Assembly: GCA_024959305.1 (NCBI GenBank)
Contig: JANXGQ010000036.1
Location: forward strand, 8,624 to 72,623
From: Porticoccaceae bacterium
Lineage (GTDB): Bacteria; Pseudomonadota; Gammaproteobacteria; Pseudomonadales; Porticoccaceae
Length of the DNA: 64,000 bases
Reading direction: 5' to 3'
Shown here: in pieces, positions 1 through 64,000 of the stretch
Position numbering within the stretch: position 1 is the stretch's first letter
Layout: each line of letters begins with the position of its first letter
Notes under the pieces: model-generated
Told to the model about the DNA's origin: nothing
The model's database searches: none
What the model saw: only the letters and a program-made list of their open reading frames with translations
Made by a program: the position numbers and the translations under genes

Positions 1-724
1 CCTCCAGCCCGACCCCAAGATTTCGCATATCTCGCTTGGCCGCTCTCAGTGCTTTTCTGAAAATTCTTACTTCAGCCTTTGGATCCTCGGTATAGCGCGC
101 TGGCACAGAAGCCAAATCCATAGTCTGATGCGCCAGCACAACACGGCCAATACCCACGCCTGAGGAGCTGGGAATACCGTGAAAAATTGCCTCGCGGCTC
201 TTCCCTCGGCCAGCGGACGCCAACTCGCGCAGAGCGCCGGTTGCCTCAGCATGGGCAATGGCACCAGATAACTGAGCGCAAACCGTCACCATAAAAGCCT
301 CTTCCTCAGCTGCAAAGCGGCGCTGAGTTTGCTGCTGTAACACCAATACGCCTAAAACCTTGCGGTGGTGGATAATGGGGACACCCAAAAATGAATGGAA
401 AATCTCTTCGCCAATCTCTTCAAAATAGGCAAAGTTGGGATGCTTATCCGCATCCTGTAGGTTGAGAGGCTCTTCCTTTGCCGCCACAAGCCCTACCAGC
501 CCTTCACCCATGGCCAGCCGCACCTTGCCAATGGACTCTTGACGCAGCCCCTCGGTTGACATCAGCACATAGCGCTGGTCAGTCTCGTCGAACAAATACA
601 CCGAACAGACTTCAGCCTGCATTACCTCTTGAACTTCTTTGACAATGATAGTGAGCACTTCAGGCAAACTGCGCGCGCTGTTTACTTCCTGAACTATGGT
701 TCTTAAAGAATCCAATATATTCAT
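1..724 (-). CDS. ptsP: PTS enzyme I-Ntr (GAF-domain N-terminus), partial, runs off the window start; absent from the ORF track
   Basis: Manual translation from ATG at 724: MNILDSLRTIVQEVNSARSLPEVLTIIV...VCSVYL...GEGLVGLVA...PLNLQDADKHPNFAYF...SFLGVPIIHHRKVLGVLVLQQ, the GAF domain of PtsP. It abuts rppH, the conserved rppH-ptsP operon. Confidence 0.93.
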   Translation of the reverse strand, partial: MNILDSLRTIVQEVNSARSLPEVLTIIVKEVQEVMQAEVCSVYLFDETDQRYVLMSTEGLRQESIGKVRLAMGEGLVGLVAAKEEPLNLQDADKHPNFAYFEEIGEEIFHSFLGVPIIHHRKVLGVLVLQQQTQRRFAAEEEAFMVTVCAQLSGAIAHAEATGALRELASAGRGKSREAIFHGIPSSSGVGIGRVVLAHQTMDLASVPARYTEDPKAEVRIFRKALRAAKRDMRNLGVGLE

Positions 725-1246
725 CTATCTATGTTTTCTCCGCTTTTCAAAACCCGCATTGGCAGGCGCAAATTCGACAAGGGCTTTGCGATAGACCTTT
801 TGCTTAAATGACACCACAGCACTAATGGGGTACCAGTAATTAACCCATTCCCAAGCATCAAACTCGGGATTGCCCGTCGCATTAAAATTGATCTTCTTCT
901 GATCGCCAACTAAGCGCAAGAAAAACCACCGCTGTTTTTGACCTATACAGCGCGGATTCGAATGCTTGCGTTGCATCCTCTCCGGTATCTGATAGCGGAG
1001 CCATTTTTTAGTCTGCTGCACAATCTTAACATCGCCGGCCTCCAAGCCCACCTCTTCGTAGAGCTCTCTGTACAGCGCCTGCTCGGCAGACTCCCCAGGA
1101 TCAATGCCGCCCTGAGGAAATTGCCAAGCTCTCTGACCAACTCTTTTGGCCCAGAACAGCTTGCCGCGACCGTTTCCAATCACCATCGCGACATTCGAGC
1201 GAAACCCATCCTTATCTACCAATGTAAAATTACCACCTAAAATCAT
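725..1246 (-). CDS. rppH: RNA pyrophosphohydrolase (Nudix)
   Basis: DKDGFRSNV, WQFPQGGIDPGESAEQALYRELYEEVGL Nudix box, CIGQKQRWF, PEFDAWEWVNYW. Confidence 0.97.
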   Translation of the reverse strand: MILGGNFTLVDKDGFRSNVAMVIGNGRGKLFWAKRVGQRAWQFPQGGIDPGESAEQALYRELYEEVGLEAGDVKIVQQTKKWLRYQIPERMQRKHSNPRCIGQKQRWFFLRLVGDQKKINFNATGNPEFDAWEWVNYWYPISAVVSFKQKVYRKALVEFAPANAGFEKRRKHR

Positions 1247-1365
1247 ATCTGTGGGCTCATTGTTCCACAGTCTCAGTGACTCAGCAATTTTCTCTTGAGC
1301 CGATGGGTTATCACCGTTATCCTTTCACTCGCCCAATAACCCTATTTACTCAACTGGACTTCCCT

Positions 1366-2022
1366 ATGGCATTAGCCATCTTTGACTTGGACAATACTCT
1401 AATCGCCGGCGATAGCGATCACGGCTGGGGCGAATTTCTGGTCACTCAGGGCAAGGTCGATAGCCATCACTACAAAGCAGTAAATGATCGTTTTTACGCA
1501 GATTATGAGGCTGGGTGCTTAGATATTTATGCCTATCTTGAATTCTCTCTAGAACCTCTCGCAAGAATTCCCAGTGCAGAACTTCAACAATTGCATCAAG
1601 CTTTTATGCGGGAAGTAATAGCCCCTATGATGCTCGGCAAAGCACAGGATTTGATAGAGCGGCATCGTCGATCGGGAGATCGCCTGCTGGTGATTACATC
1701 CACTAACCGTTTCGTTGTTGAACCGATCTGTGCTGCTTTGGGTATCGAAGAGTTGATCGCCACTGATCCTGAAATAATTAATGGCGCTTACAGCGGTCAG
1801 ATTGTCGGTGTCCCCACCTACCGAGAGGGCAAGGTTACACGCTTTAAGCAATGGCTCTGCGACCATCGAGAGCACAGCCGGGGCAGTTACTTTTACTCAG
1901 ACTCCATCAACGACCTGCCCATGCTACTGGAAGTTACTCACCCAGTAGCAGTGGATCCAGACCCTGAATTGCGCGAAGAAGCGTTGGCCAGAGGCTGGGA
2001 TATTATTTCACTGCGAGATTAG
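1366..2022 (+). CDS. HAD-IB family phosphatase; positional equivalent of the Pseudomonas histidinol-phosphatase divergent from rppH
   Basis: [10 protein letters not shown] motif I and [12 protein letters not shown] motif IV. Start moved to ATG 1366 (the track starts at 1276). Confidence 0.85.
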
Positions 2023-2408
2023 GCTTCATCGATCGCGATCTGATAATTCTCGGCATCCATCAATTCATCGAGATCCCCCGAGCCGTCAACCTTGACTCTG
2101 AATAACCAGCCGTCCGCGTAGGGACTGTTGTTAACCGTCTCTGGCTCATCCTCGAGAACTGAATTGATCTCGACTACCTCGCCACCCACTGGGGAATAGA
2201 TATCAGAGGCCGCTTTGACTGACTCTACCACTGCCACTTCACCACCAGCATCAACCTCGGCACCCAGCTCTGGAAGTTCTATATAGACAATATCGCCCAA
2301 GGCTTCCTGAGCATGATCAGTAATGCCGACAACAACGCTCCCATCGCTCTCCAATCGCGCCCACTCGTGGCTATTTGCATATTTTAACTCTGTGGGAAAA
2401 TCGCTCAC
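2019..2408 (-). CDS. gcvH: Glycine cleavage system H protein
   Basis: [37 protein letters not shown] lipoyl-Lys motif, [11 protein letters not shown]. Confidence 0.97.
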
Positions 2409-2621
2409 ACCGCACCTCTAATAAATGTTCATTGTTGGAAAACTTTGCTTCAGCACAGCATTTTACTGATGAACTGATGCAAAAATAAAGTTATTTTAAA
2501 CCTAAAAACATCAGTTGATCGCTTATATCTTGCGTAAGATATTGAAATACCATTAAAACCCTAAGTTGTTCTATTCAGCCTGCAGGTGAATTCAAAAACG
2601 CTACACTGTTTTGCGCTGGAT

Positions 2622-3614
2622 CTAAAGATACAAAACTGGCGGCGGCTCATCTAAGGCGGCAAACTGTTCGCGCAACATAAGAATATGCTCACTCCAATAA
2701 CGGGGTGAGCCAAACCAAGAAAAGGCACGAGGAAAAGCCGGGTCCGACCATCTCCGGGCAATCCAAGCGCTATGGTGGATAATGCGCAGCGTTCGCAAAA
2801 CCTCAATTAGCGCTAGCTCCTTGATATCAAAATGGTAAAACTCATTGTATCCCTCAACTAATTCACAGAGCTGTGCTGTTTGCTCATACTGATCTCCCGA
2901 TAGAAGCATCCACAAATCTTGCACCGCAGGTGCCATTCGAGCATCGTCAAAATCCACAAAATGGGGGTTGTCATCTCGCCACAGAATATTGCCCGAGTGA
3001 CAGTCTCCATGAACTCTTATTCTATTGATATCTCCGAAATCGTCGAGAATTTGCTGGCATTTACCGAGCAGATCAAGGCCTAAAGTATCGTAGGCAGGAC
3101 GCAGTTCGGCGGGAATAAACTGCTCGCTAATAAGCCGGTAAGACTGCCAGCCAAAGGTTTCAATATCCAATTTGGGACGCCACTTAAAATCTACGGTTGA
3201 CCCTATACTGTGAAAGCGCCCCAACAGACGCCCAAGAATCAGCAGATTATCTAAATTGTCCAACTCTGGAGCATATCCACCGCGGCGAGGATACAGGGAA
3301 AATCTAAATCCCATATGGTGATTCAAGGATGCTGCCGAGTTATTCAGCAGCGGACAGACCACCGGCAATTCCTGTTCCTGTAGCTGAAAGCAATAGTCAT
3401 GCTCTTCCTTTATCTGACGGTCGTCCCAACGCCCCGGCCTATAGAACTTGGCGATCAATGGCTCTTTTTCGTCGACACCCACCTGATAGACTCGATTTTC
3501 ATAGCTGTTTAATGCGATCAAGCGACCATCGGTCACATGGCCACAGCTCTCCACCGCATCCATAATCATATCCGGCGTCAGCAATTCGAAGGTATGAGTA
3601 GCAGATTTAGTCAT
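2622..3614 (-). CDS. srkA: Stress-response Ser/Thr kinase SrkA/RdoA
   Basis: LNSYENRVYQ, KFYRPGRW, HGDCHSGNILW, FVDFDD, PAVQDLWMLL, WSDPAFPRAF. Confidence 0.93.
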   Translation of the reverse strand: MTKSATHTFELLTPDMIMDAVESCGHVTDGRLIALNSYENRVYQVGVDEKEPLIAKFYRPGRWDDRQIKEEHDYCFQLQEQELPVVCPLLNNSAASLNHHMGFRFSLYPRRGGYAPELDNLDNLLILGRLLGRFHSIGSTVDFKWRPKLDIETFGWQSYRLISEQFIPAELRPAYDTLGLDLLGKCQQILDDFGDINRIRVHGDCHSGNILWRDDNPHFVDFDDARMAPAVQDLWMLLSGDQYEQTAQLCELVEGYNEFYHFDIKELALIEVLRTLRIIHHSAWIARRWSDPAFPRAFSWFGSPRYWSEHILMLREQFAALDEPPPVLYL

Positions 3615-3632
3615 ATCAATTACCATAGAGCT

Positions 3633-4049
3633 CTAATCGACCATCGGCTTTGAGCGCAGGGTTTTTTTTCTGCCATGTTGGGTCTTTTTATCCATACGCT
3701 TTTTTTGCGAGTTCCTAGTTGGCTTGGTTGCTTTGCGCACCTTGGCGGTTTTGGTGACCGATTGCAATAGGGCTTGCAAGCGCTGAATCGCCTCCAAGCG
3801 GTTTTTATCCTGACTGCGGTAGCGCTGGGCCTTGATAATAACCACGCCCTCTTTCGAGATGCGCTGATCGTTGAGGGATAAGAGTCGCTGCCGATAGAGA
3901 TGCGGCAAAGAGGATTCAGCAATATTAAATCTTAGATGCACCGCGGAAGAGACTTTATTAATATTTTGACCGCCGGGACCACTGGATCGGATCGCAGTCA
4001 ATTCGACCTCCGAGAGTGGTACTGAGATACTGGCTGTGATCAATATCAT
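3633..4049 (-). CDS. arfB: Alternative ribosome rescue factor B (peptidyl-tRNA hydrolase)
   Basis: RSSGPGGQNINK (GGQ motif) and basic C-terminal tail RKATKPTRNSQKKRMDKK. Confidence 0.95.
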   Translation of the reverse strand: MILITASISVPLSEVELTAIRSSGPGGQNINKVSSAVHLRFNIAESSLPHLYRQRLLSLNDQRISKEGVVIIKAQRYRSQDKNRLEAIQRLQALLQSVTKTAKVRKATKPTRNSQKKRMDKKTQHGRKKTLRSKPMVD

Positions 4050-4273
4050 TCACAGCACTCTATCAGCTCAAAGCGCGGTTGCATTTGCCCCTCTACCTCC
4101 ACCTCCTCAATAAACATATGCAGAGGGCGAACCCATAGTCCAGAATCACCGTAGAGAGGCCGATACACCACCAGATAGTCTTCACTCTCGCTGTGTCTGG
4201 CCACCCCAATGACCTGATATTTATTGCCTTTGTAGTGTTTGTATATGCCTTTCTCTACGCTCATTTTACTCAC
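4046..4273 (-). CDS. DUF1653 family protein
   Basis: GIYKHYKGNKYQVIGVARHSE...VVYRPLYG...LWVRPLHMF signature. Confidence 0.88.
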   Translation of the reverse strand: MSKMSVEKGIYKHYKGNKYQVIGVARHSESEDYLVVYRPLYGDSGLWVRPLHMFIEEVEVEGQMQPRFELIECCE

Positions 4274-4281
4274 CTAGTCCG

Positions 4282-4944
4282 CTAAACAACTCTCACTATT
4301 GCCTCGATAAGATCAGATAGAGACAACTTTAATTTATCTTTGGGCTTCAGTGATCCTACCCCGGCGGGGGTGCCCGTCAACAGCACATCACCTGGCTGCA
4401 GGCTAAAGAACTGAGTGACGTAAACCATCAACGATAGCACTGGCATCAGCATCTCTCCAGTATGTCCATCTTGACGCAAGTCTCCGTTTTGCCAGAGCCT
4501 GATGCGCTGATCCTGCAAATTGCCGACCCTGTCCATCGAGATAAATTCTGACAACGGGCAGGCACCATCAAATGCCTTGGCCTTCTCCCAGGGCAATCCA
4601 CTGCCCTTAAGTTGTTGTTGCAGGTCGCGCAGGGTGAGATCCAATGCTAGGCCAACGCCCGCTATCACATTCTGCGCCTGCAATTCAGTGCAACCCTGAG
4701 TCAAAGGCTGCCCAATCAGTACCGCCAGCTCAGTTTCAAAGTGACATTCGCCTCTCTGGGTTGGAATGGAAATCGGCGCTTGCATACTGACAATTGCGGT
4801 ACTGGGCTTAATAAAAAGTATCGGCTCATCGGGCACGGCATTATTCAGCTCTCGGGCGTGGGCAGCATAATTTCGTCCCACGCAGACAACTTTTCCTACA
4901 GGCAAGGCACTGTGTTTTTTATCAACTACATGTAGATAACTCAA
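4282..4944 (-). CDS. Fumarylacetoacetate hydrolase family protein (YcgM/FAHD1-like)
   Basis: GKVVCVGRNYAAH, FIKPST, HFETELAV, WEKAKAFD, GDVLLTGTPAGVG. Confidence 0.92.
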   Translation of the reverse strand: MSYLHVVDKKHSALPVGKVVCVGRNYAAHARELNNAVPDEPILFIKPSTAIVSMQAPISIPTQRGECHFETELAVLIGQPLTQGCTELQAQNVIAGVGLALDLTLRDLQQQLKGSGLPWEKAKAFDGACPLSEFISMDRVGNLQDQRIRLWQNGDLRQDGHTGEMLMPVLSLMVYVTQFFSLQPGDVLLTGTPAGVGSLKPKDKLKLSLSDLIEAIVRVV

Positions 4945-4995
4945 CCTCTGCCCCCTTTTACTTTGACCACGGCCATTTTCTTGCCAATTTGGCAG

Positions 4996-6387
4996 CTAAT
5001 CAAATATTTTTCCAGGATTTAAAAGCCCCTTGGGATCAAAAGCCTTTTTAATCCTGCGCATCATATCAATTTCTGCTGCAGATCTAGAGTAGTGTAGATA
5101 GTCTTTTTTGAGCAACCCGACCCCATGTTCAGCACTGACACTGCCCTGATAGCGAGCCACAAGACCACCGATCTCACTACTCACAGGAACACAGCTGGCG
5201 ACGAAGTCCTGTGAATCCATAGCCTCTGGTTTAAGAATATTCAAATGAAGATTGCCGTCGCCTATATGGCCGTACCAAACCAGCTCAAAATCTGCATAGC
5301 GATCTGCCACTAGCTGATCAGCCTCCTTTATAAAATCCGCCATGGACGATACTCGAACAGAGATATCGTTCTTGTAGGGCTGCCACTGCCGCAGCGCCTC
5401 CGATATCTGTTCGCGCAATTTCCACAATGACTGCGCCTGAGACAAACTCTGGCTCATCACCCCATCCAGTACCCAGCCCTGTTCAACTATGTGCTCAAAA
5501 ATCCCCATAGCCTGATCCAGTAAATCTTGGTTGGCTATTTCAAATTCAAGCAGTGCATAGAATGGGGCTGCAGTGTCCAATGGCTCAGCACATCCCGTAT
5601 GGGCGACCACCTTCTCCAATGCCAGCTGCGAGAAAAACTCAAAGGCACTGAGATCAATCTGAGCACTAAAGGCTTCAAGAACCTTTAGTATTGCCGAAAA
5701 GTGACTAACGCCCAATACCATTACCCTAGATTCTGTGGGGGGCCTAGTTAACTGAATCGTCACTTCGCAAATTAACCCCAGCGTTCCCTCTGAGCCGATA
5801 AATAGATGCCGAAGGTCGTAACCCGTGTTATTTTTAACCAGCCCCCTGTTCAGATCCAAGAGCTCGCCGGAACCAGTGACCACCTTGAGTCCCAACACCC
5901 AGTTGCGGGTCATACCGTAGGCTATGACTTTTATTCCCCCAGCATTGGTGGCTACGTTACCACCGATCTGGCTAGAACCAGCGGCGGCAAAATCCACCGG
6001 AAAAAAAAGATTGTGCTGCTCTGCAAAGGTCTGGAGATCGACGGTGATCATCCCAGCCCCTAGGGTCACAGTGCGCTCAAGCGGCTTAAAGTCCAGCACT
6101 TGGTTGAGTCGATCCATGGCCACCACCAGCTCTCCATTGGCAGCAACTGCTCCACCACTTAATCCTGTTCTGCCTCCAGAGGGAACAATGGCCAGATTAA
6201 ATTCATTGGCCACAAGAACAATCTGCCTAACTTCCTCTACTGATCCAGGAAGAATCACTGCACAGGGCCTGGGTTGCCAAATGGTGGTGCGATCTACACC
6301 AAAACGATCAAGATCTGATTTTGACAGCAGTAGTCTGCTAATACCCACAATGCTTTTTAGGCGCTCAACAATATGCTTCGATAACAT
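4996..6387 (-). CDS. FAD-linked oxidase, D-2-hydroxyglutarate dehydrogenase-like
   Basis: PSGGRTGLSGGA, SSQIGGNVATNAGG, GYDLRHLFIGSEGTLG, GHIGDGNLHLN, SAEHGVG, DPKGLLNPGK. Substrate is inferred. Confidence 0.85.
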   Translation of the reverse strand: MLSKHIVERLKSIVGISRLLLSKSDLDRFGVDRTTIWQPRPCAVILPGSVEEVRQIVLVANEFNLAIVPSGGRTGLSGGAVAANGELVVAMDRLNQVLDFKPLERTVTLGAGMITVDLQTFAEQHNLFFPVDFAAAGSSQIGGNVATNAGGIKVIAYGMTRNWVLGLKVVTGSGELLDLNRGLVKNNTGYDLRHLFIGSEGTLGLICEVTIQLTRPPTESRVMVLGVSHFSAILKVLEAFSAQIDLSAFEFFSQLALEKVVAHTGCAEPLDTAAPFYALLEFEIANQDLLDQAMGIFEHIVEQGWVLDGVMSQSLSQAQSLWKLREQISEALRQWQPYKNDISVRVSSMADFIKEADQLVADRYADFELVWYGHIGDGNLHLNILKPEAMDSQDFVASCVPVSSEIGGLVARYQGSVSAEHGVGLLKKDYLHYSRSAAEIDMMRRIKKAFDPKGLLNPGKIFD

Positions 6388-6765
6388 CCACAAATCCCTT
6401 ATTTATTGAATAACTCATACTTCAATTATGTTACCACGACGATCAATCTGTGGATTTTCGTCAAGTTTCGCCTACCAAAAAATGAAAAATTGGCCTCTTA
6501 ATCTTGGTTTAACATCGAAATTGGCGGTTAAAACGCAAAAAAACACATTTTTTTGCGTTTTAAACCACCGAAAATTAGCCAAATTAAAAAAAAACCAATA
6601 CACTGCGGATTCTGAAGTGTCGACCTGCTGCATAGTGGGTAGTCCCATCGGAGTGGTCTTTGTGCTTCTACAACATTGTTTGGCTCAAAGTGTTAAGTCG
6701 GTCCCGATGTGGGGCCGGTGTTTTAAGCGTCGATTGTGGCGCAGTTATTTTTAAGTGAGGTTGTT

Positions 6766-6975
6766 ATGTCAGAGCGAGTTACTGGCACTGTAAAGTGGTT
6801 TAACGATAGTAAAGGTTTCGGTTTTATTGAGCAGGAAGGTGGTCAGGACGTATTTGTTCACCACAGTGCCATTCAAGCTGATGGATTTAAATCTTTAAAA
6901 GAAGGTCAGGCTGTAACCATGGAAGTTGCCGAAGGCCAAAAAGGTCTTCAAGCAGAGAATGTAATAGCTGATTAA
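6766..6975 (+). CDS. Cold-shock domain protein (CspA family)
   Basis: [15 protein letters not shown] (RNP1), DVFVHHSAI (RNP2). ATG 6766 is preceded by GAGG. Confidence 0.96.
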
Positions 6976-7014
6976 GGCTTTTTACTGCCGGATGGCAGTG
7001 ACGAAATTCTTTGG

Positions 7015-7044
7015 GGCCCTGACAGCAATGTCAGGGCCTTTTTT
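7015..7044 (+). terminator. Intrinsic terminator of the csp gene
   Basis: GGCCCTGACA-gcaa-TGTCAGGGCC (10-bp perfect stem) followed by TTTTTT. Confidence 0.9.
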
Positions 7045-7096
7045 GTGTAGCTAGGACCAGTATAGATGGGCGCCTGTTTTAAAGACGCCGCATTTG

Positions 7097-7264
7097 TTAC
7101 TTTATCTTCGCTTCTTTATAGATAACGTGCTGACGAATAGTGGGATCGTACTTCTTGATCTCCATTTTCTCGGGCGTGTTACGCTTGTTCTTGTCAGTCG
7201 TATAAAAGTGTCCTGTGCCTGCACTAGACACTAGACGAATTTTTTCTCGAGCCGATTTAGCCAT
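7097..7264 (-). CDS. rpmG: 50S ribosomal protein L33 (55 aa, below the ORF-track cutoff)
   Basis: Manual translation [55 protein letters not shown], directly downstream of rpmB. Confidence 0.97.
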
Positions 7265-7275
7265 CTCATAATCCT

Positions 7276-7512
7276 CTAGATTTTCTCGCCCTGAGCACGC
7301 AGGCCGGACAAGACTTGTTCAATACCTTTTTTATCGATAATACGCATACCCTTAGTGGATACACGCAACTTCACAAAGCGTTTCTCAGATTCAATCCAAA
7401 AACGATGTGTGTGGAGATTCGGCTCAAAGCGACGACGAGTTCTATTCTTCGCATGAGATACATTATTTCCGGCCATTGGGCGCTTACCTGTGACCTGACA
7501 TACTCTAGACAT
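7276..7512 (-). CDS. rpmB: 50S ribosomal protein L28
   Basis: [33 protein letters not shown]...[15 protein letters not shown]. Confidence 0.98.
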
Positions 7513-7725
7513 TGTTGCTGCCTCTTTTTGCAATTTGTGCCGTGAGCACTACCCCGTCGGCGACTGAATTCTATTCTGGAACGCTCCGATTTTTGAAGCC
7601 TCTCTTAAAGAGGCGCGTTTTATACCAGAAAGCCTGCCTTGAATCAAACAAAAAGCACAGAATAACGTCGAAACACCGAGGTTTTTCATCAGCCCGTAGC
7701 TTTAACCTATCCCCCTGAGAACAGC

Positions 7726-8400
7726 TTACATTTTACCCCTGTCCGCCAGAGACACCACTTCCCCCTTGCCAATGATAAAATGGTCCAGCAATCTAATATC
7801 TAAAACTTCTAAAGCTGCCTTTAAACTTTTTGTGATCTCAACATCCGCTACGCTAGGTTCTGCGCTGCCGGACGGGTGATTATGCGCCGCAATAACCGCT
7901 GCCGCATTTTTCTGGAGTGCCAACTTAACCACTTCTCGCGGATGCACGCTCGCCGCATCTATGGCCCCTTTAAACAGCTCATGGAATTCAATAAGCCGGT
8001 GACGCGTATCAAGTAGCAGTGCCACAAACACTTCCCGATGATAATCGCGCATCTGTACCGCCAGATAATCTTTTACCTTATCGGGACTGTTAAATACACA
8101 ATCATTGCACAGTTGCTCTTCCAGATAGCGCTTGGTGAGCTCAAGGGTTGCCTGCAACTGACAATACTTGGCCGGCCCTAATCCCTTGGCCGCACAAAAG
8201 CTGTCTTGGTCCGCCTTCAACAGAGGCCCCAGACCGCCAAAGTGGCTGATCAAATCCCGCGCCATATCGATGGCGTTAACCCCTTTTCGCCCAATCCGCA
8301 AAAAAATGGCCAGCAACTCTGCATCCGTGAGCGCATTAGGCCCTTTCTCCAAAAGCTTTTCTCTGGGCCTGCTCTCCAGCGGCCAGTGCTTTATAGCCAT
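7726..8400 (-). CDS. radC: RadC/YicR JAB-domain protein
   Basis: RPREKLL...[36 protein letters not shown]. Canonical coaBC/radC/rpmB position. Confidence 0.95.
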
Positions 8401-8481
8401 AGTAAGTCCTTATTTATCAGTATAGAATCCCTTTCCTAAGTGTTATCTTAGAACCTCTGTGATGATCTATCTGGATAATTA

Positions 8482-9678
8482 ATGAGCGGCCTTTCAAATA
8501 AACGCATAATTCTTGGTATAACCGGCGGTATCGCCGCCTATAAAGGTGCCGAGATAGTGCGGCGTTTGCAGGACCAAGGCGCTGAGGTTCGGGTGGTGAT
8601 GACAGCGGCAGCCACAGAGTTTATTCGCCCCCTAACCCTGCAAGCTCTGAGCGGATATCAGGTGCACACAGACCTGCTGGACGCGGAGGCCGAGGCCGCC
8701 ATGGGGCATATTGAGCTGGCGCGCTGGGCCGACCTGTTGTTAATAGCCCCTGCCACAGCCAATTTTATTTCAACCATGGTGCATGGTGGCGCCGATAGCC
8801 TGTTGAGCGCAGTTTATCTGGCTACATCAGCTAAAATCGCGGTGGCGCCAGCCATGAATCAAGCTATGTGGTCGCATACTGCAAGCCAACAAAATATTCA
8901 GGCACTGAAAGGTCGCGAAACTATTATTATTGAGCCGGATACGGGCATTCAGGCCTGTGGCGATATTGGGCCGGGCAGGTTGCAACAGCCTGAGATTATT
9001 GTCGATCAGCTAAAGGCTATTTTTGAATCCGGGCTATTGGCAGGGAAGAAAGTGGTTATTACCGCCGGCCCCACCCGTGAGGCCATAGACCCGGTTAGAT
9101 ATATCAGCAATCACAGTTCGGGCAAAATGGGCTATGCCCTTGCAGCGGCCCTCACGGAAGCCGGCGCCAAAGTAGTGCTTATCTCTGGGCCGGTGCTCTT
9201 AGACAGTCCAGCAGGCTGCGAGCTGATATCAGTGGTTTCCGCAGATGCTATGTTAAACGCCTCGGTTGCCGCAGTTAAAGATGCCAATATTTTTATTTCA
9301 GCAGCGGCGGTAGCCGATTACCGCGCTGTGGACGTTGCGGATCAAAAAATAAAGAAGCAGGCTGATAACCTATCACTTGAGCTAAAGAAAAATCCAGATA
9401 TTGTCAGTACCATAGCAACCGACAACCCACAGCTTTTTGTGGTTGGATTTGCCGCTGAAACTGAGAATATTGAAACCTTTGCCAGAGATAAACTAGTGCG
9501 CAAAAAATTGCATGCCATTATTGCCAATGATGTATCTCGCCAAGATATAGGCTTTAACGCTGATGATAATGAGGTGAGCTGGATAGATGCGCAATCTTGC
9601 AAGCATCTGGGTAAAAAGAGTAAATCCCAACTGGCGAGGGATATAGTCAAACTTATAGCCGCCAACTATGATGGCTAA
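8482..9678 (+). CDS. coaBC: Bifunctional phosphopantothenoylcysteine decarboxylase/ligase
   Basis: GITGGIAAYK, HIELARWAD, APAMNQAM, TAGPTREAIDPVRYISNHSSGKMG, VGFAAET. Confidence 0.97.
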   Translation: MSGLSNKRIILGITGGIAAYKGAEIVRRLQDQGAEVRVVMTAAATEFIRPLTLQALSGYQVHTDLLDAEAEAAMGHIELARWADLLLIAPATANFISTMVHGGADSLLSAVYLATSAKIAVAPAMNQAMWSHTASQQNIQALKGRETIIIEPDTGIQACGDIGPGRLQQPEIIVDQLKAIFESGLLAGKKVVITAGPTREAIDPVRYISNHSSGKMGYALAAALTEAGAKVVLISGPVLLDSPAGCELISVVSADAMLNASVAAVKDANIFISAAAVADYRAVDVADQKIKKQADNLSLELKKNPDIVSTIATDNPQLFVVGFAAETENIETFARDKLVRKKLHAIIANDVSRQDIGFNADDNEVSWIDAQSCKHLGKKSKSQLARDIVKLIAANYDG

Positions 9679-9721
9679 GATTAAACCGATTGGGCAATAT
9701 AAGAGTATCTCTGCTTAAACC

Positions 9722-12071
<2,350 letters not shown>

Positions 12072-12072
<1 letters not shown>

Positions 12073-12662
12073 TGGTCGCAAAACGCAGTTCCAGAGCCCA
12101 AGATATACTGCAAGCACTGGCGCGAATGTTGGAAGAATCCCATGGGGGACGCATCACTACGGCCGCGCTAGCCGCTGAACTGGGTGTTTCTGAAGCGGCT
12201 CTGTACCGACATTTCCCCAGTAAAACCCGCATGTATGAAGGCCTGATTGATTTTATTGAAGAGACTATTTTTGCTCGGGTAACCAGCATTATTAGCGATG
12301 AGCCGGATGCCGTTAACCAATGCTACAGAATTATTAGCTTAACCCTGGCATTTACGGAGAAAAATGCCGGTATCAGCCGGTTATTGCACGGCGATGCCCT
12401 GACCGGCGAAACTGCAAGATTGCACGAGCGGATCGCGCAGTTCTTCAGCCGCCTCGAATCTCAGCTTAAGCAGATACTCAGGGAGGCAGAAATTCGTCAA
12501 GGGCTTAAAATTAACGTCTCTGTATCTGTGGCAGTGAATATGCTGCTGGTTGTTCTGGAGGGCAAGATAAGTCAGTTTGTGCGCAGTGGTTTTAAACAGC
12601 CACCCACCCAACACTGGCCGGAACAATGGCCACTGCTAGCCCATCAATTATTTGACTATTAA
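12072..12662 (+). CDS. slmA: Nucleoid occlusion factor SlmA (TetR family)
   Basis: RITTAALAAELGVSEAALYRHFPSKTRMYEGLIDFIEE...LHGDALTGE. Confidence 0.92.
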
Positions 12663-12751
12663 CTCAGTGGTCAAATAGGCGCTCCAGCGCCATTTTCCGT
12701 CGCCCCCAAAACCGGCTTAATATGTAGTGCGGGCTATTCTCAACTAAAACG

Positions 12752-13393
12752 TTAAACGCCGTACTGCTGTCGGTATTTATCTATCTGTTCAACCAGCACA
12801 TTACTTTCCGGCTTAGCCTTTAGGTAGTGCATAATATCTTCAATATCAATAATGCTGGCCACTGGGATATTGAACTGGCTCTCGACCTCTTGTATAGCTG
12901 ACTTATTAGTAGTTCCGCGCTCTTTTCGATCCAACCCTATCACCACCCCGGCGGCCTGTGCACCGGCTTGCTCTACCATCGCCATCACTTCTCTTATGGC
13001 AGTGCCGGCAGTGATGACATCGTCAATAATTAGGACTTTTCCCTGTAGCGGCGCGCCCACTAGTGAACCCCCCTCGCCATGGGATTTTGCCTCTTTGCGA
13101 TTGAAGCAGTAGGGCACATCGATGCCATGCTGTTCTGCCAGTGCTATGCAAGTGGCCGCCGCTAGGGTAATGCCCTTATACGCGGGCCCAAATAGCACAT
13201 CGAACTCTATCCCCGACTCGGCAATGGCCGCTGCATAACATCGCCCCAAGGCCGCCAGAGCGCTGCCTCGATAAAACTCTCCAGCGTTAAAAAAGTGCGG
13301 TGAAACCCGCCCCGACTTGAGCGTAAACCGCCCAAACTTTAAGGCGCCACTAGCAATCGCGTTATCAATAAACTCAATTTTATAGGTTTTCAT
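12752..13393 (-). CDS. pyrE: Orotate phosphoribosyltransferase
   Basis: [44 protein letters not shown]. Confidence 0.97.
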
Positions 13394-13431
13394 TAGCTCT
13401 AAATCTTTACCCAGTTATTTTAACCATCAGA

Positions 13432-14151
13432 TTATTGGGCCAGTGCCATATTCTGTACGCGAACCAGATCGGCAATTCCGTGCTTTGCCAATTCCAACAT
13501 CTCAGTCAATGCCTCTCCGCTCAATGGCGCCGCCTCGGCAGTGCCCTGAACCTCAATAAAGCCTCCATCGGCATTCATCACTATATTCATATCAGTGTCG
13601 GCATTTGAATCTTCAATATAATCTAGGTCCAGCACCGGCAACCCGTTGTACACCCCCACTGAAACAGAGGCCACCATAGCGATCAGAGGATCCCCCAAAA
13701 TGGCTTTTTTGCGTTGCAGGTGGCGAATTGCGTCCACCAATGCCACACAACCCCCAGTGATAGCGGCAGTTCTTGTGCCTCCGTCGGCCTGAATTACATC
13801 GCAGTCAATATGGATGGTATGCTCGCCCAGCTGCTTTACATCAACAGCGGCGCGCAACGATCTGCCAATCAGACGCTGTATTTCCTGAGTGCGGCCACTT
13901 TGCTTGCCTCGAGCGGCCTCGCGCCCCATGCGACTATTGGTGGAACGCGGCAACATACCGTATTCGGCAGTTACCCAGCCCTTCCCAGCGCCGCGCAAAA
14001 ACCGCGGCACGCTGTTTTCCACGCTGGCCGTGCAAATCACCTTGGTATTGCCAAACTCAACCAGCACCGAACCCTCGGCGTGGCAGGTATAGTCGCGGGT
14101 TATTTTGACTGGTCGCAATTGTTCCGGACGCCGTCCGCTGGGTCTTTCCAT
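13432..14151 (-). CDS. rph: Ribonuclease PH
   Basis: [46 protein letters not shown]. Confidence 0.98.
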
Positions 14152-14267
14152 AATTGATTTCCTAATAATAGAGGGATTTTAATCAGCGCTCGAATTGTAA
14201 CAAATCTTCCACCTCTTGGACTGCCTTTGTTAGAATAAGCGCATATAAAAAATCTCTTGGAGAGACT

Positions 14268-15131
14268 ATGCCTCGTAGTATGACAGCATTCGCCAGAACA
14301 GTGGGCGATTTTGATTGGGGGTCGGTGAGTTGCGAGCTGCGCTCGGTCAACCATCGATTTTTAGAAATCGGTTTCCGAATGCCCGAAACGGTGCGCGAAC
14401 TGGAAATGCAATTTCGCGAAATGGCGCGCAAAAAGCTCGGCCGCGGAAAGATCGACTGCTCTCTTCAGATCAATTTTAATCGTGCCGATACCTCTATGGC
14501 TGTCGACTTGGAGTTGGCTCGACGCCATATAGAGATAGCTGAAAGCATTGCCGCGCAAACAAAAAATCCGGCACCTATCTCTGCAATAGATATTATGAAG
14601 TGGCCGGGGATTTTAAAAGACCTAGAGGTCGACACTAAGCAGCTCCACAACGCCGCTTTACAAACATTTGATCAAGCACTTAATCAAATGCTCGAAGGGC
14701 GCCAACGCGAGGGCGCAAAACTTGCCGATATGATTGAACAACGCCTGCAAGGCATAGAGACTCAGGTGTCTGTGGTGCGCGAACATTTGCCGGAGATTCT
14801 CAATCAACAGCGTCTGCGCCTTAACGAAAAGCTGTCGGAGCTAAAAACCCAACTCGATGAAGGTCGGTTGGAACAGGAGATGGTTATTATCGCCAATCGC
14901 GCCGATGTAGATGAAGAATTAGATCGCCTAAATGCGCATATTAGTGAAATTCGCAATGTCTTAACTCGCCCAGAATCTGTGGGACGGCGGCTGGACTTTC
15001 TGATGCAAGAGTTAAATCGCGAGGCCAATACGCTGGGTTCAAAATCAATTGCCGGTGTTACCACTCAGGCCTCAGTCGAACTGAAAGTGCTGATAGAACA
15101 GATGCGCGAGCAGATTCAAAACATCGAATAA
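14268..15131 (+). CDS. yicC: YicC/YloC family endoribonuclease
   Basis: RSMTAFAR, SVNHRFLE, GRRLDFLMQELNREANTLGSKS, EQMREQIQNIE. Confidence 0.95.
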   Translation: MPRSMTAFARTVGDFDWGSVSCELRSVNHRFLEIGFRMPETVRELEMQFREMARKKLGRGKIDCSLQINFNRADTSMAVDLELARRHIEIAESIAAQTKNPAPISAIDIMKWPGILKDLEVDTKQLHNAALQTFDQALNQMLEGRQREGAKLADMIEQRLQGIETQVSVVREHLPEILNQQRLRLNEKLSELKTQLDEGRLEQEMVIIANRADVDEELDRLNAHISEIRNVLTRPESVGRRLDFLMQELNREANTLGSKSIAGVTTQASVELKVLIEQMREQIQNIE

Positions 15132-15178
15132 ATTTTCTTGATGCCCAAACCCGAGCCCCGCTGATAGCTTCAACGCCG

Positions 15179-17009
15179 CTACTTTAGAAACCGACTAATT
15201 CTCTCCAGCACATTGGTTACCTGCTCTGTATTTAGAGCTTTATCCATTCTCCGGTTAGTTCTATCCAGTGATTGATAACCACCAACTGCGTTAACCTCCA
15301 AGATAGAATCAGCACTGATAATACTATAAGCACTGTAACTCGAAGAAATGACCCAATCGCGCTGATCAAAACTACCGAATAGATCAACACCCGTTGAGTA
15401 ATCTGTGATGTTATTGGTCACTCCTAGGTAGTTCTTCATTAACGTCGGCACCACATCCTCATGGGAGGTGAAGCTATTCAAATACTGTTTGTTCGCCTTA
15501 TCCAATACCTGCGGACCAATCAGAAGAAATGGCACTTTTACCTGTGAATTAGTGAAATTACTGTTGTGACCCCAGAAGTTAAGCTTGTTGTCATTCAGCT
15601 CCTGTCCATGGTCGCCAGTAATCAGGATCATGGTATCGTCTAACATACCCTGTGCTTGCAGCGTCTCAATCACCTCTTTTACCAGACTGTCAACATAGCT
15701 AACACTGGCCTTATAGCGATTAAACAACGGTGTTGGGTCTGTATCCTTGCTTAACAGCAAGTAATTCAACTCTTTCAGCATAGGCTCGAATTTTGACTCA
15801 TAACTTGTCGGGAAATCATAGCCGTGTGGAGAATCAAAAAACAAAAATGAAACCACTGGTTTTGAACGGCTCGACGACTGATACCAAGCCTTCCAATCAT
15901 CGATTAAATCTCGATCTCTCTCTGATACTGTATTGCCTTCAGAACCAATGCGCAAATCAGGTACATGACGGAAAACCGTGCGATCAAACTCAGGGTTGAT
16001 AAGCTGTGCAGAAGCAAAAATGCCAAGTTGGTAATCCAGCTGTTGTAATCTATCAACCAATACTGATGAACGTTGATTGGCTAGAAAAGCATGCCAATAG
16101 GCTCCCGGAATACCGTAAAATAAGCCAAAAATTCCGGTTCGAGTAGAATTACCCGCCGACATATGGTCGTTATAAACTAACCCTTTCTTAGAAAGCTCCC
16201 AGATTGTAGGCATTACCTCTGGCGTAAAAGTATCATAGCGCCAGCTATCGATCACCAGGAACAAAATATCTTTAGGCCGCTGTGGAGCCTGCCCTGCAAT
16301 AGGGTTTAGCGGATAACTCAAATCCCCCTTTGCCATCCACCTTTAAACGCCGCTGCTGTTCAATCGCAACCAAGTCTACCCAGCCTAACTTTTGGAGCTG
16401 TGAGTTGGCAGTCAATGGATAGTACAGGGGCAAGTATCGACTGACCATAGATACTGGCTGGTTTGCATATGCAAAAGCCCAAGCATGAATTAGATTGGCG
16501 ACAATAAATACTGCAAATATAGAGTAGCCTAGCTTGCGCCCCAGCTTCGGTTTAATGCTTTGTTGTTTACGCTCTAGTAAAGAGACTAACCAAAATTCAA
16601 GTATTAAAACCGCAACCAAACCGCCGATAACCATTAACCAGACTGTGAGGGGGAAACTGACAATATCGCCCGCTAGAATTAGCCCCACTACTACCGCATT
16701 AATATGGAATCTGTATTGAGCAAAGACAATCGTGTCCATAAATAACAGCATCAACCCCAATGCTCCAATCAGGGCAATCACCAGTCTTCGAGGGGTCTGC
16801 TGAAGAAACAGAGCTGGCAGTAAAAACAGCCCAATCACCATAGCTAATAGGCTCATCTGCCCAATGGTGGAAGTGATAACAAATACTGTTGATAACCAAG
16901 TAACCAGTTCAGCTGGAAAAAATATAAAAAAGCGCGTAGAAATTAAAGAGGCGAAAAGCGCATTGATCAGGATAAACCAGCCCAGCGCACGATGATTGTA
17001 TTTGGCCAT
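15179..17009 (-). pseudogene. yejM: DUF3413/sulfatase-like LPS homeostasis protein (YejM/PbgA/LapC family), split by a one-base frameshift
   Basis: ORF 16272..17009 encodes the multi-TM N-terminus (RYLPLYYPLTA). ORF 15179..16336 encodes the sulfatase-like domain (FLVIDSWR, GNSTRTGIFGLFYG, ITGDHGQE, WGHNSNF). Removing one G from the G5 run (C5 at 16324-16328) restores ...VDGK-GDLSYPL. Could be an assembly error. Confidence 0.8.
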
Positions 17010-17318
17010 AGTAAAAGTCCATTAAATTAACACTAAACCTTTGCACAAAACTCCACAGATCAGCCAAGGACGACCCTATCAACCAATGATAATTAGGGCA
17101 AGCAATCTTTGCATTAGTCCCATCAGTAACAGCTCACACAGCTGTGCAGTTCTGATTTGACGATACTGGGGAAGTGATCCTATTGCCATCCTTCACCATC
17201 AACCGCATAGGTTTCGGATGCACAAAGCACCCTCTGCGTAGAGAACATGGATTTATTTTTCTACTGCTGTAAACTCGTTACCGCTAACAATTATTCAAAC
17301 CTAACAATTTTTTTCTAT

Positions 17319-17927
17319 ATGGCACTAGGTACTCTGTTTATTATTTCAGCCCCTTCCGGCGCGGGTAAAACCAGCTTGGTTGCGGAATTGCTGAGCCGAC
17401 TCGATAATATTCAGGTGTCGGTATCCCATACCACCAGAGCCAGCCGCCGCGGCGAGCAGGATGCTGTCAATTATCACTTTGTATCGCGCCAGCAGTTTGA
17501 AAGCATGGTGGCAGATCAAAAATTTGTTGAGTATGCCGAGGTGTTTGGCAACTACTACGGCACTTCCGAGGAATGGGTCAACAGCGCATTAAATCGGGGG
17601 ATCGATGTGATTCTTGAAATTGACTGGCAGGGCGCTGAGCAGGTGCGGGAGAAATTTTCTCGCAGCGTAAGCATTTTTATTCTACCGCCCAGCAAGCAGA
17701 CACTGCTTGAGCGACTCAAAGGCCGAGGTCAGGATGAAGCCGCGGTAATTGAAAAGCGTGTTGCCGCCGCGACCGAAGAAATGAGTCACTATAAAGATGC
17801 CGATTATTTAGTGATCAACGATCAGTTTGAGATCGCCTGCCACCAGTTGCAGGCAATTGTCGAAGCTCAGCGCTGCGAAATTAATGCCCGAGGGCATGAA
17901 AAATTGCTGACAGATTTATTGTCGTAA
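17319..17927 (+). CDS. gmk: Guanylate kinase
   Basis: ISAPSGAGKTSL P-loop, SHTTR, NYYGTS, LEIDWQGA, FILPPS. Start taken at ATG 17319. Confidence 0.97.
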   Translation: MALGTLFIISAPSGAGKTSLVAELLSRLDNIQVSVSHTTRASRRGEQDAVNYHFVSRQQFESMVADQKFVEYAEVFGNYYGTSEEWVNSALNRGIDVILEIDWQGAEQVREKFSRSVSIFILPPSKQTLLERLKGRGQDEAAVIEKRVAAATEEMSHYKDADYLVINDQFEIACHQLQAIVEAQRCEINARGHEKLLTDLLS

Positions 17928-18010
17928 CCCTCTATATTAGGTAAACTAGTCGACCCTCGGTGGCAAATGGCCACAAATTCCAATTAATTTTTATGCACAG
18001 CGGATAAAAA

Positions 18011-18277
18011 ATGGCTCGCATTACTGTAGAAGATTGCTTAAATCACGTAGACAACCGTTTTGAATTGGTGATGGTGGGCTCCAAGCGCGCCCGTCAGATC
18101 GCCGTAGACGGTCGCCCCCCTTTAGTTGATGGAGAGAATGACAAACCCACAGTTATTGCGCTCCGTGAGATTGAGCAGGGTCTGATTAGTCCGGAGATCC
18201 TTCAAGAAATAGATCGTGACTACGAAATCGTAGAATCCGAAGAAAGTTCAGAAGGCGCTCCTCAAGACTCTGTCTAA
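18011..18277 (+). CDS. rpoZ: RNA polymerase omega subunit
   Basis: [10 protein letters not shown]...[16 protein letters not shown]...[10 protein letters not shown]. Confidence 0.98.
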
Positions 18278-18306
18278 CGCAGCTCTAAAGCCAGGGAGGA
18301 GGGCAA

Positions 18307-20421
18307 GTGCTTTCAGTACTAACTAACAAGCTCTCTAACTATCTCGACAAAAAAGAAGTCAAAAAAGTCGAACGCGCCTTTAGGTACGCGGAACAATGCC
18401 ACTCGGGCCAGATACGTCAGAGTGGCGACCCCTACATTACGCACCCCCTTGCAGTGGCCAATATTCTTGCCGATATGCGGCTGGATCATGAAAGCCTGAT
18501 GGCTGCGCTTCTTCACGATGTGATTGAAGATACCGGCGTTACCAAAGGTCAAATCAGTCGTCGCTTTGGCCGCACTGTTGCCGACTTGGTGGACGGTGTC
18601 AGCAAACTGAGTGAAATTGAATTTGAGACTAAGGCGCAACTACAGGCTGAAAGTTTTCAAAAGATGACCTTGGCAATGTCAAAGGACATTCGCGTGGTCT
18701 TGGTCAAATTGGCAGATCGACTGCACAATATGCGCACTCTGAGTGTGCTGGCCCCAGAAAAGCGTCGCCGCATCGCACGCGAAACACTGGATATTTATGC
18801 GCCTATCGCCCAGCGCCTGGGCATCAATGGTATTCGTATAGAATTTGAAGATCTGGGTTTTGCCACTATGTATCCCCTGCGCCACAGGCGTCTGCGGGAG
18901 GCGATGAAAGCAGCGGGCAAAAATCGCAAAGAAATTGTCGCCGAAATACATCAATCTATTGAAGTTCGCCTAGAGCAAGAGTCATTTCCCGCGATTGTTA
19001 AGGGCCGCAAAAAACATCTGTGGAGCATTTACCTAAAGATGCGCGAAAAGAAAAAGTCTTTTCGCGATATTATGGACGTGTTTGCATTCCGACTGATTGT
19101 TGACTCAGTGGACGACTGCTACCGCACTCTGGGCATAATGCACAATATCTTCAAGCCCGTACCCGGTGAATTTAAAGACTATATCGCCATACCAAAGGCC
19201 AATGGTTATCAGTCTTTACACTCTGTTTTAGTGGGTATGCACGGAGTGCTAATTGAAGTGCAAATTCGCACCAAAGAAATGGAGCAGATGGCCAACTACG
19301 GTATTGCCGCGCACTGGGAATACAAAACCGGAAATAAAACCGTCGAGGCCAGTCAGCGGCGTGCTATCCGCTGGGTTCAGGGTCTCTTGGAGATGCAAAA
19401 ACAGGCCGGTGACTCACTGGAGTTTCTGGAGCATGTCAAGGCGGATCTATTTCCCGATGAAATTTATGTGTTTACACCTAAGGGCAGCATAATTGAGCTG
19501 CCCTCTGGCGCAACACCTATAGATTTTGCCTACTCGGTTCATACAGATCTGGGCAATAGCTGCATAGCCTGCCGCGTCGATGGAGAGCTCACCCCACTGT
19601 CGGAGCAACTTGAAAGCGGCCAAAAGATCGAGATTGTGAGCACTGAGGGTGCTCAACCCAATCCCAACTGGCTCAATTTTGTGGTAACCGCGAAAGCGCG
19701 AAGTGCCATTCGCCACTTCCTTAAAAATCAGCAACATGATGAGTCTGTCGATCTGGGTAAGCGGCTTTTGGATCGGGCGTTGGCCAACTATGGCACCAAA
19801 TACAATCAGCTTAGAAAATCACAAATCAAGCGACTTCTCAAAGAGACTTCAGCCCCTACCTTCGAGTACGTTTTGCAACAGATTGGGCTCGGTAATCGGG
19901 TGCCTTTTGCAGTGGCTAATCTGCTTGTTCCGCCATCAAAACGCAATATACCTGAGGGTAAGCGCAACTCCTCTCTACCCGTAGTTATAGATGCATCTGA
20001 CGGCCTTCTACTGCAGTATGCCCGATGCTGCCATCCAATCCCGGGAGACCCTATACTGGGCCATGTTACACCGGGGAAAGGCCTGGTAATTCACTTGGAA
20101 TCCTGTCGCAATCTCAAAGAAGTTCGCTTCCATCCAGAAAAGTGTATGCCGCTTACCTGGTCCAGAGTGGTGCATGGTGAATTTCCTGTAGAGCTTAAAG
20201 TTGAAATAACTCCAGAACGCGGCTTTATTGCTGCACTCGCCTCGCGCATAACCGAGGAAGATGCGACAATTGAAAACATTAACGTCACTGAAAAAGACGC
20301 TTTCACCAGTATTGTAGATGTGGTGATAACGGTTCGTGATAGGATTCATCTTGCGGAAATACTGCGCCGAGCTCGAAGTCTAACCTCTGTGCGGCGTATC
20401 TACAGAGTACGGAATAAATAG
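18307..20421 (+). CDS. spoT: (p)ppGpp synthetase/hydrolase SpoT
   Basis: PYITHP, LHDVIED (HD), VKLADRLHNMRTL, PKANGYQSLH, TGS and ACT domains; gmk-rpoZ-spoT synteny. Confidence 0.97.
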   Translation: MLSVLTNKLSNYLDKKEVKKVERAFRYAEQCHSGQIRQSGDPYITHPLAVANILADMRLDHESLMAALLHDVIEDTGVTKGQISRRFGRTVADLVDGVSKLSEIEFETKAQLQAESFQKMTLAMSKDIRVVLVKLADRLHNMRTLSVLAPEKRRRIARETLDIYAPIAQRLGINGIRIEFEDLGFATMYPLRHRRLREAMKAAGKNRKEIVAEIHQSIEVRLEQESFPAIVKGRKKHLWSIYLKMREKKKSFRDIMDVFAFRLIVDSVDDCYRTLGIMHNIFKPVPGEFKDYIAIPKANGYQSLHSVLVGMHGVLIEVQIRTKEMEQMANYGIAAHWEYKTGNKTVEASQRRAIRWVQGLLEMQKQAGDSLEFLEHVKADLFPDEIYVFTPKGSIIELPSGATPIDFAYSVHTDLGNSCIACRVDGELTPLSEQLESGQKIEIVSTEGAQPNPNWLNFVVTAKARSAIRHFLKNQQHDESVDLGKRLLDRALANYGTKYNQLRKSQIKRLLKETSAPTFEYVLQQIGLGNRVPFAVANLLVPPSKRNIPEGKRNSSLPVVIDASDGLLLQYARCCHPIPGDPILGHVTPGKGLVIHLESCRNLKEVRFHPEKCMPLTWSRVVHGEFPVELKVEITPERGFIAALASRITEEDATIENINVTEKDAFTSIVDVVITVRDRIHLAEILRRARSLTSVRRIYRVRNK

Positions 20422-20430
20422 GAATAGCTT

Positions 20431-20817
20431 ATGTCCAATAAAGCCCATATTTACACTGAAAAGGCACCCGCCGCAATCGGCCCTTACAGTCAGGCAGTCA
20501 AGGTCCACCAAACGGTTTATCTATCGGGGCAAATCCCTCTAGATCCCGAAACCATGGAGTTGGTGGGCGGCGATATACAACAGCAAGCTCGTCAGGTATT
20601 TGCAAACCTCCGAGCCGTCTGTCAGGCCTCTGGTTCGGACCTCAAAGGCATTGTTAAGCTCAATATCTACCTGACCGATCTGGGCAATTTTGCGGCTGTT
20701 AACGAAGTAATGGCAGAGCTATTCGACGAGCCCTATCCCGCCCGAGCGGCAGTTGGCGTAAAGGCGCTACCCAAGGGCGCAGAGGTGGAAATGGACGCTA
20801 TTGTGGTTGCTAGCTAA
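20431..20817 (+). CDS. ridA: RidA/Rid family enamine deaminase
   Basis: [43 protein letters not shown]. Confidence 0.93.
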
Positions 20818-21653
20818 TCAGCTAACAACGCAAGATATCCCTCTTTATAGGAGGGATATTTAAATGGGTAGCCAGCCTCTAAAAGCCGGCGGTTACTACA
20901 GCGTCGCGTGGCACTCAGTTTGACCGATTCTTCAGTCAGCTCAACCGACATTTGAACAGCTAACCATCGGCGCAGCTGATGTTGGGTTACCGGCTCTGAA
21001 TCCGACGCCAAATAAATATTTTGAAGCCTCTCTCCGCCGCCAAAAAGGCCTATTAAATGGGCCAATACGCCTGCACAATCCTCACGGTGAATGCGGTTGC
21101 TCCACTGTTCTGGCTGTGCTGGCCGGCCTTTTCCGGCAATTATTTGATTGAGCATTCTGCTGCGTCCGGAGTCGGCGCCATAGATACCAGAAAATCTAAC
21201 CAGCGTATTGGCACAGGGTAGGCGCTGAATAATCTGCTCGGCCTGTAACAGTATCTGCCCAGAAAATGTTTGCGGCTCAGCCGCGGAGCATTCATCCACC
21301 CAAGCGCTTCCGCAATCACCATAGACACTGGTGCTGGACACCCAAATAACCAACTTTGGCGGTCTTTGCGTAGCCGTAACCGCGGTTAATATGGAGTCGG
21401 CGGCAGCTAGATATGAATCGCGATAGGCCTGCTCGGTAAATTCTGCCGGGGTCAGGGTAGCCACCCAAATATCAAAACCTTGGGACACCGCCGATTGTAA
21501 CTGCTCGGGGTCAGTGATATCGCCGGCAATAGCAATTATCCCTGCGCGCAGGTTTTTTGGATTGCGCTTACATCCAAAGCATTGATGCTTATCGGCCAAT
21601 AATGCCGCGACCCGCTGTCCAATATCACCACAACCAAGAAAAAGGATTTTCAA
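20814..21653 (-). CDS. Atypical SDR / NAD-dependent epimerase (YeeZ-like)
   Basis: LGCGDIG nucleotide-binding motif, [23 protein letters not shown]. Confidence 0.88.
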
Positions 21654-21721
21654 TTAAAATTCTCACTCTTATTAAAATTAGCTATTATGAGCCATAAAAT
21701 ACTCAAAACGAGAAAAGCCCG

Positions 21722-21913
21722 ATGACATTCACAGTACTTTGGTCAGGCCGCGGAACCCTGCAATCAGAGTCAGCTTCTATCCTCACCATGACCGCAGGCA
21801 GCTCACTGGAAACGCTCTATTATAGGCTCGCATCTGGCTTGGGTGTTGTCATTTTTCCACAATCCGCATCTCTGGATCCCAATTTTAAGGGGTCAGGGCT
21901 GGTCACTGGCTAA
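21722..21913 (+). pseudogene. oxyR: Heavily deleted relic of the LysR-type regulator OxyR
   Basis: Starts MTFT (OxyR: MTLT). A shifted frame at 21732-21773 reads QYFGQAAEPCNQSQ (cf. HFGRAAERCHVSQ in the HTH). 21797-21868 reads GSSLETLYYRLASGLGVVIFPQSA (cf. SSLETIRHMVASGLG..LP.SA). The stop overlaps the recG ATG, the oxyR-recG position known in Pseudomonas. Confidence 0.8.
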
Positions 21914-24024
21914 TGCCTGCACTCAGCCTAGACAAAATAGCGACTAACCAACTGCGGGGTGTCGGTCCTCAGCTAGCCAAGCGGCTACAAAAACTGGGAT
22001 TGCGCAACCTGCAAGATCTATTGTTTCATCTGCCACTGCGCTACGTAGACAGAACCCAAATAACCCCGATCAGCAGCCTCCAGCCACTGACAGAGGTAGT
22101 TCTCGAAGGACAGATTAAAACTAGCGAGGTTGTTTTTGGCCGCAGGCGAAGTTTGCTGTGCAAGCTTCAGGATAACAGCGGCACCGCTGTATTGAGGTTT
22201 TTTCATTTTAGTCGCGCCCAACAAGAACGCCTAAAACCCGGTGTTCGACTGCGCTGTTTTGGAGAGGTAAGGCGCGGCAGATTTGGTCTCGAACTCTATC
22301 ACCCAGAGTACCAGCATATAGACGGCAACAATGCGGCCAGTTTGGAAAAAACATTAACCCCCATCTATCCCACCACTGAGGGAATCACTCAGGTACGCAT
22401 TAGGGATCTCTGTACTCAAGCATTAGAGCATCTTAACCGCCATGGCATCTCGGAACTATTGCCAGAACAACTTAAACAGCAAATAGGTGGTGCGCTCTCC
22501 TATTCTCTTATCGATGCTCTACAACTTATCCACTCACCGCCGCCAGGTACCGAACTGCATCGCTTGGCCAGAGGTGAGCACCCCGCACAGCAACGATTAG
22601 CGGCAGAAGAACTGATTGCACACAACCTGAGTCTTTTAAAATTACGGCAAAAAGTTCAGCGCCAGCAAGCCCCAATACTGGTAGAAAATAAGGCGGCTCT
22701 AAATAGCCTTCTCGAGCAATTACCCTTTGAGCTCACCGCCGCTCAACAGCGCGTCGCGGCGGATATTCAAGCGGATATCAGTAAAAATATTCCCATGCTG
22801 CGCTTGATTCAGGGCGATGTGGGGTCGGGCAAAACTGTGATCGCTGCTATGGCGGCATTGCAGGCCATCGCCAATGGCAAACAGGCTGCGCTAATGGCTC
22901 CCACGGAAATCCTCGCCGAACAACACCGCATGAATTTTGAGCAGTGGTTTCAGCCTATGGACATTCGCATTGCCTGGTTAACCGGCAAAGTTAAGGGCAA
23001 GGCTCGAGAAATGCAGCTGGAAACTATTGCCAATGGCAGTGCGCAAATGGTGATCGGCACCCATGCACTGTTTCAAGAAAGCGTGCAGTTTAAGGATCTG
23101 GGTTTAAGCATTATTGACGAACAGCATCGCTTTGGGGTCCACCAGCGTCTGGCTCTGCGCAATAAGGGTTTTGGTTGTGACGATTCCCAAAAAGATGCAA
23201 CTGCCCCTCATCAACTTATTATGACGGCAACGCCGATTCCGCGAACATTGGCAATGAGCGCCTATGCCGACCTCGATTGCTCCGTTATTGATCAACTGCC
23301 GCCCGGGCGAACGCCCGTGAAAACAGCCGTATTAAGCAATCTGCGCCGCAATGATATTATTCAACGAGTCAGGGCATCCTGTGCCGACGGACGCCAAGCC
23401 TACTGGGTGTGCACATTGATTGAAGAATCCGATGTACTTGAAGCTCAGGCCGCCGAGGTCACCGCCAACGAATTGCAGCTTATGCTGCCCGAACTGTCCA
23501 TAGGCTTAGTGCATGGCCGCATCAAACCGCGCGAAAAATTAGCGGTGATGGATGCCTTTAAATCTGCTGAGATAAATTTGCTGGTGGCGACCACGGTCAT
23601 AGAGGTGGGTGTGGATGTGCCCAATGCCAGTTTAATGATTATTGAAAATGCCGAGCGCTTGGGATTATCGCAATTACACCAACTCAGAGGCAGAGTGGGC
23701 CGAGGTGCAATTCAAAGCCATTGTGTTCTGCTCTACAGTCATCCCATATCCGCCAATGGCAGTGCGAGATTAAAGATTATGCGCGAAACCACCGACGGTT
23801 TCGCCATTGCAGAGAAAGATCTTGAATTAAGGGGGCCGGGGGAGTTGCTGGGCACGCGCCAAACCGGCGATATGCAACTACAAATTGCCGACTTACAGCG
23901 CGATGCACAGCTGCTACCACAAATAAAACAAGCTGCCGAGAGTCTTCTTAACCATCACCCCAACAATGTCTCAGCACTGATCGATCGCTGGCTGGGTTCA
24001 AGTGAACAATATGCGCAGGCATAA
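21913..24024 (+). CDS. recG: ATP-dependent DNA helicase RecG
   Basis: QGDVGSGKT, MAPTEILAEQH, DEQHRFG, MTATPIPRTL, QLHQLRGRVGRG, DLELRGPGE. Confidence 0.98.
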   Translation: MPALSLDKIATNQLRGVGPQLAKRLQKLGLRNLQDLLFHLPLRYVDRTQITPISSLQPLTEVVLEGQIKTSEVVFGRRRSLLCKLQDNSGTAVLRFFHFSRAQQERLKPGVRLRCFGEVRRGRFGLELYHPEYQHIDGNNAASLEKTLTPIYPTTEGITQVRIRDLCTQALEHLNRHGISELLPEQLKQQIGGALSYSLIDALQLIHSPPPGTELHRLARGEHPAQQRLAAEELIAHNLSLLKLRQKVQRQQAPILVENKAALNSLLEQLPFELTAAQQRVAADIQADISKNIPMLRLIQGDVGSGKTVIAAMAALQAIANGKQAALMAPTEILAEQHRMNFEQWFQPMDIRIAWLTGKVKGKAREMQLETIANGSAQMVIGTHALFQESVQFKDLGLSIIDEQHRFGVHQRLALRNKGFGCDDSQKDATAPHQLIMTATPIPRTLAMSAYADLDCSVIDQLPPGRTPVKTAVLSNLRRNDIIQRVRASCADGRQAYWVCTLIEESDVLEAQAAEVTANELQLMLPELSIGLVHGRIKPREKLAVMDAFKSAEINLLVATTVIEVGVDVPNASLMIIENAERLGLSQLHQLRGRVGRGAIQSHCVLLYSHPISANGSARLKIMRETTDGFAIAEKDLELRGPGELLGTRQTGDMQLQIADLQRDAQLLPQIKQAAESLLNHHPNNVSALIDRWLGSSEQYAQA

Positions 24025-24120
24025 ATGCAGTGGTCTTATGTGGAATTTTTTTTAAAATTGCTATTTTAATTTTGTCGCGACCGCTTATAATCAGCGCCAA
24101 GAAAACTGAGGGAATAACCC

Positions 24121-24801
24121 ATGGCTTTTAGTAATCCGATTTCAGACCTGTTTGGCAAGTCCCCTATAAAACCGCTTCAAGAACATATGTCTCTTGTTGT
24201 TAAATGTTCTTCCCAACTGACCCCTTTTTTCGATGCAGCTATTGCCAATCAATGGGAGCAGGCCTCAGATATCTTTGACAGCATTTCAAAAGACGAAGAC
24301 CATGCAGATGAACTAAAAAAACAATTTCGTCTCAATATGCCGAAAAGTCTTTTTATGCCAGTTTCACGCTCAGATCTACTGGGCATATTGGCTCACCAAG
24401 ACAGTATTGCCAATCTATCCAAAGATATATGCGGCATAGTGCTGGGTCGTAAAATGGATATTCCCAAGTCACTGCAAGCAGATTTTCTAGGCTTTATCAA
24501 AAGCGCTATTCAAACCTCGGAGCAGGCCTTGAAGGCCATCAACGAACTGGACGAGCTTCTTGAAACAGGATTTGTCGGACAGGAAGTAAAGTTTGTCCAA
24601 AAATTGATCCGCGAACTGGATGCACAGGAGCACAGAGTTGATAAGAAGGAAAGAAAGCTTCGTCTGGGCCTATTTAAAATTGAGCATGATTTGCCGCCAA
24701 TCCATGTGATGTTTCTCTATAACGTCATTGATAATATTGGTGAGGTCGCCGACACCGCAGAGCGTGTGGGCAACCGTTTAGAGCTCCTCATAGCCAAATA
24801 A
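24121..24801 (+). CDS. DUF47 (TIGR00153-type) phosphate transport regulator
   Basis: LFGKSPIKPLQEHM, LFMPVSRSDLL, QDSIAN, IGEVADTAERVG. Paired with a PiT transporter. Confidence 0.92.
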   Translation: MAFSNPISDLFGKSPIKPLQEHMSLVVKCSSQLTPFFDAAIANQWEQASDIFDSISKDEDHADELKKQFRLNMPKSLFMPVSRSDLLGILAHQDSIANLSKDICGIVLGRKMDIPKSLQADFLGFIKSAIQTSEQALKAINELDELLETGFVGQEVKFVQKLIRELDAQEHRVDKKERKLRLGLFKIEHDLPPIHVMFLYNVIDNIGEVADTAERVGNRLELLIAK

Positions 24802-24823
24802 ATAACTTTCGGAACCCATCATC

Positions 24824-26101
24824 ATGGAATTATTTACTGAGTACGGCACCCTATTGATTATTCTTGCGGGAATGTTCGGCTTTTTTATGGCCTGGGGTGT
24901 TGGCGCCAATGACGTAGCCAACGCAATGGGCACTTCAGTGGGCTCCAAAGCACTGACTATCAAACAGGCCATTCTAATCGCCATGGTATTTGAGTTTGCC
25001 GGTGCCTACCTAGCTGGCGGTGAAGTGACCTCCACTATACGCAAAGGCATTGTAGACACCGCTATATTTGCTGAACAACCGGACTACCTAGTGTTCGGGA
25101 TGTTATCGGCTCTTTTGGCCGCCGGCACCTGGTTGATGATCGCAAGCATTATGGGCTGGCCAGTTTCAACCACCCATTCTATTGTCGGATCAATTGTTGG
25201 TTTCGCCGCTGTGGGCGTATCCGTAGATGCGGTTAATTGGGACAAGGTAAGCACCATAGTGGCCAGCTGGGTAGTATCGCCAGTGCTAGCAGGGACCATT
25301 TCCTTTGCCCTTTTCCGCAGTGTTCAACGGCTAATTCTGATTCATGATAATCCGTTTGAAAGAGCCAAGAAATACGTGCCCTTTTATATGTTTGCCGTGG
25401 GATTCCTAATGGCAATGGTAACCATGCTCAAAGGCTTAAAACATGTCTTTAAAGATATAGGCGTGCAACTGAACTTTAGTGAAACTGCTGTATTAGCAGC
25501 AATTTTCGGATTGCTAGTGGCGGTTCTCGGCACCTATTTGCTGTCAAAGGTAAAACGTGACGAATCCCTTGAGGTAAATGACCGTTTTGCCAATGTAGAA
25601 AAAGTGTTCGCGGTACTGATGGTATTTACCGCCTGTAGTATGGCCTTTGCCCATGGCTCAAATGATGTAGCCAACGCGGTTGGTCCTCTGGCCGCCGTGG
25701 TTAACGTGGTCAGCTCCGGTGGTGATATAGCTGCAAAAAGTGCTATGCCCGGCTGGATTTTGCTATTGGGCGGGGCCGGTATTGTTGTGGGTCTGGCGAC
25801 CTACGGCTTTAAGGTGATGGGCACCATTGGTCGCAAAATCACTGAACTGACTCCGAGTAGAGGATTTGCTGCGGAGCTGGGTGCTGCGGCCACCGTAGTA
25901 TTGGCATCGGGAACCGGCTTGCCCATATCCACCACCCACACCTTGGTGGGAGCTGTATTAGGGGTTGGAATGGCGCGTGGTATTGGCGCGCTCAATTTGC
26001 GTATGGTAGGGGCAATTTTTGTATCTTGGGTGGTTACCCTTCCCGCCGGCGCCGCACTCTCAATCCTTTTCTTCTTTTTCTTTAAAGGGGTATTTGGATA
26101 A
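24824..26101 (+). CDS. Inorganic phosphate transporter, PiT family
   Basis: Two PiT signatures (GANDVANAMGT, HGSNDVANAVG) plus PVSTTH/PISTTH; hydrophobic. Confidence 0.95.
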   Translation: MELFTEYGTLLIILAGMFGFFMAWGVGANDVANAMGTSVGSKALTIKQAILIAMVFEFAGAYLAGGEVTSTIRKGIVDTAIFAEQPDYLVFGMLSALLAAGTWLMIASIMGWPVSTTHSIVGSIVGFAAVGVSVDAVNWDKVSTIVASWVVSPVLAGTISFALFRSVQRLILIHDNPFERAKKYVPFYMFAVGFLMAMVTMLKGLKHVFKDIGVQLNFSETAVLAAIFGLLVAVLGTYLLSKVKRDESLEVNDRFANVEKVFAVLMVFTACSMAFAHGSNDVANAVGPLAAVVNVVSSGGDIAAKSAMPGWILLLGGAGIVVGLATYGFKVMGTIGRKITELTPSRGFAAELGAAATVVLASGTGLPISTTHTLVGAVLGVGMARGIGALNLRMVGAIFVSWVVTLPAGAALSILFFFFFKGVFG

Positions 26102-26140
26102 TCCTAATTTCGCAGTTGAACTGTCAACGAAATCAATTTA

Positions 26141-26200
26141 AGCGCGATAACTGTGCAATTGACAGATTCTAGCCACTGCTCTACGCACCAATACTGTGCC
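26141..26200. promoter_or_regulatory. Two candidate NtrC-type enhancer sites
   Basis: AGCGCGATAACTGTGCA (26141-26157) and CGCACCAATACTGTGCC (26184-26200) partially match TGCACCA-N3-TGGTGCA and lie upstream of the sigma54-like promoter. Confidence 0.5.
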
Positions 26201-26249
26201 ACGCCAATAACCGCCGACTTAAAACTCTTGTCAGGAAACTTTTTTAGTT

Positions 26250-26265
26250 TGGCACGAATTTTGTA
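26250..26265 (+). promoter_or_regulatory. Candidate sigma54 (-24/-12) promoter of the nirB operon
   Basis: TGGCAC-GAATT-TTGTA vs consensus TGGCAC-N5-TTGCW; correct GG-N10-G spacing, one mismatch at -12. Confidence 0.62.
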
Positions 26266-26337
26266 TATGGTAGGGTAGAAAGGCGCTAGGTTGTCAACCC
26301 ACTCTTTTAAGGGCAGCAGCCTAGTGCATCATAAGAT

Positions 26338-26477
26338 GAGACCTTTGCACGGATAGAGATTTTGTTCTCAGACAAGGCAAAATCGCACGGAATAAGGGAG
26401 TTTATAGATCATAAATGACCGAATGAGTACGATTTTAACGCCGTATGAGGGCAAAAGATCATTTGCGCAAAGGTCTC
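26338..26477. mobile_element. 140-bp miniature inverted-repeat element (MITE) in the nirB leader
   Basis: TIRs GAGACCTTTGC / GCAAAGGTCTC (11 bp perfect, 12/13 extended). Direct repeat AAGAT on both flanks (26333-26337 and 26478-26482). Internal pairings AAAATCG...CGATTTT and TTTAT-agatc-ATAAA. No ORF. Confidence 0.8.
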
Positions 26478-26499
26478 AAGATAAGTGAAGGAAAAAATA

Positions 26500-29025
26500 A
26501 TGTTAAATGTAGTTGTAGTAGGTAACGGCATGGTGGGTCACCATTATGTGGCGCAGCTAGTGGATTCCGGTATTGATGCCAAAATTACCGTTATTGGTGG
26601 CGAACCCAGACCCGCTTATGATCGGGTTCACCTCTCGGAGTTTTTTGCCGGCCGGTCGCCAGAAGAACTGGCACTTACAACTAGAGAGCATTACGCTGAA
26701 TTGGGAGTCGATGCTCATTTTGGCGATCCTGTCGAGCGCATAGATCGCGACAATAAAACGGTCATTACTAACGCTGGCCGCAGCTTCTCCTACGACAAGC
26801 TAGTGCTGGCCACCGGCTCCTATCCCTTTGTGCCCCCAATAGCGGGCTCTGACCACCAAGCCTGTGCGGTGTACCGAACCATCGATGATTTAGGCAATAT
26901 TCAAGCACAGTCCAAAGGTGCAAAAGTAGGGGTTGTCGTGGGCGGCGGTCTGCTGGGTCTAGAAGCAGCCAATGCACTGCAAAATCTCGGCCTGGAAACC
27001 CATGTAGTCGAATTCGCACCCGGGCTAATGGGCGTGCAATTAGATACTGGTGGCAGCGCCATGTTGCGCCGCAAGATTGAGGCCCTAGGGGTGCAAGTAC
27101 ACACTAGAAAGGCCACAGAGGTCATTGAAGAAAATGTACAGGGCGAAACCCGCCTAGAGATGAAGTTTGCCGATGGCGAGTCGCTGGCCACAGATGTTAT
27201 TGTATTTTCTGCGGGAATTCGCCCCTATGATCAACTGGCACGGGATGCAGATCTCAAGGTTGGCGAACGCGGTGGAATTGACGTCGATTACCATTGTAAA
27301 ACCAGTGATTCAGATATTTTTGCTATAGGCGAATGCGCTCTGTTTGGCGGTCGTATCTTCGGTTTGGTAGCGCCAGGTTACCGCATGGCTGAGGCCGCAG
27401 TCAGCCAACTCGGCAACGATCCCATACCTTTTCAGGGTGCAGATATGAGCACCAAGCTAAAATTGCTCGGTGTAGATGTGGGTTCCATTGGCGATGCTCA
27501 CGGCAAGTGTGAAGGCTCCATTGCCTATACTTTTAGCGATGAGCGTATCGAAATCTACAAACGTATTATCGTCAGCGCAGATGGCAAAAAACTACTGGGC
27601 GCTGTTTTAGTCGGTGACTGCTCAGACTATGACAGCTTGCTCCAGTACTTTTTAAATGACATTGAGCTGCCCGCAGACCCTGAAACCTTAATTCTGCCTT
27701 ATAACGCCGGCTCTGCACCCACTTTGGGCGCCGCGGCACTGCCTGCCACCGCCACTATCTGCTCCTGCCACAATGTCAGCAAAGGCGATATTGTCGATGC
27801 GATGGAGGCGGGACACTGCTCCCTTGCCGCGGTAAAATCTGAAACCGCCGCCAGCACCGGTTGCGGTGGCTGTACCGCACTGCTGAAAAATATTGTCGAT
27901 ACCGAAATGGCCGAGCGCGGACTTGAAGTTGATACCTCGATCTGCGAACACTTTGCCCACACCCGCCAAGAGTTGTTCCATCTGATCAAAGTGGGCAGTA
28001 TCAAAAGCTTTGATGAGCTACTCGACAAACATGGCACGGGGCGCGGCTGTGATATCTGCAAGCCAGCGACCGGATCTATCCTCGCCTCACTGTGGAATGA
28101 CTATGTCTTAGAAGAAAAACATGTGGGCTTGCAGGATACCAACGATACATTTTTAGCCAATATGCAAAAAAACGGGACCTACTCTGTAGTTCCGCGAATT
28201 GCCGGTGGTGAAATCACTCCCGACAAACTGATTGTGCTGGGTCAGGTGGCGAAGAAATATAACCTCTATACAAAGATTACTGGAGGTCAGCGCATTGATT
28301 TATTCGGTGCGCGAGTGCAGCACCTGCCCGCTATCTGGAAAGAATTGGTCGAGGCCGGTTTTGAAACGGGTCACGCCTACGGCAAAGCATTGCGCACAGT
28401 GAAATCCTGTGTGGGCAGCACCTGGTGTAGATACGGCGTGCAAGACAGTGTCGCTATGGCTCTGTATGTAGAAAACCGCTACAAAGGCCTGCGCTCACCG
28501 CACAAGCTAAAATCCGCAGTGTCGGGCTGTACTCGGGAATGCGCCGAGGCCCAGTCTAAAGACTTTGGTGTGATAGCCACAGAAAATGGTTGGAATCTAT
28601 TTGTTTGCGGCAACGGCGGTATGAAACCACGCCATGCCGACCTGTTCGCCACTGATTTGGATGATGAAACTCTGATTAAATACATAGATCGCTTTTTAAT
28701 GTTCTATGTGCGCACCGCTGACCGCCTGCAGCGCACTTCTGTGTGGATGGACAACCTAGAGGGCGGTCTGGATTATCTCAAGCAGGTAGTGATCGAAGAT
28801 TCTCTGGGTATCGCCGCCGAACTTGAAGAACAGATGAACAATATTGTCGGCACCTATCAATGTGAGTGGAAAACCACCATTGAAGATCCTGAGCGTCTCA
28901 AGCGTTTTGTGCAGTTTGTTAATACTGACGAAGACGACGAGAAGATTATCTTTGTGCAGGAACGCGGACAGCCGCGACCGGCTACAGAAGAAGAGCGCCA
29001 GACACTACTGAAAGAAACTGCGTAG
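26500..29025 (+). CDS. nirB: Assimilatory nitrite reductase (NADH), large subunit
   Basis: VVVGNGMVGH, KLVLATGSYPFVPP, GGGLLGLEAA, CSCHNV/TGCGGC, CEHF...GCDICKP, RTVKSCVGSTWCRYG, GCTRECAEAQ siroheme/[4Fe-4S] ligands. Confidence 0.96.
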   Translation: MLNVVVVGNGMVGHHYVAQLVDSGIDAKITVIGGEPRPAYDRVHLSEFFAGRSPEELALTTREHYAELGVDAHFGDPVERIDRDNKTVITNAGRSFSYDKLVLATGSYPFVPPIAGSDHQACAVYRTIDDLGNIQAQSKGAKVGVVVGGGLLGLEAANALQNLGLETHVVEFAPGLMGVQLDTGGSAMLRRKIEALGVQVHTRKATEVIEENVQGETRLEMKFADGESLATDVIVFSAGIRPYDQLARDADLKVGERGGIDVDYHCKTSDSDIFAIGECALFGGRIFGLVAPGYRMAEAAVSQLGNDPIPFQGADMSTKLKLLGVDVGSIGDAHGKCEGSIAYTFSDERIEIYKRIIVSADGKKLLGAVLVGDCSDYDSLLQYFLNDIELPADPETLILPYNAGSAPTLGAAALPATATICSCHNVSKGDIVDAMEAGHCSLAAVKSETAASTGCGGCTALLKNIVDTEMAERGLEVDTSICEHFAHTRQELFHLIKVGSIKSFDELLDKHGTGRGCDICKPATGSILASLWNDYVLEEKHVGLQDTNDTFLANMQKNGTYSVVPRIAGGEITPDKLIVLGQVAKKYNLYTKITGGQRIDLFGARVQHLPAIWKELVEAGFETGHAYGKALRTVKSCVGSTWCRYGVQDSVAMALYVENRYKGLRSPHKLKSAVSGCTRECAEAQSKDFGVIATENGWNLFVCGNGGMKPRHADLFATDLDDETLIKYIDRFLMFYVRTADRLQRTSVWMDNLEGGLDYLKQVVIEDSLGIAAELEEQMNNIVGTYQCEWKTTIEDPERLKRFVQFVNTDEDDEKIIFVQERGQPRPATEEERQTLLKETA

Positions 29026-29033
29026 GAATTGAT

Positions 29034-29372
29034 ATGACCCAAGATAACAAACTAGTGGCTCTGTGCAAACAGTCCGACCTTATACCCAACTCAGGCATTT
29101 GTGCACGCGTAGGAGATCAACAGATTGCCCTATTCTATCTGCCCAAGGAAACGCCTCAGGTGTATGCCATTGGCGACTGGGACCCCATTGGCAAAGCCAA
29201 TGTGTTATCCCGAGGCATAGTCGGAGATATTGACGGGCGCATCGTTGTCGCCTCGCCACTCTATAAGCAGCACTTCGATCTTCACACCGGCGATTGCCTA
29301 GAAGACGCAACGGCCAATGTGCCCTGCTACCGCGTCAGCCTAGATGGCGATCAAGTGCTGATCGCACTTTAA
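29034..29372 (+). CDS. nirD: Nitrite reductase small subunit
   Basis: QIALF...YAIGDWDPIGKANVLSRGIVGD...VASPLYKQHFDLHTGDCLED. Confidence 0.95.
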   Translation: MTQDNKLVALCKQSDLIPNSGICARVGDQQIALFYLPKETPQVYAIGDWDPIGKANVLSRGIVGDIDGRIVVASPLYKQHFDLHTGDCLEDATANVPCYRVSLDGDQVLIAL

Positions 29373-29406
29373 ACGTAGATATGTACCAGATTTGGGACCT
29401 AATAAT

Positions 29407-31596
29407 ATGATTTTTGGACGGAAAAAGCGCAAACCAATCGTCATTCCTGCCAAGCCAGTCGCTGAGTGGAAATACACCACCTGTAACTATTGCTCGACCG
29501 GCTGCGCGATTGAAGTTGGCTTGAGCGAAGAGGGCAAAATCGTCTCCAGTCGCGGCCATGCGGGCGCGGATGTAAACCGCGGCAAGCTCTGCATCAAGGG
29601 AATTCTCGAGCACGATCTATTTCAATCGGCCGGGCGCGGCACCCAACCCCTGATGCGCAACCGCTTCCAAGAAGAATTTCAGCCAACCGACTGGGATACA
29701 GCTCTGGACCACAGCGCCGCCAAGATCAAGGAAATCCAACAGAAGTACGGCCGCGACAGTTTTGCCGTGGTGTCCACGGGCCAGCTGTACACCGAAGAGT
29801 TTTACACGCTGGGCAAGTTGGTGCGCGGCTGTATCGGCACCAACAATTACGATGGCAATACCACGCTGTGCATGGCGTCCGCGGTGGCCGGCTATAAGCG
29901 CTCCTTCGGCTCGGATGGCCCGCCAGGGTGCTACGAAGACTTTGAGCATACACAGTGCTTTATGGCATTCGGCTCCAACCTTCCAGAGCAACACCCGATT
30001 ATTTACTGGCGCCTGAAAGAAGCGCATGAAAAACGCGCCTTTCCGATTATCTGTGTCGACCCGCGGGTGACCATGCTGGCGCAGTTCGCAGATATTCACC
30101 TGCCGATTACACCAGGCACCGATTGCGTTCTGATCAACGCCATGCTGCATGTGATTATCTCTGAGGGCCTGCATGACGAGGAGTACATCCGCGCCCACAC
30201 CAATGGTTTCGAGGAACTCAAAGCCACGGTGGCAGACTATGACCCGGTTCAGGCCCAGCATATATGCGGTATTGACGAGGACATGATCCGCCATGTGGCA
30301 CGGCTTTACGCCAAAGCCGATGCGGCCATGTCAATCTGGACCATGGGCATCAATCAGAGTACCCACGGCACCGACGGCGTATGCAATATCAACAATCTAA
30401 ATTTGATAACGGGAAATATCGGCAAGCCCGGCGGCACCTCCCTGTCCATTACCGGCCAGTGTAATGCCATGGGCACCCGCGAGTGGTCGTCCTGCTCTGG
30501 ATTGCCCGGTTACCGCAAACTGGAAGAAGCGGCGCACCGCGAGGAAATCGCCGATTTTTGGGGAATCGATCCCGAGTTTTTCCCCAAGCAGCGCGGTTTA
30601 GCGCAAACTGATATCTTCCCAGCTATCGAGGCCGGTCAGATCAAGGGGCTGTGGCTGGTCGCCACCAACCCGCTCACGTCCATGCCCAATCAGGCGCGCA
30701 TGCGCAAGATGTTCGAAAAACTGGATTTTCTGATTGTGCAGGACGTGTACGAGGATGTGGAAACCAATCAGTATTCCCATGTATTTTTCCCCGCCGCGGT
30801 CTGGGCGGAGAAAGAGGGCTGTCAAACCAACACCGAGCGCCGCGTCAACCTAGTCCGCAAGGTGATTGAACCCATGGGCGATTGCAAGGCGGATTTCTGG
30901 ATCTTCCGCGAAATGGCCAAGCGCTTCGAAAACGGCCAAGTAATCAATTTCCCAGAAACCACTGAAGCCACCTTTGAAGAGATGAAAGAGCTATCGGTTG
31001 GCGCAGACCGCACGCTGGACATCTCGGGGATGACCTACAGCAAGATTGAACAGGCCAAGGGTATTCAGTGGCCCTATCGCGAGGATGCACAGGGGCTCAA
31101 AGGGGATGCTCGCCTCTATACCGACGGCAAATTCCAGACTCCAGACGGCAAGGCCAATCTGATTGCGGTCAAATTCCGCGACAACAACGAGAAGCCGGAC
31201 GACAGCTACCCCTTCTGGTGCAACAGCGGCCGCGTGGTCGAACATTTCCACACCCGCACCAAGACCGGAAAGATCGGCAACCAAAACAAGTTTAGCCCCA
31301 CGCCCTATATGGAAATTAATCCAGACGCGGCAGAGGAGCTCGGTGTCGAGCACCTGTCCTATGTGCGCCTAGTGTCCAGACGTGGTGATGCGGTGGTGCT
31401 GGCCCAGCTTACCCATCGGGTACCGCGCGACATGATATTTATCCCCTTCCATTTTTACGACTGCGTGAACCGGCTGACTCTGGGCCTGCTCGATCCCATC
31501 TCGCGGCAGCCCGCATTTAAGCAGTGCGCAGTGCGCATCGAAAAAGTCGACCAGCAGGAGGCCGCTCGCTTAAACGTTGAGCGCCGCACCTACTAA
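29407..31596 (+). CDS. nasA: Mo-bisPGD oxidoreductase of the NasA/NarB/NapA nitrate-reductase clade; about 730 aa, no C-terminal BFD extension, no Tat signal
   Basis: CNYCSTGC...GKLCIKG [4Fe-4S] motif, GNTTLCMASAV (Cys Mo ligand as in NapA/NarB), SITGQCNAMG, EGCQTNTERR, SGRVVEHFHTRTKT, FIPFHF, PAFKQCAV. Confidence 0.85.
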   Translation: MIFGRKKRKPIVIPAKPVAEWKYTTCNYCSTGCAIEVGLSEEGKIVSSRGHAGADVNRGKLCIKGILEHDLFQSAGRGTQPLMRNRFQEEFQPTDWDTALDHSAAKIKEIQQKYGRDSFAVVSTGQLYTEEFYTLGKLVRGCIGTNNYDGNTTLCMASAVAGYKRSFGSDGPPGCYEDFEHTQCFMAFGSNLPEQHPIIYWRLKEAHEKRAFPIICVDPRVTMLAQFADIHLPITPGTDCVLINAMLHVIISEGLHDEEYIRAHTNGFEELKATVADYDPVQAQHICGIDEDMIRHVARLYAKADAAMSIWTMGINQSTHGTDGVCNINNLNLITGNIGKPGGTSLSITGQCNAMGTREWSSCSGLPGYRKLEEAAHREEIADFWGIDPEFFPKQRGLAQTDIFPAIEAGQIKGLWLVATNPLTSMPNQARMRKMFEKLDFLIVQDVYEDVETNQYSHVFFPAAVWAEKEGCQTNTERRVNLVRKVIEPMGDCKADFWIFREMAKRFENGQVINFPETTEATFEEMKELSVGADRTLDISGMTYSKIEQAKGIQWPYREDAQGLKGDARLYTDGKFQTPDGKANLIAVKFRDNNEKPDDSYPFWCNSGRVVEHFHTRTKTGKIGNQNKFSPTPYMEINPDAAEELGVEHLSYVRLVSRRGDAVVLAQLTHRVPRDMIFIPFHFYDCVNRLTLGLLDPISRQPAFKQCAVRIEKVDQQEAARLNVERRTY

Positions 31597-31622
31597 ACGC
31601 CGCACCCATTAGGAATTGTGAT

Positions 31623-33578
31623 ATGAACGATCTCAGTAAAGCCCAGACCCTCGCAGGGGCAGCCAATGAAACCGCACAGGCCGACGGCAGTACCCTGTGG
31701 GAAATGCGCACTGAGGAACAGTCCTACGCCTTGCTGCCCGACCAAGAAATCAAGGACCAAAATTGCTACGGTCAAAAAATTGATCTGCTAGAGCTGACCG
31801 AAGGTGCCCTACCAAAGGACCGCCCGCTCTACATCAACGAAAATCCAGAGGTTGGCAGCAACCCCAACCGCAACAAGCAACATGCGTTTTTCTTTACTGC
31901 CGACAACTGTATCGGCTGCCACGCCTGTGAATCCGCCTGTGCGGAGAAGAACGAAACCCCAGCGCATCTGGCGTTTCGCTCGGTCGGTTACGTGGAGGGC
32001 GGTAGCTATCCAGACTATCAGCGCCTGAATATTTCCATGGCCTGCAATCATTGCGACGATCCGGTTTGTCTCAAGGGCTGCCCTACCGGTGCCTACACCA
32101 AGCACGCCGAGTACGGCGCCGTGCTACAGGACCCCGAAACCTGTTTCGGCTGTGGTTACTGCACCTGGGTGTGCCCCTATAACGCACCTCAGCTCGATCC
32201 TGTCGAGGGTCATGTCTCCAAGTGTAATATGTGTGTGGACCGCCTCGAAGTGGGCCTGAAGCCCGCCTGTGTCTCGGCCTGTGTGGGCAACGCCCTAGAT
32301 TTTGGCGTGGTTGAAAATATTCCAGAGAACCGCGAGGAAGCCAAGGTCAGTATCCCCGGCTTTCCGGACCCATCGATCACCCAACCCAATATCCGCTTCC
32401 AGCAGGTGAAGAAACTGCCGGATGAAATGACGCGCCCGGACTCGCAACCGGTCAAATATCACAAAGATAGCCACGGCAACTACAAGCCGAGCATCGATCA
32501 GAAAACCGGCGCAAAAAAATTCTGGAATCTGCGCCGCTTGAGCTCAAAGGAAAACCCCTTGGTGCTCTTTACACTGATGTCGCAAGCGGCAATCGGCGCC
32601 TTCGCCAGTATCTTCCTCGGCACGCAATTTGGACTGGATGGGTTCGTCGAATTTGCCGGATCATCCATGTACGCGCCCTTCGGCATGCTGTGTTTTTTAC
32701 TGGTCGGCTACGGACTCTTTATGTCCACTATGCATCTGGGCAAACCCCTGCGCTTCTATCGCGGGTTTAACAATTTGCGCCATTCTCCGGTATCTCGTGA
32801 AGGGCTGGGTATCGCCGCCTTTATGGGTTTTCTGGCCCTGCATATCCTCTGCAGTCTGCCCGCAAACGCCCTATTTGCCGACGCCTATCAGTATTTATTT
32901 GGAATAGAAATATCGAAATTGCTAAGCCCCGCACTCACGGCGGGCAGTGCCGCTGTACTGGGATATCTGGCGCTGATTTCCGCGATTGCCGGCCTCTACT
33001 ACATGACCCGTTGCTATCGCATTCCGGCGCGTCCATTCTGGGACCACTGGCAGGCATCTGCCACTTTCTTCGGCAGCAGCCTATCGCTCGGCGCTTTGGT
33101 GACCGGCCTAGTTGCTATCCCCACACTGATAATGAGCGCAAGCCAAATCGGTCCGGCGCTACAGATACTCGGCAGCATTCTCGCCTTGGGAGCTGTGCTC
33201 GAAGGCATCGGCCTGTACGTCCATCATCGGGATATGAGTAGCGCGGAACACGAGGGCGGCGCCTCCCACTATGTGCAACGCACCACCTTTGGCAAAAGCT
33301 ACCTGCTCAGAAATCTGCTGCTGGGCACCCTTAGCCTAGCCGCGGTGGCTCTGGTTATCTCTGGTTACAGCAATATCTGGGCGCTTGGTTGCTGGGGGCT
33401 AGTAGCCCTTATGCTAATTGGCAGCAGCCTAATCGGACGGGCGCTCTTTTATGTGCTGGTGATTCCAACCACCATGCCCGGCGCATTTTTCTGGCGCAAC
33501 AAGGGGTTTGAACAGCATGCACGGGATACCGGTCTGGCCAATATGCCGCAGGTGGGTGTAGTGCCCGATACCCACTAG
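31623..33578 (+). CDS. Fused DmsB-like 4x[4Fe-4S] ferredoxin plus DmsC/YnfH(NrfD)-type 8-TM membrane anchor
   Basis: CIGCHACESAC, CNHCDDPVCLKGCP, CFGCGYCTWVCPY, KCNMC...PACVSAC, then ENPLVLFTL, HLGKPLRFY...SPVSRE and GRALFY motifs with about 8 hydrophobic segments. Confidence 0.88.
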   Translation: MNDLSKAQTLAGAANETAQADGSTLWEMRTEEQSYALLPDQEIKDQNCYGQKIDLLELTEGALPKDRPLYINENPEVGSNPNRNKQHAFFFTADNCIGCHACESACAEKNETPAHLAFRSVGYVEGGSYPDYQRLNISMACNHCDDPVCLKGCPTGAYTKHAEYGAVLQDPETCFGCGYCTWVCPYNAPQLDPVEGHVSKCNMCVDRLEVGLKPACVSACVGNALDFGVVENIPENREEAKVSIPGFPDPSITQPNIRFQQVKKLPDEMTRPDSQPVKYHKDSHGNYKPSIDQKTGAKKFWNLRRLSSKENPLVLFTLMSQAAIGAFASIFLGTQFGLDGFVEFAGSSMYAPFGMLCFLLVGYGLFMSTMHLGKPLRFYRGFNNLRHSPVSREGLGIAAFMGFLALHILCSLPANALFADAYQYLFGIEISKLLSPALTAGSAAVLGYLALISAIAGLYYMTRCYRIPARPFWDHWQASATFFGSSLSLGALVTGLVAIPTLIMSASQIGPALQILGSILALGAVLEGIGLYVHHRDMSSAEHEGGASHYVQRTTFGKSYLLRNLLLGTLSLAAVALVISGYSNIWALGCWGLVALMLIGSSLIGRALFYVLVIPTTMPGAFFWRNKGFEQHARDTGLANMPQVGVVPDTH

Positions 33579-33716
33579 AGATTATTGCATTAGGGCGATA
33601 GTCAGGAACCAGCTAACAATTTCACGCTGGTTTCCTGAGCGATCAATATATTGGAGGGGTAAGCATTAGCCTAGCTATTTTAGCTCCTCGGAAAAATGGT
33701 AGCTTGCAATGGTCAA
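33578..33716. repeat. Degenerate MITE-like element immediately after the nitrate operon
   Basis: Left end GAGATTATTGCA and right end TGCAATGGTC (33705-33714) resemble the GAGACC(T/A)TTGCA TIR. Span is about 139 bp. Internal hairpin CAGGAACCAGC...GCTGGTTTCCTG. No clear TSD. Confidence 0.4.
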
Positions 33717-33768
33717 GCCCTGCTCACCGTTTTCAATTTTTCCTATGCTATTTTACAGTAATTTCGCT

Positions 33769-34935
33769 CTATCCGTTGTCTGCCCGATATTTTAGCATGG
33801 CAACCGCCGGAAGCTCTTTACCCTCAACATATTCTAAAAAAGCACCTCCACCAGTAGAAATATAGGACACTTTATCCATAATTGCATACTTATCGACTGC
33901 CGCCAGCGTATCGCCACCGCCGGCGATAGAAAAACCCGCACTGTCGGCAATTGACATTGCCAGGGTTTTAGTGCCCTCGGCAAATTGCTCAAACTCAAAA
34001 ACGCCCACCGGCCCATTCCAAATAATGGTGCCCATGGATTTAATAATCTGTGCCAGACGTTGCGAGGATTTGGGGCCAATATCAAAAATCATATCATCCT
34101 CTTGCACCTGATCCACTGACACCACTGTAGCCTCGGCAGTTTCAGAAAATTCCTTTCCCACCACCACATCAGTGGGCAGCGGTATATTGACCTTTTCCAT
34201 CAGCGCCTTGGCGGCCGGTATTAGATCGGGCTCATACAGAGATTTGCCCACCGGCTTGCCGGCGGCTGCCAGAAAGGTATTGGCAATGCCGCCCCCAACA
34301 ATCAGCTGATCGACCTTATTGGCTAAGGTTTCCAGCACTAGCAATTTGCTGGAAACCTTGGAGCCGCCGACAATCGCGGCTACAGGTGGTGTTGGCGCTG
34401 CCATGGCTTTTTCAAGGGCCTCCAGCTCATTTGCCAACAGCGGGCCGGCACAGGCGAGGGGCGCAAATTTGGCAACCCCATGGGTTGAAGCCTGAGCCCG
34501 ATGGGCGGTGCCAAAGGCATCCATTACAAAAATATCACAGAGTTGCGCATAGGCCTTCGACAGGGCTTCATCATTGCCTTTTTCACCTAGGTTAAAACGC
34601 ACGTTTTCCAATATGGTAATTTCTCCCTCAACAACCTCAAATCCATGCTTCCAGTTTTGCAACAAATTGACCCGCCGCCCCAGCAACTCACTTAGATAAG
34701 TTGCCACCGGCTGTAAACTGTACTCTGAGCTATACTCCCCCTCGGTTGGACGCCCCAAATGGGACATTAAAATAACCTGAGCGCGCCCGTCCAAAGCCTG
34801 CTGAATAGTCGGCAACGCTGCCTTGATACGGACGTCACTGGTTACCGCGCCATCTTTGATGGGCACATTTAGATCTTCGCGAATCAAAACGCGTTTTTGG
34901 TTAAGGTCTAAATCGGTCATTAATTTGATGTTCAT
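33769..34935 (-). CDS. pgk: Phosphoglycerate kinase
   Basis: [58 protein letters not shown]. Confidence 0.98.
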
Positions 34936-34981
34936 TGGTTTCCTTATATTTCAGTTCTATACGGAACAGTAAAAATTAGTC

Positions 34982-35986
34982 TTACAGCCAGCTACGCAAT
35001 ACATCTAGCATTCTATTGGCATAGCCCCATTCATTATCAAACCAAATAAGCACCTTGATCAATTTTTGCTGGCTTACTCTGGTCTGACTGGCATCCACAA
35101 TACCGCTTCGCGGGTCATGATTAAAATCACAGGAGGCCAGTGGCTCCTCTGTATAACCCAGTACAGCTTGCAATGAACCCTCGGCGGCACTGGCCAGAGC
35201 CCGATTTACAGTCTCCATATCCACAGCCTTATTGACCAGTACAGAGAGATCAATCACCGACACATTTAGGGTTGGCACGCGCATCGCCTGCGCCTGAAAT
35301 CGACCGGCAAGATTGGGCATTAAACGGTCAATGCCCAAGGCTAACTGGGTATCCACTGGTATGATAGAGTGCATAGCAGCCCGCGTTTTGCGCAGATCTG
35401 TATGGTGATAAGCATCGATCACCGGTTGATCATTCATAGCTGAGTGAATGGTGGTTATCACCCCGCCCTCAACCGAAAAATGATCATCCAGTACCTTAAT
35501 CACCGGAACTACGCAGTTGGTCGAGCAGGACGCACTGGAGATTATTTTTTCTTTACCAGTCAATTCTTGATGGTTAAAACCATAGACAATGGTGGCATCC
35601 ACATCGGATTCAGCCGGTTGCGAAAATAATAGTCTTTTGGCACCGCTACGCAGATGTTTTTCCGCGGTTTTGCGATCGCTAAAACTACCACTGCACTCGA
35701 GCACCACATCAATGTTTAGTGGCCCCCATGGCAACTGCTCCAGCTCGTCTATATGAAAAATATCTATACGGTCGCCACACACTGCAAGTGAGTGGTCACT
35801 TACGTCTATATCCCCTAAAAACCTACCATGGGTTGAGTCATAGCGGGTTAAGTGGGCAATGGTTTTATTATCCGCCGGCTCATTGATCGCCACCACCCTG
35901 AGCTGATCCTGTAGATCCGATTCATAGACCGCTCGCAGCACCGAACGGCCGATACGCCCGTAGCCATTAATGGCTACGCGGATCAT
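34982..35986 (-). CDS. epd: D-erythrose-4-phosphate dehydrogenase
   Basis: INGYGRIGR, ASCSTNC (epd-type), HSAMNDQPVIDAYHHTDLRKTR; tkt-epd-pgk synteny. Confidence 0.93.
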   Translation of the reverse strand: MIRVAINGYGRIGRSVLRAVYESDLQDQLRVVAINEPADNKTIAHLTRYDSTHGRFLGDIDVSDHSLAVCGDRIDIFHIDELEQLPWGPLNIDVVLECSGSFSDRKTAEKHLRSGAKRLLFSQPAESDVDATIVYGFNHQELTGKEKIISSASCSTNCVVPVIKVLDDHFSVEGGVITTIHSAMNDQPVIDAYHHTDLRKTRAAMHSIIPVDTQLALGIDRLMPNLAGRFQAQAMRVPTLNVSVIDLSVLVNKAVDMETVNRALASAAEGSLQAVLGYTEEPLASCDFNHDPRSGIVDASQTRVSQQKLIKVLIWFDNEWGYANRMLDVLRSWL

Positions 35987-37995
35987 TAATCTAAGGTCTC
36001 CAGCACCTTGGCCACCACATTCTCAACGGTAAAACCAAATTCTTTCATCAACAGATTGCCGGGGGCAGATTCACCAAAACTGGTCATGCCTACCACGCGA
36101 CCGTCCAGACCCACAAACTTGTGCCAATAATCAACGTGAAGTGCCTCGACAGCCACCCGAGCCCGAATTGACGCCGGCAGAACTGCCTCTTTATAGGATT
36201 GATCCTGGGCACTGAATAACTCTGCACAGGGCATAGAGACCACCCGCACCCGAACCGCCTGCTCTGCTAATTGATCCGCGGCTTGCAGGGCCAACTCCAC
36301 TTCCGAACCTGTGGCAATCAAAATTGCTTGAGCATCCGCAATATCGCGAAGAATATAGCCGCCGCGATGTACATTCGCCAATTGCTCCTCTGAGCGCACC
36401 ATCGGAGCTAGACCCTGCCGACTAAATACCAGAGCACTGGGGCCATCTCTGCGCTCAATAGCACTTTTCCAGCAAACCGCCGACTCCACTGTGTCACAGG
36501 GTCGCCAGGTATGAAGATTGGGTGTAGCGCGCAGTGCACTCAGCTGCTCTACAGGCTGATGGGTGGGGCCATCCTCGCCCAAACCAATAGAGTCATGGGT
36601 ATACACAAAAATACTCTGCTGTTTCATCAGCGCCGCCATGCGCACCGCATTGCGCGCATATTCCATAAACATCAGGAAGGTGGCGCCATAGTTGATAAAG
36701 CCACCATGCAGGGCAATCCCATTCATTATTGCGCTCATGCCAAACTCACGCACACCATAGTAAATGTAGTTGCCATCGGCATTGTCGCCGCTAATATCTT
36801 TAGAGCCGGACCAGATAGTCAGGTTAGAACCGGCCAGATCTGCCGAGCCGCCGATCAATTCTGGAAGCATTGAACCATAGGCGTTAAGGCAGTTTTGAGA
36901 GGCCTTGCGAGAAGCTACTTTTTCCATCTTTTGCTGACAGTCGCGAATATAGGCATCCGCCTTATCGCTAAAGTCGGCGGGTAATTCACCGCTACTGCGG
37001 CGCTCAAATTCAGCGGCCAATTCAGGATGCTCGGCCCTATAGGCGGCAAACTTTCGATTCCATGCAGACTGTGCGGCAGTGCCTTTTTCCACGCAGTTCC
37101 AAGCCGCGTAGTAATCCTCGGGAACTTCAAAGGGCCCATACTGCCAGCCCAGTTGCTGACGAGCGAGGACAATCTCATCGGCACCCAGTGGCGCGCCGTG
37201 GCAGTCCTCTTTGCCCTGCTTGTTGGGTGAACCAAAGCCAATCACCGTTTTACAGCAGATCAATGTGGGTTTATCCGTAGCCTGAGCCTCCTTGATAGCC
37301 GCGCTCACCGCCTCGGAATCATGACCGTCTACATTTGCAATAACATGCCAATTGTAGGCCGCAAAACGCGCTGGCGTATCATCACTAAACCAGCCTGTCT
37401 GCCCGTCAGGGCCCGCAACCTCACCATCGATGGAAATACCATTGTCATCGTAGAAGGCAATGAGTTTGCCCAACTTTAGGGTGCCTGCCAAAGAGCATAC
37501 CTCGTGAGAAATACCTTCCATCAGGCAGCCATCACCGAGAAATACATAGCTGTGATGATCCACCACATCATATCCAGGTCGGTTGAACTGCGCCGCGAGA
37601 ACCTTTTCCGCAAGCGCCATACCCACAGCGTTACCGATGCCTTGACCCAGGGGGCCAGTGGTGGTTTCAACGCCGGGCGCATAACCATATTCCGGATGAC
37701 CGGGGGTCTTTGAATGTAATTGACGGAAATTCTTTATCTCTTCAAGCGGAAGATCATAACCGGTCAGATGTAACAGGGAGTACAGAAGCATGGATCCATG
37801 CCCGTTGGACAGTACAAAGCGGTCTCTATTGACCCAGCTTGGGTCTGCCGGATTGTGGCTCAGGCAGTCTCTCCACAGCACTTCGGCAATATCTGCCATA
37901 CCCATGGGGGCACCTGGATGCCCACTATTAGCCTGTTGCACAGCATCCATACTGAGGGCGCGAATAGCATTAGCGAGGTCTCGACGTGAGGCCAT
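35986..37995 (-). CDS. tkt: Transketolase
   Basis: [39 protein letters not shown] motif, [16 protein letters not shown]. Confidence 0.98.
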
Positions 37996-38120
37996 GAATT
38001 GTCACTCCTGAAACGGAAAAATTTGGGGGTTGTATTGTCGCTTAGTCGGCACTCTCAGTAAACTGCTATTCAATATTTAGCACTGATTAGTCTGGTCAAA
38101 TAATACGCCTTGGGCTCCCT

Positions 38121-38154
38121 TATCAAAATATTTTTATATAAAAATATTTTGATA
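38121..38154. promoter_or_regulatory. Perfect 34-bp palindrome read as two tandem SahR-type operators
   Basis: TATCAAAATATTTTTATATAAAAATATTTTGATA is its own reverse complement. Each half resembles ATCAA-N6-TTGAT. It lies directly upstream of the ArsR-methyltransferase gene. Confidence 0.7.
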
Positions 38155-38167
38155 TACAACAGCCGCC

Positions 38168-39193
38168 ATGCTAAAGTGCCGTCCTATGTCAGTCTTTCAA
38201 GCCTCCCCAAGCAATTTCGACCCCACTGCTCCCTCGGCGGTTGGCTCGATCGGCAATCTGTGCAAAGCCGCAGGGGATCCGCTGCGCATTCAGATTCTTA
38301 AGGTCTTACAACAAAATGCCTATGGCGTTTTGGAGCTCTGTCAGGTTTTTGATATACGGCAGTCTGCAATGAGTCATCATTTAAAAATTCTATCCAGTGC
38401 CGGACTGGTAGCAACTAGGCGCGAGGGCACTACTATCTTTTATCGCCGCAACCCGCTGCATCCAGATAGCGGTCTTCAGTTGCTTCAAAAAGCACTGCTC
38501 CAAACTGTTGATGATGCAACCATCGACGTTCTAGTAGCCGAACAGCTCGCAGAGATCAACCAAGAGCGCGCCAGTGCATCGGTCGAATTTTTTAACCGCA
38601 ATGTGGGCCGCTTTGAAGAAAACCAAGATCTTATCGCCAGCTGGGCAGATTATGGCGACAGTGTGGAAAATTTTCTCGATAGCTCGGTGAGCGCAACAGG
38701 TAGCGCGCTGGAAATTGGCCCTGGCTACGGCCAGTTTCTGAGTAAATTATCCGCAACCTTCGATCGGGTAATAGCCTTGGACAACAGTGCGGAGATGCTT
38801 GAGCAGTGTCGACAGCGCGCCAAACAACAGGCACTGAGCAATGTAGAGTTTTTGCATGGCGATACATCGTTAGCGCTAGAAAAAAATATAGCAATCGACT
38901 GTATTTCTCTGAATATGGTACTCCACCACAACCCGACGCCAGCCGATATTATTACCCACTGTGCCGATCTCTTAAACGCAGCGGGGGTGCTGTTGATAAC
39001 CGATCTCTGCGCCCATGATCAGGACTGGGTAAAACAATCCTGCGGAGACCTGTGGATGGGATTTGACCCAGAAGAAATAACCAACTGGGCAGATCGCGCA
39101 GGGCTCACAGAGGGCAACAGTTTATTTCTCACCCAACGCAATGGATTTCGCATACAGGTGCGGCAGTTTAAGAAAACTGCAACTACAAATTAA
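38168..39193 (+). CDS. sahR: ArsR-HTH plus SAM-methyltransferase-domain regulator of the SAM cycle
   Basis: KAAGDPLRIQIL...VLELCQ...QSAMSHHLKIL...RREG (ArsR); EIGPGYG, NMVLHH, DLCAHDQDW...GDLWMGF. Heads metK-ahcY-metF. Confidence 0.88.
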   Translation: MLKCRPMSVFQASPSNFDPTAPSAVGSIGNLCKAAGDPLRIQILKVLQQNAYGVLELCQVFDIRQSAMSHHLKILSSAGLVATRREGTTIFYRRNPLHPDSGLQLLQKALLQTVDDATIDVLVAEQLAEINQERASASVEFFNRNVGRFEENQDLIASWADYGDSVENFLDSSVSATGSALEIGPGYGQFLSKLSATFDRVIALDNSAEMLEQCRQRAKQQALSNVEFLHGDTSLALEKNIAIDCISLNMVLHHNPTPADIITHCADLLNAAGVLLITDLCAHDQDWVKQSCGDLWMGFDPEEITNWADRAGLTEGNSLFLTQRNGFRIQVRQFKKTATTN

Positions 39194-39207
39194 ATTAAGG
39201 GAACATT

Positions 39208-40362
39208 ATGTCTACTTATAATATTTTTACCTCCGAATCAGTTTCAGAAGGCCATCCGGATAAAATGGCTGACCAGATCTCCGATGCGGTATTGGATGCC
39301 ATTATCAAAGATGACCCCCATGCTCGAGTGGCGGTAGAGACCATGGTGAAAACCGGTATGGCGATTATCGCCGGAGAGGTGCGAACCGAAACCTATGTGG
39401 ATCTGGAACAGATTGTACGCGATGTGATTACTGATATCGGCTACGATCATTCTGACAAAGGCTTTGATGGCAACTCCTGCGCGGTAATCAATGCTATTGG
39501 CAAACAATCCTCGGATATAGCGCAGGGGGTAGACGAGGCTGACAATAAGGATATAGGTGCCGGTGATCAGGGTCTTATGTTTGGCTATGCCAGCAATGAG
39601 ACGGAGGTGCTGATGCCAGCGCCTATTTACTATTCCCATCGGCTGGTAGAGCGTCAGGCACAGCTGCGTAAAAACGGCACTCTGCCCTGGTTGCGCCCAG
39701 ATGCCAAGAGTCAGGTAACGCTGCGCTATGAGCAGGGGGTTCCGGTGGCCGTGGATGCCGTGGTGTTATCCACTCAGCACTCCCCAAATATCTCCCAAGC
39801 GGATCTTCGGGAAGCTGTACGCGAAGAGATTATTAACCATGTGTTACCGGCAGAATGGCTACATGCCAAGACTCAATATCATATTAATCCCACCGGCAAT
39901 TTTGAGATCGGTGGGCCTATGGGCGACTGCGGCCTTACCGGACGCAAAATCATCGTCGATACCTACGGTGGTATGGCTCACCATGGTGGCGGTGCTTTTT
40001 CCGGCAAAGATCCCACCAAAGTTGATCGCTCAGCCGCTTACGCCGGTCGCTATGTGGCCAAAAATATTGTCGCCGCAGGCCTCGCCGATCGCTGTGAAAT
40101 TCAGATTTCCTACGCTATCGGCGTCTCCGAGCCCACATCTATCAGCATCAATACCTTTGGCACCGGCAAACTATCGGATCAAGAAATTGTGCAGCTGGTT
40201 CGCGAACAGTTCGACCTGCGCCCGCGCGGCCTGATTGAAATGCTCGACCTGCGCAGACCTATCTATCGGCAGACTGCCTCCTACGGACACTTTGGTCGTA
40301 CGGAAGCAGACTTTACTTGGGAAAACACTGACCGGGCTGCGACGCTTAAGAAAGCGCTGTAG
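39208..40362 (+). CDS. metK: S-adenosylmethionine synthetase
   Basis: [41 protein letters not shown]. Confidence 0.99.
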
Positions 40363-40398
40363 CCTATTGGCACCCTCTTTAATAAAAGGCAAATCAAT

Positions 40399-41787
40399 AT
40401 GACAGCAATAGCAAACAACAGTAACCCAGCATTTGAGGACTACAGGGTCGCCGATATTAATCTGGCGGAATGGGGTAGAAAGGAAATCTCCATTGCCGAA
40501 TCGGAAATGCCCGCGCTGATGGCGCTGCGCGAAAAGCACAGCGCTCAACAGCCGCTGGCCGATGCGCGTATTCTGGGCTGCATACATATGACCATTCAGA
40601 CCGCGGTACTTATTCAGACTCTGGAGGCACTGGGGGCTGAGGTGCGCTGGACATCCTGCAATATCTTCTCCACCCAAGACCATGCCGCCGCCGCTATTGC
40701 CGCCAGTGGCACCCCAGTATTTGCTTGGAAAGGCGAAACTGAAGAAGAATACGACTGGTGTTTAGAACAGCAAATACTTAAAGACGGCGCACCCTGGAAT
40801 GCCAATATGGTGCTCGATGATGGCGGCGATCTTACCGCCCTATTACACAAGAAGTATCCTCAGATATTGGAACATGTTCATGGTATCACTGAAGAGACCA
40901 CCACAGGCGTACATCGGCTGTATGAAATGTTGCAAGCCGGCGAATTAAAAGTACCGGCCATCAATGTCAATGATTCAGTCACCAAGTCTAAAAATGACAA
41001 TAAATATGGCTGTAGACACAGCCTTAACGATGCCATAAAACGCGCCACAGACCACCTTCTTTCGGGCAAAAAGGCACTGGTCATCGGCTATGGCGATGTG
41101 GGCAAAGGGTCCGCACAATCACTGCGCCAAGAGGGCATGATTGTGAAGGTCAGCGAAATTGACCCTATCTGCGCCATGCAAGCCTGTATGGATGGCTTTG
41201 AAGTGGTGTCTCCTTACAATCAGGGCGATGTCGACAAAGGTATCAATGCCGAACTGCTTGCCAGCACCGATCTGCTAGTGACTACCACAGGCAATTACAA
41301 TGTCTGTGACTCCAATATGTTAGCTGCACTAAAGAGCGGTTGCGTGGTTTGTAATATTGGGCATTTTGATAATGAAATCGACACCGCCTATATGCGTAAA
41401 ACTTGGGAATGGGAAGAAATTAAACCCCAGGTGCACAAGGTCTACCGCAATCGCAGCAGCAATGACCATTTACTACTGCTGGCCGAGGGCCGTCTGGTTA
41501 ATTTGGGCAATGCCACTGGCCATCCCAGTCGTATTATGGACGGCTCATTTGCCAATCAGGTTCTGGCACAGATCGAACTCTACCAGCGGGCGTTCGCCGC
41601 ACAGGACAGCGCCACTCAAACCGAGATGCTGCATGTGGAAGTATTGCCCAAGCATCTGGATGAAGAGGTGGCTGCCCATATGGTAAGAGGATTTAGCGGC
41701 GTTATTACCAAACTGTCTCAGGAACAGGCCGACTATATCAATGTATCCATTGAAGGCCCCTTTAAAGGTGACAGCTACAAATATTGA
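40399..41787 (+). CDS. ahcY: Adenosylhomocysteinase
   Basis: [68 protein letters not shown]. Confidence 0.98.
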
Positions 41788-41847
41788 CATTATCCTGTGC
41801 CCCTGAGTTCAAAATTCAGGGGTAACTTAATCTAGGATCCAAGTTTT

Positions 41848-42690
41848 ATGGCCACAAAACCGCATATTAGCTTTGAATTTTTTGCCGCCAAAACACCAGA
41901 GGGCCGGCAAAAACTGAAAACCACCTGCCAAGAACTCAGCAAATTCAGCCCTGAGTTCTTCTCGGTGACCTATGGTGCCGGTGGATCTACCAGAGGCACC
42001 ACTAAACAGCTGGTTCTGGATATACAACAGAAAGGCTATCAGGCCGCACCCCATCTGTCCTTCGGGGGAGATGGCAGTGCCGAGGTGTTGGCTCTAGTCG
42101 ATGCCTATAAAGAGGCTGGCATCTCCAATTTAGTCGCTCTGCGAGGCGATCTTCCCTCTGGTGTAGGTGGCACCAAGCTGGTTCATGCCAACGAATTAGT
42201 CGCACTTATTCGTGAACACAGCGGCGATTACTTTGATATCAATGTGGCTGCCTACCCGGAAATTCACCCCGAGGCAGAGAGCTATAACCAAGATATTTAC
42301 TGGCTTGGAGAGAAGCTTAAAGCCGGTGCCAATCGCGCCATAACCCAGTATTTCTACAACCCGGACGCCTACTTTCAATTTATAGACAGCTGCCAAAAAG
42401 CCGGTATCGATAAACCTATAGTGCCGGGCATTATGCCGCTTACCAACTACCATAATCTGCTGCGATTTTCCGACAGTTGCGGTGCGGAAATTCCGCGCTG
42501 GTTGCGCTGGAAACTTAAAGAACTCAGCGCTAATCCCGAGGATCTGATCAACTACGGGATAGAGGTGGTAACCAAGCTCTGCGAAACGCTGATTGCCGGC
42601 GGCGCGCCGGGGCTGCATTTTTATACCATGAATCAATGGCAGGTTTCTGACCGCCTGTGCCGCAATCTGGGCCTACCTAAAAAACAATAA
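41848..42690 (+). CDS. metF: 5,10-methylenetetrahydrofolate reductase
   Basis: ISFEFF, SVTYGAGGS, VALRGD, AAYPEIHP, ITQYFYN, LHFYTMN. Confidence 0.96.
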   Translation: MATKPHISFEFFAAKTPEGRQKLKTTCQELSKFSPEFFSVTYGAGGSTRGTTKQLVLDIQQKGYQAAPHLSFGGDGSAEVLALVDAYKEAGISNLVALRGDLPSGVGGTKLVHANELVALIREHSGDYFDINVAAYPEIHPEAESYNQDIYWLGEKLKAGANRAITQYFYNPDAYFQFIDSCQKAGIDKPIVPGIMPLTNYHNLLRFSDSCGAEIPRWLRWKLKELSANPEDLINYGIEVVTKLCETLIAGGAPGLHFYTMNQWQVSDRLCRNLGLPKKQ

Positions 42691-42693
42691 CCA

Positions 42694-43425
42694 ATGCGTA
42701 TCCCCAGAGTATACTCGCCACAGTCAATTTCCGTTGGTGACTGCATCCAGCTTGAGCAGGGCCCTGCGCGCCATCTAACCTCAGCACTGCGAATGACCAG
42801 CGGACAACAGCTGGTGGTTTTTAATGGTCTGGGCGGTGAATATAGCGGCGAATTGGTAGAAGCCAGAAAGGGCGCGGCATCTGTGCGTATCACCGCCTTT
42901 AAAGACGTAGATCGAGAATCCCCCCTGCCTATCCATCTGGCCATTGGCATCTCGCGGGGCGAACGTATGGATTGGATCGTACAGAAGGCCACTGAACTGG
43001 GCGTTGCCGAAATCACTCCACTGTTTAGTCAACGCTGTGAAGTAAAATTAACTGGCGATAGATTGCACAAAAAAAATCGCCACTGGCAACAGGTAGCCAT
43101 TAGCGCCTGTGAACAGAGCCAACGCAATTCCGTGCCCCCTGTAAATACTCCCATCGACTTAGATCAATGGCTGTCCTGTTGTGATCAAAGCTTAAAGTTA
43201 GTGCTGCATCACCGCGCTGAAAAAAAGCTTGGCGATATGCCCCAACCAACGGACAGTATTGCCCTGTTAATTGGCCCCGAGGGCGGGCTTAGTGAGCGTG
43301 AAATTAGCTGCGCCACAGACTCTGGCTTTCTACCTTTGGCACTGGGCCCCAGAGTGCTGCGCACAGAAACTGCTCCCCTTGCCGCGATTAGCATACTGCA
43401 GGCACAATGGGGAGATATGCACTAG
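42694..43425 (+). CDS. rsmE: 16S rRNA m3U1498 methyltransferase
   Basis: MRIPRVY, QKATELGV, ACEQSQR, LIGPEGGLS, LGPRVLRTETA. Confidence 0.97.
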   Translation: MRIPRVYSPQSISVGDCIQLEQGPARHLTSALRMTSGQQLVVFNGLGGEYSGELVEARKGAASVRITAFKDVDRESPLPIHLAIGISRGERMDWIVQKATELGVAEITPLFSQRCEVKLTGDRLHKKNRHWQQVAISACEQSQRNSVPPVNTPIDLDQWLSCCDQSLKLVLHHRAEKKLGDMPQPTDSIALLIGPEGGLSEREISCATDSGFLPLALGPRVLRTETAPLAAISILQAQWGDMH

Positions 43426-43429
43426 TGCT

Positions 43430-44188
43430 ATGCTTGTAAAGGGCAAAATAACCATAACAAAAATCCATTATCTGCAAGCAGTTTTATTGCTCTGCCTATT
43501 GCCAATCTCCAGCGTCGATTTCGCAGACTCTGAGGATCCTGTAAAAGCCGTGGGCACCGTCTACTGTGATGGTGGTATTCGCGGCACCGCAAGCCATATT
43601 GCACTGCCGGAAAAATTTCAAAATAAACAGTCGATTATTCTGACCGCCGCCCATGTGCTCTACAATAAACAGACCGCAAACCCCTTTAAAGACTGTTATT
43701 ACCAACCGCAAAACAAACGCCTAAGCAATATCGCCTTTGAAAAAATATCGGCGCACAGCTACTCGACAACCTCTAAAAATAAAATTGCTCAGGCTGAAAA
43801 TGATCTTGTTTTTATTCAACTAAAACACCCGGCCTATCAACCCGCATTAAAATTATCAGAAGCAATAACGAGTAAATCGGATAATTTGTTACTCATTGGT
43901 TTTAATGCGGATCAGGAAAAAATTCTTTTATCCAACCGCTGCCAACGGCGTTATTCCGATGCATTGCATAATGAAAAACTTCTACTGCATAACTGTCCAT
44001 CGCAAGGGGGCGACTCTGGCGCCCCTATTATCGATAGGGACAGCGGAGAGATTATTGCTGTGCACGGCGGAAAATTAAATTTTCAACCCAGCGGGAAAAC
44101 AACTGACTTGGGGAAATGGCTTAATCAGGGAAGGCGTATTGATTCTCAGACTATCCAATATTTAAACGATTTTATTCCGCAAATCTAA
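43430..44188 (+). CDS. Trypsin-like (S1) serine protease, probably exported
   Basis: Catalytic triad motifs ILTAAHV, ENDLVFIQL and GGDSGAPI; hydrophobic N-terminal segment. Start taken at ATG 43430. Confidence 0.8.
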   Translation: MLVKGKITITKIHYLQAVLLLCLLPISSVDFADSEDPVKAVGTVYCDGGIRGTASHIALPEKFQNKQSIILTAAHVLYNKQTANPFKDCYYQPQNKRLSNIAFEKISAHSYSTTSKNKIAQAENDLVFIQLKHPAYQPALKLSEAITSKSDNLLLIGFNADQEKILLSNRCQRRYSDALHNEKLLLHNCPSQGGDSGAPIIDRDSGEIIAVHGGKLNFQPSGKTTDLGKWLNQGRRIDSQTIQYLNDFIPQI

Positions 44189-44245
44189 GATCTGAAACCC
44201 ACCAAGCTTTAACGCTTGAATATCCATATATGATGAACCGACCAC

Positions 44246-44782
44246 CTACGCGACTTTTTCAATCCCGCTGCTCTCAATCTTGTTAATGGGCTGCTTCTGC
44301 GCCGACTTTTTAATAACAACAGATCCCGCCAACTTATCGTGCCAGCCCTGCTTGCGCCGATCGAAAGCAATCCAAAAAAAGCCCATAAAAATTATTATTG
44401 TGGAGAGGATATAGCCGAGGTACCTACCAATAGCCTGCCAAACGGTTAAGGCAGACATAGTTTTAGCGTTGACAACTTGTAGCCCCAACAGCATTTTTCC
44501 GGGGGTTCCCAAAAAACGCATCCAAAACCAGACAGTTAATATTACAGGCGCTATATAACCGAGAAACAGATCCCAGAAACCGAGAAAAACGGCCCCACCG
44601 GTCCAATAGCCCCGAACCCCGTATATCAGCGTTAGGGGCACAGAAATAAATATTGTAAGCAGAATGGTATCGATTGAAGCGGCCAATAAACGAATCCAAA
44701 AGCCCGCGTACTGGGTCTGTCCCTCTATCTGCTCCTCTATCTGCTCCTCTATCTGCTCCATCACTGCGCCCTCGGCCATCAT
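44246..44782 (-). CDS. RDD family membrane protein
   Basis: YAGFWIRLLAASID, GTPGKMLLGLQVV, RRKQGWHDKLAGSVV. Start uncertain (44782 or 44761). Confidence 0.9.
   Translation of the reverse strand: MMAEGAVMEQIEEQIEEQIEGQTQYAGFWIRLLAASIDTILLTIFISVPLTLIYGVRGYWTGGAVFLGFWDLFLGYIAPVILTVWFWMRFLGTPGKMLLGLQVVNAKTMSALTVWQAIGRYLGYILSTIIIFMGFFWIAFDRRKQGWHDKLAGSVVIKKSAQKQPINKIESSGIEKVA
44723..44758. repeat. 3 x 12-bp tandem repeat in the RDD N-terminus (EQIE repeats)
   Basis: CTCTATCTGCTC at 44723, 44735 and 44747. Confidence 0.9.
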
Positions 44783-44932
44783 AAATCGATCGGAATCTAC
44801 AACGCTAAGAATAAACCACAAAGCGCCGTTCAGCAAAGAGGCATTTATACCGAGTTATTTCTGTGCAACTGCGGATTTTGGTCTATTTTAAAGTAGGGCA
44901 ATCAGTCGATCTGGCTTAATTCAGGCAAGGCG

Positions 44933-44995
44933 CTGGACTACCACAGGTTTGAAGCAAAATTGGATCAGCTGTTCACAACTGGTGAAGATCTGTAG
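44933..44995 (+). pseudogene. prpB: Relic of the last about 20 codons of 2-methylisocitrate lyase
   Basis: LDYHRFEAKLDQLFTTGEDL* matches the PrpB C-terminal YH.FE.KLD.LF pattern and directly precedes the prpC relic. Confidence 0.72.
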
Positions 44996-45014
44996 CAACC
45001 ACAGGGAGACAATT

Positions 45015-45131
45015 ATGGCTAAGAGGCAACCCTCTGGCGCTGGACTGCGTGGCCAGTCCGCCGGTACAACCACCCTCTGTACCGTTGGCAAAAGATCATT
45101 CGTGCTGGGTACTTATTTCATATCTGAATAG
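45015..45131 (+). pseudogene. prpC: Relic of the first about 26 codons of 2-methylcitrate synthase
   Basis: RBS GGGAG, then MAKRQPSGAGLRGQSAGTTTLCTVGK (cf. PrpC SGAGLRGQVAGQTAL.TVG). Similarity stops at about 45092 and the frame closes at 45131. Confidence 0.8.
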
Positions 45132-47014
45132 GGGTTTTGTAAATCAAACTCAATATCCCGAGCAAAACTGGGAACGCTGATACCCTGCTCGGTAATAACC
45201 ACTTTATCCTCATCCACCAACTCTTCGCCAAATCGATAAATAACATCTAGCTCAGCCCTATCGGCACGATCGGCGTAGCGCTCCGCTTCAGCTCTAGTTA
45301 CCGCGCGTTTAGCTCGATAGGCATCTAGCTGTTGTTCTGCATAGCGGGCAGTCAGCATGATTTCAACCTGTTGCGGCGCTAGCAGTACAGCGGTGGCATT
45401 GTTGCCGCCAAAGCCCTTTGAATTAATAAAGGCAACCTGCATTTTATTGTCGCTGACATCCATATCTTGAAGCGGGAACAATGTGCGCTGCTGATTTACA
45501 TCCTCGGCAATTTCGGTAATCGTTTTAATACCGGGAATAATTTGGTATTTAAAGGTTCCCATGGCTGACATCAGCTGATCGCCACTGGCCGCAGAAATAG
45601 TATGCCCAACGTAAGACTTTACCGCTGTAACTGGCCAGTCCCGTATATCGAAGGCATCGGCAACTCGGTTGATCAACTCCGATTCCGTAGTGCGATTGGC
45701 CGGCGTACTGGAACCGTGGGCATGCACAAAGCTGTGTTTCTGCACAGTCTGTTTGCCCACTATGTTAATGGCTGCGGCCACCGCCTTGGAAAAGGATATG
45801 GTATTGCCAATCCCCGGCGCAGAAATAGATTTCTTAACGCCATCAGCATTGATAAATACCTCCGGTACCGCAGCCTGAATATCTGCTCCCAGCTCAACCG
45901 CAAGTGCATCATCCATTAACACCAGATACTGCGTTGCCTCAGCTAGCGTAAACCCACAGTTATGGCCAAAGGGGCGACTGGCCCGACGCCAGTCCGGGGT
46001 ATCCGTAGCATCTAGCTTACAGAGATTTGCATCGCTTCCCAGTGCGCTCATATTTGAGAACCCTTCAGAAACCTCCGGCATTACAACCGCTTCGGCATTG
46101 CCGACAATCGCCACCCGGCGCGCACCACTGCGAATATCGCGCACCGCCGCCTGTAGGCAATACAGGAAGGTGGCGCAGGCACCGGTGATGGCTTCGGTAT
46201 GGCCGACACTGCCCAACACATAGGCATTAATAAAGTCCGCGGGCATTGAATTTAAGCCCATGGGAACCTGTTTTGCCGTGGTGCGCCCACCTTTCAATCG
46301 CGCTTGCAATAGGCCACCAAAACCTTCGTCACTCATCTGACTAAAACCGCTGGAGGAGTAAACGCCGATTTGATCCGGGTTAACCGCATCGGCAATCTTT
46401 TGCCAGGGAATACCCACCGAATGCAATGCGTCGCTGGCACCGATCAGTGCCATTTGCAAAGTGCGCGGGTGAAACCTTGCATTGTAATGATCGGCGGGAT
46501 TGAAACCATCTGGCAGCTCCCCTGCCGCTTTGGCCGCCAATTCATAATCGGAGTTGACCAAAAAATCACTGTCTGCTGTTAACCTAACCTCAACTGTTCC
46601 ATTATCTAAGTCCGTCATCTGCCAGTGCTCGGGGAGGTGACTTGGCAAATCGCGTTTGGCAATGGTAAATACCGGCTGAGAACCCTGCTCAGCATTTAAG
46701 TTAATCTTTTTATTGCCCGACACCGCGCTGGGATCAAAGGAGGTTATTTTTCTGACCAGTGTTCCGCTTAAAACTGTTGCGCGAAATTGTTCGTCGACCT
46801 GAGCTGCACTGAGAATCTGTGCATCGGCAGTCATAAAGTCTTGATCATGTTTTTTAACCAGTGCCATCAGGCAGGCCAAACTCACTATGGTCGCCTGCTG
46901 TTGCGATGGCGAGAGGGACTCTAGAATCATGCGCCGAAAGGCCTGATGCGATGAACTGCGTCCAGCCGCATTGTATCCGCCGAAGCCAACGATGAGTGGC
47001 AGTGAAACAGCCAT
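45113..47014 (-). CDS. fabY: FabY-like beta-ketoacyl synthase
   Basis: LPLIVGFGGYNAAGRSSSH, GACATFL catalytic Cys, HAHGSSTPANR, INSKGFGGNNA. Confidence 0.85.
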   Translation of the reverse strand: MAVSLPLIVGFGGYNAAGRSSSHQAFRRMILESLSPSQQQATIVSLACLMALVKKHDQDFMTADAQILSAAQVDEQFRATVLSGTLVRKITSFDPSAVSGNKKINLNAEQGSQPVFTIAKRDLPSHLPEHWQMTDLDNGTVEVRLTADSDFLVNSDYELAAKAAGELPDGFNPADHYNARFHPRTLQMALIGASDALHSVGIPWQKIADAVNPDQIGVYSSSGFSQMSDEGFGGLLQARLKGGRTTAKQVPMGLNSMPADFINAYVLGSVGHTEAITGACATFLYCLQAAVRDIRSGARRVAIVGNAEAVVMPEVSEGFSNMSALGSDANLCKLDATDTPDWRRASRPFGHNCGFTLAEATQYLVLMDDALAVELGADIQAAVPEVFINADGVKKSISAPGIGNTISFSKAVAAAINIVGKQTVQKHSFVHAHGSSTPANRTTESELINRVADAFDIRDWPVTAVKSYVGHTISAASGDQLMSAMGTFKYQIIPGIKTITEIAEDVNQQRTLFPLQDMDVSDNKMQVAFINSKGFGGNNATAVLLAPQQVEIMLTARYAEQQLDAYRAKRAVTRAEAERYADRADRAELDVIYRFGEELVDEDKVVITEQGISVPSFARDIEFDLQNPYSDMK

Positions 47015-47182
47015 GTGCATTCCTCTCCAAAAGCATTTAATTTAAGGAAAGTGTAGAAGTATTGTGGCGACTTTTATTTAGTTTTTTAGCCATATTAATT
47101 AATAATTAAGACTTTTATGCTATATTTGCTAGTGGAGTGTGTATTTATGGGATATCTGAGCTAACTATGGTTGTTAATCTAG

Positions 47183-48166
47183 ATGGTTTTTAATCTAACA
47201 CTGTTGCTCTGTGACAATATGCTGGTCTCCAGCAGCACCTTGGCTGCAGAGATTTTCAATTTTGCTCAGGCCGCCGCCCGCGCAACCCGCGAAAGGTCAA
47301 AAGGGGTCAAAATCCGCTGGGTCACCCCCGACGGTTTAGCGGTGAAAACCTCAGCTGGATTCGAATTACAACCCACCCATTCTCTGGATGACCTATTTGT
47401 TAGCGATCTAGTGCATATTCCCGCACTGTGGCGCAACCCACAGCCAGCTGTGGAAAAATATCAGGCATATATCCCCTGGCTTCAGGAACAGCATCGACAA
47501 AACTGTAACTTCACTGCGGTGGGTACTGGGGTCTGTTTTCTTGCCGAGGCAGGCCTGCTCGACGATAAACCAGCAACCACCCACTGGCATTATTTTGATC
47601 AACTGCAACGCCGTTATCCCAGAGTCCAACTGGAGCGGCAACAGTTCACCACAACCGCGGGAAATATCTATTGTGCCGCCAGTGTAAACGCCATGGCGGA
47701 GTTGATTGTGTATCAGGTAGAGCGAATCTTTGGGCGCATTATAGCGCGTCAGGCGCAACGCAATTTCTTTCACGAAATTCGCAATATTTCAGAATCGGTG
47801 AGTATTGACGAGGATAGGGACAAAAAGCATGCTGACGAAGCAATCGTTCAGGCTCAGATTTGGATGCAGGACAATCTCGGGAAAGCCCTTAACATTGCCA
47901 ATTTAGCAATCCAGTTCGGAATGACAACAAGAACCTTTAACCGGCGCTTTAAAGCTGCGGTGGGACAGACCCCTGTAGACTATTTGACCCACATTCGCAT
48001 GACCTTTGCCTGCGATCTACTTAAGAATACAGATTTATCTATATTAGAGGTGGGCAGCTATAGCGGATTTAAGGAAGCAACCTGGTTTTCATCAAGGTTT
48101 AAACAGTGGTCCGGCAATACACCCAAGGCGTATCGCCAGACCGTCAGAGCTAAGCTTTTCGGTTAG
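47183..48166 (+). CDS. GlxA/FtrA-type AraC family regulator (DJ-1 plus HTH)
   Basis: AVGTGVCFLAEAGLLDDKPATTHW; RTFNRRFKAAVGQTP...YRQ AraC HTH. Confidence 0.9.
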   Translation: MVFNLTLLLCDNMLVSSSTLAAEIFNFAQAAARATRERSKGVKIRWVTPDGLAVKTSAGFELQPTHSLDDLFVSDLVHIPALWRNPQPAVEKYQAYIPWLQEQHRQNCNFTAVGTGVCFLAEAGLLDDKPATTHWHYFDQLQRRYPRVQLERQQFTTTAGNIYCAASVNAMAELIVYQVERIFGRIIARQAQRNFFHEIRNISESVSIDEDRDKKHADEAIVQAQIWMQDNLGKALNIANLAIQFGMTTRTFNRRFKAAVGQTPVDYLTHIRMTFACDLLKNTDLSILEVGSYSGFKEATWFSSRFKQWSGNTPKAYRQTVRAKLFG

Positions 48167-49338
48167 GCTGAAATAACCCTAACTCGCATAACTCCATCAA
48201 CCCGCTGTATTTTTTGAATAATTTGATCCGTTAAATCGCCCTCAACATCAATGATATTGTAAGCCACTTCATTGCGGCTCTTGTTCACCATATCTACAAC
48301 ATTGAGCTCAAAATCTGCAAGGATCGACAATACGCTACCCAGTACTTTGGGTACATTGCTATTGGCAAAGGTTAGCCTAGTGCCACCATTTCGGGACATT
48401 TTAGTGGGAGGAAAATTAACCGAGTTATGGATATTGCCATTCTCAATAAAATCCATCAGTTGGTTGGCCGCCATTACTGCGCAGTTCTCTTCGGCTTCAG
48501 CGGTACTGGCACCAATATGCGGCATTAACAACACATCTTTGCGCCCCAACAGCTCGGGAGCGGGGAAATCGCTGATATACCCAGCGATAGTGCCATTATC
48601 CAAGGCTGTCACCATATCCTCTGAACTGACTATTTCTTCTCGGGCAAAGTTAAGAATTTTTGCGGTACTTTTCATCACACCCAGAGTCTTGCTGTTGATC
48701 AGATGCTTGGTTGCGTGAATTGCTGGGACATGCAATGTGACAAAGTCAGCTTTGGCCAACAGAGCCTCTAAACTATCCATACGCCCAACACGACTGGAGA
48801 GTTGCCACGCCGCCTCGACAGAAATAGCCGGATCGTAGCCTATCACGTCCATCCCCAAATCCAAGGCCAGATTAGCGATAATAGATCCAATGGCTCCCAG
48901 ACCAATAACGCCCAAGGTTTTACCCGTAATCTCTGCGCCGGCAAAGCGTTTCTTTTCTTTTTCCAGCAACTTGCCCATCTCAGCTGAATCATCCATATGA
49001 TCCAGTTGCTGAACATAATTCATACCGCCATAGATATCCCGAGATCCCAACAGCAGGCCCGCGACTATTAACTCCTTGACCGCATTGGCGTTGGCACCGG
49101 GGGTGTTAAATACCACAACACCTCGGTCGGTATAGTCAGCAACGGGAATATTATTCACCCCCGCCCCTGCTCTGGCCACAGCTACAAGGCTCTCCGGCAC
49201 CTGCTCCTCATGCAATTTCTGACTGCGCAAAATAAAACCCTGAGGATCAGTTATATCGCCGCCAACCTGATATTTATCCGCGGGAAAGCGATTTAGGCCC
49301 TTTGCGGAAATGGCGTTATAGGTACGAATCTTATGCAT
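48163..49338 (-). CDS. serA: D-3-phosphoglycerate dehydrogenase with C-terminal ACT domain
   Basis: ARAGAGVNNIP, NTPGANANAVKE, GVIGLGAIG, PHIGASTAEAEENCA. Start at ATG 49338; follows serC. Confidence 0.92.
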   Translation of the reverse strand: MHKIRTYNAISAKGLNRFPADKYQVGGDITDPQGFILRSQKLHEEQVPESLVAVARAGAGVNNIPVADYTDRGVVVFNTPGANANAVKELIVAGLLLGSRDIYGGMNYVQQLDHMDDSAEMGKLLEKEKKRFAGAEITGKTLGVIGLGAIGSIIANLALDLGMDVIGYDPAISVEAAWQLSSRVGRMDSLEALLAKADFVTLHVPAIHATKHLINSKTLGVMKSTAKILNFAREEIVSSEDMVTALDNGTIAGYISDFPAPELLGRKDVLLMPHIGASTAEAEENCAVMAANQLMDFIENGNIHNSVNFPPTKMSRNGGTRLTFANSNVPKVLGSVLSILADFELNVVDMVNKSRNEVAYNIIDVEGDLTDQIIQKIQRVDGVMRVRVISA

Positions 49339-49366
49339 ATTTAATATCTCTATTAGTGCTTGTATT

Positions 49367-50482
49367 TTATTGAACAACTTGCCCGTAGGCCCAATCCAGC
49401 CAGGGCAACAGTGCTTCCAGATCGGTCTGCTCCACGGTGGCGCCACACCAAATACGCAACCCCGCAGGCGCATCTCTGTAAGCGCCTATATCATAGGCAA
49501 CGGCTTCTCCATCTAACAGTGCAACCATTTGCTTAACCTGATCGGCATCTAAGCTGAGACTTAGGCAAACGCTGGTATTAGAAATTTGATCTGGCTGTTG
49601 AGCTAGGAAATCGATCCAAGGCCGCGACTCAACAAAACCTTTAAGTACCGTCAAATTGGCTTCGGACCTTGCGATGGCAGCGGGCAGGCCGCCAATGGAG
49701 CGCACCCAATCCAGTGCATCCAGATAATCTGCGACACAGAGCATTGAGGGCGTATTGATGGTTGCGCCGCGGAATATACCTTCGATCAGCTTTCCGCCTT
49801 TGGTAAGACGGAAGATTTTCGGCAATGGCCAAGGCGGGGTATAGCTCTCAAGCCGCTCCACCGCACGCGGGCTTAAAATCAACATACCGTGAGCCCCTTC
49901 ACCACCGAGCACTTTCTGCCAACTGTAGGTGACAACATCCAGTTTTTCCCAAGGCATCTGCATGGCAAAAACTGCCGATGTGGCATCACAGATTGTCAGG
50001 CCGCTTCTGCGCTCGTTAATCCAATCTGCATTGGCTACTCTTACCCCTGAGGTTGTACCGTTCCAAGTGAAAACGCAGTCGTGTTCAGGATTGGCCTGAC
50101 TCATATCCGGCAGGGCGCCATAGTCTGCGGTGTAGCTGTGCAAATCTTGCAGTTTTAATTGCTTGAGGGCATCTGTAAGCCAGCCTTTACCAAAGGATTC
50201 CCAAGCAAAGATATCCACGGGACGCGCACCCAGTAGCGACCACATAATCATTTCCATAGCGCCTGTATCAGATGCTGGTACCACGCCGACGCGATAACCC
50301 TCGGGCAGCCCCAGAATCTCCGCGGTCTCTTGACAGACACGACCCAGCGCCTGTTTTCCCAACGCAGAGCGGTGAGAGCGCCCCAATGTGTCGATTTGCA
50401 AGGCGTCCAGACTATAACCCGGCCTTTTAGAACAGGGTCCGGAGGAAAAATTGGGGTTATTTGGTTTAATCGCTGGTTTCAT
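49367..50482 (-). CDS. serC: Phosphoserine aminotransferase, Methanosarcina/alphaproteobacterial type
   Basis: [65 protein letters not shown]. Confidence 0.92.
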
Positions 50483-50637
50483 AAAATATGCTAGTACCTT
50501 TCGAGTGGCAAATTAAAAAGGGCGCAAATAGTACCCATAGGTTGTTTAGATATAAAGATATTTCAGCACGAAAGCCTTTTTACTCGCACAGTGCCTACAG
50601 TGTTGCCATTTGGACGCGGCTAATTTCAATCCCCTGA

Positions 50638-51276
50638 TCACTCGGTGACCTGCGCGCGCTCTTTCTGTATCAGAAAGTCCACTACGCTCAGCACCCCAGA
50701 AAAACCGCCTGCTTTACGGGTACTGACACGGTATTTGCCGTTGACTATTATTTCCGGGGTTCCCTGAACACGGTAACTGCGGATTCTTGCCTTGGCCTGA
50801 TTGACCATACTGGTCATGCCAAAGGAATTGTAGGTCTGCGAGAATTTTTCCCTATCAATGCCCTCAGCCACAAAGATGCCCGCAAAATCCTGTTCATCTT
50901 TAAGCGACTTTTTCTCTAAGTGGATAGCCTCAAATAGCGGCGTATGTACCTGATCCAGAACCTTTAACAGCGCCGCCGTATAGTAGGCTCGAGCGGAGGG
51001 CTCTAGTGCTGGCGCCCAAACTGCAGGTGTGCGCTGAAAATCCACGTCCTCAGGCAGCTTCTCTACCCAGGAATGCAACACAGATTCAAAGCTGTAGCAA
51101 TGACTACAGGTATAGGAGAACACTTCATTGACTTCAATTTTTTTCGGGTCGGCAGTTCTTACCGGTTGCGGAAGAATTTCATAATGTACGCCCGCTTTAT
51201 ACTTTTCGTCCTCGGCCTGACACATTGCTATCGGCAACAGTGCAACCAGAAAAATAACTCGTTTAATCCATAACAT
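50638..51276 (-). CDS. dsbA: Thiol:disulfide interchange protein DsbA
   Basis: Signal peptide, EVFSYTCSHCY (CxxC), VQGTPEIIVNGKY cis-Pro loop. Confidence 0.92.
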   Translation of the reverse strand: MLWIKRVIFLVALLPIAMCQAEDEKYKAGVHYEILPQPVRTADPKKIEVNEVFSYTCSHCYSFESVLHSWVEKLPEDVDFQRTPAVWAPALEPSARAYYTAALLKVLDQVHTPLFEAIHLEKKSLKDEQDFAGIFVAEGIDREKFSQTYNSFGMTSMVNQAKARIRSYRVQGTPEIIVNGKYRVSTRKAGGFSGVLSVVDFLIQKERAQVTE

Positions 51277-51317
51277 TATCAGTCCTCCTAGTAGACTAAG
51301 CCAACGGTTAAGCCGGC

Positions 51318-51926
51318 TCAATTCAGCCCCGAAATATAGTTGGCCAGTGCTTTAATTTCTTTGTCGCTCAATGCCTCTGCAACGCCCTGCATAATTGTTG
51401 CGTTGGTGCCAGAATCGCGCTCACCTCTGCGATAGGCCAGCAATTGCTTTTCTGTGTATTCGGCGTGCTGGCCTCCCAAGGCGGGATATCCAGCGGGGTT
51501 GTTGCCAGCTCCAGAAGGCGAGTGGCACGCGATACAGGCGGCAACACCGGTTTTTAGGTTGCCGGCACGGTACAGGTTCTCACCCTGCTTTGAGTCAGTC
51601 TTTTTGGCACCGGATAGCTGTCGTTTTTGGCTATCATAGTAAGCGGCTATATCTTGTAGATCCTGATCTGACAAAGAGTCCAATAAACCGGTCATTTCCA
51701 CAATCGCGCGCTCGCCAGCCTTGATATGGCGCAACTGGGCGATCAAATACTTTTCACCAAGACCCGCCAGTCTCGGAAATAAAGCAATCGCACTGTTACC
51801 ATCACTGCCATGACAACCAACACAACTTGCTGTCTTGACCTTACCTGCCGCGGCATCGCCGTCAGCCCAAGCTGGCGGCGCCAAAAACGCTACTGCTAGA
51901 CCGTAAATAAAAAATATTTTTTTCAT
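51318..51926 (-). CDS. Diheme cytochrome c4
   Basis: Signal peptide, CVGCH and CIACH heme motifs, PRLAG and YPALGGQHAEY. Conserved engB/c4/dsbA arrangement. Confidence 0.93.
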   Translation of the reverse strand: MKKIFFIYGLAVAFLAPPAWADGDAAAGKVKTASCVGCHGSDGNSAIALFPRLAGLGEKYLIAQLRHIKAGERAIVEMTGLLDSLSDQDLQDIAAYYDSQKRQLSGAKKTDSKQGENLYRAGNLKTGVAACIACHSPSGAGNNPAGYPALGGQHAEYTEKQLLAYRRGERDSGTNATIMQGVAEALSDKEIKALANYISGLN

Positions 51927-52071
51927 GGTTAATCCAACTCTCACAATCCGTTAGAATAGCCGAACGTAGAGTTATACGCGCGAACTATAAGAGCTTTAGT
52001 CTATTAAGCTAAAGCGCGCGCATTATATACCAATAAGCTCTGTTTCTTAAGCCAAATTATGATGTCTTTTT

Positions 52072-52725
52072 ATGGAAACAAATACAGTCAATTTTCAAAG
52101 CGTTACCTTTTTAATCAGCGCGCCGACTTTGCAGCAATGTCCTGACGACATTGGCTGCGAAGTGGCCTTTGCCGGGCGCTCCAATGCTGGTAAATCCAGC
52201 GCTATTAACAGCTTGACTCGCAATCGAGGTCTGGCGCGAACCAGCAAAACTCCAGGTCGCACCCAACTGATTAATCACTTTGAGATCGAACCGGGTAAAC
52301 GACTGGTTGATCTGCCCGGTTATGGCTACGCCAAAGTGCCCAAAGCCATCAAGGCTAAATGGGATCGTCACTTGGCCGAGTATCTGCAAATGCGCCGCAG
52401 TCTTGCTGGGCTGGTGCTGTTAATGGATATTCGCCATCCCCTTCAAGACTACGATCAACAGATGCTAAATTGGGCAGCTCAGGCAGGGCTACCAGTACAT
52501 ATTCTACTGACCAAAGCGGATAAACTGAAACGTGGACCAGCGAAAAATGCCCTGCTCGGCGTTGATAAGGTGCTGCGCGATATGGATCCCGGTTATACGC
52601 TATTAACTGTGCAGATTTTTTCATCCTTAAAAAAAATCGGGCTTGAAGAGCTTGAGAACCAACTGAGTACCTGGCTATGTCAGAACCCCCTATCGTCTTC
52701 CGATAACGGATCCCAGCCGATTTAG
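52072..52725 (+). CDS. engB: GTP-binding protein EngB/YihA
   Basis: [37 protein letters not shown]. Confidence 0.97.
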
Positions 52726-52757
52726 TGGAGCGGCTGACCACAGCTACATGACCATGC

Positions 52758-52795
52758 AAAAAAAAGCCCCGATCCGACAATCAGACCAGGGCTTT
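52758..52795 (-). terminator. Intrinsic terminator (minus strand)
   Basis: AAAGCCCUGGUCUGA-UUG-UCGGAUCGGGGCUUU stem running into a U8 tract. Confidence 0.88.
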
Positions 52796-52873
52796 GTTCT
52801 ACTACTACACACTACTTTGGAGAGTTTACACTTCTTATTCTCTTAGGGGGAGAATATGCAATCATTGTTTGCG
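52758..52873 (-). ncRNA. Candidate small RNA at the Spot42/ErsA locus (polA-engB interval); 5' end approximate
   Basis: SigmaE-type promoter upstream, C-rich hairpin loop (ATTCTC-CCCCTAA-GAGAAT), strong intrinsic terminator, no ORF. Confidence 0.6.
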
Positions 52874-52878
52874 AAGAT

Positions 52879-52904
52879 TTAGACAGCGTTTTTGGATTAA
52901 GTTC
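52879..52904 (-). promoter_or_regulatory. Candidate sigmaE/AlgU-type promoter
   Basis: GAACTT-N15-TCTAA on the minus strand (consensus GAACTT-N16/17-TCT[AG]A); spacer is one base short. Confidence 0.55.
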
Positions 52905-52976
52905 ACTTTTTTTTAAAAATCAGATTTTTTTTATTTTTTTGGCTAGGTCAACTCGGATTTTTATAAAAAACTCGAG

Positions 52977-55736
52977 CTAATGAGCCTGATCCCAGTTATC
53001 TCCAACACCCACATCAACCACCAATGGCACTTGCAGACTTGCGGCACTTTCCATACGTTCAGTCACGCCCACCACGACCTCGTCCAATTCCTGTTCTGGG
53101 ACCTCGAAAACCAGCTCGTCATGTACCTGCATAATCATGCGACTGTCCAATTGATTGGCCTGTAACCAATTATCGATACTGATCATAGCCAACTTAATAA
53201 TATCTGCGGCAGTCCCCTGCATAGGTGCATTAATAGCTGTGCGCTCAGCGGCCTGTCGGCGCATACCATTTCTGCTATTAATTTCCGGCAGGTACAGTCT
53301 GCGACCAAAATAGGTCTCCACATAGCCTTTTTCTGCAGCGCTGTGACGGATACTGTTCATATACTGCTGCACGCCCGGGTAGCGCTCGAAATAAAGGTCA
53401 ATATAGTCAGCGGCCTGTTTGCGGCCAATATTTAATTGGCGCGCCAATCCAAACGCCGACATACCGTAAATAAGCCCGAAATTGATTGCCTTGGCGCTGC
53501 GCCGCTGATCCGTTGTGACATTTTCTAGCCCTACACCAAATACCTCAGCAGCGGTTGCGCTGTGGATATCCCGCCCCAGTGCAAAGGCATTTAATAGGCT
53601 CTTATCGGCAGACAGATGCGCCATAATACGCAGTTCTATTTGCGAGTAATCCGCCGCCACTAGTCGGTGCCCCGGCGCGGCGATAAACGCCTGGCGCACA
53701 CGGCGTCCCTCTGCAGTTCGCACCGGAATATTTTGCAGGTTAGGATTCGAGGAGGAGAGTCTGCCAGTGGCTGTTCCCGCCTGATGGTAGGAGGTGTGAA
53801 TTCTCTTGGTGGCAGCATTAATCATAATGGGCAGCTTGTCGGTATAGGTAGATTTTAACTTGGCCAACCCGCGGTGCTCCAAGAGCACCTTTGGCAGTGG
53901 ATAGTCCAGCGCCAACTCCTGAAGCACTTCCTCTTTGGTGGAGGGGGCCCCTTTAGCAGTCTTCTTAAGTACCGGTATTTGCAACTTTTCAAATAGGATT
54001 TCCGCCAGCTGTTTTGGCGAGGCTAAGTTAAATTGTTGTCCGGCCAGATCCCAGGCTCGAGTCTCCAGTTCCGCGAGCCGTTCAGCAAGCTCCTGACTCT
54101 GTTGAAATAACAGGGTGTCATCGACCAGAGCCCCAGTGCGTTCAATCCGCGACAACACAGAGATCAAAGGTAGTTCTATATCTTCAAAAACCTGCTGCAA
54201 GCTCGACTCAGCAGCAACACGGGGCCACAGGGTCTGGTGCAGGCGCCATGTAATATCTGCATCTTCGGCGGCATAGGGGCCCGCCTGCTCCAAGGCCACC
54301 TGATTAAAGGTAAGCTGAGAGGCTCCGCTGCCGGCAACATCGGAGAAGCTGATGGTTTTACAATCCAGATAATGCTGAGCAAGGCTGTCCATATCATGCC
54401 TGGTGGCAACGCTGTTGAGCACGTAGGATTCAAGCATGGTATCAAAGGCAATGCCCTTTAATTCTATCCCATGTTGCGCCAGCACACTCATATCATATTT
54501 TAAATTTTGACCCACTTTTTTGACGCTTGGGTCTTCTAGAAGCGGCTTAAGTGCACTGAGCACAGCGTCTCTCGATAACTGCTCTGGAGCACCCAGATAG
54601 TCGTGAGCAAAGGGAATATAGGCGGCGCGCGCCGCCTCAACGGCCACAGAGACCCCCACCAGATCCGCCACCATATAATCAAGGCTGGTGGTCTCGGTGT
54701 CTACAGCGATCAGCGGGCTGTTTTGCAATTGCTCCAGCCACGCCGCAAATTGTTCAGCCGTTAGCAGCGTCTCATAATCAACCGAGATCTCTGTGCTGGG
54801 AGCAGGCGCATCGGCAACCGCAGTTTGGGAAGAGAGTAAATCTGTGATTGGCGCGCTGCGCTGATCGGCAAGCTCATTAACCCAAGTTTTAAATTCCAGC
54901 TCTTTAAAGAGGCTCAGCAAACCGTCGGTATCAGGCGGTTGATTGTGCAGCTCATCAACGGCTAGCTCCATTGCCACATCGGTCTTAATGGTGGCCAGCG
55001 TATAGGACAGATAGGCTAATTCCCTATGCTCCTCAAGTTTCCCCGCCATGGTTTTGGCGCCGCGAAATGTCAATCCTGCAACCTTATCGAGGCGCTCATA
55101 AATACTATCTAAGCCGCCTAAGCCCTGTAGCAGACCCAGAGCCGTCTTCTCTCCAACCCCCGGAACTCCAGGGATATTGTCCGATTTGTCGCCCAACAGT
55201 GCCAAATAATCGATAATCAGCTCGGGGGGTATACCAAACTTAGCGATCACCCCTTCCCTGTCCAAATGGGTATTGGTCATAGTATTTACCAAACTGATAT
55301 GCTGATTAACCAACTGCGCTATATCTTTATCGCCCGTGGAAATAATCACTGGCTGTTGCTGTTCGGTGGCCTGTACCGCCAATGTACCTATAACATCATC
55401 CGCCTCCACAGCCTCAATACTCAGTAAAGGCATACCCATAGCTCTGATAATATTATGAATAGGCTCAATCTGTTGTCGCAATTCATCGGGCATGGGGGGC
55501 CGGTTGGCCTTGTATTCACTGTAAATATCATCGCGAAAGGTCTTGCCTTTGGCATCGAAGATCACCACAGTGGTACTATCCGGATAGTCCTTTTGCAGGC
55601 GCCGCAGCATATTGATAACACCTTTGACGGCTCCAGTGGGCATGCCTTTGCTATTGGTTAAAGGAGGCAGTGCATGGAACGCCCGGTACAGGTAGGAAGA
55701 GCCATCAACAAGGATTAGGGGTGTTTTATCAGTCAT
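52977..55736 (-). CDS. polA: DNA polymerase I
   Basis: [14 protein letters not shown] 5'-3' exonuclease, DTETT 3'-5' exonuclease, [40 protein letters not shown]. Confidence 0.99.
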
Positions 55737-55786
55737 ATTAGTCGGGCTTTTTAAAAATGGTTGCCAAGAATTAAAGGATACATTAT

Positions 55787-56650
55787 TTACTCAAAACAGG
55801 CTTTAAATTGCTCGGCAATACCCCGTATATATTTTTCATAAGTCATTTCATCCATCTGCTGATCCGACGCTTGCAAATCAAGATACTTCAGAGGCAGGGC
55901 TAAATCCTGCGCAATTGCCAATGCATCTTTATTGCCATGCTGGGGCTCAACAAACACACAGTGAACGCCCAGCTGTTTAGCTTTGACGCGCAAATCATAC
56001 TGGGTTCTGGCACCGCGCTTTTCACCCATACTATCGCGGATGGCCAATGCAGGTTTTAGCTTAAATTCACTGACAAAATACCCCAGTCCATCATGGTGGG
56101 ATAGGTAACTGAGTTCTTTTACCGGTGCCAATATGGCATTGACAGCGGCTCTCTGCCGCCGGTTAAATATTTCCCGCGGCGCCAGACCAAGGCGCTTTTG
56201 AAGCGCCTTGGCAATACGGTTGGCGGTGGTTGGGGATAGCCATATATGGGGGTCGACAGCATAGCTGCCGTGGTGGTGCTTATCTAATAAGGGCTGTAGA
56301 TGGTCCAAATCCAACCATTCAATGGCGGTAACCAATTTAGTTTTCGGTAATGATTGCAGCTGTTTTGCGGCTCTTACCTCAAAATTAGGGCCCACCCACA
56401 GCACCAAATCGGCTGCAGCTACTTTTTTTACATCAGATATAGTCATTACCGCATTGTGAGGTGACTGTGCCGACGGCATTATATAGTTGACCACCGCCCT
56501 GTCCTGCAGTGCCGACTTGGCGATAATGGCAAGCGGCTTTGTAGTAGTCACAATCAGCGGTTTGGCGTTGTTATCGCCATAGGCCGAGGAAACCGCCAAA
56601 AATAATAGCAGCGTCCAGCGCAGGCTAAATGTAATGTTATAATGTATCAT
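55787..56650 (-). CDS. znuA: Zinc ABC transporter substrate-binding protein
   Basis: Cluster A-I SBP motifs [19 protein letters not shown]; divergent from zur-znuCB. Confidence 0.85.
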
Positions 56651-56651
56651 T
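56633..56651. promoter_or_regulatory. Zur box 1
   Basis: AATGTTATA-A-TGTATCATT vs AATGTTATA-N-TATAACATT (16/18). Confidence 0.72.
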
Positions 56652-56716
56652 CTTTAAATTTCATCCCTTTTCATCCGCCATAAAAACTTTTAATTGCAAT
56701 ATTCACCCCAAATAGA

Positions 56717-56735
56717 TACGATATATTATAACATA
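56717..56735. promoter_or_regulatory. Zur box 2
   Basis: TACGATATA-T-TATAACATA (14/18 vs the same palindrome), upstream of zur. Confidence 0.6.
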
Positions 56736-56758
56736 ACAACTATTTGCTTGGGTATTCT

Positions 56759-57256
56759 ATGCTCACCAATGCTCGTTTAGTGCATCAACCCCATGATCAT
56801 GTGCGCTGTATCAATGCAGCAATCGCACAAGCTTATGAGTTGTGCGCAAATCTGCAAGTGCGTATGACGCCCACCAGAGAGGCTATCTTAAGGCTACTTT
56901 GGCAGAGCCATCAACCTCTGGGGGCCTATCAGCTACAAGAGCAGCTGGCCAAGGTAACTAACAAGCGTATTGCGCCCCCCACCATCTACCGAGCTATTGA
57001 ATTTCTGCTGGAACTGGGGCTTGTACACCGAATTCCGTCATTAAATGCCTTTTTTGGCTGCCCGTTCCCCAATAGCGAGCACAGCAATATTTTTATGATC
57101 TGCGACCAGTGTAAAAGTGTAGCTGAAGTGGCTGATAAGCAGATTAATAAATTATTGGAAACCCTCAGCCATAAGGCCAACTTTAAACTCCAGACTCGAA
57201 CCATTGAATTATTTGGGCTGTGCCCCAACTGTGAGCTCGGAGAGGCCGATGAATAA
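56759..57256 (+). CDS. zur: Zinc uptake regulator (Fur family)
   Basis: RMTPTR, GAYQL, APPTIYRAIEFL...VHRIPSLNAF, CDQC and CPNC; in the znu locus. Confidence 0.93.
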   Translation: MLTNARLVHQPHDHVRCINAAIAQAYELCANLQVRMTPTREAILRLLWQSHQPLGAYQLQEQLAKVTNKRIAPPTIYRAIEFLLELGLVHRIPSLNAFFGCPFPNSEHSNIFMICDQCKSVAEVADKQINKLLETLSHKANFKLQTRTIELFGLCPNCELGEADE

Positions 57257-58010
57257 ACCGCTTATCAGCCTGAAATCCGTCAGTAAATCATTTGCCGGTC
57301 AGGCAGTGTTACAAAATATCTCTATGTCCATCAGCGGGGGGGAGATCACCACCATTATCGGGCCCAATGGCGCCGGCAAATCCTCCTTGGTACGGATTAT
57401 TCTCGGGCTTATTGAGCCAGATTCTGGAAAGCTAGAGAGCTCTACAGAGCTTAGAATCGGTTATATGCCGCAGAAACTCCATATAGACCCAACCCTACCT
57501 ATTTCGACCTGTAGATTTCTACAGCTGGCCAATACCTCCCACCAAGCCTGCCATAGGGCACTGGATTTAGTGGGTATACCAGAGCTTAACAACAGCCCTT
57601 TCCACAAGCTTTCCGGCGGGGAAATGCAGAGAGCACTGTTGGCCAGAGCCATTTTGCGGGAACCCAACCTTCTGGTTTTGGATGAGCCAGTTCAGGGCGT
57701 TGACCTAAACGGCCAAAACCAGCTCTACAACCTAATTGGAGAGATCAGTAAAAGCCTCAACTGCGCGGTTATTATGGTATCCCATGATCTTCATTTGGTG
57801 ATGTCGGCGACCGATCATGTGATCTGCCTAAACCACCATATTTGCTGTCAGGGGAGGCCGGAGCAGGTGACTCAAAATCCCGCATACCTAGATATTTTCG
57901 GCAAAACTTCTATCTACAACCATCGCCATGACCATCAGCACAGCCTTCAGGGTGAAGTTTTAGATGCGCAGGGCAAGCATCGTCACGGAGAGGGCTGCCA
58001 ACATGACTGA
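57249..58010 (+). CDS. znuC: Zinc ABC transporter ATPase
   Basis: GPNGAGKS, LSGGEMQR, LDEP, VSHDLH, HHICCQGRPE and His-rich C-terminus. Confidence 0.95.
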   Translation: MNKPLISLKSVSKSFAGQAVLQNISMSISGGEITTIIGPNGAGKSSLVRIILGLIEPDSGKLESSTELRIGYMPQKLHIDPTLPISTCRFLQLANTSHQACHRALDLVGIPELNNSPFHKLSGGEMQRALLARAILREPNLLVLDEPVQGVDLNGQNQLYNLIGEISKSLNCAVIMVSHDLHLVMSATDHVICLNHHICCQGRPEQVTQNPAYLDIFGKTSIYNHRHDHQHSLQGEVLDAQGKHRHGEGCQHD

Positions 58011-58788
58011 TTTTCTTCTCTACGCCCTGTTGGCAGGGCTGGGTGTAGCGGCAGTGGCAGGGCCTTTGGGCTGTTTTGTGGTGTGGCGACGCATGGCCTA
58101 TTTTGGTGACACGCTGGCCCACAGCGCGCTCTTAGGTGTCGCCTTGGGCGTGCTGCTGAATACTGATCTTGGCATTGCCGTAACTGCGGTCTGCCTGTTG
58201 ATGGCACTGGCGTTGGTAGCCCTTGAGCAACACGGGATTCTGGCGCTGGATACGCTTCTGGGTATTCTCTCTCACTCGGCTCTGGCCGCCGGCCTTTTGG
58301 TGATATCCCTGCTGCCCAATGTGCGGGTAGACCTAATGTCGCTGCTGTTTGGTGATCTGCTGTCGGTGACCCCCAGTGATCTGTGGATTATCTACAGCGG
58401 TGCCGCAGTGGCCATCTTTTTACTGGCACTACTTTGGAAGCCATTGATCAGTATTACTGTGGAGCCCGAACTGGCCGCTGTAGAGGGCGTTAATGTAGCT
58501 AGGGTGCGAACCGCACTTATGCTGATTACCGCACTAGTGATTGCCATCGCAATGAAGATTGTCGGCGTGCTTCTAATAACTGCGCTACTGGTGATTCCCG
58601 CAGCAACCGCGCGCAGAATCAGCTCTACGCCAGAATCCATGGCAGTGGCAGCTAGCCTAGCGGCAATGCTGGCAGTACTTATGGGCCTGGCTGTCTCATG
58701 GCATATGGATACGCCAGTTGGACCCTCAGTGGTAGTTTGCGCCACCTTGCTGTTCTGTTTTTCCCTTGGAGTAACACAAAAGAGCTAG
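58003..58788 (+). CDS. znuB: Zinc ABC transporter permease
   Basis: GCFVVWRRMAYFGDTLAHSALLG, LFGDLL, KIVGVLLITALLVIPAA. Confidence 0.96.
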   Translation: MTDFLLYALLAGLGVAAVAGPLGCFVVWRRMAYFGDTLAHSALLGVALGVLLNTDLGIAVTAVCLLMALALVALEQHGILALDTLLGILSHSALAAGLLVISLLPNVRVDLMSLLFGDLLSVTPSDLWIIYSGAAVAIFLLALLWKPLISITVEPELAAVEGVNVARVRTALMLITALVIAIAMKIVGVLLITALLVIPAATARRISSTPESMAVAASLAAMLAVLMGLAVSWHMDTPVGPSVVVCATLLFCFSLGVTQKS

Positions 58789-59330
58789 AATCGATCTAGA
58801 CCACAGGATAAGGATTGCCATATTTCGTCAGCGCCGTTCAACTCGTCAGCGCCCAAAGACTGTCCTGACTGCAGCAAAATTTTTCGCCCGATCCCCGCAG
58901 TTCTTGCTGCGACCATATCCGATAATTTATCGCCAATCATGACACAGGAACCTGGCAGAAGGTCAAATGCTGCAATGCCTTTCAGCAACATGCCAGGTGC
59001 AGGTTTTCGACATTCACAGTCTAACAAGTAAGGGCCAATAGCTTCTTTAGGATGGTGCGGACAAAAATATACCGCATCTATTTCACAGCCATTGGCCATA
59101 AATTGTGATTTCATCCATTCTGTGAGAATCGCAAATTCCCGCTCTGAGTAATAGCCTCGACCAATGCCAGATTGGTTAGTCACAATAATTATCCTGTACC
59201 CAAGCTGGCTAAAGTGACGGCAGGCATCAAAAATCCCGTCGATAAACTCAAAATCTTCGATTTTAGAAACATAGGCATGGTCTTTGTTTACCACGCCATC
59301 CCTATCCAAAAATACTGCTTTATTGTTCAT
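58785..59330 (-). CDS. gmhB: D-glycero-D-manno-heptose-1,7-bisphosphate phosphatase
   Basis: FLDRDGVVN, VTNQSGIGRG, CPHHP...CECRKPAPGM, IGDKLSD. Confidence 0.95.
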   Translation of the reverse strand: MNNKAVFLDRDGVVNKDHAYVSKIEDFEFIDGIFDACRHFSQLGYRIIIVTNQSGIGRGYYSEREFAILTEWMKSQFMANGCEIDAVYFCPHHPKEAIGPYLLDCECRKPAPGMLLKGIAAFDLLPGSCVMIGDKLSDMVAARTAGIGRKILLQSGQSLGADELNGADEIWQSLSCGLDRF

Positions 59331-60379
59331 ATAATCTGTTGCTCTCTAACAACTTTGTCAAACATAGCCAGAACCGACTGGGTGCTTATCTGCTTCATTA
59401 ACCCTTTTTCTTTCAGCCGCAGACCCCAAGAAAGTTGCTCCGCTGTTTTGCCAAATCGTTGTTGTAAATTCTGGTTATAAACCTCAACCACATAGTCCTG
59501 ATGCAAGTATGGACCAGTGCGCGCTGGGTTGGAATAGGCATGCAGCCCGATAACCGGGGTTCCCACCGTTGCTGCCATATGGGCGGGACCTGTATCCGGA
59601 GCAATCACTAAATCAGCTGCTTCAACAACGCACAGCAGTTGCTTTAACGAAGTCTTACCTACCAGATTTAATACGGGAAAATCTAAAAATGAAGTAATCT
59701 CCGAGGCTAGGCGCCGCTCCAACTCGGCTGGCCCCCCTGTGAGAACAATGGAAAATCCCTGTCGATTTGCGTATTTTGCAACCTCGGCATATCGCTGTGA
59801 CAGCCAGTTGCGTTCCGATCCACTTGCCGCAGGTGAAATAACCAGCACCCTGTCTAAGCCATCTAATTGTTGTTTGGCAAACTCCCTATCTGACTCTGCA
59901 ACAGGCATGTTCCAAGTCGGCTTATAGTGGGGAACTCCTATGGCTTTAGCAAAACCCATAAAACCCTCTAAGACGTGAGCGCATTTTTGTGAGGCGATGC
60001 GTTTATTAGTAAAAAGAGAATGTCCCTCTTTGGCTCTGTGCCAATCAAAGCCAATTTTTACTTTGGCAGGAATACATCGCGCGGCAAAATTAGCTCTAAG
60101 GGCAACCTGCATATGAAGCAAAACATCAAACTGGGTATGTTTAAATCTGTCTTTGAGTTTCTTATAGGCAGCTTTTCCCTGCTTTTTATCAAACACTACA
60201 AGGTTTACCCCGGGTAAGCCTTCTAGTAGCGCGGCTTCTACCTTGCCAATAACCCAAGTAATATTGGCTTTGGGATAGTGCCGTTGAATTGCTTGTACAG
60301 CGGAAACAGCGTGACAAACATCGCCAATTGCAGATAGGCGAAGGATACAAATTTCGTTTGGTTGGTCTAATAAAATCAC
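59327..60379 (-). CDS. GT9 family (heptosyltransferase-like) glycosyltransferase
   Basis: LRLSAIGDVCH, NLVGKTSLKQL, PDTGPAHMA, RTGPY. Confidence 0.9.
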   Translation of the reverse strand: MILLDQPNEICILRLSAIGDVCHAVSAVQAIQRHYPKANITWVIGKVEAALLEGLPGVNLVVFDKKQGKAAYKKLKDRFKHTQFDVLLHMQVALRANFAARCIPAKVKIGFDWHRAKEGHSLFTNKRIASQKCAHVLEGFMGFAKAIGVPHYKPTWNMPVAESDREFAKQQLDGLDRVLVISPAASGSERNWLSQRYAEVAKYANRQGFSIVLTGGPAELERRLASEITSFLDFPVLNLVGKTSLKQLLCVVEAADLVIAPDTGPAHMAATVGTPVIGLHAYSNPARTGPYLHQDYVVEVYNQNLQQRFGKTAEQLSWGLRLKEKGLMKQISTQSVLAMFDKVVREQQII

Positions 60380-60508
60380 AATGAGCCTTATAAATTTAAA
60401 TAAAGTGACCGAGTTACTCTAAACTTGCATATTCAAGTCTCAATTAGCTCGTATGTCACCATCTTATCAAGCTTGTTATACTCGCCGAAAGTTTCGGTGA
60501 AATCCCTT

Positions 60509-61240
60509 ATGCTCGATATTATTCAAACTGGCAATCAGACATTACTCACAGCATCCAATAACCCATTAAATATTACTCAAGATTGGTTTGAGCCCAATTA
60601 CTGGTATCGCAAAAAAGCCATTATAACTGAAAAGAAAGGGCGCTCTACCACATGGTTTTTTACCTACGAAGAGGGCACTGCTGTACTTCGTCACTATTGG
60701 AGAGGCGGCCTGATCGGCAAGCTTTTAAGTGACCAGTACCTTTATACGGGACTCAAAAATACGCGAACTTATCAAGAGTATAATTTGCTCATTGAGCTAG
60801 CCAATAAGGGGCTTAATGTACCAGTGCCTATTGCCGCAAAAATTGCAACCAATGGTTTTATCTGTCGAGGTGATCTAATCACCAAAGCTATCCCTGGGGC
60901 GCGCAGTTTGCTAGATATATTGAAAAGCCGACCCCTAGACGACGACGAAGTCATGCAAGTGGGGCAGGCCATTGCCAAATTTCATCAACAGGGTGTCTAC
61001 CACGCAGATCTAAATATCAACAATATTTTATTTGATAACCACAACAACGTTTTTTTAATCGACTTTGATCGGGGGCGGATAGTGAAACCCTCCAGCACTA
61101 GGTTACAAGCCAATATAGATAGATTGCATCGATCTTTTGAAAAGGAGCAAAATCGCAATAACCCTTGTTATTGGCAACCAAAACAATGGCAGCTATTGCT
61201 GAATGAATATCAGGATAAAAGGGCAGCAAAAGTCTCTTAA
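60509..61240 (+). CDS. kdkA: 3-deoxy-D-manno-octulosonic acid (Kdo) kinase
   Basis: [46 protein letters not shown]. Start taken at ATG 60509. Confidence 0.93.
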
Positions 61241-62679
61241 GTAGATTTTATTTTCTTTATAATATTGGACGTCGAACACTGATTAACAAACTCAAGCACC
61301 TCAACCCGGCCGCCGTTGGCGAGCACAGAGTCCGCCCCCGCAATTTCTTCAACCTTATAGTCGCCGCCTTTAACCAGTACATCGGGGCTGATTTCCTCAA
61401 TTAAATTGGCGGGCGTATCATTTTCCTCGGCACAGCCAAACGGGATCACCCAATCAACGGATGCCAGGGCCAAAAGCACGGTTGCGCGCTCTTGCAATGG
61501 ATTTATTGGGCGTTGCGAACCCTTCAAACGAGCAATGGAGCCATCATTATTTAGACCCACAACCAGCTTCTTGCCAAGAGTTTTCGCCTTTGCCAAATAC
61601 CTCACATGACCTGCATGCAATATATCGAAACAACCATTGGTGAAGACAATTTTTTCACCCCGTTGACGCGCTTGTTTAATATGCTGCAATACCTCATCAG
61701 CCGGCGGATGATACTGTTCGCCGGTTTCTCCTAGGTATTCTGATAGCTTAGCTGCCAGCTCTTCTGGCGACACGGTTGCCGCACCCAATCTGGTTACCGC
61801 AATCCCAGCTGCTACGTTGGCAATTTCCACCGCCTGCGCGGTTGGCATATGGGTGCCGAGCATGACAGCCAAGGTAGCAATAACCGTATCGCCGGCACCT
61901 GTTACATCGGAGACTTCCAGTACTTGCGTTGGAAAGTCGTGTTTTTCTGTTGCGGTTATTAGTGACATGCCCTTCTCAGATCGCGTCAATAACATGGCCC
62001 CAATCTGACAATCGGCGATAATTTTTCGCGAACCCTCAGCAAGCATGGCTTCACTTCCAGTGATGCCGCCAACAGCTTCGTATTCAGCCAGATTTGGCGT
62101 AACAAAATCAGCCCCTGCATAATCGGACATATCTTTTGATTTCGGGTCGACCAAAACCATTTTACCGGCCTGCTTAGCCATTTTGATCATCTGGCTGATT
62201 TTAGCCAGCGATCCCTTGTTATAGTCAGAAAACAGCACAATATCAAACTGCTTAACAATGGCTAGAAACTTGTTGAGTAGCAAGTCTGCATGCTGTGGTA
62301 AAAACCTTTGCTCTAAATCCAAGCGCACCACCTGTTGATGACGACTAATCACACGCATTTTGGTAATTGTAGGTGCCTGTTGCTGCTTAATTAAAAGTGA
62401 ATTGATACCCTCTTGCTCTAACAATGACTCCAGACTATTGCCATTGTCGTCATCGCCAATAATACCCAATAAACTCACCTGACCATCCAGATGAACAATA
62501 TTTTTGGCGACATTGGCAGCCCCGCCCGGCTTGTCTTCCAATTCACTGACTTTAACCACAGGCACGGGAGCTTCAGGGGAAATACGCCCAGTATCACCAT
62601 GCCAATAACGATCTAACATAACATCGCCAACCACCAGTATTTTCGCGTCATGTCGCTTTTGAAAATAAGATAAATCCAT
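61237..62679 (-). CDS. hldE: Bifunctional heptose-7-phosphate kinase / heptose-1-phosphate adenylyltransferase
   Basis: [12 protein letters not shown]...[37 protein letters not shown]. Confidence 0.97.
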
Positions 62680-63266
62680 TAAGCACTTTCCGCTACTAAT
62701 GCATCGATAGCCTCACACAACCAATGACCGATAAACATATGCGCTTCTTGAATACGTGCGGTTTCAGCATTGGCAATAATAATGGACAATTTGGCAATAT
62801 CTTTTACTGTTCCACCATCGCGACCCGTTAAGGCCACCGTATAAGCGCCAATTTCATTGGCAGCGGCCAGTGCCAAGTTAATATTAGCGCTAGTCCCAGA
62901 AGTGGTTAAGCCAATCACCAGATCCTCCGGTTTACATAATCCCTGAATTTGGCGCTCAAAGACTGAATCAAAATGGTAGTCGTTGGAATGGGCCGTTAAA
63001 ATGGAGGTATCTGTGGTTAAAGCAATTGATGCTAACGGCCCGCGCTCATTTTTATAGCGCACCATAAATTCAGCTGCCAAGTGTTGTGAGTCAGCGGCAC
63101 TACCGCCATTGCCAAACCAAATTACTTTACCGCCAGTTTTAAGCGTTTTACGGCATTGCTCAAGCAAACTTAATGCTTGTTCATGATACATATACATTGT
63201 TTCAAACGCTTTTTTATGGCGCTCTAGACTGGCTAAATAGCTTTGTTGGATTTGCTTTGAAATCAT
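62679..63266 (-). CDS. gmhA: Phosphoheptose isomerase
   Basis: [32 protein letters not shown]. Confidence 0.95.
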
Positions 63267-63483
63267 ATTATTCGCTTCAAATATCAGACTGGGAATTAGG
63301 TTATTGCACGCCTACGCTGTCAATAGCCATGCCAAATTGCGGAATTTCTTCCGTCAAGGCTTTTGGCCACTGAGATTCTACACCTTTTCACAAAAAATTC
63401 TGCTAAAAGAGCATGTAGGGCATGCTATCAAGTTAACAATTTACTACAATCCCTCACTTATCATAAGCTTCAAGGAAGAGCTA

Positions 63484-63621
63484 ATGCACCCAGATTCAAA
63501 TCCCCAACCTCTGATTCCTATTGCCGACTGTAAAAAAGTACTCTATATGTCTCATCTGGCACTAGGTGATTATATCTATCAGGGTGCCTTTAAATTTTAT
63601 ACCCATAGGGATAAAGTGTAG
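63484..63621 (+). pseudogene. Truncated N-terminal fragment of a GT9-like glycosyltransferase
   Basis: MHPDSNPQPLIPIADCKKVLYMSHLALGDYIYQGAF resembles the GT9 first beta-strand/LGD motif; stops after 45 codons. Confidence 0.55.
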
Positions 63622-63638
63622 ACCATTTTTACAGTAAT

Positions 63639-63659
63639 GAGACCATTGCATTAGGGCGA
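63639..63659. repeat. Isolated TIR-like end related to the 33578 and 26338 elements
   Basis: GAGACCATTGCATTAGGGCGA is 19/21 identical to 33578-33598, and its first 12 nt are 11/12 identical to the MITE TIR. Confidence 0.5.
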
Positions 63660-63700
63660 AGTGATAAGATGCGCAAATCTTTTTCAGAAGTTTAAGTTAA

Positions 63701-64000
63701 ATGGCTCGTATTGCATATTCATTGTTTTTGTACGTTTTAAGTCCGGCTGTCTTTTTGCATCTGTGGCTTAGAGGCATCAAAGACCCCTCCTATCGAAAGC
63801 GCTGGGCTGAGCGCCTGGGATTTTATCAAACTACTCTGGAGACCAATACTCTGGTTATTCACTGCGCTTCCGTGGGTGAAATAATGGCGGCGAGCCCACT
63901 GATTAAAAAGCTGATAGCAAAATTTCCCCATCAAAGAATCACCATGACCTGTAATACGCCAACCGGCTCTGAACAAATCAGCAAAATTTTTGGGAAATCG
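63701..64000 (+). CDS. waaA: Kdo transferase, partial (runs off the window end); absent from the ORF track
   Basis: Manual translation MARIAYSLFLY...YRKRWAERLG...IHCASVGE...ITMTCNTPTGSEQI. Confidence 0.93.
   Translation, partial: MARIAYSLFLYVLSPAVFLHLWLRGIKDPSYRKRWAERLGFYQTTLETNTLVIHCASVGEIMAASPLIKKLIAKFPHQRITMTCNTPTGSEQISKIFGKS

What the first reader, a model, noticed from the sequence alone, without database searches (positions are those of the whole stretch)
21722..21913. oxyR reduced to a 192-bp relic upstream of recG
Seen: three collinear OxyR-like pieces (MTFT start; QYFGQAAEPCNQSQ HTH piece in another frame; GSSLETLYYRLASGLGVVIFPQSA from the effector domain) with about 240 codons missing. 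The start position and the TAATG overlap with recG are preserved. Established: oxyR-recG is an operon in Pseudomonas and OxyR is the main H2O2 sensor. Inference: this lineage has lost peroxide-responsive regulation while keeping a mini-ORF, possibly to preserve recG translational coupling. This fits streamlined marine bacteria that rely on community peroxide scavenging.
Basis: partly seen in the sequence, partly recalled or inferred. Interest (0 to 1): 0.62.

Follow-up and report, generated by a model that had tools for sequence, protein, structure and literature searches.

The report
Dead oxyR stub before recG
A small marine SAR92 bacterium has cut its hydrogen-peroxide sensor gene oxyR down to a 63-codon leftover in front of the DNA-repair gene recG, and relatives in the same genus have broken the gene independently at least ten times.

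Summary
Window 21722-21913 is a true remnant of oxyR. It keeps the ancestral promoter region and start codon, 45 nt of the DNA-binding helix read one base out of frame, 46 codons of the effector domain, and the TAATG stop/start overlap with recG. Relative to the nearest intact gene (315 codons), about 756 nt are gone in three deletions of roughly 35, 568 and 153 nt.

The 1.58-Mb, 96%-complete genome (SAR92/HTCC2207, Porticoccaceae) has no other oxyR. It also has no katG, catalase, AhpF, Dps, glutathione peroxidase or PerR. It keeps thioredoxin-dependent peroxiredoxins.

Across 79 species of the genus, recG-linked oxyR is intact in about 51 and degraded in 23, by at least 10 independent events. 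Every intact copy already lacks Cys208. Some clades with a stub carry a second, canonical oxyR beside katG or ahpCF.

Four independent short relics keep both gene ends, and each has members with an open frame running into the recG start. This fits a cis role in recG expression. Translational coupling is plausible (about 40%) but unproven.

The relic itself is ordinary gene decay; the genus-wide pattern is the interesting part. The scan had not noted this locus before on other DNA.

The parts
21654..21721 (+). Intergenic region between the divergent SDR/epimerase-like gene and the old oxyR start. It is the presumed oxyR-recG promoter, with promoter-like sites at 21660-21688 (TTCTCA-17-TATTAT) and 21672-21700 (TTAAAA-17-TAAAAT).
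   Evidence: The promoter scan found 2 sites against 0.7 expected. The region aligns base for base with the oxyR upstream region of G011 and G085.
21722..21913 (+). 63-codon mini-ORF, the whole oxyR relic, running from the ancestral ATG to a TAA that overlaps the recG ATG.
21722..21729 (+). Piece 1: the ancestral start codon and first codons (ATGACATT; MT(L)T of OxyR). A 35-nt deletion covering codons 3/4 to 15 follows.
   Evidence: DNA alignment with 13 congeneric oxyR 5' ends.
21730..21774 (+). Piece 2: 45 nt of the helix-turn-helix (OxyR residues about 15-29, QHFGQAAERCNVSQ). Within the mini-ORF it is read one base out of frame.
   Evidence: Frame +1 translation SQYFGQAAEPCNQSQ. Profile hit of 8.7 bits at positions 13-29. 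33/45 nt identical to G011, and 0 of 1000 shuffles reach the score.
21773..21907 (+). Piece 3: 45-46 codons of the effector (regulatory) domain, OxyR residues about 218-263, back in the ancestral frame. The junction with piece 2 is ambiguous by a few bases. The deletion between them (about 568 nt) removed the wing, the linker helix and the redox Cys199.
   Evidence: Profile hit of 37.2 bits at positions 215-263. tblastn E 7e-7 genome-wide. 30/46 identical to G011.
21908..21915 (+). Last codon, stop, and the TAATG stop/start overlap with recG. An in-frame deletion of about 153 nt (residues about 264-314) lies just before it. The repeated CTGGTCA in the relatives suggests a deletion between short repeats (inference).
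   Evidence: Junction alignments show TAATG, TGATG or ATGA overlaps in nearly all congeners. Tail comparison with G011 and G085.
21913..24024 (+). recG (703 aa), intact. It is the downstream gene of the old oxyR-recG operon, and no Shine-Dalgarno-like motif lies within 25 nt of its ATG.

Best explanation
The 192-bp ORF is a dead remnant of oxyR, the first gene of an ancestral oxyR-recG operon, in a streamlined SAR92 (HTCC2207, Porticoccaceae) genome.

Shown: three deletions of about 35, 568 and 153 nt removed most of the DNA-binding domain, the linker, the redox cysteine and the C-terminal third, so no regulator can be made. The genome has no replacement oxyR and none of the classic OxyR-controlled scavengers (KatG, AhpCF, Dps). 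It is left with thioredoxin-dependent peroxiredoxins.

Inferred:
- Peroxide defence is now constitutive and of low capacity.
- The parts that survive are the ones recG needs in cis. These are the old promoter and start at the 5' end, and the last codons with the stop/start overlap at the 3' end.

Undecided, at about 40%: whether ribosomes reading the mini-ORF help start recG by termination-reinitiation coupling.

The loss belongs to a genus-wide trend. The recG-linked oxyR has lost Cys208 in every intact copy and has been broken at least ten separate times.
For: Relic homology and collinearity.

No other oxyR in the 96%-complete assembly:
- tblastn finds only CysB and other LysRs at 25% identity or less.
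- NF008361 scores 88 bits at best (CysB), against 224.7 bits for a congener's OxyR.

Missing scavengers and sensors:
- katG, catalase, AhpF, glutathione peroxidase, cytochrome c peroxidase, Dps or ferritin over cut-off.
- The only Fur-family genes are Fur and a Zur next to a znuC-like ATPase gene (50, 52).

Retained: PrxC at 350.9 bits, Bcp at 203.8 bits, two further AhpC-TSA proteins, and TrxB (27, 28, 48, 49).

The promoter region is conserved with G011 and G085 and holds promoter-like hexamers.

Genus survey:
- Intact in 51 loci, including two outgroups, and degraded in 23.
- At least 10 state changes on the RecG tree. The AU test rejects a single origin of the five degraded small-clade genomes, p 1.8e-5.
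- Independent short relics in four lineages (G000; G001/G054; G050/G082; G009/G049) all keep the 5' end and the last 8 or so codons with the overlap.
- Cys208 is absent from all 49 genus copies but present in both outgroups.
Against: - The genome is a 97-contig MAG at 96% completeness, so a second oxyR in the missing 4% cannot be strictly excluded.
- Reads could not be mapped.
- No expression data exist for the promoter, the mini-ORF or recG.
- The cis-role argument is comparative only. Three genomes (G006, G060, G079) have lost the whole gene including the old start, yet keep recG. The retained ends are therefore not indispensable.
- Constitutive peroxiredoxin expression is assumed. The prxC promoter is conserved, but the contig ends 119 nt upstream of the gene.
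Confidence: 0.8

Rival explanations
1. Pure neutral debris. The remnant has no cis function, it is simply what deletions have not yet removed, and its open frame is chance. recG is expressed independently of it.
For: - Three congeners (G006, G060, G079) lack any oxyR remnant and still have recG.
- Six genomes of one stub clade carry an in-frame stop 24 codons before recG.
- Four genomes tolerate frameshifted oxyR.
- Lack of a Shine-Dalgarno motif is common here. Only about 35% of long ORFs have one by a crude count.
- For G000 alone, the chance of an in-frame, stop-free outcome is roughly 0.1 (my estimate).
Against: - Four independent short relics all retain the same two ends, and each has members with an uninterrupted frame from the old ATG to the overlap.
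- The intergenic promoter region of G000 is as well conserved with G011 and G085 as the coding flanks.
- The nearest upstream gene is divergent, so recG has no other obvious promoter.
Confidence: 0.15
2. Assembly or binning artefact, or an intact oxyR exists elsewhere in the real genome. In that case regulation is not lost.
For: The genome is a MAG of 97 contigs at 96% completeness. Reads could not be examined.
Against: - The relic lies mid-contig, with more than 20 kb on either side.
- It carries three separate deletions, a frame shift and many substitutions (65% aa identity in the best piece, against 81% for RecG). It is not a clean collapse.
- In every one of about 75 congeners that could be read, oxyR or its remnant sits at this locus.
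- The second oxyR type occurs only in large-genome clades, never in the 18-member small-genome clade.
Confidence: 0.04
3. The 63-aa product is itself functional, as a micro-protein or a truncated regulator.
For: The frame is open and begins at a genuine start codon.
Against: - A third of the peptide is out-of-frame sequence, and the HTH recognition helix, wing, linker and Cys199 are all gone.
- It has no Pfam or NCBIfam match.
- The peptides of the other lineages' mini-ORFs share only ancestry-derived residues and diverge fast.
Confidence: 0.02

Closest known systems
Pseudomonas aeruginosa oxyR-recG operon (Ochsner et al. 2000, J Bacteriol 182:4533, cited as ref. 12 in PMC3378865; original not held)
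   Same: The gene order is the same, with oxyR immediately upstream of recG in one transcription unit. Outgroup families of the same order (G020, G029) and about 50 congeners keep it intact.
   Different: Here oxyR is reduced to 63 codons and cannot encode a regulator. The intact SAR92 versions lack Cys208, which Pseudomonas-type OxyR and both outgroups have.
Natural oxyR pseudogene of Mycobacterium tuberculosis next to ahpC
   Same: A naturally inactivated oxyR with multiple lesions and pieces in different frames is left at its ancestral position beside a gene it once accompanied.
   Different: That case is a pathogen with katG retained and a single fixed event. Here a free-living marine genus shows at least 10 independent events. 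The remnant keeps an open frame that abuts the downstream gene's start.
Black Queen loss of katG in Prochlorococcus and SAR11 (Morris, Lenski and Zinser 2012, PMC3315703)
   Same: A streamlined marine bacterium lacks catalase-peroxidase and presumably relies on neighbours to remove H2O2.
   Different: That work concerns the enzyme. Here the sensor/regulator decays, and it does so in lineages that had already lost katG. The whole small-genome clade lacks katG whatever its oxyR state.
Translational coupling through overlapping stop/start codons, for example trpB-trpA in E. coli (Oppenheim and Yanofsky 1980; from my own knowledge)
   Same: There is a TAATG overlap, no Shine-Dalgarno-like motif before the downstream start, and an upstream frame that is open to the overlap.
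   Different: Coupling has not been measured here. The upstream 'gene' is a remnant whose peptide is not conserved. Some congeners have interrupted or lost it.

Membership tests
OxyR (LysR-type H2O2-sensing transcription factor) | Descent from oxyR: sequence homology and the conserved position upstream of recG. | tested here: met
   The relative's gene best-matches NF008361 OxyR at 224.7 bits, which is below the E. coli-tuned cut-off of 329 but far above all other families.
OxyR (LysR-type H2O2-sensing transcription factor) | Intact N-terminal winged helix-turn-helix DNA-binding domain. | tested here: not met
   Only about 15 codons survive, and they are read out of frame. Codons 4-15 and from 30 onward are deleted.
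OxyR (LysR-type H2O2-sensing transcription factor) | Regulatory domain with the redox-active Cys199 (and Cys208). | tested here: not met
   Residues about 30-217, including the GHCFRDQ motif, are deleted. Intact genus copies have Cys199 but not Cys208.
Pseudogene / gene relic | Multiple disabling lesions relative to intact orthologues at the same locus in relatives. | tested here: met
   Three deletions, two of them out of frame. Intact orthologues are present in G011, G085, G052 and about 48 other genomes.
Pseudogene / gene relic | Relaxed selection on the remaining coding sequence. | tested here: inconclusive
   The effector piece is 65% identical to G011, against 89% for G011-G085 and 43% for G011-G052. 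The segment is too short for dN/dS.
Translationally coupled upstream ORF (leader) for recG | The stop codon of the upstream ORF overlaps or abuts the downstream start, and the downstream gene lacks its own Shine-Dalgarno. | tested here: met
   TAATG at 21911-21915, and no SD-like 3-4-mer within 25 nt. The SD criterion is weak in this genome.
Translationally coupled upstream ORF (leader) for recG | Downstream translation depends on translation of the upstream ORF. | not testable with these tools
   This needs reporter fusions or ribosome profiling. The comparative signal is mixed.

The most novel reading that the evidence does not exclude
After oxyR died, selection repeatedly shaped its remains into a short in-frame leader ORF. 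The ORF runs from the old start codon to the TAATG overlap, and its only job is to deliver ribosomes to the recG start. A regulator gene has in effect been turned into a coupling leader. This happened independently in at least four SAR92 lineages. In G000 it took two deletions, each out of frame, that together restore the frame.
Probability: 0.35. Interest if true: 0.6.

Novelty: new member of a known kind. Interest (0 to 1): 0.45.

Why it matters
The relic on its own is an ordinary by-product of genome reduction. The context gives it value. SAR92 is an abundant coastal bacterioplankton group. Here the master peroxide regulator is caught at every stage of decay:
- Cys208 is missing throughout the genus.
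- One full-length copy (G053) has Cys199 replaced by Ser.
- Other genomes carry frameshifted genes, 115-codon and 50-codon stubs, a 63-codon mosaic, or nothing at all.

Some large-genome clades replaced it with a canonical oxyR-katG or oxyR-ahpCF cassette. This extends the Black Queen picture from scavenging enzymes to their regulator. It predicts that many SAR92 lineages cannot mount an inducible peroxide response, which bears on their cultivation and on their dependence on 'helper' bacteria. The repeated survival of the two gene ends offers a natural experiment on how a downstream gene constrains the decay of its upstream operon partner.

Tried and rejected
- Pfam and NCBIfam scans of the 63-aa ORF and of the out-of-frame helix peptide returned nothing because the pieces are too short. 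Only lineage-specific tblastn and a genus profile detect the homology.
- An Rfam scan of 21500-22100 on both strands found no RNA family.
- The Ochsner 2000 paper (PMC94625) is not held. The operon claim therefore rests on its citation in PMC3378865.
- I looked for loss of an OxyR box upstream of prxC. Some oxyR-intact congeners have CTAT-N7-ATAG-like or CTAT...CTAT motifs just upstream of a conserved TTGAAA-17-TATGCT promoter, and G000 does not. But intact G052 also lacks the motif, and the G000 contig ends 119 nt upstream of the gene. The result is inconclusive.
- The argument 'recG has no Shine-Dalgarno, therefore coupling' was weakened. Only about 35% of long ORFs in this genome have an SD 4-mer by a crude count.
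- I considered that another LysR protein might be a diverged OxyR and rejected it. C76 is CysB (572 bits, over cut-off). C32 and C19 match other families and lack the GHC motif.
- I considered a PerR-type sensor and rejected it. The two Fur-family genes are Fur and a Zur beside a znuC-like gene.
- Literature searches found no report of oxyR decay in SAR92 or Porticoccaceae.

Full report
**What is there.** Window 21722-21913 is a 63-codon ORF: MTFTVLWSGRGTLQSESASILTMTAGSSLETLYYRLASGLGVVIFPQSASLDPNFKGSGLVTG. Its TAA overlaps the ATG of a 703-aa recG as TAATG. The surrounding genes are rpoZ, spoT, a ridA-family gene, a divergent SDR/epimerase-like gene, the mini-ORF, recG, a TIGR00153/PhoU-like gene and pitA. 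The window is contig C67:8624-72623 of a 1.58-Mb assembly with 97 contigs at 96% completeness. Public records of its congeners are titled Porticoccaceae, SAR92 clade or HTCC2207.

**Is it oxyR?** Yes. In congeners the gene directly upstream of recG is a 305-318-aa LysR protein. Its best NCBIfam match by far is OxyR, NF008361, at 224.7 bits.
- Using one such protein as tblastn query against the whole G000 assembly, the relic is hit at E 7e-7 (residues 218-262, 51% identity). A second collinear hit covers residues 16-29 in another frame.
- A profile built from 51 intact genus and outgroup OxyRs scores the effector piece at 37.2 bits (positions 215-263). It scores the helix piece at 8.7 bits (positions 13-29, frame +1).
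- None of 1000 shuffles of the 192 nt reaches 8.7 bits.
- At DNA level, the 68-nt intergenic region and ATGACA align with G011 and G085. These are the intact genes to which the relic is most similar. A 35-nt gap follows, then 45 nt matching the helix codons at 33/45.
- The effector piece, SASILTMTAGSSLETLYYRLASGLGVVIFPQSASLDPNFKGSGLVT, is 30/46 identical to G011.

**The deletions.** Against the 315-codon G011 gene, the losses are about 35 nt (codons 3/4-15), about 568 nt (codons 30-217) and about 153 nt (codons 264-314). That is 756 nt in all.
- The first two deletions are each out of frame but sum to 603 nt. This is why the helix piece is read in the wrong frame while the start and the effector piece share one frame.
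- The third deletion is in frame. It may have occurred between two CTGGTCA-like repeats present in the relatives (SGLVT... and ...PLLV(K/N)R*). That is an inference.
- The DNA-binding domain, the linker and the GHCFRDQ redox motif are gone, so no regulator can be made.

**Is the function lost from the genome?**
- No other oxyR was found. The remaining LysR genes are CysB (572 bits, over cut-off) and others at 25% identity or less. The OxyR model scores 88 bits at best, on CysB.
- Absent are katG, monofunctional catalase (absent from all 79 genomes), AhpF (only TrxB), glutathione peroxidase, cytochrome c peroxidase and Dps or ferritin over cut-off.
- The two Fur-family genes are Fur and a Zur next to a znuC-like gene, so there is no PerR.
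- Retained are peroxiredoxin C (350.9 bits, over cut-off), Bcp (203.8 bits), a signal-peptide-bearing Bcp-like protein, a Prx5-like protein and TrxB.
'Reliance on community scavenging' is plausible, but basal thiol peroxidases remain.

**Genus-wide picture.** I fetched the recG locus from the 79 species genomes of the genus and two outgroups. I then scored the upstream DNA with OxyR.

| State of recG-linked oxyR | Genomes |
|---|---|
| Intact | 51 loci, including the two outgroups |
| Frameshifted or internally deleted | G013, G086, G090, G066 |
| 63-codon mosaic | G000 |
| N-terminal stub of about 115 codons | G003, G041, G080, G009, G049 |
| Stub of about 50 codons | G001, G054, G050, G082, G042, G031, G081, G071 |
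| No detectable remnant | G006, G060, G079, G032, G047 |
| At a contig edge, not readable | six genomes |

- On a RecG tree, G000 sits in a 100%-supported clade of 18 small genomes (1.0-1.8 Mb), whose early branches G011, G085 and G052 are intact.
- Parsimony needs at least 10 intact/degraded changes. An AU test rejects a single origin of the five degraded small-clade genomes, p 1.8e-5. That group was named after seeing the tree.
- None of the 49 intact genus copies has Cys208; they carry L, I, M or F instead. Both outgroups have Cys199 and Cys208. One full-length copy (G053) also has Cys199 replaced by Ser.
- A second OxyR at 31-34% identity lies divergently beside katG in G003 and beside ahpC-ahpF in G031 and G041. 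It has the canonical Cys-x8-Cys motif (HCLKDQILDTC).
- By coordinates it is also adjacent to katG or ahpC in G009, G049, G080, G046, G054, G042, G071, G032, G047, G081 and G001.
- This second copy occurs mainly in the clades whose recG-linked gene is a stub, which reads as functional replacement. Neither G000 nor the rest of the small clade has it.

**Why these pieces survive.** The oxyR stop overlaps or abuts the recG start (TAATG, TGATG, ATGA) throughout the genus. Four independent short relics all keep the promoter and start end plus the last 8 or so codons with the overlap. They are G000; G001/G054 and kin; G050/G082; and G009/G049 and kin. Each lineage has members whose frame is open from the old ATG to the overlap, at 63, 63-64, 65-81 and 126-138 codons, even though the peptides have diverged heavily. 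One further 54-nt deletion inside a stub is also in frame. This fits selection for recG expression signals, and possibly for ribosomes reaching the recG start.

**Evidence against strict coupling.**
- Six genomes of one stub clade share an in-frame stop 24 codons before recG, and G031 has several stops.
- G003, G041 and G080 end 7 nt before the ATG in another frame.
- G006, G060 and G079 have lost everything.
- Four genomes tolerate frameshifts.
- Absence of a Shine-Dalgarno motif is common in this genome.

I therefore hold the cis role of the promoter and junction as likely, and translational coupling at about 40%.

**Artefact check.** An assembly collapse is unlikely for three reasons. The relic is mid-contig. 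It carries three separate deletions, a frame change and many substitutions. Equivalent decay is seen in many independent assemblies.

**Comparison with the known.** The operon is the one described in Pseudomonas aeruginosa (Ochsner 2000, cited in PMC3378865). A naturally dead oxyR is classic in M. tuberculosis (from my own knowledge, and scan note e1-2543912). katG loss in streamlined plankton is the Black Queen case (PMC3315703). I found no report of oxyR decay in SAR92.

**Verdict.** The relic is a new member of a known kind, a gene remnant. The recurrent decay, the genus-wide Cys208 loss and the repeated in-frame stubs are, as far as I could search, undescribed. They are of moderate interest.

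Noticed in passing
L003-L080 (recG-linked oxyR of 49 congeners); outgroups L019, L020: Every intact recG-linked OxyR in the genus has Cys199 but lacks Cys208 (L, I, M or F instead). The two outgroup families have both cysteines. G053 (L025) is full-length but has Cys199 replaced by Ser. The genus's OxyR may be a one-cysteine type or already impaired, which could explain why it is lost so often.
   Followed up: partly
L107 (G003:C20), L108 (G031:C2), L109 (G041:C42): A second OxyR (31-34% identical to the recG-linked one) carries the canonical HCLKDQILDTC two-cysteine motif. It lies divergently next to katG or ahpC-ahpF, mainly in clades whose recG-linked oxyR is a stub. It looks like replacement by a cassette.
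   Followed up: partly
L014, L068, L071, L072, L076 (about 45 nt before recG): In the 50-codon-stub clade the deletion junction reads TTGACA-16 nt-TACACT, ending 6 nt before the recG ATG. This is a promoter-like site placed to give a leaderless recG mRNA. The intact relative G083 has ATGACA at that spot. It is not present in G000.
   Followed up: no
Genus katG loci: G007:C44, G046:C7, G071:C2, G081:C53/C57: Several katG genes carry an internal stop or are split in two. Only 20 of 79 genomes have katG over the family cut-off, and none has a monofunctional catalase. Peroxide-enzyme loss appears to be ongoing in the genus.
   Followed up: no
G053:C22:40632-42734 (L025): The recG of G053 shows one in-frame TAA in the search output. 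This is the same genome whose OxyR has Cys199 replaced by Ser.
   Followed up: no
G000:C6:1-131 (L082) and L110-L125: prxC has a conserved TTGAAA-17-TATGCT promoter and a strong GGAG ribosome-binding site in all genomes. Some oxyR-intact congeners have CTAT-N7-ATAG-like motifs just upstream. G000 lacks them, but its contig ends 119 nt upstream of the gene.
   Followed up: partly
window 56744-58010: A Fur-family gene (170 aa) directly precedes a znuC-like ABC ATPase and overlaps it slightly. It is probably Zur, not a peroxide sensor.
   Followed up: partly
window 16272-16336 and 44933-45131: Earlier first-reader notes describe a frameshifted yejM-like gene and a stranded prpB-prpC junction in the same window. 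If real, they fit ongoing gene decay in this genome. I did not check them.
   Followed up: no

What the first reader, a model, noticed from the sequence alone, without database searches (positions are those of the whole stretch)
26250..33578. Candidate membrane-anchored, quinol-fed assimilatory nitrate reductase (nirBD - short nasA - fused DmsB/DmsC)
Seen: one co-oriented, tightly spaced operon behind a sigma54/NtrC-like promoter. It contains nirB, nirD, a roughly 730-aa Cys-ligated NasA/NarB-clade molybdoenzyme without a C-terminal BFD extension, and a 651-aa fusion of a 4x[4Fe-4S] DmsB-like domain with a DmsC/NrfD-like anchor. No separate diaphorase, ferredoxin or flavodoxin gene is present. 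Established: assimilatory Nas enzymes are soluble and take electrons from NAD(P)H via a flavoprotein partner, or from ferredoxin/flavodoxin. DmsBC/PsrBC modules connect molybdoenzymes to the quinone pool in respiratory complexes. Inference: the Nas-type subunit docks on the fused module and reduces nitrate with quinol electrons, and NirBD reduces the nitrite to ammonium. I know of no biochemically characterised enzyme with this architecture, though homologous annotations may exist in databases.
Basis: partly seen in the sequence, partly recalled or inferred. Interest (0 to 1): 0.9.

Follow-up and report, generated by a model that had tools for sequence, protein, structure and literature searches.

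The report
Membrane-anchored, quinol-type assimilatory nitrate reductase
A nitrate-assimilation operon pairs a cytoplasmic nitrate reductase with a single protein that joins an iron-sulfur wire to a quinol-binding membrane anchor, which suggests that this bacterium and many others reduce nitrate for growth with respiratory-quinol electrons rather than NADH or ferredoxin; I found no description of this in the searchable literature.

Summary
On the + strand lie nirB (26500-29025), nirD (29034-29372), a 729-aa Tat-less Mo-bisPGD enzyme (29407-31596) and a 651-aa fusion of a four-cluster DmsB/PsrB-type domain with an eight-helix DmsC/NrfD-type anchor (31623-33578). The gaps are 8, 34 and 26 nt.

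The molybdoenzyme has nitrate-reductase active-site motifs. It forms its own clade within the Nas/Nap group, beside NapA and classical Nas, not inside either. In 300 genomes sampled across the class, 42 hold both this enzyme and the fusion, and one each holds only one. They are adjacent in 72 of 80 fetched loci, usually with nirBD, narK and cobA.

The anchor keeps all four DmsC quinol-site residues. Charge bias and the lack of Tat motifs place the whole module on the cytoplasmic face.

The host genome (1.58 Mb, 96% complete) has only three molybdopterin enzymes, and has ubiA but no menA. The best reading is therefore a ubiquinol:nitrate oxidoreductase feeding NirBD. Nothing here is biochemical. 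I found no paper describing this architecture. Earlier agents of this scan reached the same reading in other genomes.

The parts
26185..26199 (+). NtrC-like half-palindrome GCACC-N5-TGTGC, about 50 nt upstream of the -24 element
   Evidence: Read directly from the sequence. ntrC is present above its cut-off in the genome. This is inference only.
26250..26265 (+). Sigma-54-type -24/-12 promoter-like site TGGCACgaattTTGTa
   Evidence: it is the only such site upstream of nirB, and the window has no strict-consensus site anywhere. Six of ten related loci carry a consensus-class TGGCA[C/T]-N5-TTGC[A/T] site upstream of nirB. rpoN is present.
26338..26477 (.). 140-bp MITE-like repeated element inserted in the operon leader
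   Evidence: at least five copies covering most of the element (106-140 bp), 91-97% identical, lie on other contigs of the same genome. The leader containing the element folds at -83.6 kcal/mol, the element forming the long hairpin, with no U-tract after it.
26500..29025 (+). nirB, NAD(P)H nitrite reductase large subunit (FAD, BFD 2Fe-2S, siroheme/4Fe-4S)
   Evidence: NF011565 1284 bits; TIGR02374 1069 bits. The ATG 26500 start is read.
29034..29372 (+). nirD, Rieske-like small subunit of nitrite reductase
   Evidence: PF13806; TIGR02378 107.9 bits, over its cut-off.
29407..31596 (+). Short (729 aa) Tat-less Mo-bisPGD nitrate reductase of a distinct Nas/Nap-group lineage. It has an FS0 motif CxxCxxxC and the Mo ligand Cys in LCMASAV.
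31623..31877 (+). Fusion protein residues 1-85: a family-specific N-terminal extension, conserved from W26, of unknown role
   Evidence: invariant W26, R29, T30, E32 and others. It has no Pfam match. It is missing from the more distant fused relatives.
31878..32327 (+). Fusion protein residues 86-235: four-cluster [4Fe-4S] DmsB/PsrB-type domain with 16 Cys
   Evidence: The best solved relatives are PsrB 2vpw_B (2.4e-25) and FdnH. All 16 Cys are invariant.
32328..32552 (+). Fusion protein residues 236-310: conserved basic linker (about 12 K+R over residues 260-312)
32553..33464 (+). Fusion protein residues 311-614: eight-helix DmsC/NrfD-type anchor with N and C termini in the cytoplasm and a quinol-site motif S368/H371/S388/E393
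   Evidence: pLDDT above 90 over most of the helices; ActC, PsrC; PMC8076601.
33465..33578 (+). Fusion protein residues 615-651 plus stop: near-invariant cytoplasmic tail PTTMPGAFFWxNKGFExHA

Best explanation
The operon encodes a complete nitrate-to-ammonium route whose first enzyme is a membrane-bound complex facing the cytoplasm.

1. Ubiquinol is oxidised at a DmsC-type site (S368, H371, S388, E393) near the cytoplasmic face of the eight-helix domain.
2. Electrons pass along the four [4Fe-4S] clusters of the fused N-terminal domain.
3. They reach the FS0 cluster and then the Mo-bisPGD centre of the Nas-type subunit, which reduces nitrate to nitrite in the cytoplasm.
4. NirBD reduces nitrite to ammonium with NAD(P)H.
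5. Transcription probably starts at an NtrC/sigma-54 promoter.

**Shown:** gene content, motifs, topology signals, obligate co-occurrence and the nitrate-assimilation context.

**Inferred:** the physical complex, quinol as donor, and the assimilatory role.

**Likely benefit (inference):** NADH electrons can first pass through an energy-conserving NADH dehydrogenase, and no separate diaphorase or ferredoxin is needed. That would suit a 1.58-Mb genome.
For: - **Active site.** It is of the nitrate-reductase type, not the Fdh type. The enzyme is placed in the Nas/Nap group.
- **Co-occurrence.** In 300 genomes sampled evenly over the class, the fusion is in 44, the Mo enzyme in 43 and both in 42. 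The two genes are adjacent and co-oriented in 72 of 80 loci, with a median distance of about 100 nt between the aligned stretches.
- **Shared history.** Their distance matrices correlate (r = 0.87, Mantel p = 0.001). The Pseudomonas copies of both proteins are nearest to Burkholderiales copies, so the pair moves as a unit. A fusion only 38% identical again follows a 59%-identical Mo enzyme.
- **Neighbours.** They are nirB, nirD, narK, cobA and a Ser/Thr kinase-phosphatase.
- **Host genome.** It has only three MopB proteins: FdsA, a weaker 937-aa hit that I take to be NuoG (not annotated further), and this one. This enzyme is therefore the only plausible molybdoenzyme partner of the fusion.
- **Quinol site.** DmsC residues S62, H65, S82 and E87 align with S368, H371, S388 and E393, all invariant in 50 homologues. 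Replacing His65 of DmsC blocks quinol oxidation (PMC8076601).
- **Orientation.** Cytoplasmic loops carry 26.9 K+R against 0.8 outside. No Tat motif occurs in 0 of 50 fusions or 0 of 73 Mo enzymes, while the NapA and DmsA controls are detected.
- **Quinone type.** ubiA is present and menA absent.
- **Donor domain.** The enzyme lacks the C-terminal BFD domain of NADH-type Nas (compare).
Against: - There are no biochemical, genetic or expression data.
- No model of the complex could be made.
- The AlphaFold model of the fusion is confident only for the membrane domain (pLDDT below 50 for residues 63-231).
- The deep position of the Mo enzyme is unresolved: sister to Nas or to Nap are equally good.
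- It scores below the NCBIfam cut-offs for NasC, NasA and NapA.
- Some Burkholderiales clusters also carry a classical BFD-type Nas, so the two types could have different roles.
- E. coli DmsC uses menaquinol. Use of ubiquinol by such an anchor is assumed, not shown.
Confidence: 0.62

Rival explanations
1. The short Nas-type enzyme takes electrons from a soluble donor: ferredoxin or flavodoxin as in NarB, or NirB/NirD as in Paracoccus NasBGC. The fusion protein only tethers it to the membrane, for example beside the nitrate transporter, or serves as an assembly or regulatory partner.
For: The enzyme has the size of ferredoxin-type NarB/NasA enzymes. nirBD lies directly upstream here. For Alteromonas macleodii, whose nasA has no NasC partner, a ferredoxin donor has been proposed (PMC12021255).
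Against: A mere tether would not need 16 invariant cluster cysteines and four invariant quinol-site residues. The pair stays together in many loci with no nirB within 10 kb. The Mo enzyme lacks the BFD domain used for NADH-type electron input.
Confidence: 0.13
2. The complex is a quinol:nitrate oxidoreductase used mainly for respiration or for disposing of excess reductant, a heme-free functional analogue of NarGHI. NirBD then detoxifies the nitrite, rather than the pathway serving nitrogen assimilation.
For: Its architecture is that of respiratory CISM enzymes. NirBD also serves dissimilatory or detoxifying nitrite reduction in enterobacteria (my own knowledge). Some clusters hold a second, classical Nas, which could be the assimilatory one.
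Against: The context is consistently assimilatory: cobA, narK, the kinase known from Pseudomonas nas clusters, and NtrC/sigma-54-type promoters. The 96%-complete host genome has no other MopB-family nitrate reductase candidate. With the quinol and nitrate sites on the same face, the enzyme itself would not build a proton gradient unless the anchor conducts protons outward.
Confidence: 0.15
3. The molybdoenzyme acts on a substrate other than nitrate, such as formate or another oxyanion, and its position next to nirBD is coincidental.
For: Its best NCBIfam score is to the broad Fdh-alpha model (588 bits, below the 666 cut-off). A grouping with Fdh is only marginally rejected (p = 0.033) and was not rejected in the smaller data set (p = 0.26).
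Against: It has Cys-Met rather than Sec/Cys-His at the Mo ligand. It has Thr in place of the Fdh Arg333, and the downstream Arg-Glu is shared with Nap and Nas. Its linkage to nitrate-assimilation genes recurs across Beta- and Gammaproteobacteria.
Confidence: 0.04

Closest known systems
Classical assimilatory nitrate reductases (Klebsiella NasA, Paracoccus NasC, Sinorhizobium NarB, haloarchaeal NasA)
   Same: A cytoplasmic, Tat-less Mo-bisPGD enzyme with an N-terminal [4Fe-4S] cluster and a Cys-Met ligand motif. It is encoded with nirBD, narK and cobA.
   Different: It is a separate lineage, only 31-35% identical to these enzymes. It has no BFD domain and no diaphorase partner. It has a clade-specific N-terminal extension. 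It is always paired with a four-cluster protein fused to a membrane anchor. Wells et al. 2020 (PMC7331816) state that the Nas/Nap/Fdh/Aio clade is not associated with such subunits.
DmsABC / PsrABC complex iron-sulfur molybdoenzymes
   Same: A catalytic Mo subunit with FS0, a 16-Cys four-cluster subunit, and an eight-helix NrfD/DmsC-type heme-free anchor with the S-H-S-E quinol-site residues.
   Different: The B and C subunits are fused into one chain. There is no Tat signal, so the whole module faces the cytoplasm. The catalytic subunit comes from the Nas/Nap group. The probable quinol is ubiquinol, not menaquinol.
SoeABC sulfite:quinone oxidoreductase (Allochromatium vinosum, Aquifex aeolicus)
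   Same: It is the only described NrfD-type complex proposed to face the cytoplasm, with an inverted anchor that shares His65 and Glu87 (PMC8076601). Tat-less SoeABC-like operons occur in relatives.
   Different: SoeA is a roughly 966-aa PhsA-like enzyme that oxidises sulfite and reduces quinone. SoeB and SoeC are separate proteins. They are no closer to the fusion (38-39% and 32-34% identity) than E. coli DmsB and DmsC (36% and 32%).
NarGHI respiratory nitrate reductase
   Same: The proposed reaction is the same: quinol oxidation coupled to cytoplasmic nitrate reduction through a four-cluster subunit.
   Different: NarG is an Asp-ligated type II enzyme. NarI is a di-heme b anchor that oxidises quinol at the outer face and so makes the enzyme electrogenic. 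There is no homology in the anchor, and the physiological context differs.

Membership tests
Assimilatory nitrate reductase (NasA/NasC/NarB) | N-terminal [4Fe-4S] motif CxxCxxxC...C and a Mo-bisPGD fold | tested here: met
   Pfam Molybdop_Fe4S4, Molybdopterin and Molydop_binding. The motif TTCNYCSTGC aligns with Nas, Nap and Fdh.
Assimilatory nitrate reductase (NasA/NasC/NarB) | Cys ligand followed by Met (CM[AS]S), and Thr-Gly-Gln in place of the Fdh Arg-Gly-Gln | tested here: met
   LCMASAV and SITGQCNAMGTRE.
Assimilatory nitrate reductase (NasA/NasC/NarB) | Cytoplasmic location (no Tat signal) | tested here: met
   No twin-arginine motif in 0 of 73 family members. The NapA and DmsA controls are detected.
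Assimilatory nitrate reductase (NasA/NasC/NarB) | Falls inside the clade of characterised Nas enzymes, or passes curated family cut-offs | tested here: not met
   It forms its own 100/100 clade in a trichotomy with NapA and classical Nas. It scores 516 bits against a NasC cut-off of 1100, and 482 against a NasA_Halo cut-off of 1000.
Assimilatory nitrate reductase (NasA/NasC/NarB) | Genomic linkage to nitrite reductase, a nitrate transporter and siroheme synthesis | tested here: met
   nirBD is in the operon. narK plus the kinase and cysG lie on other contigs. The same gene set recurs in the 80 loci.
Assimilatory nitrate reductase (NasA/NasC/NarB) | Soluble enzyme fed by NAD(P)H-diaphorase, ferredoxin or flavodoxin | not testable with these tools
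   Gene content argues against this: there is no BFD domain, no diaphorase, and an obligate membrane partner.
Complex iron-sulfur molybdoenzymes (DmsABC/PsrABC type) | Four-cluster protein with 16 conserved Cys | tested here: met
   Four Cys groups at residues 96-106, 141-153, 174-184 and 201-220, all invariant. PsrB matches at E = 2.4e-25.
Complex iron-sulfur molybdoenzymes (DmsABC/PsrABC type) | Heme-free NrfD/DmsC-type anchor of eight helices with quinol-site residues | tested here: met
   PF04976. Eight helices. Fold matches to ActC and PsrC. S368, H371, S388 and E393 correspond to DmsC S62, H65, S82 and E87 (PMC8076601).
Complex iron-sulfur molybdoenzymes (DmsABC/PsrABC type) | Tat export, with the catalytic dimer on the periplasmic face | tested here: not met
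   There are no Tat motifs, and the positive-inside bias is 26.9 against 0.8 K+R.
Complex iron-sulfur molybdoenzymes (DmsABC/PsrABC type) | Separate B and C polypeptides | tested here: not met
   It is one 651-aa open frame, conserved as a fusion in thousands of database proteins.
Complex iron-sulfur molybdoenzymes (DmsABC/PsrABC type) | Physical A-B-C complex with quinol-dependent activity | not testable with these tools
   No multimer prediction or experiment was available.
SoeABC | Cytoplasm-facing NrfD-type module | tested here: met
   The topology signals are as above. The orientation of SoeC is taken from PMC8076601.
SoeABC | SoeA-type catalytic subunit (about 966 aa, PhsA-like) | tested here: not met
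   The partner here is a 729-aa Nas/Nap-group enzyme.

The most novel reading that the evidence does not exclude
This is a third major lineage and a new architectural class of nitrate reductase, beside Nas, Nap and Nar: a cytoplasm-facing ubiquinol:nitrate oxidoreductase built from a Nas/Nap-group subunit and a fused, inverted DmsB-DmsC module. It is carried by about one in seven sampled genomes across the Beta- and Gammaproteobacteria. In the boldest version, the NrfD-type anchor sends the quinol protons outward, so that nitrate assimilation itself conserves energy. The roughly 0.33 V span from ubiquinol to nitrate would allow 2 H+ per 2 e-.
Probability: 0.2. Interest if true: 0.88.

Novelty: new variant of a known kind. 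Interest (0 to 1): 0.72.

Why it matters
Textbook accounts divide bacterial assimilatory nitrate reductases into soluble NADH-type and ferredoxin/flavodoxin-type enzymes. A quinol-fed, membrane-bound type would be a third class. It would occur in common marine and freshwater heterotrophs: Porticoccaceae, Cellvibrionales, Colwellia, Thalassotalea, Shewanella, Pseudoalteromonas, Comamonadaceae and others.

It would change several things:
- how the energy cost of nitrate use is budgeted in ocean and soil models;
- how nasA marker-gene surveys are read;
- how the many database entries now named "DmsC/YnfH family anchor subunit", "DMSO reductase iron-sulfur subunit" or even "aspartate carbamoyltransferase" should be annotated.

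It would also be a second example, after SoeABC, of an inverted NrfD-type module. It contradicts the published generalisation that the Nas/Nap/Fdh clade never associates with canonical four-cluster and anchor subunits.

The streamlined host genome is an unusually clean case, because the fusion has only one plausible molybdoenzyme partner.

Tried and rejected
- **Structure.** The AlphaFold2 model of the fusion was good only for the membrane domain. The Foldseek matches were therefore weak (best E = 1.8e-3; ActC, PsrC). No multimer docking was available.
- **Alteromonas macleodii.** I tried to link the family to the nasA knockout in that species (PMC4899447, PMC12021255). A search seeded with an Alteromonadaceae fusion protein listed no A. 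macleodii entry among its top 120 hits. That nasA also has much higher reported scores to classical Nas and NarB, so it probably belongs to another clade. I dropped this as evidence.
- **First tree.** It contained a wrongly framed Pantoea FdhF, and its AU tests could reject nothing. I rebuilt it with more references.
- **Descent from SoeBC.** I tested whether the fusion descends from SoeBC. The SoeBC-like proteins are no closer than E. coli DmsBC, so this is not supported.
- **Leader RNA.** An Rfam scan of the leader found nothing meaningful.
- **ANTAR regulators.** The ANTAR search was uninformative, because its controls did not ring.
- **Promoter and terminator scans.** The sigma-70 and terminator scans inside the operon were at chance level.
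Full report
**1. What is there**

Between 26250 and 33578 the + strand carries four tightly spaced genes.
- **nirB:** NF011565 at 1284 bits, with FAD, BFD and siroheme domains.
- **nirD:** TIGR02378.
- **A Mo-bisPGD enzyme.**
- **A 651-aa protein** with Fer4_11 (residues 138-229) and DmsC (309-612).

The intergenic gaps are 8, 34 and 26 nt. The genes before the operon (recG, a PhoU-like gene, pit) and after it (pgk, epd and tkt, convergent) are unrelated.

Two starts need correcting. nirB most likely begins at ATG 26500, behind a GAAGGA ribosome site. The Mo enzyme begins at ATG 29407, because MxFGRxxRKPIxIPxK...EWKYTTCNYC is conserved in all relatives.

**2. The molybdoenzyme**

It has 729 residues, no BFD or flavin domain and no twin-arginine motif.

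In an alignment with reference enzymes it shows LCMASAV, that is Cys-Met as in Nap and Nas. E. coli FdhF and the genome's own FdsA have Sec/Cys-His at that place. It shows SITGQ where Fdh has the catalytic Arg333, and it keeps the downstream Arg-Glu of Nap and Nas.

The tree has 31 rows. The references are the Klebsiella nasFEDCBA NasA, a Paracoccus NasC orthologue, S. meliloti NarB, Ralstonia, Burkholderia, Hymenobacter, a haloarchaeal NasA, three NapA, five Fdh, and DmsA as outgroup.
- The formate dehydrogenases form a separate clade (100/98).
- A Nas/Nap group is supported at 95/93.
- Inside that group, NapA, the classical bacterial Nas enzymes and the fusion-linked enzymes (100/100) form an unresolved trichotomy.
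- Forcing the fusion-linked clade together with Fdh costs 24.6 log-likelihood units (AU p = 0.033, a marginal rejection).
- Placing it as sister to Nas or to Nap is equally acceptable.

It falls below every NCBIfam equivalog cut-off. It is thus a nitrate-reductase-type enzyme of its own lineage. It is not a member of the NasA/NarB clade proper.

**3. The fusion protein**

Residues 86-235 carry 16 cysteines in the four groups typical of DmsB, PsrB and NrfC. All 16 are invariant in 50 homologues. The best solved relatives are PsrB (2vpw_B, 2.4e-25) and FdnH.

Residues 311-614 form eight helices. This is the only part of the AlphaFold model that is confident. Its best fold matches are ActC of alternative complex III and PsrC with bound menaquinone.

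BLASTP and a profile comparison align it with E. coli DmsC. S368, H371, S388 and E393 correspond to DmsC S62, H65, S82 and E87. These four residues are listed as the DmsC quinone site, and replacing His65 blocks quinol oxidation (PMC8076601). All four are invariant in the family.

Over the 50 homologues, the loops predicted to be cytoplasmic carry 26.9 Lys+Arg on average and the opposite loops 0.8. None of the 50 fusions or 73 Mo enzymes has a Tat motif, while NapA and DmsA controls do. The iron-sulfur domain, the conserved loops and the quinol site therefore all face the cytoplasm. This is the reverse of DmsABC and PsrABC, and it resembles what is proposed for SoeABC (PMC8076601).

**4. Is the pairing real?**

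A scan of species-representative genomes returned at least 575 relatives of the fusion. Of the 80 best loci, 72 hold a near-full-length Mo enzyme of this clade directly upstream on the same strand.

In 300 genomes drawn evenly across the class, the fusion occurs in 44, the Mo enzyme in 43 and both in 42. The three exceptions, one genome with only the enzyme and two with only the fusion counted differently across the two searches, may reflect contig breaks; I did not check this. The remaining genomes have neither.

The pairwise distance matrices of the two proteins correlate (r = 0.87, Mantel p = 0.001). Shared phylogeny contributes to this figure. The Pseudomonas copies of both proteins are closest to Burkholderiales copies, which indicates joint transfer.

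In a library clustered at 50% identity the family collapses to a few representatives. Shorter fused B-C proteins at 33-49% identity also exist. One of them, 38% identical, again follows a Mo enzyme 59% identical to the one here, after a 3-nt gap.

**5. Context**

The recurrent neighbours are nirB, nirD, NarK-type transporters, cobA, a PP2C/Ser-Thr kinase protein, a GT3-like protein and an unannotated protein of about 138 aa right after the fusion.

The window's genome is 1.58 Mb and 96% complete. It keeps narK plus the kinase on contig C36 and cysG on C79. It lacks the 138-aa gene.

It has only three MopB-family proteins: an NAD-type FdsA with FdhD, a weaker 937-aa hit that I take to be NuoG but did not annotate further, and this enzyme. 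This enzyme is therefore the only plausible molybdoenzyme partner of the fusion, and the only nitrate reductase candidate.

ubiA is present and menA absent, so the quinol would be ubiquinol.

rpoN and ntrC are present. The site TGGCACgaattTTGTa at 26250 is one base off the sigma-54 consensus. Six of ten related loci have a consensus-class site upstream of nirB.

**6. Mechanism**

The best-supported reading runs as follows. NarK imports nitrate. Ubiquinol is oxidised at the cytoplasm-side site of the anchor. Electrons run through four [4Fe-4S] clusters to FS0 and the Mo centre. Nitrite then goes to NirBD.

The anatomy is shown. The complex, the donor and the physiological role are inferred by analogy with DmsABC and PsrABC, and from the co-occurrence data.

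Ubiquinol to nitrate is downhill by roughly 0.33 V, using standard potentials from my own knowledge. With both sites on one face the enzyme would not be electrogenic unless the anchor conducts protons outward. That remains open.

A plausible advantage is that NADH electrons pass an energy-conserving dehydrogenase first, and that no diaphorase or ferredoxin gene is needed.

**7. Rivals**

- **A soluble donor, with the fusion as a mere tether.** This fits poorly with the invariant cluster and quinol-site residues.
- **A dissimilatory or redox-balancing role.** This cannot be excluded. It gains some weight from Burkholderiales clusters that carry a classical BFD-type Nas right after the short Nas, the fusion and the 138-aa gene. 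The context and promoters are assimilatory, however, and this genome has no other candidate.
- **Another substrate.** This is unlikely given the active-site motifs.

**8. Known or new?**

Full-text searches for combinations of assimilatory nitrate reductase or nitrate assimilation with DmsC, NrfD, membrane anchor, quinol and membrane-bound found no description.

Wells et al. 2020 state that no member of the Fdh/Nas/Aio/Nap clade is associated with the canonical four-cluster or anchor subunits (PMC7331816). The 2021 review of NrfD-like subunits lists no Nas complex (PMC8076601). The library lacks most subscription journals, so absence is not proof.

Earlier agents of this scan reached the same reading for homologous loci in other genomes. 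Those are AI notes, not independent evidence, and I formed my reading before seeing them.

**9. What this window adds**

- A streamlined genome with a single possible partner enzyme.
- Ubiquinone as the only quinone.
- A class-wide co-occurrence count.
- The four-residue match to the DmsC quinol site.
- The finding that a 140-bp repeated element sits between the promoter and nirB.

**10. Verdict**

It is a new variant of known kinds: a Nas/Nap-type enzyme wired to an inverted, fused CISM module. It is of high interest but unproven biochemically.

Noticed in passing
window 26338-26477: A 140-bp repeated element lies between the sigma-54-like promoter and the nirB ribosome site. At least five copies covering most of it (106-140 bp), 91-97% identical, and many fragments lie on other contigs. 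The leader containing it folds at -83.6 kcal/mol, the element forming the long hairpin, with no U-tract after it. Its effect on operon expression is unknown.
   Followed up: partly
window 26485-26500: The longest nirB frame starts at GTG 26485. ATG 26500, with GAAGGA 8 nt upstream, gives the typical MLNVVVVGNGM start, so NirB is probably 841 aa.
   Followed up: partly
L034 11911-12327; L036 11935-12333 (and about 30 of the 80 loci): A conserved soluble protein of about 132-138 aa, with no Pfam match, directly follows the fusion gene in both Burkholderiales and Alteromonadales. It is absent from the window's genome. It is a candidate third subunit or assembly factor.
   Followed up: partly
L036 7594-15258 (also L012, L016, L017, L034, L022): In several Burkholderiales one cluster holds both the short Nas plus fusion and, right after them, a long (about 970 aa) classical Nas with a C-terminal BFD domain. 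This suggests two nitrate reductases with different electron inputs side by side.
   Followed up: partly
L097 5843-10426; L098 2428-7081: Relatives in the same class carry Tat-less three-gene operons of 966-970, 231 and 313 aa that look like SoeABC. No NCBIfam model names them.
   Followed up: partly
database entries P0014, P0178, P0231: Some members of the fusion family are named 'aspartate carbamoyltransferase' in NCBI records. Most others are named only as a DMSO reductase anchor or iron-sulfur subunit. These annotations are probably misleading.
   Followed up: no
L091 (NZ_CP132641.1, 'plasmid p3' of Klebsiella pneumoniae): A 128-kb record filed as a plasmid carries the nasFEDCBA-type nitrate-assimilation cluster together with narXL and narK. 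This looks like chromosomal content.
   Followed up: no
G000 whole genome: The genome is only 1.58 Mb at 96% completeness, with three MopB proteins. It has an NAD-type formate dehydrogenase (FdsA plus FdhD, contig C3). Its nearest relatives for these genes are Porticoccaceae.
   Followed up: partly
L002 and L057: Copies of the pair occur in bins labelled Gemmatimonadales and Flavobacteriales, but they are 82-90% identical in the Mo enzyme to gammaproteobacterial copies. This reflects either recent transfer or mis-binned contigs.
   Followed up: no

What the first reader, a model, noticed from the sequence alone, without database searches (positions are those of the whole stretch)
26333..26482. 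Intact MITE with target-site duplication 22 nt upstream of the nirB start codon
Seen: a 140-bp element with GAGACCTTTGC/GCAAAGGTCTC termini, exact 5-bp AAGAT duplication and extensive internal self-complementarity. It sits between the putative promoter and the RBS (AAGGA at about 26488-26492). Established: GAGACCTTTGCA-type ends resemble those of the IS5-family element IS1106, and MITEs in leaders (e.g. Correia, ERIC) can alter mRNA processing, stability or translation. Inference: a non-autonomous IS5-family derivative has roughly tripled the nirB leader and may tune nitrate-assimilation expression. No cognate transposase is in the window.
Basis: partly seen in the sequence, partly recalled or inferred. 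Interest (0 to 1): 0.65.

Follow-up and report, generated by a model that had tools for sequence, protein, structure and literature searches.

The report
ERIC-like MITE in the nirB leader
The 140-bp hairpin just upstream of the nitrite-reductase gene is a real small mobile element with IS5-type ends, and its conserved centre links it to the classic ERIC repeats of E. coli and to a large, apparently undescribed family spread through many Gammaproteobacteria.

Summary
Window 26338-26477 is a 140-bp hairpin element with perfect GAGACCTTTGC ends and an exact AAGAT duplication. It ends 22 nt before the nirB ATG at 26500.

It is a MITE, not a dedicated nirB leader RNA:
- The 1.58-Mb Porticoccaceae genome has about 17 hits, and relatives have many more.
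- Of 30 such elements, 17 have flanking 5-mers matching at 4 or 5 of 5 positions. Offset controls gave 0 of 30.
- A same-order genome holds a 1265-bp IS5-family IS with the same 13-nt end and a 5-bp duplication. No transposase is present in the window's own genome.

- Only the outer ~13 nt are IS-like. The centre is more conserved than the ends and shows compensatory base-pair changes and a strand bias.
- The centre is related to the ERIC/IRU core of E. coli.
- A covariance model hits 119 of 301 genomes of the order and 108 of 400 of the class. Subfamilies carry different ends and duplication lengths (TA, 4, 5 and 8 bp).
- Copies show a fixed polarity towards gene boundaries.

At nirB the element lies in a sigma54-type leader created after loss of the nitrate ABC-transporter genes. 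It is fixed in three metagenome populations. In the predicted fold the RBS stays unpaired. Any regulatory effect is untested.

The parts
26333..26337 (+). left copy of the 5-bp target-site duplication (AAGAT)
   Evidence: identical to 26478-26482; 5-bp duplications recur in 10 of 30 elements at 5/5 and in 7 of 30 at 4/5
26338..26477 (+). 140-bp MITE body, in 'F' orientation (the strand the covariance model prefers), co-oriented with nirB
   Evidence: 100% self hit, copies of 97%, 95%, 88% and 87% identity elsewhere in the genome; R1 scores 157.8 bits on this strand
26338..26350 (+). left terminal inverted repeat GAGACCTTTGCAC (IS5-family type)
   Evidence: identical to the first 13 nt of the IS in L186; the first 12 nt match the ISNme1 and BrickBuilt TIRs in PMC4596501 Table 2
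26465..26477 (+). right terminal inverted repeat GCGCAAAGGTCTC
26373..26443 (+). conserved ERIC-like core (CAAGGCAAAA..GCACGGAATAAGGGAGTTTAT-loop-ATAAATGACCGAATGAGTAC..TTTTAACGCCG)
   Evidence: the most conserved part across genomes; aligns to the E. coli ERIC core
26396..26420 (+). apical hairpin GGGAGTTTAT/ATAAATGACC with a possible tandem G.A/A.G internal loop
   Evidence: pairs 59:83 and 60:82 are invariant G-C, and pairs 64:78 and 68:74 covary; the G.A reading is my inference from the sequence
26478..26482 (+). right copy of the target-site duplication (AAGAT)
26250..26265 (+). sigma54-type promoter-like site TGGCACGAATTTTGTA
   Evidence: Sequence pattern. It is 86% identical over 28 nt to TTGGCACGGTTTTTGTATAA, which in G060 follows pitA and precedes the transporter genes. 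Function is inferred.
26283..26327 (+). older leader hairpin upstream of the insertion
   Evidence: MFE of the 266-nt leader
26488..26492 (+). Shine-Dalgarno AAGGA, unpaired in the predicted leader fold
   Evidence: the homologous AAGGAAA is present before nirB in relatives
26500..29025 (+). nirB (NAD(P)H nitrite reductase large subunit), first gene after the element

Best explanation
What it is. Window 26338-26477 is a non-autonomous DNA transposon, a type II MITE. Its outermost ~13 nt (GAGACCTTTGCAC) are the ends recognised by an IS5-family transposase of the ISNme1/ISPg1 kind, which makes 5-bp target duplications. Its body is a strand-asymmetric, structure-conserved ~110-nt hairpin core related to the ERIC/IRU core of enterobacteria.

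How it got here. It inserted into an AT-rich AAGAT pentamer 22 nt upstream of nirB. That leader had already formed when the three nitrate ABC-transporter genes were lost; in relatives these genes separate the pitA-proximal sigma54-type promoter from nirB. The transposase acted in trans and is no longer detectable in this genome. The insertion is now fixed in the population.

What it does here. The element is most likely transcribed as part of the nirBD-nasA leader, in its more stable 'F' orientation. It would fold into a hairpin of about -57 kcal/mol that ends 10 nt before the Shine-Dalgarno and leaves the SD and AUG unpaired. There is no U-tract, so it is not an intrinsic terminator. The likeliest consequence is little or no change in translation initiation. 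By analogy with ERIC, it may have a modest effect on leader RNA stability or processing by RNase E or RNase III.

Shown: anatomy, copy number, TSDs, the IS partner in another genome, covariation, the ERIC link, fixation.
Inferred: the promoter, co-transcription, and any effect on expression.
For: Anatomy and chance.

Copies: 17 nhmmer hits in the own genome, plus copies in the same genus and in other families.

TSDs: of 30 elements with GAGACC-type ends, 10 match at 5/5 and 7 at 4/5, against 0 of 30 at 4/5 or better for offset control 5-mers. Examples are AAGAT, TACAG, TTAAA, GTTAA, AAATG, TAAAT, GATAA and AAAAG.

Ends: ISNme1 GAGACCTTTGCAAAA and ISPg1 GAGACCATTGCA are IS5-family TIRs (PMC4596501).

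Partner IS: L186:995-2259 is a 1265-bp IS with IRL GAGACCTTTGCAC and TSD AAAGG/AAAGG. Its 334-aa transposase scores 273 bits to NF033581 'IS5 family transposase' and matches PF01609 and PF05598. It lies in a genome with at least 10 copies of the MITE.

Structure: 37 consensus pairs, 20 of them with compensatory changes. 92.6% of cells are paired against about 44% when partners are slid. The covariation score is 0.381 against at most 0.134.

Strand bias: 68 G.U cells against 13 A.C cells; consensus energy -29.0 (F) against -15.9 (reverse complement) kcal/mol.

ERIC link:
- R1 was built without any enterobacterial sequence. It aligns full-length, on the correct strand, to E. coli ERIC copies (25 and 19 bits).
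- Its only hit in a 5.1-Mb E. coli chromosome is an ERIC copy (30 bits, E = 0.002).
- An HMM of three ERIC copies places all five of its top hits in 193 kb of family loci on the elements, on the right strand and in register.

Local context: the promoter is homologous to the one in G060 that lies ahead of genes of 402, 270 and 574 aa and then nirB. In relatives nirB directly follows the transporter ATPase gene.

Fixation: three metagenome contigs 99.4-99.6% identical to the window carry an identical element at the same site.

Fold: SD and AUG are unpaired in the leader fold. No terminator-like site was found.
Against: - No IS5-family transposase is present in the own genome or in several other genomes that carry the element, including the near-complete G038. 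Mobilisation by that IS type therefore rests on the shared ends and TSD length.
- No empty-site allele was found for this copy or for two others.
- The ERIC relationship is weak at sequence level. An ERIC HMM finds nothing significant in the own genome, and its hits on family loci have E-values of 0.016-0.8.
- The sigma54 promoter has TTGT instead of TTGC and is only a pattern match.
- 13 of 30 elements show no clear TSD.
Confidence: 0.75

Rival explanations
1. The element has been co-opted at this locus. The hairpin in the leader measurably changes nirBD-nasA expression. It could do so as a 5' stabiliser after processing, as an RNase III or RNase E entry site, or as a roadblock that couples expression to transcription rate.
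For: - It is fixed and 100% identical in three population samples, while the surrounding 8 kb differs by about 0.5%.
- The arrangement 'element end 12-25 nt before a co-oriented start codon' recurs in other copies, for example C11, L141, L143, L148, L157 and L216.
- ERIC elements change the stability of co-transcribed mRNA in an orientation-dependent way (De Gregorio 2005, as summarised in PMC2229807 and PMC10969869).
Against: - Zero differences in 140 nt is what 0.5% divergence would give anyway (about 0.8 expected).
- Other copies in unrelated contexts are equally fixed.
- The SD and AUG stay open in the fold.
- There are no expression data.
Confidence: 0.25
2. The resemblance to ERIC is convergence or chance. 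The element would then be simply an IS5-type MITE family with its own hairpin core.
For: - The reciprocal sequence-only search fails in the own genome.
- The E-values linking the two are modest.
- The termini and the TSD (5 bp against TA) differ.
Against: - The only model hit in a whole E. coli chromosome is an ERIC copy.
- All five top ERIC-HMM hits fall on elements, on the right strand and in register.
- Collinear shared blocks are present: CAGG-AAGGC, GGAG(C/T)TTA(C/T)...(G/A)TAA(G/A)TGAC, TGAG and AACGC.
- Both show the same polarity towards stop codons.
Confidence: 0.2
3. It is a dedicated structured regulatory leader RNA of the nitrate-assimilation operon, of the riboswitch or antiterminator-target kind, and not a mobile element.
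For: It has a very stable, covarying structure in a 5' leader. Nitrate-assimilation operons are known to use leader hairpins, as in NasR and NasT systems (established knowledge).
Against: - It is multi-copy and sits in unrelated contexts such as a cox operon end and a SpoU methylase gene.
- Flanking 5-bp duplications are present.
- It is absent before nirB in all relatives examined.
- Rfam gives no match.
Confidence: 0.02
4. It is a REP/REPIN-type palindrome spread by a RAYT (IS200/IS605-like) enzyme, or it is an intrinsic terminator remnant.
For: It is a long palindromic intergenic repeat that often sits right after stop codons.
Against: - REPINs do not make target duplications, whereas these elements do.
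- No T-run follows the hairpin, and the terminator scan found none.
- The ends match a DDE-transposase IS.
Confidence: 0.03

Closest known systems
ERIC / IRU (ISfinder MITEEc1) of Enterobacteriaceae and Vibrionaceae
   Same: - Similar size: 127 bp against 140 bp.
- Both are one long imperfect hairpin.
- Collinear conserved core blocks, including the apical GGAG(C/T)TTA(C/T)-loop-(G/A)TAA(G/A)TGAC hairpin.
- Intergenic and multi-copy.
- Same polarity towards stop codons: ybhI and cusC in E. coli, and 33 against 8 in the family.
   Different: - ERIC ends are TATACTC.../...GAGTATA with a TA duplication, and ISfinder classifies it with IS630 (PMC3184786, PMC11602168). This element has GAGACCTTTGCAC ends and a 5-bp duplication.
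- Sequence identity is too low for nhmmer to link the two in the own genome.
- The host is a marine Porticoccaceae bacterium, outside the described range (PMC10969869).
MITEs with ISNme1/IS1106- or ISPg1-type ends (Neisseria ATR; Porphyromonas BrickBuilt and MITEPgRS)
   Same: The 12-nt terminal repeat is the same, GAGACC(T/A)TTGCA (PMC4596501 Table 2). They are type II MITEs whose bodies are unrelated to the IS. The parent family is IS5.
   Different: BrickBuilt carries a minisatellite and has irregular TSDs. No body similarity was tested or seen.
IS5-family IS in L186 (G267:C21), the candidate autonomous partner
   Same: The first 13 nt are identical (GAGACCTTTGCAC). It makes a 5-bp AT-rich TSD (AAAGG). 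It sits in a same-order genome full of the MITE.
   Different: It is 1265 bp and encodes a 334-aa DDE transposase. Nothing beyond about 16 terminal nt is shared. It is not present in the window's genome.
Correia/NEMIS elements of Neisseria
   Same: It is a MITE that is co-transcribed within leaders and folds into a long hairpin that can be an RNase substrate (PMC10969869).
   Different: Correia has unrelated 26-bp TIRs, a TA duplication and an IHF site. No sequence relation exists.

Membership tests
MITE (generic) | short (<300 bp), non-coding, no transposase | tested here: met
   140 bp; no transposase in the window or the own genome
MITE (generic) | terminal inverted repeats | tested here: met
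   an 11-12 nt perfect repeat, extended by an imperfect hairpin
MITE (generic) | target-site duplications of constant length at independent copies | tested here: met
   17 of 30 elements match at 4/5 or better, against 0 of 30 controls
MITE (generic) | multiple dispersed copies | tested here: met
   17 hits in 1.58 Mb; many genomes
MITE (generic) | presence/absence polymorphism (empty sites) | tested here: not met
   The copies at nirB, cox and SpoU are all fixed in the metagenome contigs. Orthologous sites in other species are not comparable.
IS5-family-mobilised MITE | TIR matches that of an IS5-family IS | tested here: met
   L186 IS; published ISNme1 and ISPg1 TIRs
IS5-family-mobilised MITE | same TSD length as the IS | tested here: met
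   5 bp in both
IS5-family-mobilised MITE | cognate transposase in the same genome | tested here: not met
   PF01609 is absent from the own genome and from G038, G068 and G031, and present in G267. The own genome is a 96%-complete MAG, so absence is not certain.
IS5-family-mobilised MITE | actual mobilisation by that transposase | not testable with these tools
   needs a transposition assay
ERIC/IRU sensu stricto | conserved central core (the ERIC1R/ERIC2 region) | tested here: inconclusive
   The structure-aware model links them. The sequence-only reciprocal search fails in the own genome.
ERIC/IRU sensu stricto | TA target duplication and TATACTC-type ends | tested here: not met
   5-bp TSD and GAGACC ends here. 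E. coli copies show TA|TACTC...GAGTA|TA.
ERIC/IRU sensu stricto | orientation bias relative to adjacent stop codons | tested here: met
   33 against 8 within 20 nt, and 30 against 3 overlapping or within 3 nt. The two E. coli copies next to stop codons follow the same rule.
Rfam RNA families | match to any curated covariance model | tested here: not met
   no hit on 26338-26477 at E up to 10

The most novel reading that the evidence does not exclude
The ERIC core is an ancient, strand-specific, structure-selected module carried by MITE families in about a quarter of sampled Gammaproteobacteria. It has repeatedly exchanged its terminal repeats and so rides on different transposases, with TA, 4-, 5- and 8-bp duplications. 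It also keeps a fixed polarity towards gene boundaries. This implies a function at the RNA or single-stranded-DNA level in mRNA-end biology that is selected independently of any one transposase.
Probability: 0.4. Interest if true: 0.75.

Novelty: new variant of a known kind. Interest (0 to 1): 0.55.

Why it matters
For this locus, the finding explains the odd, long nirB leader of a streamlined marine bacterium. It gives a clean natural construct (promoter, MITE hairpin, RBS) for testing what such hairpins do to a sigma54-driven nitrogen-assimilation operon.

More broadly, ERIC has been treated for 35 years as an enterobacterial and vibrio repeat of unknown origin. If its core is shared by families with other ends throughout the Gammaproteobacteria, then the conserved hairpin, not the transposase-binding ends, is the unit under selection. 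That makes the long-standing question of what ERIC-type repeats are for testable by comparative genomics and covariation. It also offers a covariance model that could annotate thousands of unexplained intergenic hairpins in marine genomes.

Tried and rejected
1. Empty-site search.
- nirB upstream regions of 11 relatives are not syntenic: a transporter ATPase gene precedes nirB there.
- The closest genus member, G060, has 4.7 kb of transporter genes between pitA and nirB.
- Exact-protein look-ups for NirD, a COX4-like protein and a UPF0270 protein returned only filled sites.

2. Transposase in the own genome or in MITE-rich relatives.
- PF01609 is absent from both.
- The single hit, in G056 (L154), has no GAGACC ends.

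3. Rfam: no family matches the element.

4. Sigma70 promoter and terminator scan: nothing on the + strand and no terminator. Outward-promoter and terminator readings were therefore dropped.

5. Reciprocal ERIC HMM against the own genome: no significant hit.

6. Strand test by counting G.U against A.C over the union of both strands' predicted structures. It was uninformative because the registers differ. The consensus energies were kept instead.

8. De Gregorio 2005 (the Yersinia ERIC paper) is not held in the library. Its content is cited only through reviews and, where marked, from memory.

9. A literature search for ERIC-like elements in Pseudomonadales, Oceanospirillales or Alteromonadales found nothing relevant.

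Full report
**Observation**

Window 26337-26348 (TGAGACCTTTGC) and 26467-26478 (GCAAAGGTCTCA) are perfectly complementary. AAGAT flanks the 140-bp element (26338-26477) on both sides. The exact 11-mer occurs only at these two places in the window. With one mismatch allowed there are 6 matches against 1.09 expected. As RNA, the 150-nt stretch folds into a single hairpin of -59.3 kcal/mol, with z = -10 against shuffles.

The downstream ORF is nirB by Pfam. It is followed by nirD, a molybdopterin oxidoreductase and an Fe-S/DmsC fusion. The ATG is at 26500, so exactly 22 nt separate the element from it. AAGGA lies at 26488-26492.

**It is a mobile element, not a private leader RNA**

The window lies in a 1.58-Mb, 97-contig, 96%-complete genome. 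Its nirB is closest to that of Porticoccaceae MAGs, at up to 88% amino-acid identity.

The element recurs in this genome:
- Intact 140-141-bp copies lie at C58:9090-9229 (97% identity), C25:39767-39906 (95%), C18:19952-20092 (88%) and C68:14784-14923 (87%).
- Two copies carry internal inserts (C11, 181 bp; C3, 217 bp).
- There are about ten fragments, giving 17 nhmmer hits in all.
- A sister subfamily with GAGACCATTGCATTAG ends has three further intact copies.

Of these 30, the flanking 5-mers are identical in 10 and match at 4 of 5 in 7. Control 5-mers offset by six bases never reach 4 of 5. The duplicated pentamers are AT-rich: AAGAT, TACAG, TCAAT, TTAAA, GTTAA, TAAAT, AAATG, GATAA and AAAAG.

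**Ends and partner**

A published table gives these TIRs for IS5-family elements: ISNme1 GAGACCTTTGCAAAA, and ISPg1/ISPg9 GAGACCATTGCA. It also lists MITEs that borrow them (PMC4596501). Both variants occur in this genome.

No DDE_Tnp_1 transposase is detectable in the own genome. The same holds for several other carriers, including the two-contig genome G038.

G267 is a same-order genome with at least ten copies of the MITE. It holds a 1265-bp IS at L186:995-2259. This IS has IRL GAGACCTTTGCAC, IRR GAGAGCTTTGCAT (written as reverse complement) and an AAAGG/AAAGG duplication. Its 334-aa transposase scores 273 bits to NCBIfam NF033581, 'IS5 family transposase', and matches PF01609 and PF05598.

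Only about 13-16 terminal nucleotides are shared between the IS and the MITE. The element is therefore a type II MITE and not a deletion derivative.

**The body is the surprising part**

Copies from other genomes of the genus and order are most conserved in the centre (element positions about 36-106) and least conserved at the ends. Some relatives keep the centre but have entirely different, still self-complementary, outer arms.

On an unfitted MAFFT alignment of 18 copies from 6 genomes:
- RNAalifold predicts 37 pairs, 20 of them with compensatory double changes.
- 92.6% of cells pair, against about 44% when partners are slid by 1-3 columns.
- The covariation score is 0.381 against at most 0.134, and no shuffle reaches it.

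The structure is also strand-asymmetric:
- 68 G.U cells against 13 A.C cells.
- Consensus energy of -29.0 kcal/mol on the strand I call F (the window's + strand), against -15.9 on its complement.
- Mean single-sequence MFE of -47.2 against -39.8 kcal/mol.
- The covariance model R1 scores about 148 bits on F and about 40 on the complement.

This points to selection on a single-stranded fold, RNA or ssDNA, rather than on duplex transposase sites alone. That last step is inference.

**Link to ERIC**

The apical motif GGGAG(T/C)TTA(T/C)-loop-(A/G)TAA(A/G)TGACC...TGAG reminded me of the ERIC core, that is, the ERIC1R/ERIC2 primer region. That was a lead from memory, so I tested it.

- The 44-nt core occurs in 5424 of 5426 complete E. 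coli genomes.
- R1 contains no enterobacterial sequence. It aligns full-length and on the correct strand to two E. coli ERIC copies, at 25 and 19 bits. The shared collinear blocks are CAGG-AAGGC, the apical hairpin, TGAG and AACGC.
- In a whole 5.1-Mb E. coli chromosome, the model's only hit is an ERIC copy (30 bits, E = 0.002).
- In the other direction, an HMM of three ERIC copies finds nothing significant in the own genome.
- However, its five best hits in 193 kb of family loci all fall on the elements, on the right strand and in register (E = 0.016-0.8).

I read this as real but distant homology, with a probability of about 0.75.

ERIC itself has TATACTC-type ends and a TA duplication (PMC3184786). 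ISfinder files it as MITEEc1 with IS630 (PMC11602168). It is described only from Enterobacteriaceae and Vibrionaceae (PMC10969869). The element here fails two defining features of ERIC sensu stricto, so I do not file it as ERIC. I file it as a relative that shares the core.

**Distribution and end types**

R1 hits:
- 119 of 301 genomes of the GTDB order, in 65 of 134 genera.
- 108 of 400 genomes sampled across the class, in 93 of 309 genera.

Hits are usually multi-copy. They share the core but fall into subfamilies with different ends and duplication lengths:

| End type | Duplication | Examples |
|---|---|---|
| GAGACCTTTGCAC | 5 bp | the window copy and others above |
| GTAACTnnTCAGCGTG | 8 bp | L218 GAATTAAC 8/8; L221 7/8; L219 6/8 |
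| GGGCACCTCTA | 4 bp | L234 TTAA; L231 TGAA |
| GAGGGTGTCGC | not determined | L223 |
| ERIC | TA | E. coli copies |

The samples for the non-GAGACC types are small, so their TSD lengths are only suggestive.

**Polarity**

I surveyed 75 copies with a simple ORF caller. The F-3' end lies within 20 nt of the stop codon of a convergent gene in 33 copies. The mirror arrangement, with the F-5' end next to the stop of a co-oriented gene, occurs in 8 (binomial p = 1e-4). For overlap or a gap of 3 nt or less, the counts are 30 against 3.

The ends are symmetric, so they cannot explain this. The two E. coli ERIC copies that lie beside stop codons (ybhI and cusC) follow the same rule. This matches what I recall of De Gregorio et al. 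2005 for Yersinia. That paper is not held, and reviews confirm only that orientation is crucial (PMC2229807).

When a copy instead precedes a co-oriented gene, as at nirB, its F-3' end typically sits 12-25 nt before the start codon. Examples are C11, L141, L143, L148, L157 and L216. Why it is always the same end that faces the gene boundary is unexplained.

**The nirB locus**

In relatives, nirB directly follows a nitrate ABC-transporter ATPase gene. In the closest genus member, G060, the order is pitA, a TTGGCACGGTTTTTGTATAA site, three genes of 402, 270 and 574 aa, and then nirB.

The window keeps the homologous sigma54-type site, TGGCACGAATTTTGTA at 26250-26265. This is 86% identical over 28 nt to the G060 site. 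The three genes are gone, however: only 398 nt separate pitA from nirB. No NrtA or NrtB homologue is found anywhere in the genome.

The intact AAGAT duplication argues that the MITE inserted into the already-shortened leader and did not itself cause the deletion.

Three metagenome contigs, 99.4-99.6% identical to the window, carry an identical element at the same place. Their only intergenic difference is 26244 T>C.

Folding 26275-26540 gives an older hairpin at 26283-26327, then the MITE hairpin, with the SD and AUG unpaired. No T-run follows the hairpin, and no terminator-like site was found.

The most likely state is therefore a co-transcribed, very stable hairpin just ahead of an accessible RBS. 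Whether it alters mRNA stability or processing, as ERIC and Correia elements can (PMC10969869), is untested. I put a real regulatory effect at about 0.25.

**Limits**

- No empty site was found.
- The transposase partnership is inferred from shared ends and TSD length.
- The ERIC homology is one-directional at significance level.
- ORF calls in the polarity survey are heuristic, and a few loci are orthologous and so not independent.

**Verdict**

The added value is that the element belongs to a large, apparently undescribed ERIC-related superfamily. Its core is structure-conserved and strand-specific, its ends are interchangeable, and its polarity towards genes is fixed.

Noticed in passing
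window 26102-26499, compared with L153 (G060:C23:31000-37500): The three nitrate ABC-transporter genes (402, 270 and 574 aa) that separate pitA from nirB in the closest relative are missing here. tblastn finds no NrtA or NrtB homologue anywhere in the 96%-complete genome. Only a 41%-identical ATPase paralogue turns up, on C36. How this organism takes up nitrate for its nirBD-nasA cluster is unclear.
   Followed up: partly
window 63639-63659: There is a solo 21-nt end, GAGACCATTGCATTAGGGCGA. It belongs to a second MITE subfamily with ISPg1-type ends. Intact 140-142-bp copies of that subfamily lie at C93:4691-4832, C55:23272-23411 and C25:10586-10725; the last has a TCAAT/TCAAT duplication.
   Followed up: partly
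family-wide (75 copies; loci L139-L243 and own-genome copies): The same end of the element, F-3', faces the nearest gene boundary. It overlaps or lies within 3 nt of the stop codon of a convergent gene in 30 copies, against 3 for the mirror case. Alternatively it sits 12-25 nt before a co-oriented start codon. The symmetric terminal repeats cannot explain this.
   Followed up: partly
L169 and L180 (G139, G271): In two distant genomes the core-bearing hairpin ends directly at the 5' end of a tRNA gene; the flank reads TAGCTCAGTTGG or TAGCTCAGCTGG. This may be within an rRNA operon spacer. It was not examined.
   Followed up: no
own genome C11:4914-5094 and C3:7939-8155; L142, L166, L172: Several copies carry an extra small hairpin inserted at the same internal position. 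An example is GGGCGACTGTTGCGTAATTTATTATGCAACAGTCCC. This suggests nested or modular growth of the element.
   Followed up: no
window 26283-26327: A 45-nt hairpin (GCGCTAGGTTG...CAGCCTAGTGC) lies between the sigma54-type site and the MITE. It could be the remnant of the original leader control element of the transporter operon. No ANTAR or NasR-type regulator was looked for.
   Followed up: no
L164:1501-2021 (G303): Three core-bearing hairpins lie in tandem within about 520 bp, scoring 101.9, 60.9 and 45.7 bits. This is a clustered arrangement not seen in the window's genome.
   Followed up: no

What the first reader, a model, noticed from the sequence alone, without database searches (positions are those of the whole stretch)
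31623..33578. FeS-anchor fusion predicted to face the cytoplasm, inverted relative to canonical Dms/Psr complexes
Seen: neither the fusion nor the catalytic subunit has a Sec or twin-arginine signal. Taking 8 TM segments, the loops on the same side as the FeS domain (TM2-3 HLGKPLRFYRGFNNLRHSPVSRE, TM4-5 TRCYRIPARPFW, TM6-7 HHRD...QRTTFGKSYLLRN) carry 12 Lys/Arg, against 1 in the four opposite loops. Established: by the positive-inside rule the K/R-rich side is cytoplasmic, while DmsAB/PsrAB are Tat-exported and dock on the periplasmic face of their anchors. Inference: the NrfD-family anchor is used with inverted topology. This would change which side releases protons on quinol oxidation and so the energetic cost of nitrate assimilation. 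The first about 85 residues have no motif I recognise.
Basis: partly seen in the sequence, partly recalled or inferred. Interest (0 to 1): 0.72.

Follow-up and report, generated by a model that had tools for sequence, protein, structure and literature searches.

The report
Inward-facing membrane anchor for nitrate assimilation
The last gene of this nitrate-assimilation operon fuses an iron-sulfur electron wire to a quinol-binding membrane anchor that points into the cell, so the neighbouring nitrate reductase is probably fed from the respiratory quinone pool rather than from NADH or ferredoxin.

Summary
ORF 31623-33578 encodes a 651-aa protein with four parts:
- a conserved 85-aa N-terminal extension;
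- a DmsB-type domain with four [4Fe-4S] clusters (16 invariant Cys);
- an eight-helix DmsC/NrfD-type anchor;
- an invariant tail of about 37 aa.

Neither this protein nor the upstream NasA-type molybdoenzyme has a twin-arginine or hydrophobic signal. Lys/Arg counts are 21 on the FeS side and 1 on the other side. The same bias appears in 31 other family members. E. coli DmsC and YnfH show no such bias.

The inverted, cytoplasm-facing topology is therefore well supported. It is not unprecedented: SoeC of the sulfite dehydrogenase SoeABC is already described as an inverted NrfD-like anchor. All 40 standalone DmsC-family genes I fetched from Gammaproteobacteria sit in signal-less SoeABC-like operons.

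What I found undescribed is the partner. A Nas-type nitrate reductase lies directly upstream of the fusion in all 80 named genomes examined. A 2020 phylogeny states that this enzyme clade has no such subunits.

The best reading is a membrane-bound, cytoplasm-facing quinol:nitrate oxidoreductase for assimilation. The energetic corollary is untested: flipping the quinol site and the active site together leaves the complex electroneutral unless protons are channelled outward. In this genus the cluster is accessory.

The parts
26250..26265 (+). Sigma-54-like -24/-12 element (TGGCACGAATTTTGTA) in the 383-bp gap upstream of nirB. Weak evidence.
   Evidence: It has one mismatch to TGGCAC-N5-TTGCW. 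The window as a whole has fewer matches than its shuffles, so the element is not significant on its own. Only its position is suggestive.
26485..29025 (+). nirB, large subunit of the NAD(P)H nitrite reductase
   Evidence: NCBIfam NF011565 at 1284 bits and TIGR02374 at 1069 bits, both above their cut-offs.
29034..29372 (+). nirD, small subunit of the nitrite reductase. It has the Rieske-like fold but lacks the CxH/CxxH cluster ligands.
   Evidence: TIGR02378 at 107.9 bits, above its cut-off. The sequence contains no CxH...CxxH motif, so it is unlikely to act as a NasG-type ferredoxin.
29392..31596 (+). Nas-type Mo-bisPGD nitrate reductase catalytic subunit. The likely true start is ATG 29407 (MIFGRKKRKP...). 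It has no export signal.
   Evidence: Pfam finds Molybdop_Fe4S4, Molybdopterin and Molydop_binding. NCBIfam NasC (516 bits), NasA (482 bits) and Fdh-alpha (589 bits) all score below their cut-offs. The active-site motif is C-M-A-S where formate dehydrogenase has C-H-G-P. The start M[IL]FGRKxRKP is conserved, and 0 of 64 homologues carry an RR motif.
31623..31877 (+). Fusion protein, N-terminal extension (aa 1-85). Residues 26-85 are conserved. No known family; not a signal peptide.
   Evidence: No Pfam or NCBIfam hit at E <= 10. Conservation is seen in alignment A1. Maximum hydropathy is 0.05 and there is no RR. pLDDT is 63-83.
31878..32327 (+). Fusion protein, DmsB-type domain with four [4Fe-4S] clusters (aa 86-235)
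   Evidence: TIGR02951 E 1e-47 and Fer4_11. The 16 Cys at positions 96-220 are invariant in 110 sequences. PDB sequence hits are PsrB 2vpw_B and FdnH 1kqf_B.
32328..32552 (+). Fusion protein, linker (aa 236-310). It corresponds to the DmsB C-terminal region plus a K/R-rich stretch before TM1.
   Evidence: It holds 7 K/R in the last 25 residues. It is conserved in A1. It has no Pfam hit.
32553..33464 (+). Fusion protein, DmsC/NrfD-type anchor with eight helices (aa 311-614). The quinol-site residues are retained.
   Evidence: PF04976 at 57 bits. The fold matches ActC 8k9e_C (TMt 0.54) and PsrC 2vpw_C (TMt 0.53). H371, E393 and R606 align with DmsC H65, E87 and R271 and are invariant.
33465..33578 (+). 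Fusion protein, invariant cytoplasmic C-terminal tail (aa 615-651) and stop codon
   Evidence: It is almost invariant in 110 sequences. It is absent from E. coli DmsC/YnfH and from the SoeC-like proteins. The model has a helix at 618-636.

Best explanation
The two genes at 29392-33578 encode a membrane-bound assimilatory nitrate reductase that faces the cytoplasm.

Proposed mechanism:
- The fusion protein inserts with its N-terminus inside. Its DmsB-type four-cluster domain, the HLGKP quinol-site loop, the other K/R-rich loops and the conserved C-tail all lie on the cytoplasmic face.
- Electrons pass along the four [4Fe-4S] clusters to the FS0 cluster and the Mo-bisPGD cofactor of the signal-less Nas-type subunit docked on the FeS domain.
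- Nitrate is reduced to nitrite in the cytoplasm. NirBD from the same operon reduces the nitrite to ammonium.

Shown here: domain composition, conserved cluster and quinol-site ligands, absence of signals, helix count, charge bias, and strict gene pairing.

Inferred: the physical complex, quinol as electron donor, and the direction of proton release.

If quinol protons are released locally, the enzyme is electroneutral. It would still save energy relative to an NADH-dependent Nas, because electrons can first pass a coupling NADH dehydrogenase.
For: - Architecture and conserved ligands: 16 Cys, plus H371, E393 and R606, which match DmsC H65, E87 and R271. The Calisto and Pereira review cites mutational work on DmsC H65 and names R271 as the conserved TM8 arginine; that E87 is functionally important is my own recollection.
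- No RR pair or hydrophobic leader in either protein. 0 of 64 partner N-termini carry an RR motif.
- Eight helices by hydropathy and by the AlphaFold model, with a PsrC/ActC fold.
- K/R 21 against 1 here, and 21.0 against 0.6 in 31 other members. E. coli DmsC and YnfH score about 3:3 and 2:2 in the same columns.
- A NasA-type gene lies directly upstream in all 80 named genome loci, often with nirBD and cobA.
- The active site is of the nitrate reductase type, C-M-A-S.
- NirD lacks Rieske ligands, so no other FeS donor is encoded in the operon.
- A NarK-family transporter is present elsewhere in the genome.
- In the JGI/IMG annotation, one relative and a truncated copy of another (441 aa in the JGI record) are named 'nitrate reductase (quinol-dependent), transmembrane subunit'.
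Against: - There is no experimental evidence of any kind.
- The FeS domain is poorly modelled (pLDDT 26-50). Docking of the FeS domain on the anchor face is deduced from connectivity, not seen in the model.
- The catalytic subunit scores below the cut-off of every curated Nas model, and its best NCBIfam hit is formate dehydrogenase alpha.
- NirB is encoded alongside, so an NADH route to NasA through NirB is not formally excluded.
- The genome has TatC, so export is not impossible in principle.
Confidence: 0.7

Rival explanations
1. The fusion faces the cytoplasm, but quinol is not the physiological donor. NasA would receive electrons from NADH through NirB, or from a soluble ferredoxin or flavodoxin. 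The fusion would then only tether the enzyme to the membrane or act as an overflow route to or from the quinone pool.
For: nirB is in the same operon. In Paracoccus, NasC is fed through the NirB-type NasB and the Rieske protein NasG (my own knowledge).
Against: NirD here lacks the Rieske cluster ligands. All 16 cluster Cys and the quinol-site His, Glu and Arg are invariant across 110 sequences, which argues that the whole wire and the Q site are in use. The nasA-fusion pair also occurs without nirBD within 7 kb in about half of the 80 loci.
Confidence: 0.1
2. The molybdoenzyme is not a nitrate reductase. It would be another Fdh/Nap-clade enzyme, for example a cytoplasm-facing formate:quinone oxidoreductase or a reductase for another oxyanion, and its position beside nirBD would be incidental.
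For: The best NCBIfam and PDB sequence hits are formate dehydrogenase alpha subunits (TIGR01591 at 589 bits; 7bkb_D). The curated Nas models are not met.
Against: The residue after the Mo-ligand Cys is Met (C-M-A-S), as in NapA/Nas by my own knowledge, and not His as in the aligned formate dehydrogenase. The pair sits with nirBD, cobA and a NarK-type transporter in many genomes.
Confidence: 0.06
3. The topology is canonical. The FeS domain and NasA would reach the periplasm by a cryptic route, so the anchor would be oriented like DmsC.
For: The genome encodes TatC. The conserved basic N-terminus of NasA (MIFGRKKRKP) might be a degenerate leader.
Against: There is no RR pair and no hydrophobic h-region in either protein. 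The K/R bias of 21:1 would be violated on every loop. A 310-aa cofactor-bearing N-terminal domain would have to cross the membrane without a signal. Nitrite would be made on the wrong side for NirBD. None of 64 homologous partner N-termini has an RR motif.
Confidence: 0.03

Closest known systems
SoeABC sulfite:quinone oxidoreductase (Allochromatium vinosum, Aquifex aeolicus)
   Same: It is a complex iron-sulfur molybdoenzyme with signal-less subunits and a four-cluster FeS protein. Its eight-helix DmsC/NrfD-type anchor is described as inverted, with the quinone site at the cytoplasmic side (PMC8076601). The 40 SoeABC-like operons I fetched show the same K/R bias, 12.0 against 0.5, and the same HLxxP...SREx and R-in-TM8 motifs.
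   Different: SoeA is a molybdoprotein of about 965 aa from another clade. It oxidises sulfite and reduces quinone, so electrons flow the other way. SoeB and SoeC are separate proteins and lack the N-terminal extension and the C-tail. The anchor tree does not resolve whether the fusion is closer to SoeC or to DmsC. The FeS domain groups weakly with E. coli DmsB/YnfG rather than with SoeB.
DmsABC / YnfFGH DMSO-selenate reductases of E. coli
   Same: The FeS domain is most like DmsB (TIGR02951 E 1e-47; 36% identity). The anchor aligns along its whole length with DmsC (23% identity), and H65, E87 and R271 are conserved.
   Different: DmsA carries a twin-arginine leader (SRRGLV), and DmsAB sit on the periplasmic face. 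DmsB and DmsC are separate proteins. DmsC and YnfH lack the one-sided K/R bias.
Soluble assimilatory nitrate reductases NasA/NasC/NarB
   Same: The catalytic subunit has the same three Pfam domains, an N-terminal FS0 cluster motif and a Cys-Met active site. It is cytoplasmic and lies in an operon with nirBD.
   Different: The known enzymes take electrons from NAD(P)H modules, ferredoxin or flavodoxin, and are not membrane-bound. Wells et al. 2020 state that no member of this clade is associated with four-cluster or anchor subunits (PMC7331816). This subunit falls below the curated NasC and NasA cut-offs.
NarGHI respiratory nitrate reductase
   Same: It is a quinol:nitrate oxidoreductase whose catalytic and FeS subunits lie on the cytoplasmic face.
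   Different: The NarI anchor is an unrelated di-haem cytochrome b that oxidises quinol at the periplasmic side, giving a redox loop. NarG and NarH belong to other clades (NarG 42 bits and NarH 55 bits here).

Membership tests
DmsC/NrfD-like quinone-interacting anchors (PF04976; NrfD-like superfamily) | Profile match above the curated cut-off | tested here: met
   PF04976 at 57 bits against a cut-off of 22.3, covering residues 309-612 and profile positions 6-275.
DmsC/NrfD-like quinone-interacting anchors (PF04976; NrfD-like superfamily) | Eight-helix core made of two four-helix bundles, with no redox cofactor | tested here: met
   Eight helices by hydropathy and by the AlphaFold model. Foldseek matches ActC 8k9e_C (TMt 0.54) and PsrC 2vpw_C (TMt 0.53).
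DmsC/NrfD-like quinone-interacting anchors (PF04976; NrfD-like superfamily) | Quinol-site His or acidic residue at the end of TM2, and a conserved Arg in TM8 | tested here: met
   H371 aligns with DmsC H65 and R606 with R271. Both are invariant in 110 sequences. The residues are named in PMC8076601.
DmsC/NrfD-like quinone-interacting anchors (PF04976; NrfD-like superfamily) | Peripheral subunits and quinone site on the periplasmic (P) side, the usual arrangement | tested here: not met
   K/R 21 against 1, no signals, and an N-terminal FeS domain. SoeC is the published exception.
Complex iron-sulfur molybdoenzymes (A-B-C type) | Mo-bisPGD subunit with FS0, a four-cluster protein and a membrane anchor encoded together | tested here: met
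   The Pfam domains of P0002 and P0001, 16 Cys, and adjacency in 80 of 80 loci. B and C are fused here.
SoeABC | SoeA-type catalytic subunit (about 965 aa, sulfite-oxidising clade) | tested here: not met
   The partner here is a Nas/Nap/Fdh-clade protein of 729-734 aa. The SoeA-like neighbours of standalone anchors are 958-996 aa and have a different N-terminus.
SoeABC | Signal-less subunits and an inward-facing anchor | tested here: met
Assimilatory nitrate reductase NasA/NasC/NarB | Curated equivalog model score | tested here: not met
   NF047855 NasC at 516 bits against a cut-off of 1100. NF041323 NasA at 482 bits against 1000.
Assimilatory nitrate reductase NasA/NasC/NarB | Cytoplasmic Mo-bisPGD enzyme with FS0 and a Cys Mo ligand followed by Met, encoded with nitrite reductase genes | tested here: met
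Assimilatory nitrate reductase NasA/NasC/NarB | Nitrate reduction supporting growth on nitrate | not testable with these tools
   This needs enzyme assays or genetics.
NarGHI | NarI di-haem b anchor, with NarG and NarH subunits | tested here: not met
   narG at 42 bits and narH at 55 bits, far below their cut-offs. The anchor is DmsC-type and has no haem ligand pattern.

The most novel reading that the evidence does not exclude
The inverted anchor may keep a working NrfD-type proton path through the conserved TM8 arginine (R606). Protons from quinol oxidised at the cytoplasmic-side site would then be delivered to the periplasm. The enzyme would be an electrogenic assimilatory nitrate reductase without haem. 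Like NarGHI it would conserve energy, up to 2 H+ per 2 e-, while making nitrite for biosynthesis. This would be a new bioenergetic class of nitrate reductase, widespread in marine and freshwater Proteobacteria.
Probability: 0.12. Interest if true: 0.85.

Novelty: new variant of a known kind. Interest (0 to 1): 0.6.

Why it matters
Textbooks list NADH-, ferredoxin- and flavodoxin-dependent assimilatory nitrate reductases, all of them soluble. A quinol-fed, membrane-bound enzyme would add a further donor class.

It would link nitrate assimilation to the redox state of the respiratory chain, and it would lower the cost of using nitrate, because electrons can pass a coupling NADH dehydrogenase first.

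The gene pair is common:
- at least 54 of 400 sampled Gammaproteobacteria carry it;
- more than 3,500 protein clusters share the architecture;
- it also occurs in Burkholderiales.

It is present in abundant marine heterotrophs, so it bears on how nasA surveys and nitrogen-cycle models are read.

It also gives a second natural case, with B and C fused, of a NrfD-type anchor working upside down. That is useful for testing how this family handles protons. Many database records name the protein wrongly, as aspartate carbamoyltransferase or DMSO reductase subunit.

Tried and rejected
1. Placing the anchor relative to SoeC and DmsC. A maximum-likelihood tree with E. coli NrfD and HybB as outgroups gave an unresolved three-way split with very long outgroup branches. 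The FeS-domain tree groups the fusion with DmsB/YnfG at SH-aLRT 90 only. Whether the inversion arose once or twice stays open.

2. AlphaFold model of the whole fusion. The anchor is confident, but the FeS domain is not (pLDDT 26-50). Foldseek hits to the FeS part are weak.

3. HMM searches of the 85-aa N-terminal extension, the linker, and the small downstream ORF seen in relatives found nothing in Pfam or NCBIfam.

4. NCBIfam has no model that matches the anchor part alone.

5. Literature. Six searches of the library for a described NasA-DmsBC or quinol-dependent assimilatory enzyme found none (and for SoeABC). Subscription-only papers are not covered.

6. The search for ANTAR regulators was uninformative, because the control genomes did not match either.

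7. The sigma-54 pattern scan is not significant across the window.

9. I considered that the cluster could be an assembly chimera and rejected this. Both flanks (recG, DUF47 and Pit on one side; pgk, epd and tkt on the other) are syntenic with same-genus genomes.
Full report
**What is there**

The + strand between 26485 and 33578 carries four tightly spaced genes:
- nirB, 846 aa (NF011565 at 1284 bits);
- nirD, 112 aa;
- a 734-aa Mo-bisPGD protein;
- the 651-aa ORF of the finding.

The 651-aa protein has, in order:
- an 85-residue N-terminal extension with no hit in Pfam or NCBIfam even at E <= 10;
- a DmsB-type four-cluster domain (TIGR02951 E 1e-47; Fer4_11);
- a linker;
- a PF04976 DmsC domain (57 bits, cut-off 22.3);
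- a tail of 37 residues.

The 16 cluster Cys are at 96/99/102/106, 141/144/149/153, 174/177/180/184 and 201/204/216/220. All are invariant in an alignment of 110 family members (A1).

The gene is preceded by AGGA ten bases before the ATG, and lies 26 bases after the stop of the molybdoenzyme gene.

**Check of the observation**

Hydropathy gives eight membrane segments. An AlphaFold model built on A1 (pTM 0.76) shows eight long helices at the same places with pLDDT about 90-98, plus short loop helices and a C-terminal helix at 618-636. Foldseek places the anchor with ActC (8k9e_C, TMt 0.54) and PsrC (2vpw_C, TMt 0.53).

Lys/Arg counts per segment, with the FeS-side segments first:
- 25-residue linker before TM1: 7
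- TM2-3 loop: 5
- TM4-5 loop: 3
- TM6-7 loop: 3
- first 25 residues of the tail: 3
- the four opposite loops: 0, 1, 0, 0

The total is 21 against 1. Binomial P = 0.007 given the loop lengths, or 0.017 for internal loops only.

There is no RR pair in the first 90 residues of the fusion or the first 60 of the molybdoenzyme. Neither region has a hydrophobic stretch (maximum 15-residue hydropathy 0.05 and 0.70, against 1.84 for TM1).

**Is the bias meaningful?**

I aligned the anchor with 31 other family members, 40 standalone DmsC-family proteins from Gammaproteobacteria, and E. coli DmsC and YnfH. I then counted K/R in the same alignment columns.

| Group | FeS-side K/R | Opposite-side K/R |
|---|---|---|
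| Fusion family (31 other members; this window 21 / 1) | 21.0 (minimum 19) | 0.6 (maximum 2) |
| Standalone proteins (n = 40) | 12.0 | 0.5 |
| E. coli DmsC | about 3 | about 3 |
| E. coli YnfH | about 2 | about 2 |

A count of DmsC by eye gives 4 on the side of the termini and 8 on the other side. That fits its published topology with the N-terminus outside (my own knowledge: Weiner et al. 1993).

Because the helix count is even, the N-terminal FeS domain, the TM2-3 loop and the C-tail must lie on one side whatever the orientation. That side is strongly positive.

The motifs that mark the quinol site in DmsC are kept and invariant:
- H371 in MHLGKP aligns with DmsC H65;
- E393 in VSRE aligns with E87;
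- R606 in LIGRALFY aligns with R271.

H65 and R271 are named as functional positions in PMC8076601; E87 I add from my own knowledge (Zhao and Weiner 1998).

**The partner**

The 734-aa protein has Molybdop_Fe4S4, Molybdopterin and Molydop_binding domains. It scores 516 bits on the NasC model and 482 bits on the NasA model, both below their cut-offs. Its best curated hit is formate dehydrogenase alpha, also below its cut-off.

In the alignment to a solved formate dehydrogenase, the Mo-ligand Cys is followed by Met-Ala-Ser, where the dehydrogenase has His-Gly-Pro. This is the Nap/Nas pattern (my own knowledge).

Homologues begin M[IL]FGRKxRKP, about 20 residues before the first cluster Cys. The likely start here is therefore ATG 29407. 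None of 64 full-length homologous N-termini has an RR motif.

**Conservation of the pairing**

More than 3,500 clusters with the same architecture were found at 66-78% identity.

In 80 named genome loci the Nas-type gene is directly upstream on the same strand in every case. My script flagged 72. Seven more show the same NasA-then-fusion order in the printed gene rows and were missed only because of over-long ORF calls or gaps beyond my threshold; the one remaining locus was not printed and I take it to follow the same order.

Within 7 kb, nirB occurs in 33 loci and cobA in 20. In Simiduia the neighbours are cobA, nirB, nirD and an MFS transporter.

The carriers include:
- Cellvibrionales-type taxa: Porticoccus, Zhongshania, Litorivivens, Teredinibacter, Simiduia;
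- Alteromonadales: Colwellia, Shewanella, Pseudoalteromonas, Moritella;
- Oleispira and Methylophaga;
- many Burkholderiales: Rhodoferax, Roseateles, Polaromonas.

In an even sample of 400 Gammaproteobacteria, at least 54 genomes hold a DmsC match inside an open frame of 585-743 aa. This is my count of the rows listed, and that list was truncated.

**What is already known**

Calisto and Pereira (PMC8076601) list SoeC among NrfD-like subunits. [quoted passage not shown] The idea of an upside-down anchor in this family is therefore published.

My sample shows that this arrangement is common. All 40 standalone DmsC-family genes I fetched lie behind a four-cluster protein of 231-255 aa. Wherever the contig reached far enough, a molybdoprotein gene lies beside that, 958-996 aa in most loci. 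The RR-motif scan matched none of these N-termini except one spurious match (RRGGG, no hydrophobic region) in an over-extended 1025-aa ORF call; this is the SoeABC layout.

The pairing with a Nas-type subunit, by contrast, contradicts a published generalisation. Wells et al. 2020 state that none of the NasA/NasC, AioA, NapA and related formate dehydrogenase clade is associated with the canonical four-cluster or anchor subunits (PMC7331816).

Six library searches found no description of the pair. The only sign of recognition is a JGI/IMG product name, 'nitrate reductase (quinol-dependent), transmembrane subunit', on two relatives. Other records call the protein a DMSO reductase subunit or, wrongly, aspartate carbamoyltransferase.

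Earlier AI notes from this scan reach the same reading in other genomes. I treated them as leads and repeated the tests here.

**Mechanism and energetics**

The most likely mechanism has four steps:
1. Quinol is oxidised at the cytoplasm-proximal site in helices 1-4.
2. Electrons pass along the four clusters to FS0 and the Mo centre of NasA.
3. Nitrate is reduced to nitrite in the cytoplasm.
4. NirBD reduces the nitrite.

NirD lacks Rieske ligands, so the fusion is the only FeS carrier encoded beside NasA.

The quinol site and the active site are flipped together. Proton release and proton uptake therefore both occur inside, and the complex should be electroneutral, as DmsABC is on the other face.

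The gain is relative to an NADH-dependent Nas, because electrons may first pass a coupling NADH dehydrogenase. The loss is relative to NarGHI, because there is no redox loop. An outward proton path through the conserved TM8 arginine cannot be excluded. That is the bold reading.

**Local history**

The genome is small (1.58 Mb, 96% complete, 48.3% G+C).
- None of 18 genomes of the same genus has the fusion.
- The cluster lies between the Pit phosphate transporter gene and pgk. Both are syntenic in relatives.
- In the nearest relative (Pit 93% identical) the same gap holds only a class II fructose-bisphosphate aldolase gene. Other species carry other genes there.
- nasA and the fusion have 56% G+C.

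The four genes thus look like a cassette gained at a variable site. This fits the view that they work together. A NarK-family transporter and cobA lie on other contigs. The genome has TatC and no NarJ/TorD-family chaperone.

**Limits**

- All functional statements are inferences from sequence.
- The FeS domain of the model is unreliable.
- The anchor tree does not show whether the inversion is shared with SoeC.

Noticed in passing
window 26102-33768; loci L129-L133: The nirBD-nasA-fusion cluster is absent from all 18 sampled genomes of the same genus. It sits between Pit and pgk, a variable site. The nearest relative has only a class II fructose-bisphosphate aldolase gene there. This genome gives no tblastn hit to that aldolase at all.
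   Followed up: partly
L001 10069-10440; L002 3662-4045; 33 of the 80 loci L046-L125: A conserved ORF of about 125 aa (…ILPPNL.AW..AP.G.Y.H..SGVD..NPD.LVTW…QHEWW.W.PN…) lies directly downstream of the fusion gene in 33 of 80 genomes. It has no Pfam hit. It is missing from this window and from the whole genome. It may be an accessory or assembly factor.
   Followed up: partly
L005-L044 (40 gammaproteobacterial loci): Every standalone PF04976 (DmsC) gene fetched from the class sample lies in a signal-less A (about 965 aa) - B (about 231-243 aa) - C operon of the SoeABC type. There are two sequence subgroups. In non-enteric Gammaproteobacteria the 'DMSO reductase anchor' annotation therefore mostly marks inward-facing enzymes.
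   Followed up: partly
proteins P0016, P0127, P0128, P0132, P0133, P0210, P0220, P0243: Several public records name fusion-family proteins 'aspartate carbamoyltransferase'. This is a clear annotation error that has spread across records.
   Followed up: no
window 26186-26265: A sigma-54-like element (TGGCACGAATTTTGTA) with an imperfect NtrC-like palindrome (CGCACCAATACTGTGCC) about 50 bp upstream, in the nirB leader. It is suggestive of nitrogen control but not statistically supported.
   Followed up: partly
genome contig C3 33311-35353 and 26085-27062: A second Fdh/Nas-clade molybdoenzyme gene (28% identical to the window's NasA) lies about 6 kb from moaA on another contig. It has no DmsB or DmsC partner, and its function was not examined.
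   Followed up: no
window 29392-29440: The Nas-type subunits of this family start with a conserved basic peptide, M[IL]FGRKxRKPIxIP, just before the FS0 cluster motif. It is not a Tat leader. It might be a docking or chaperone-binding remnant, yet this genome has no NarJ/TorD-family gene.
   Followed up: partly
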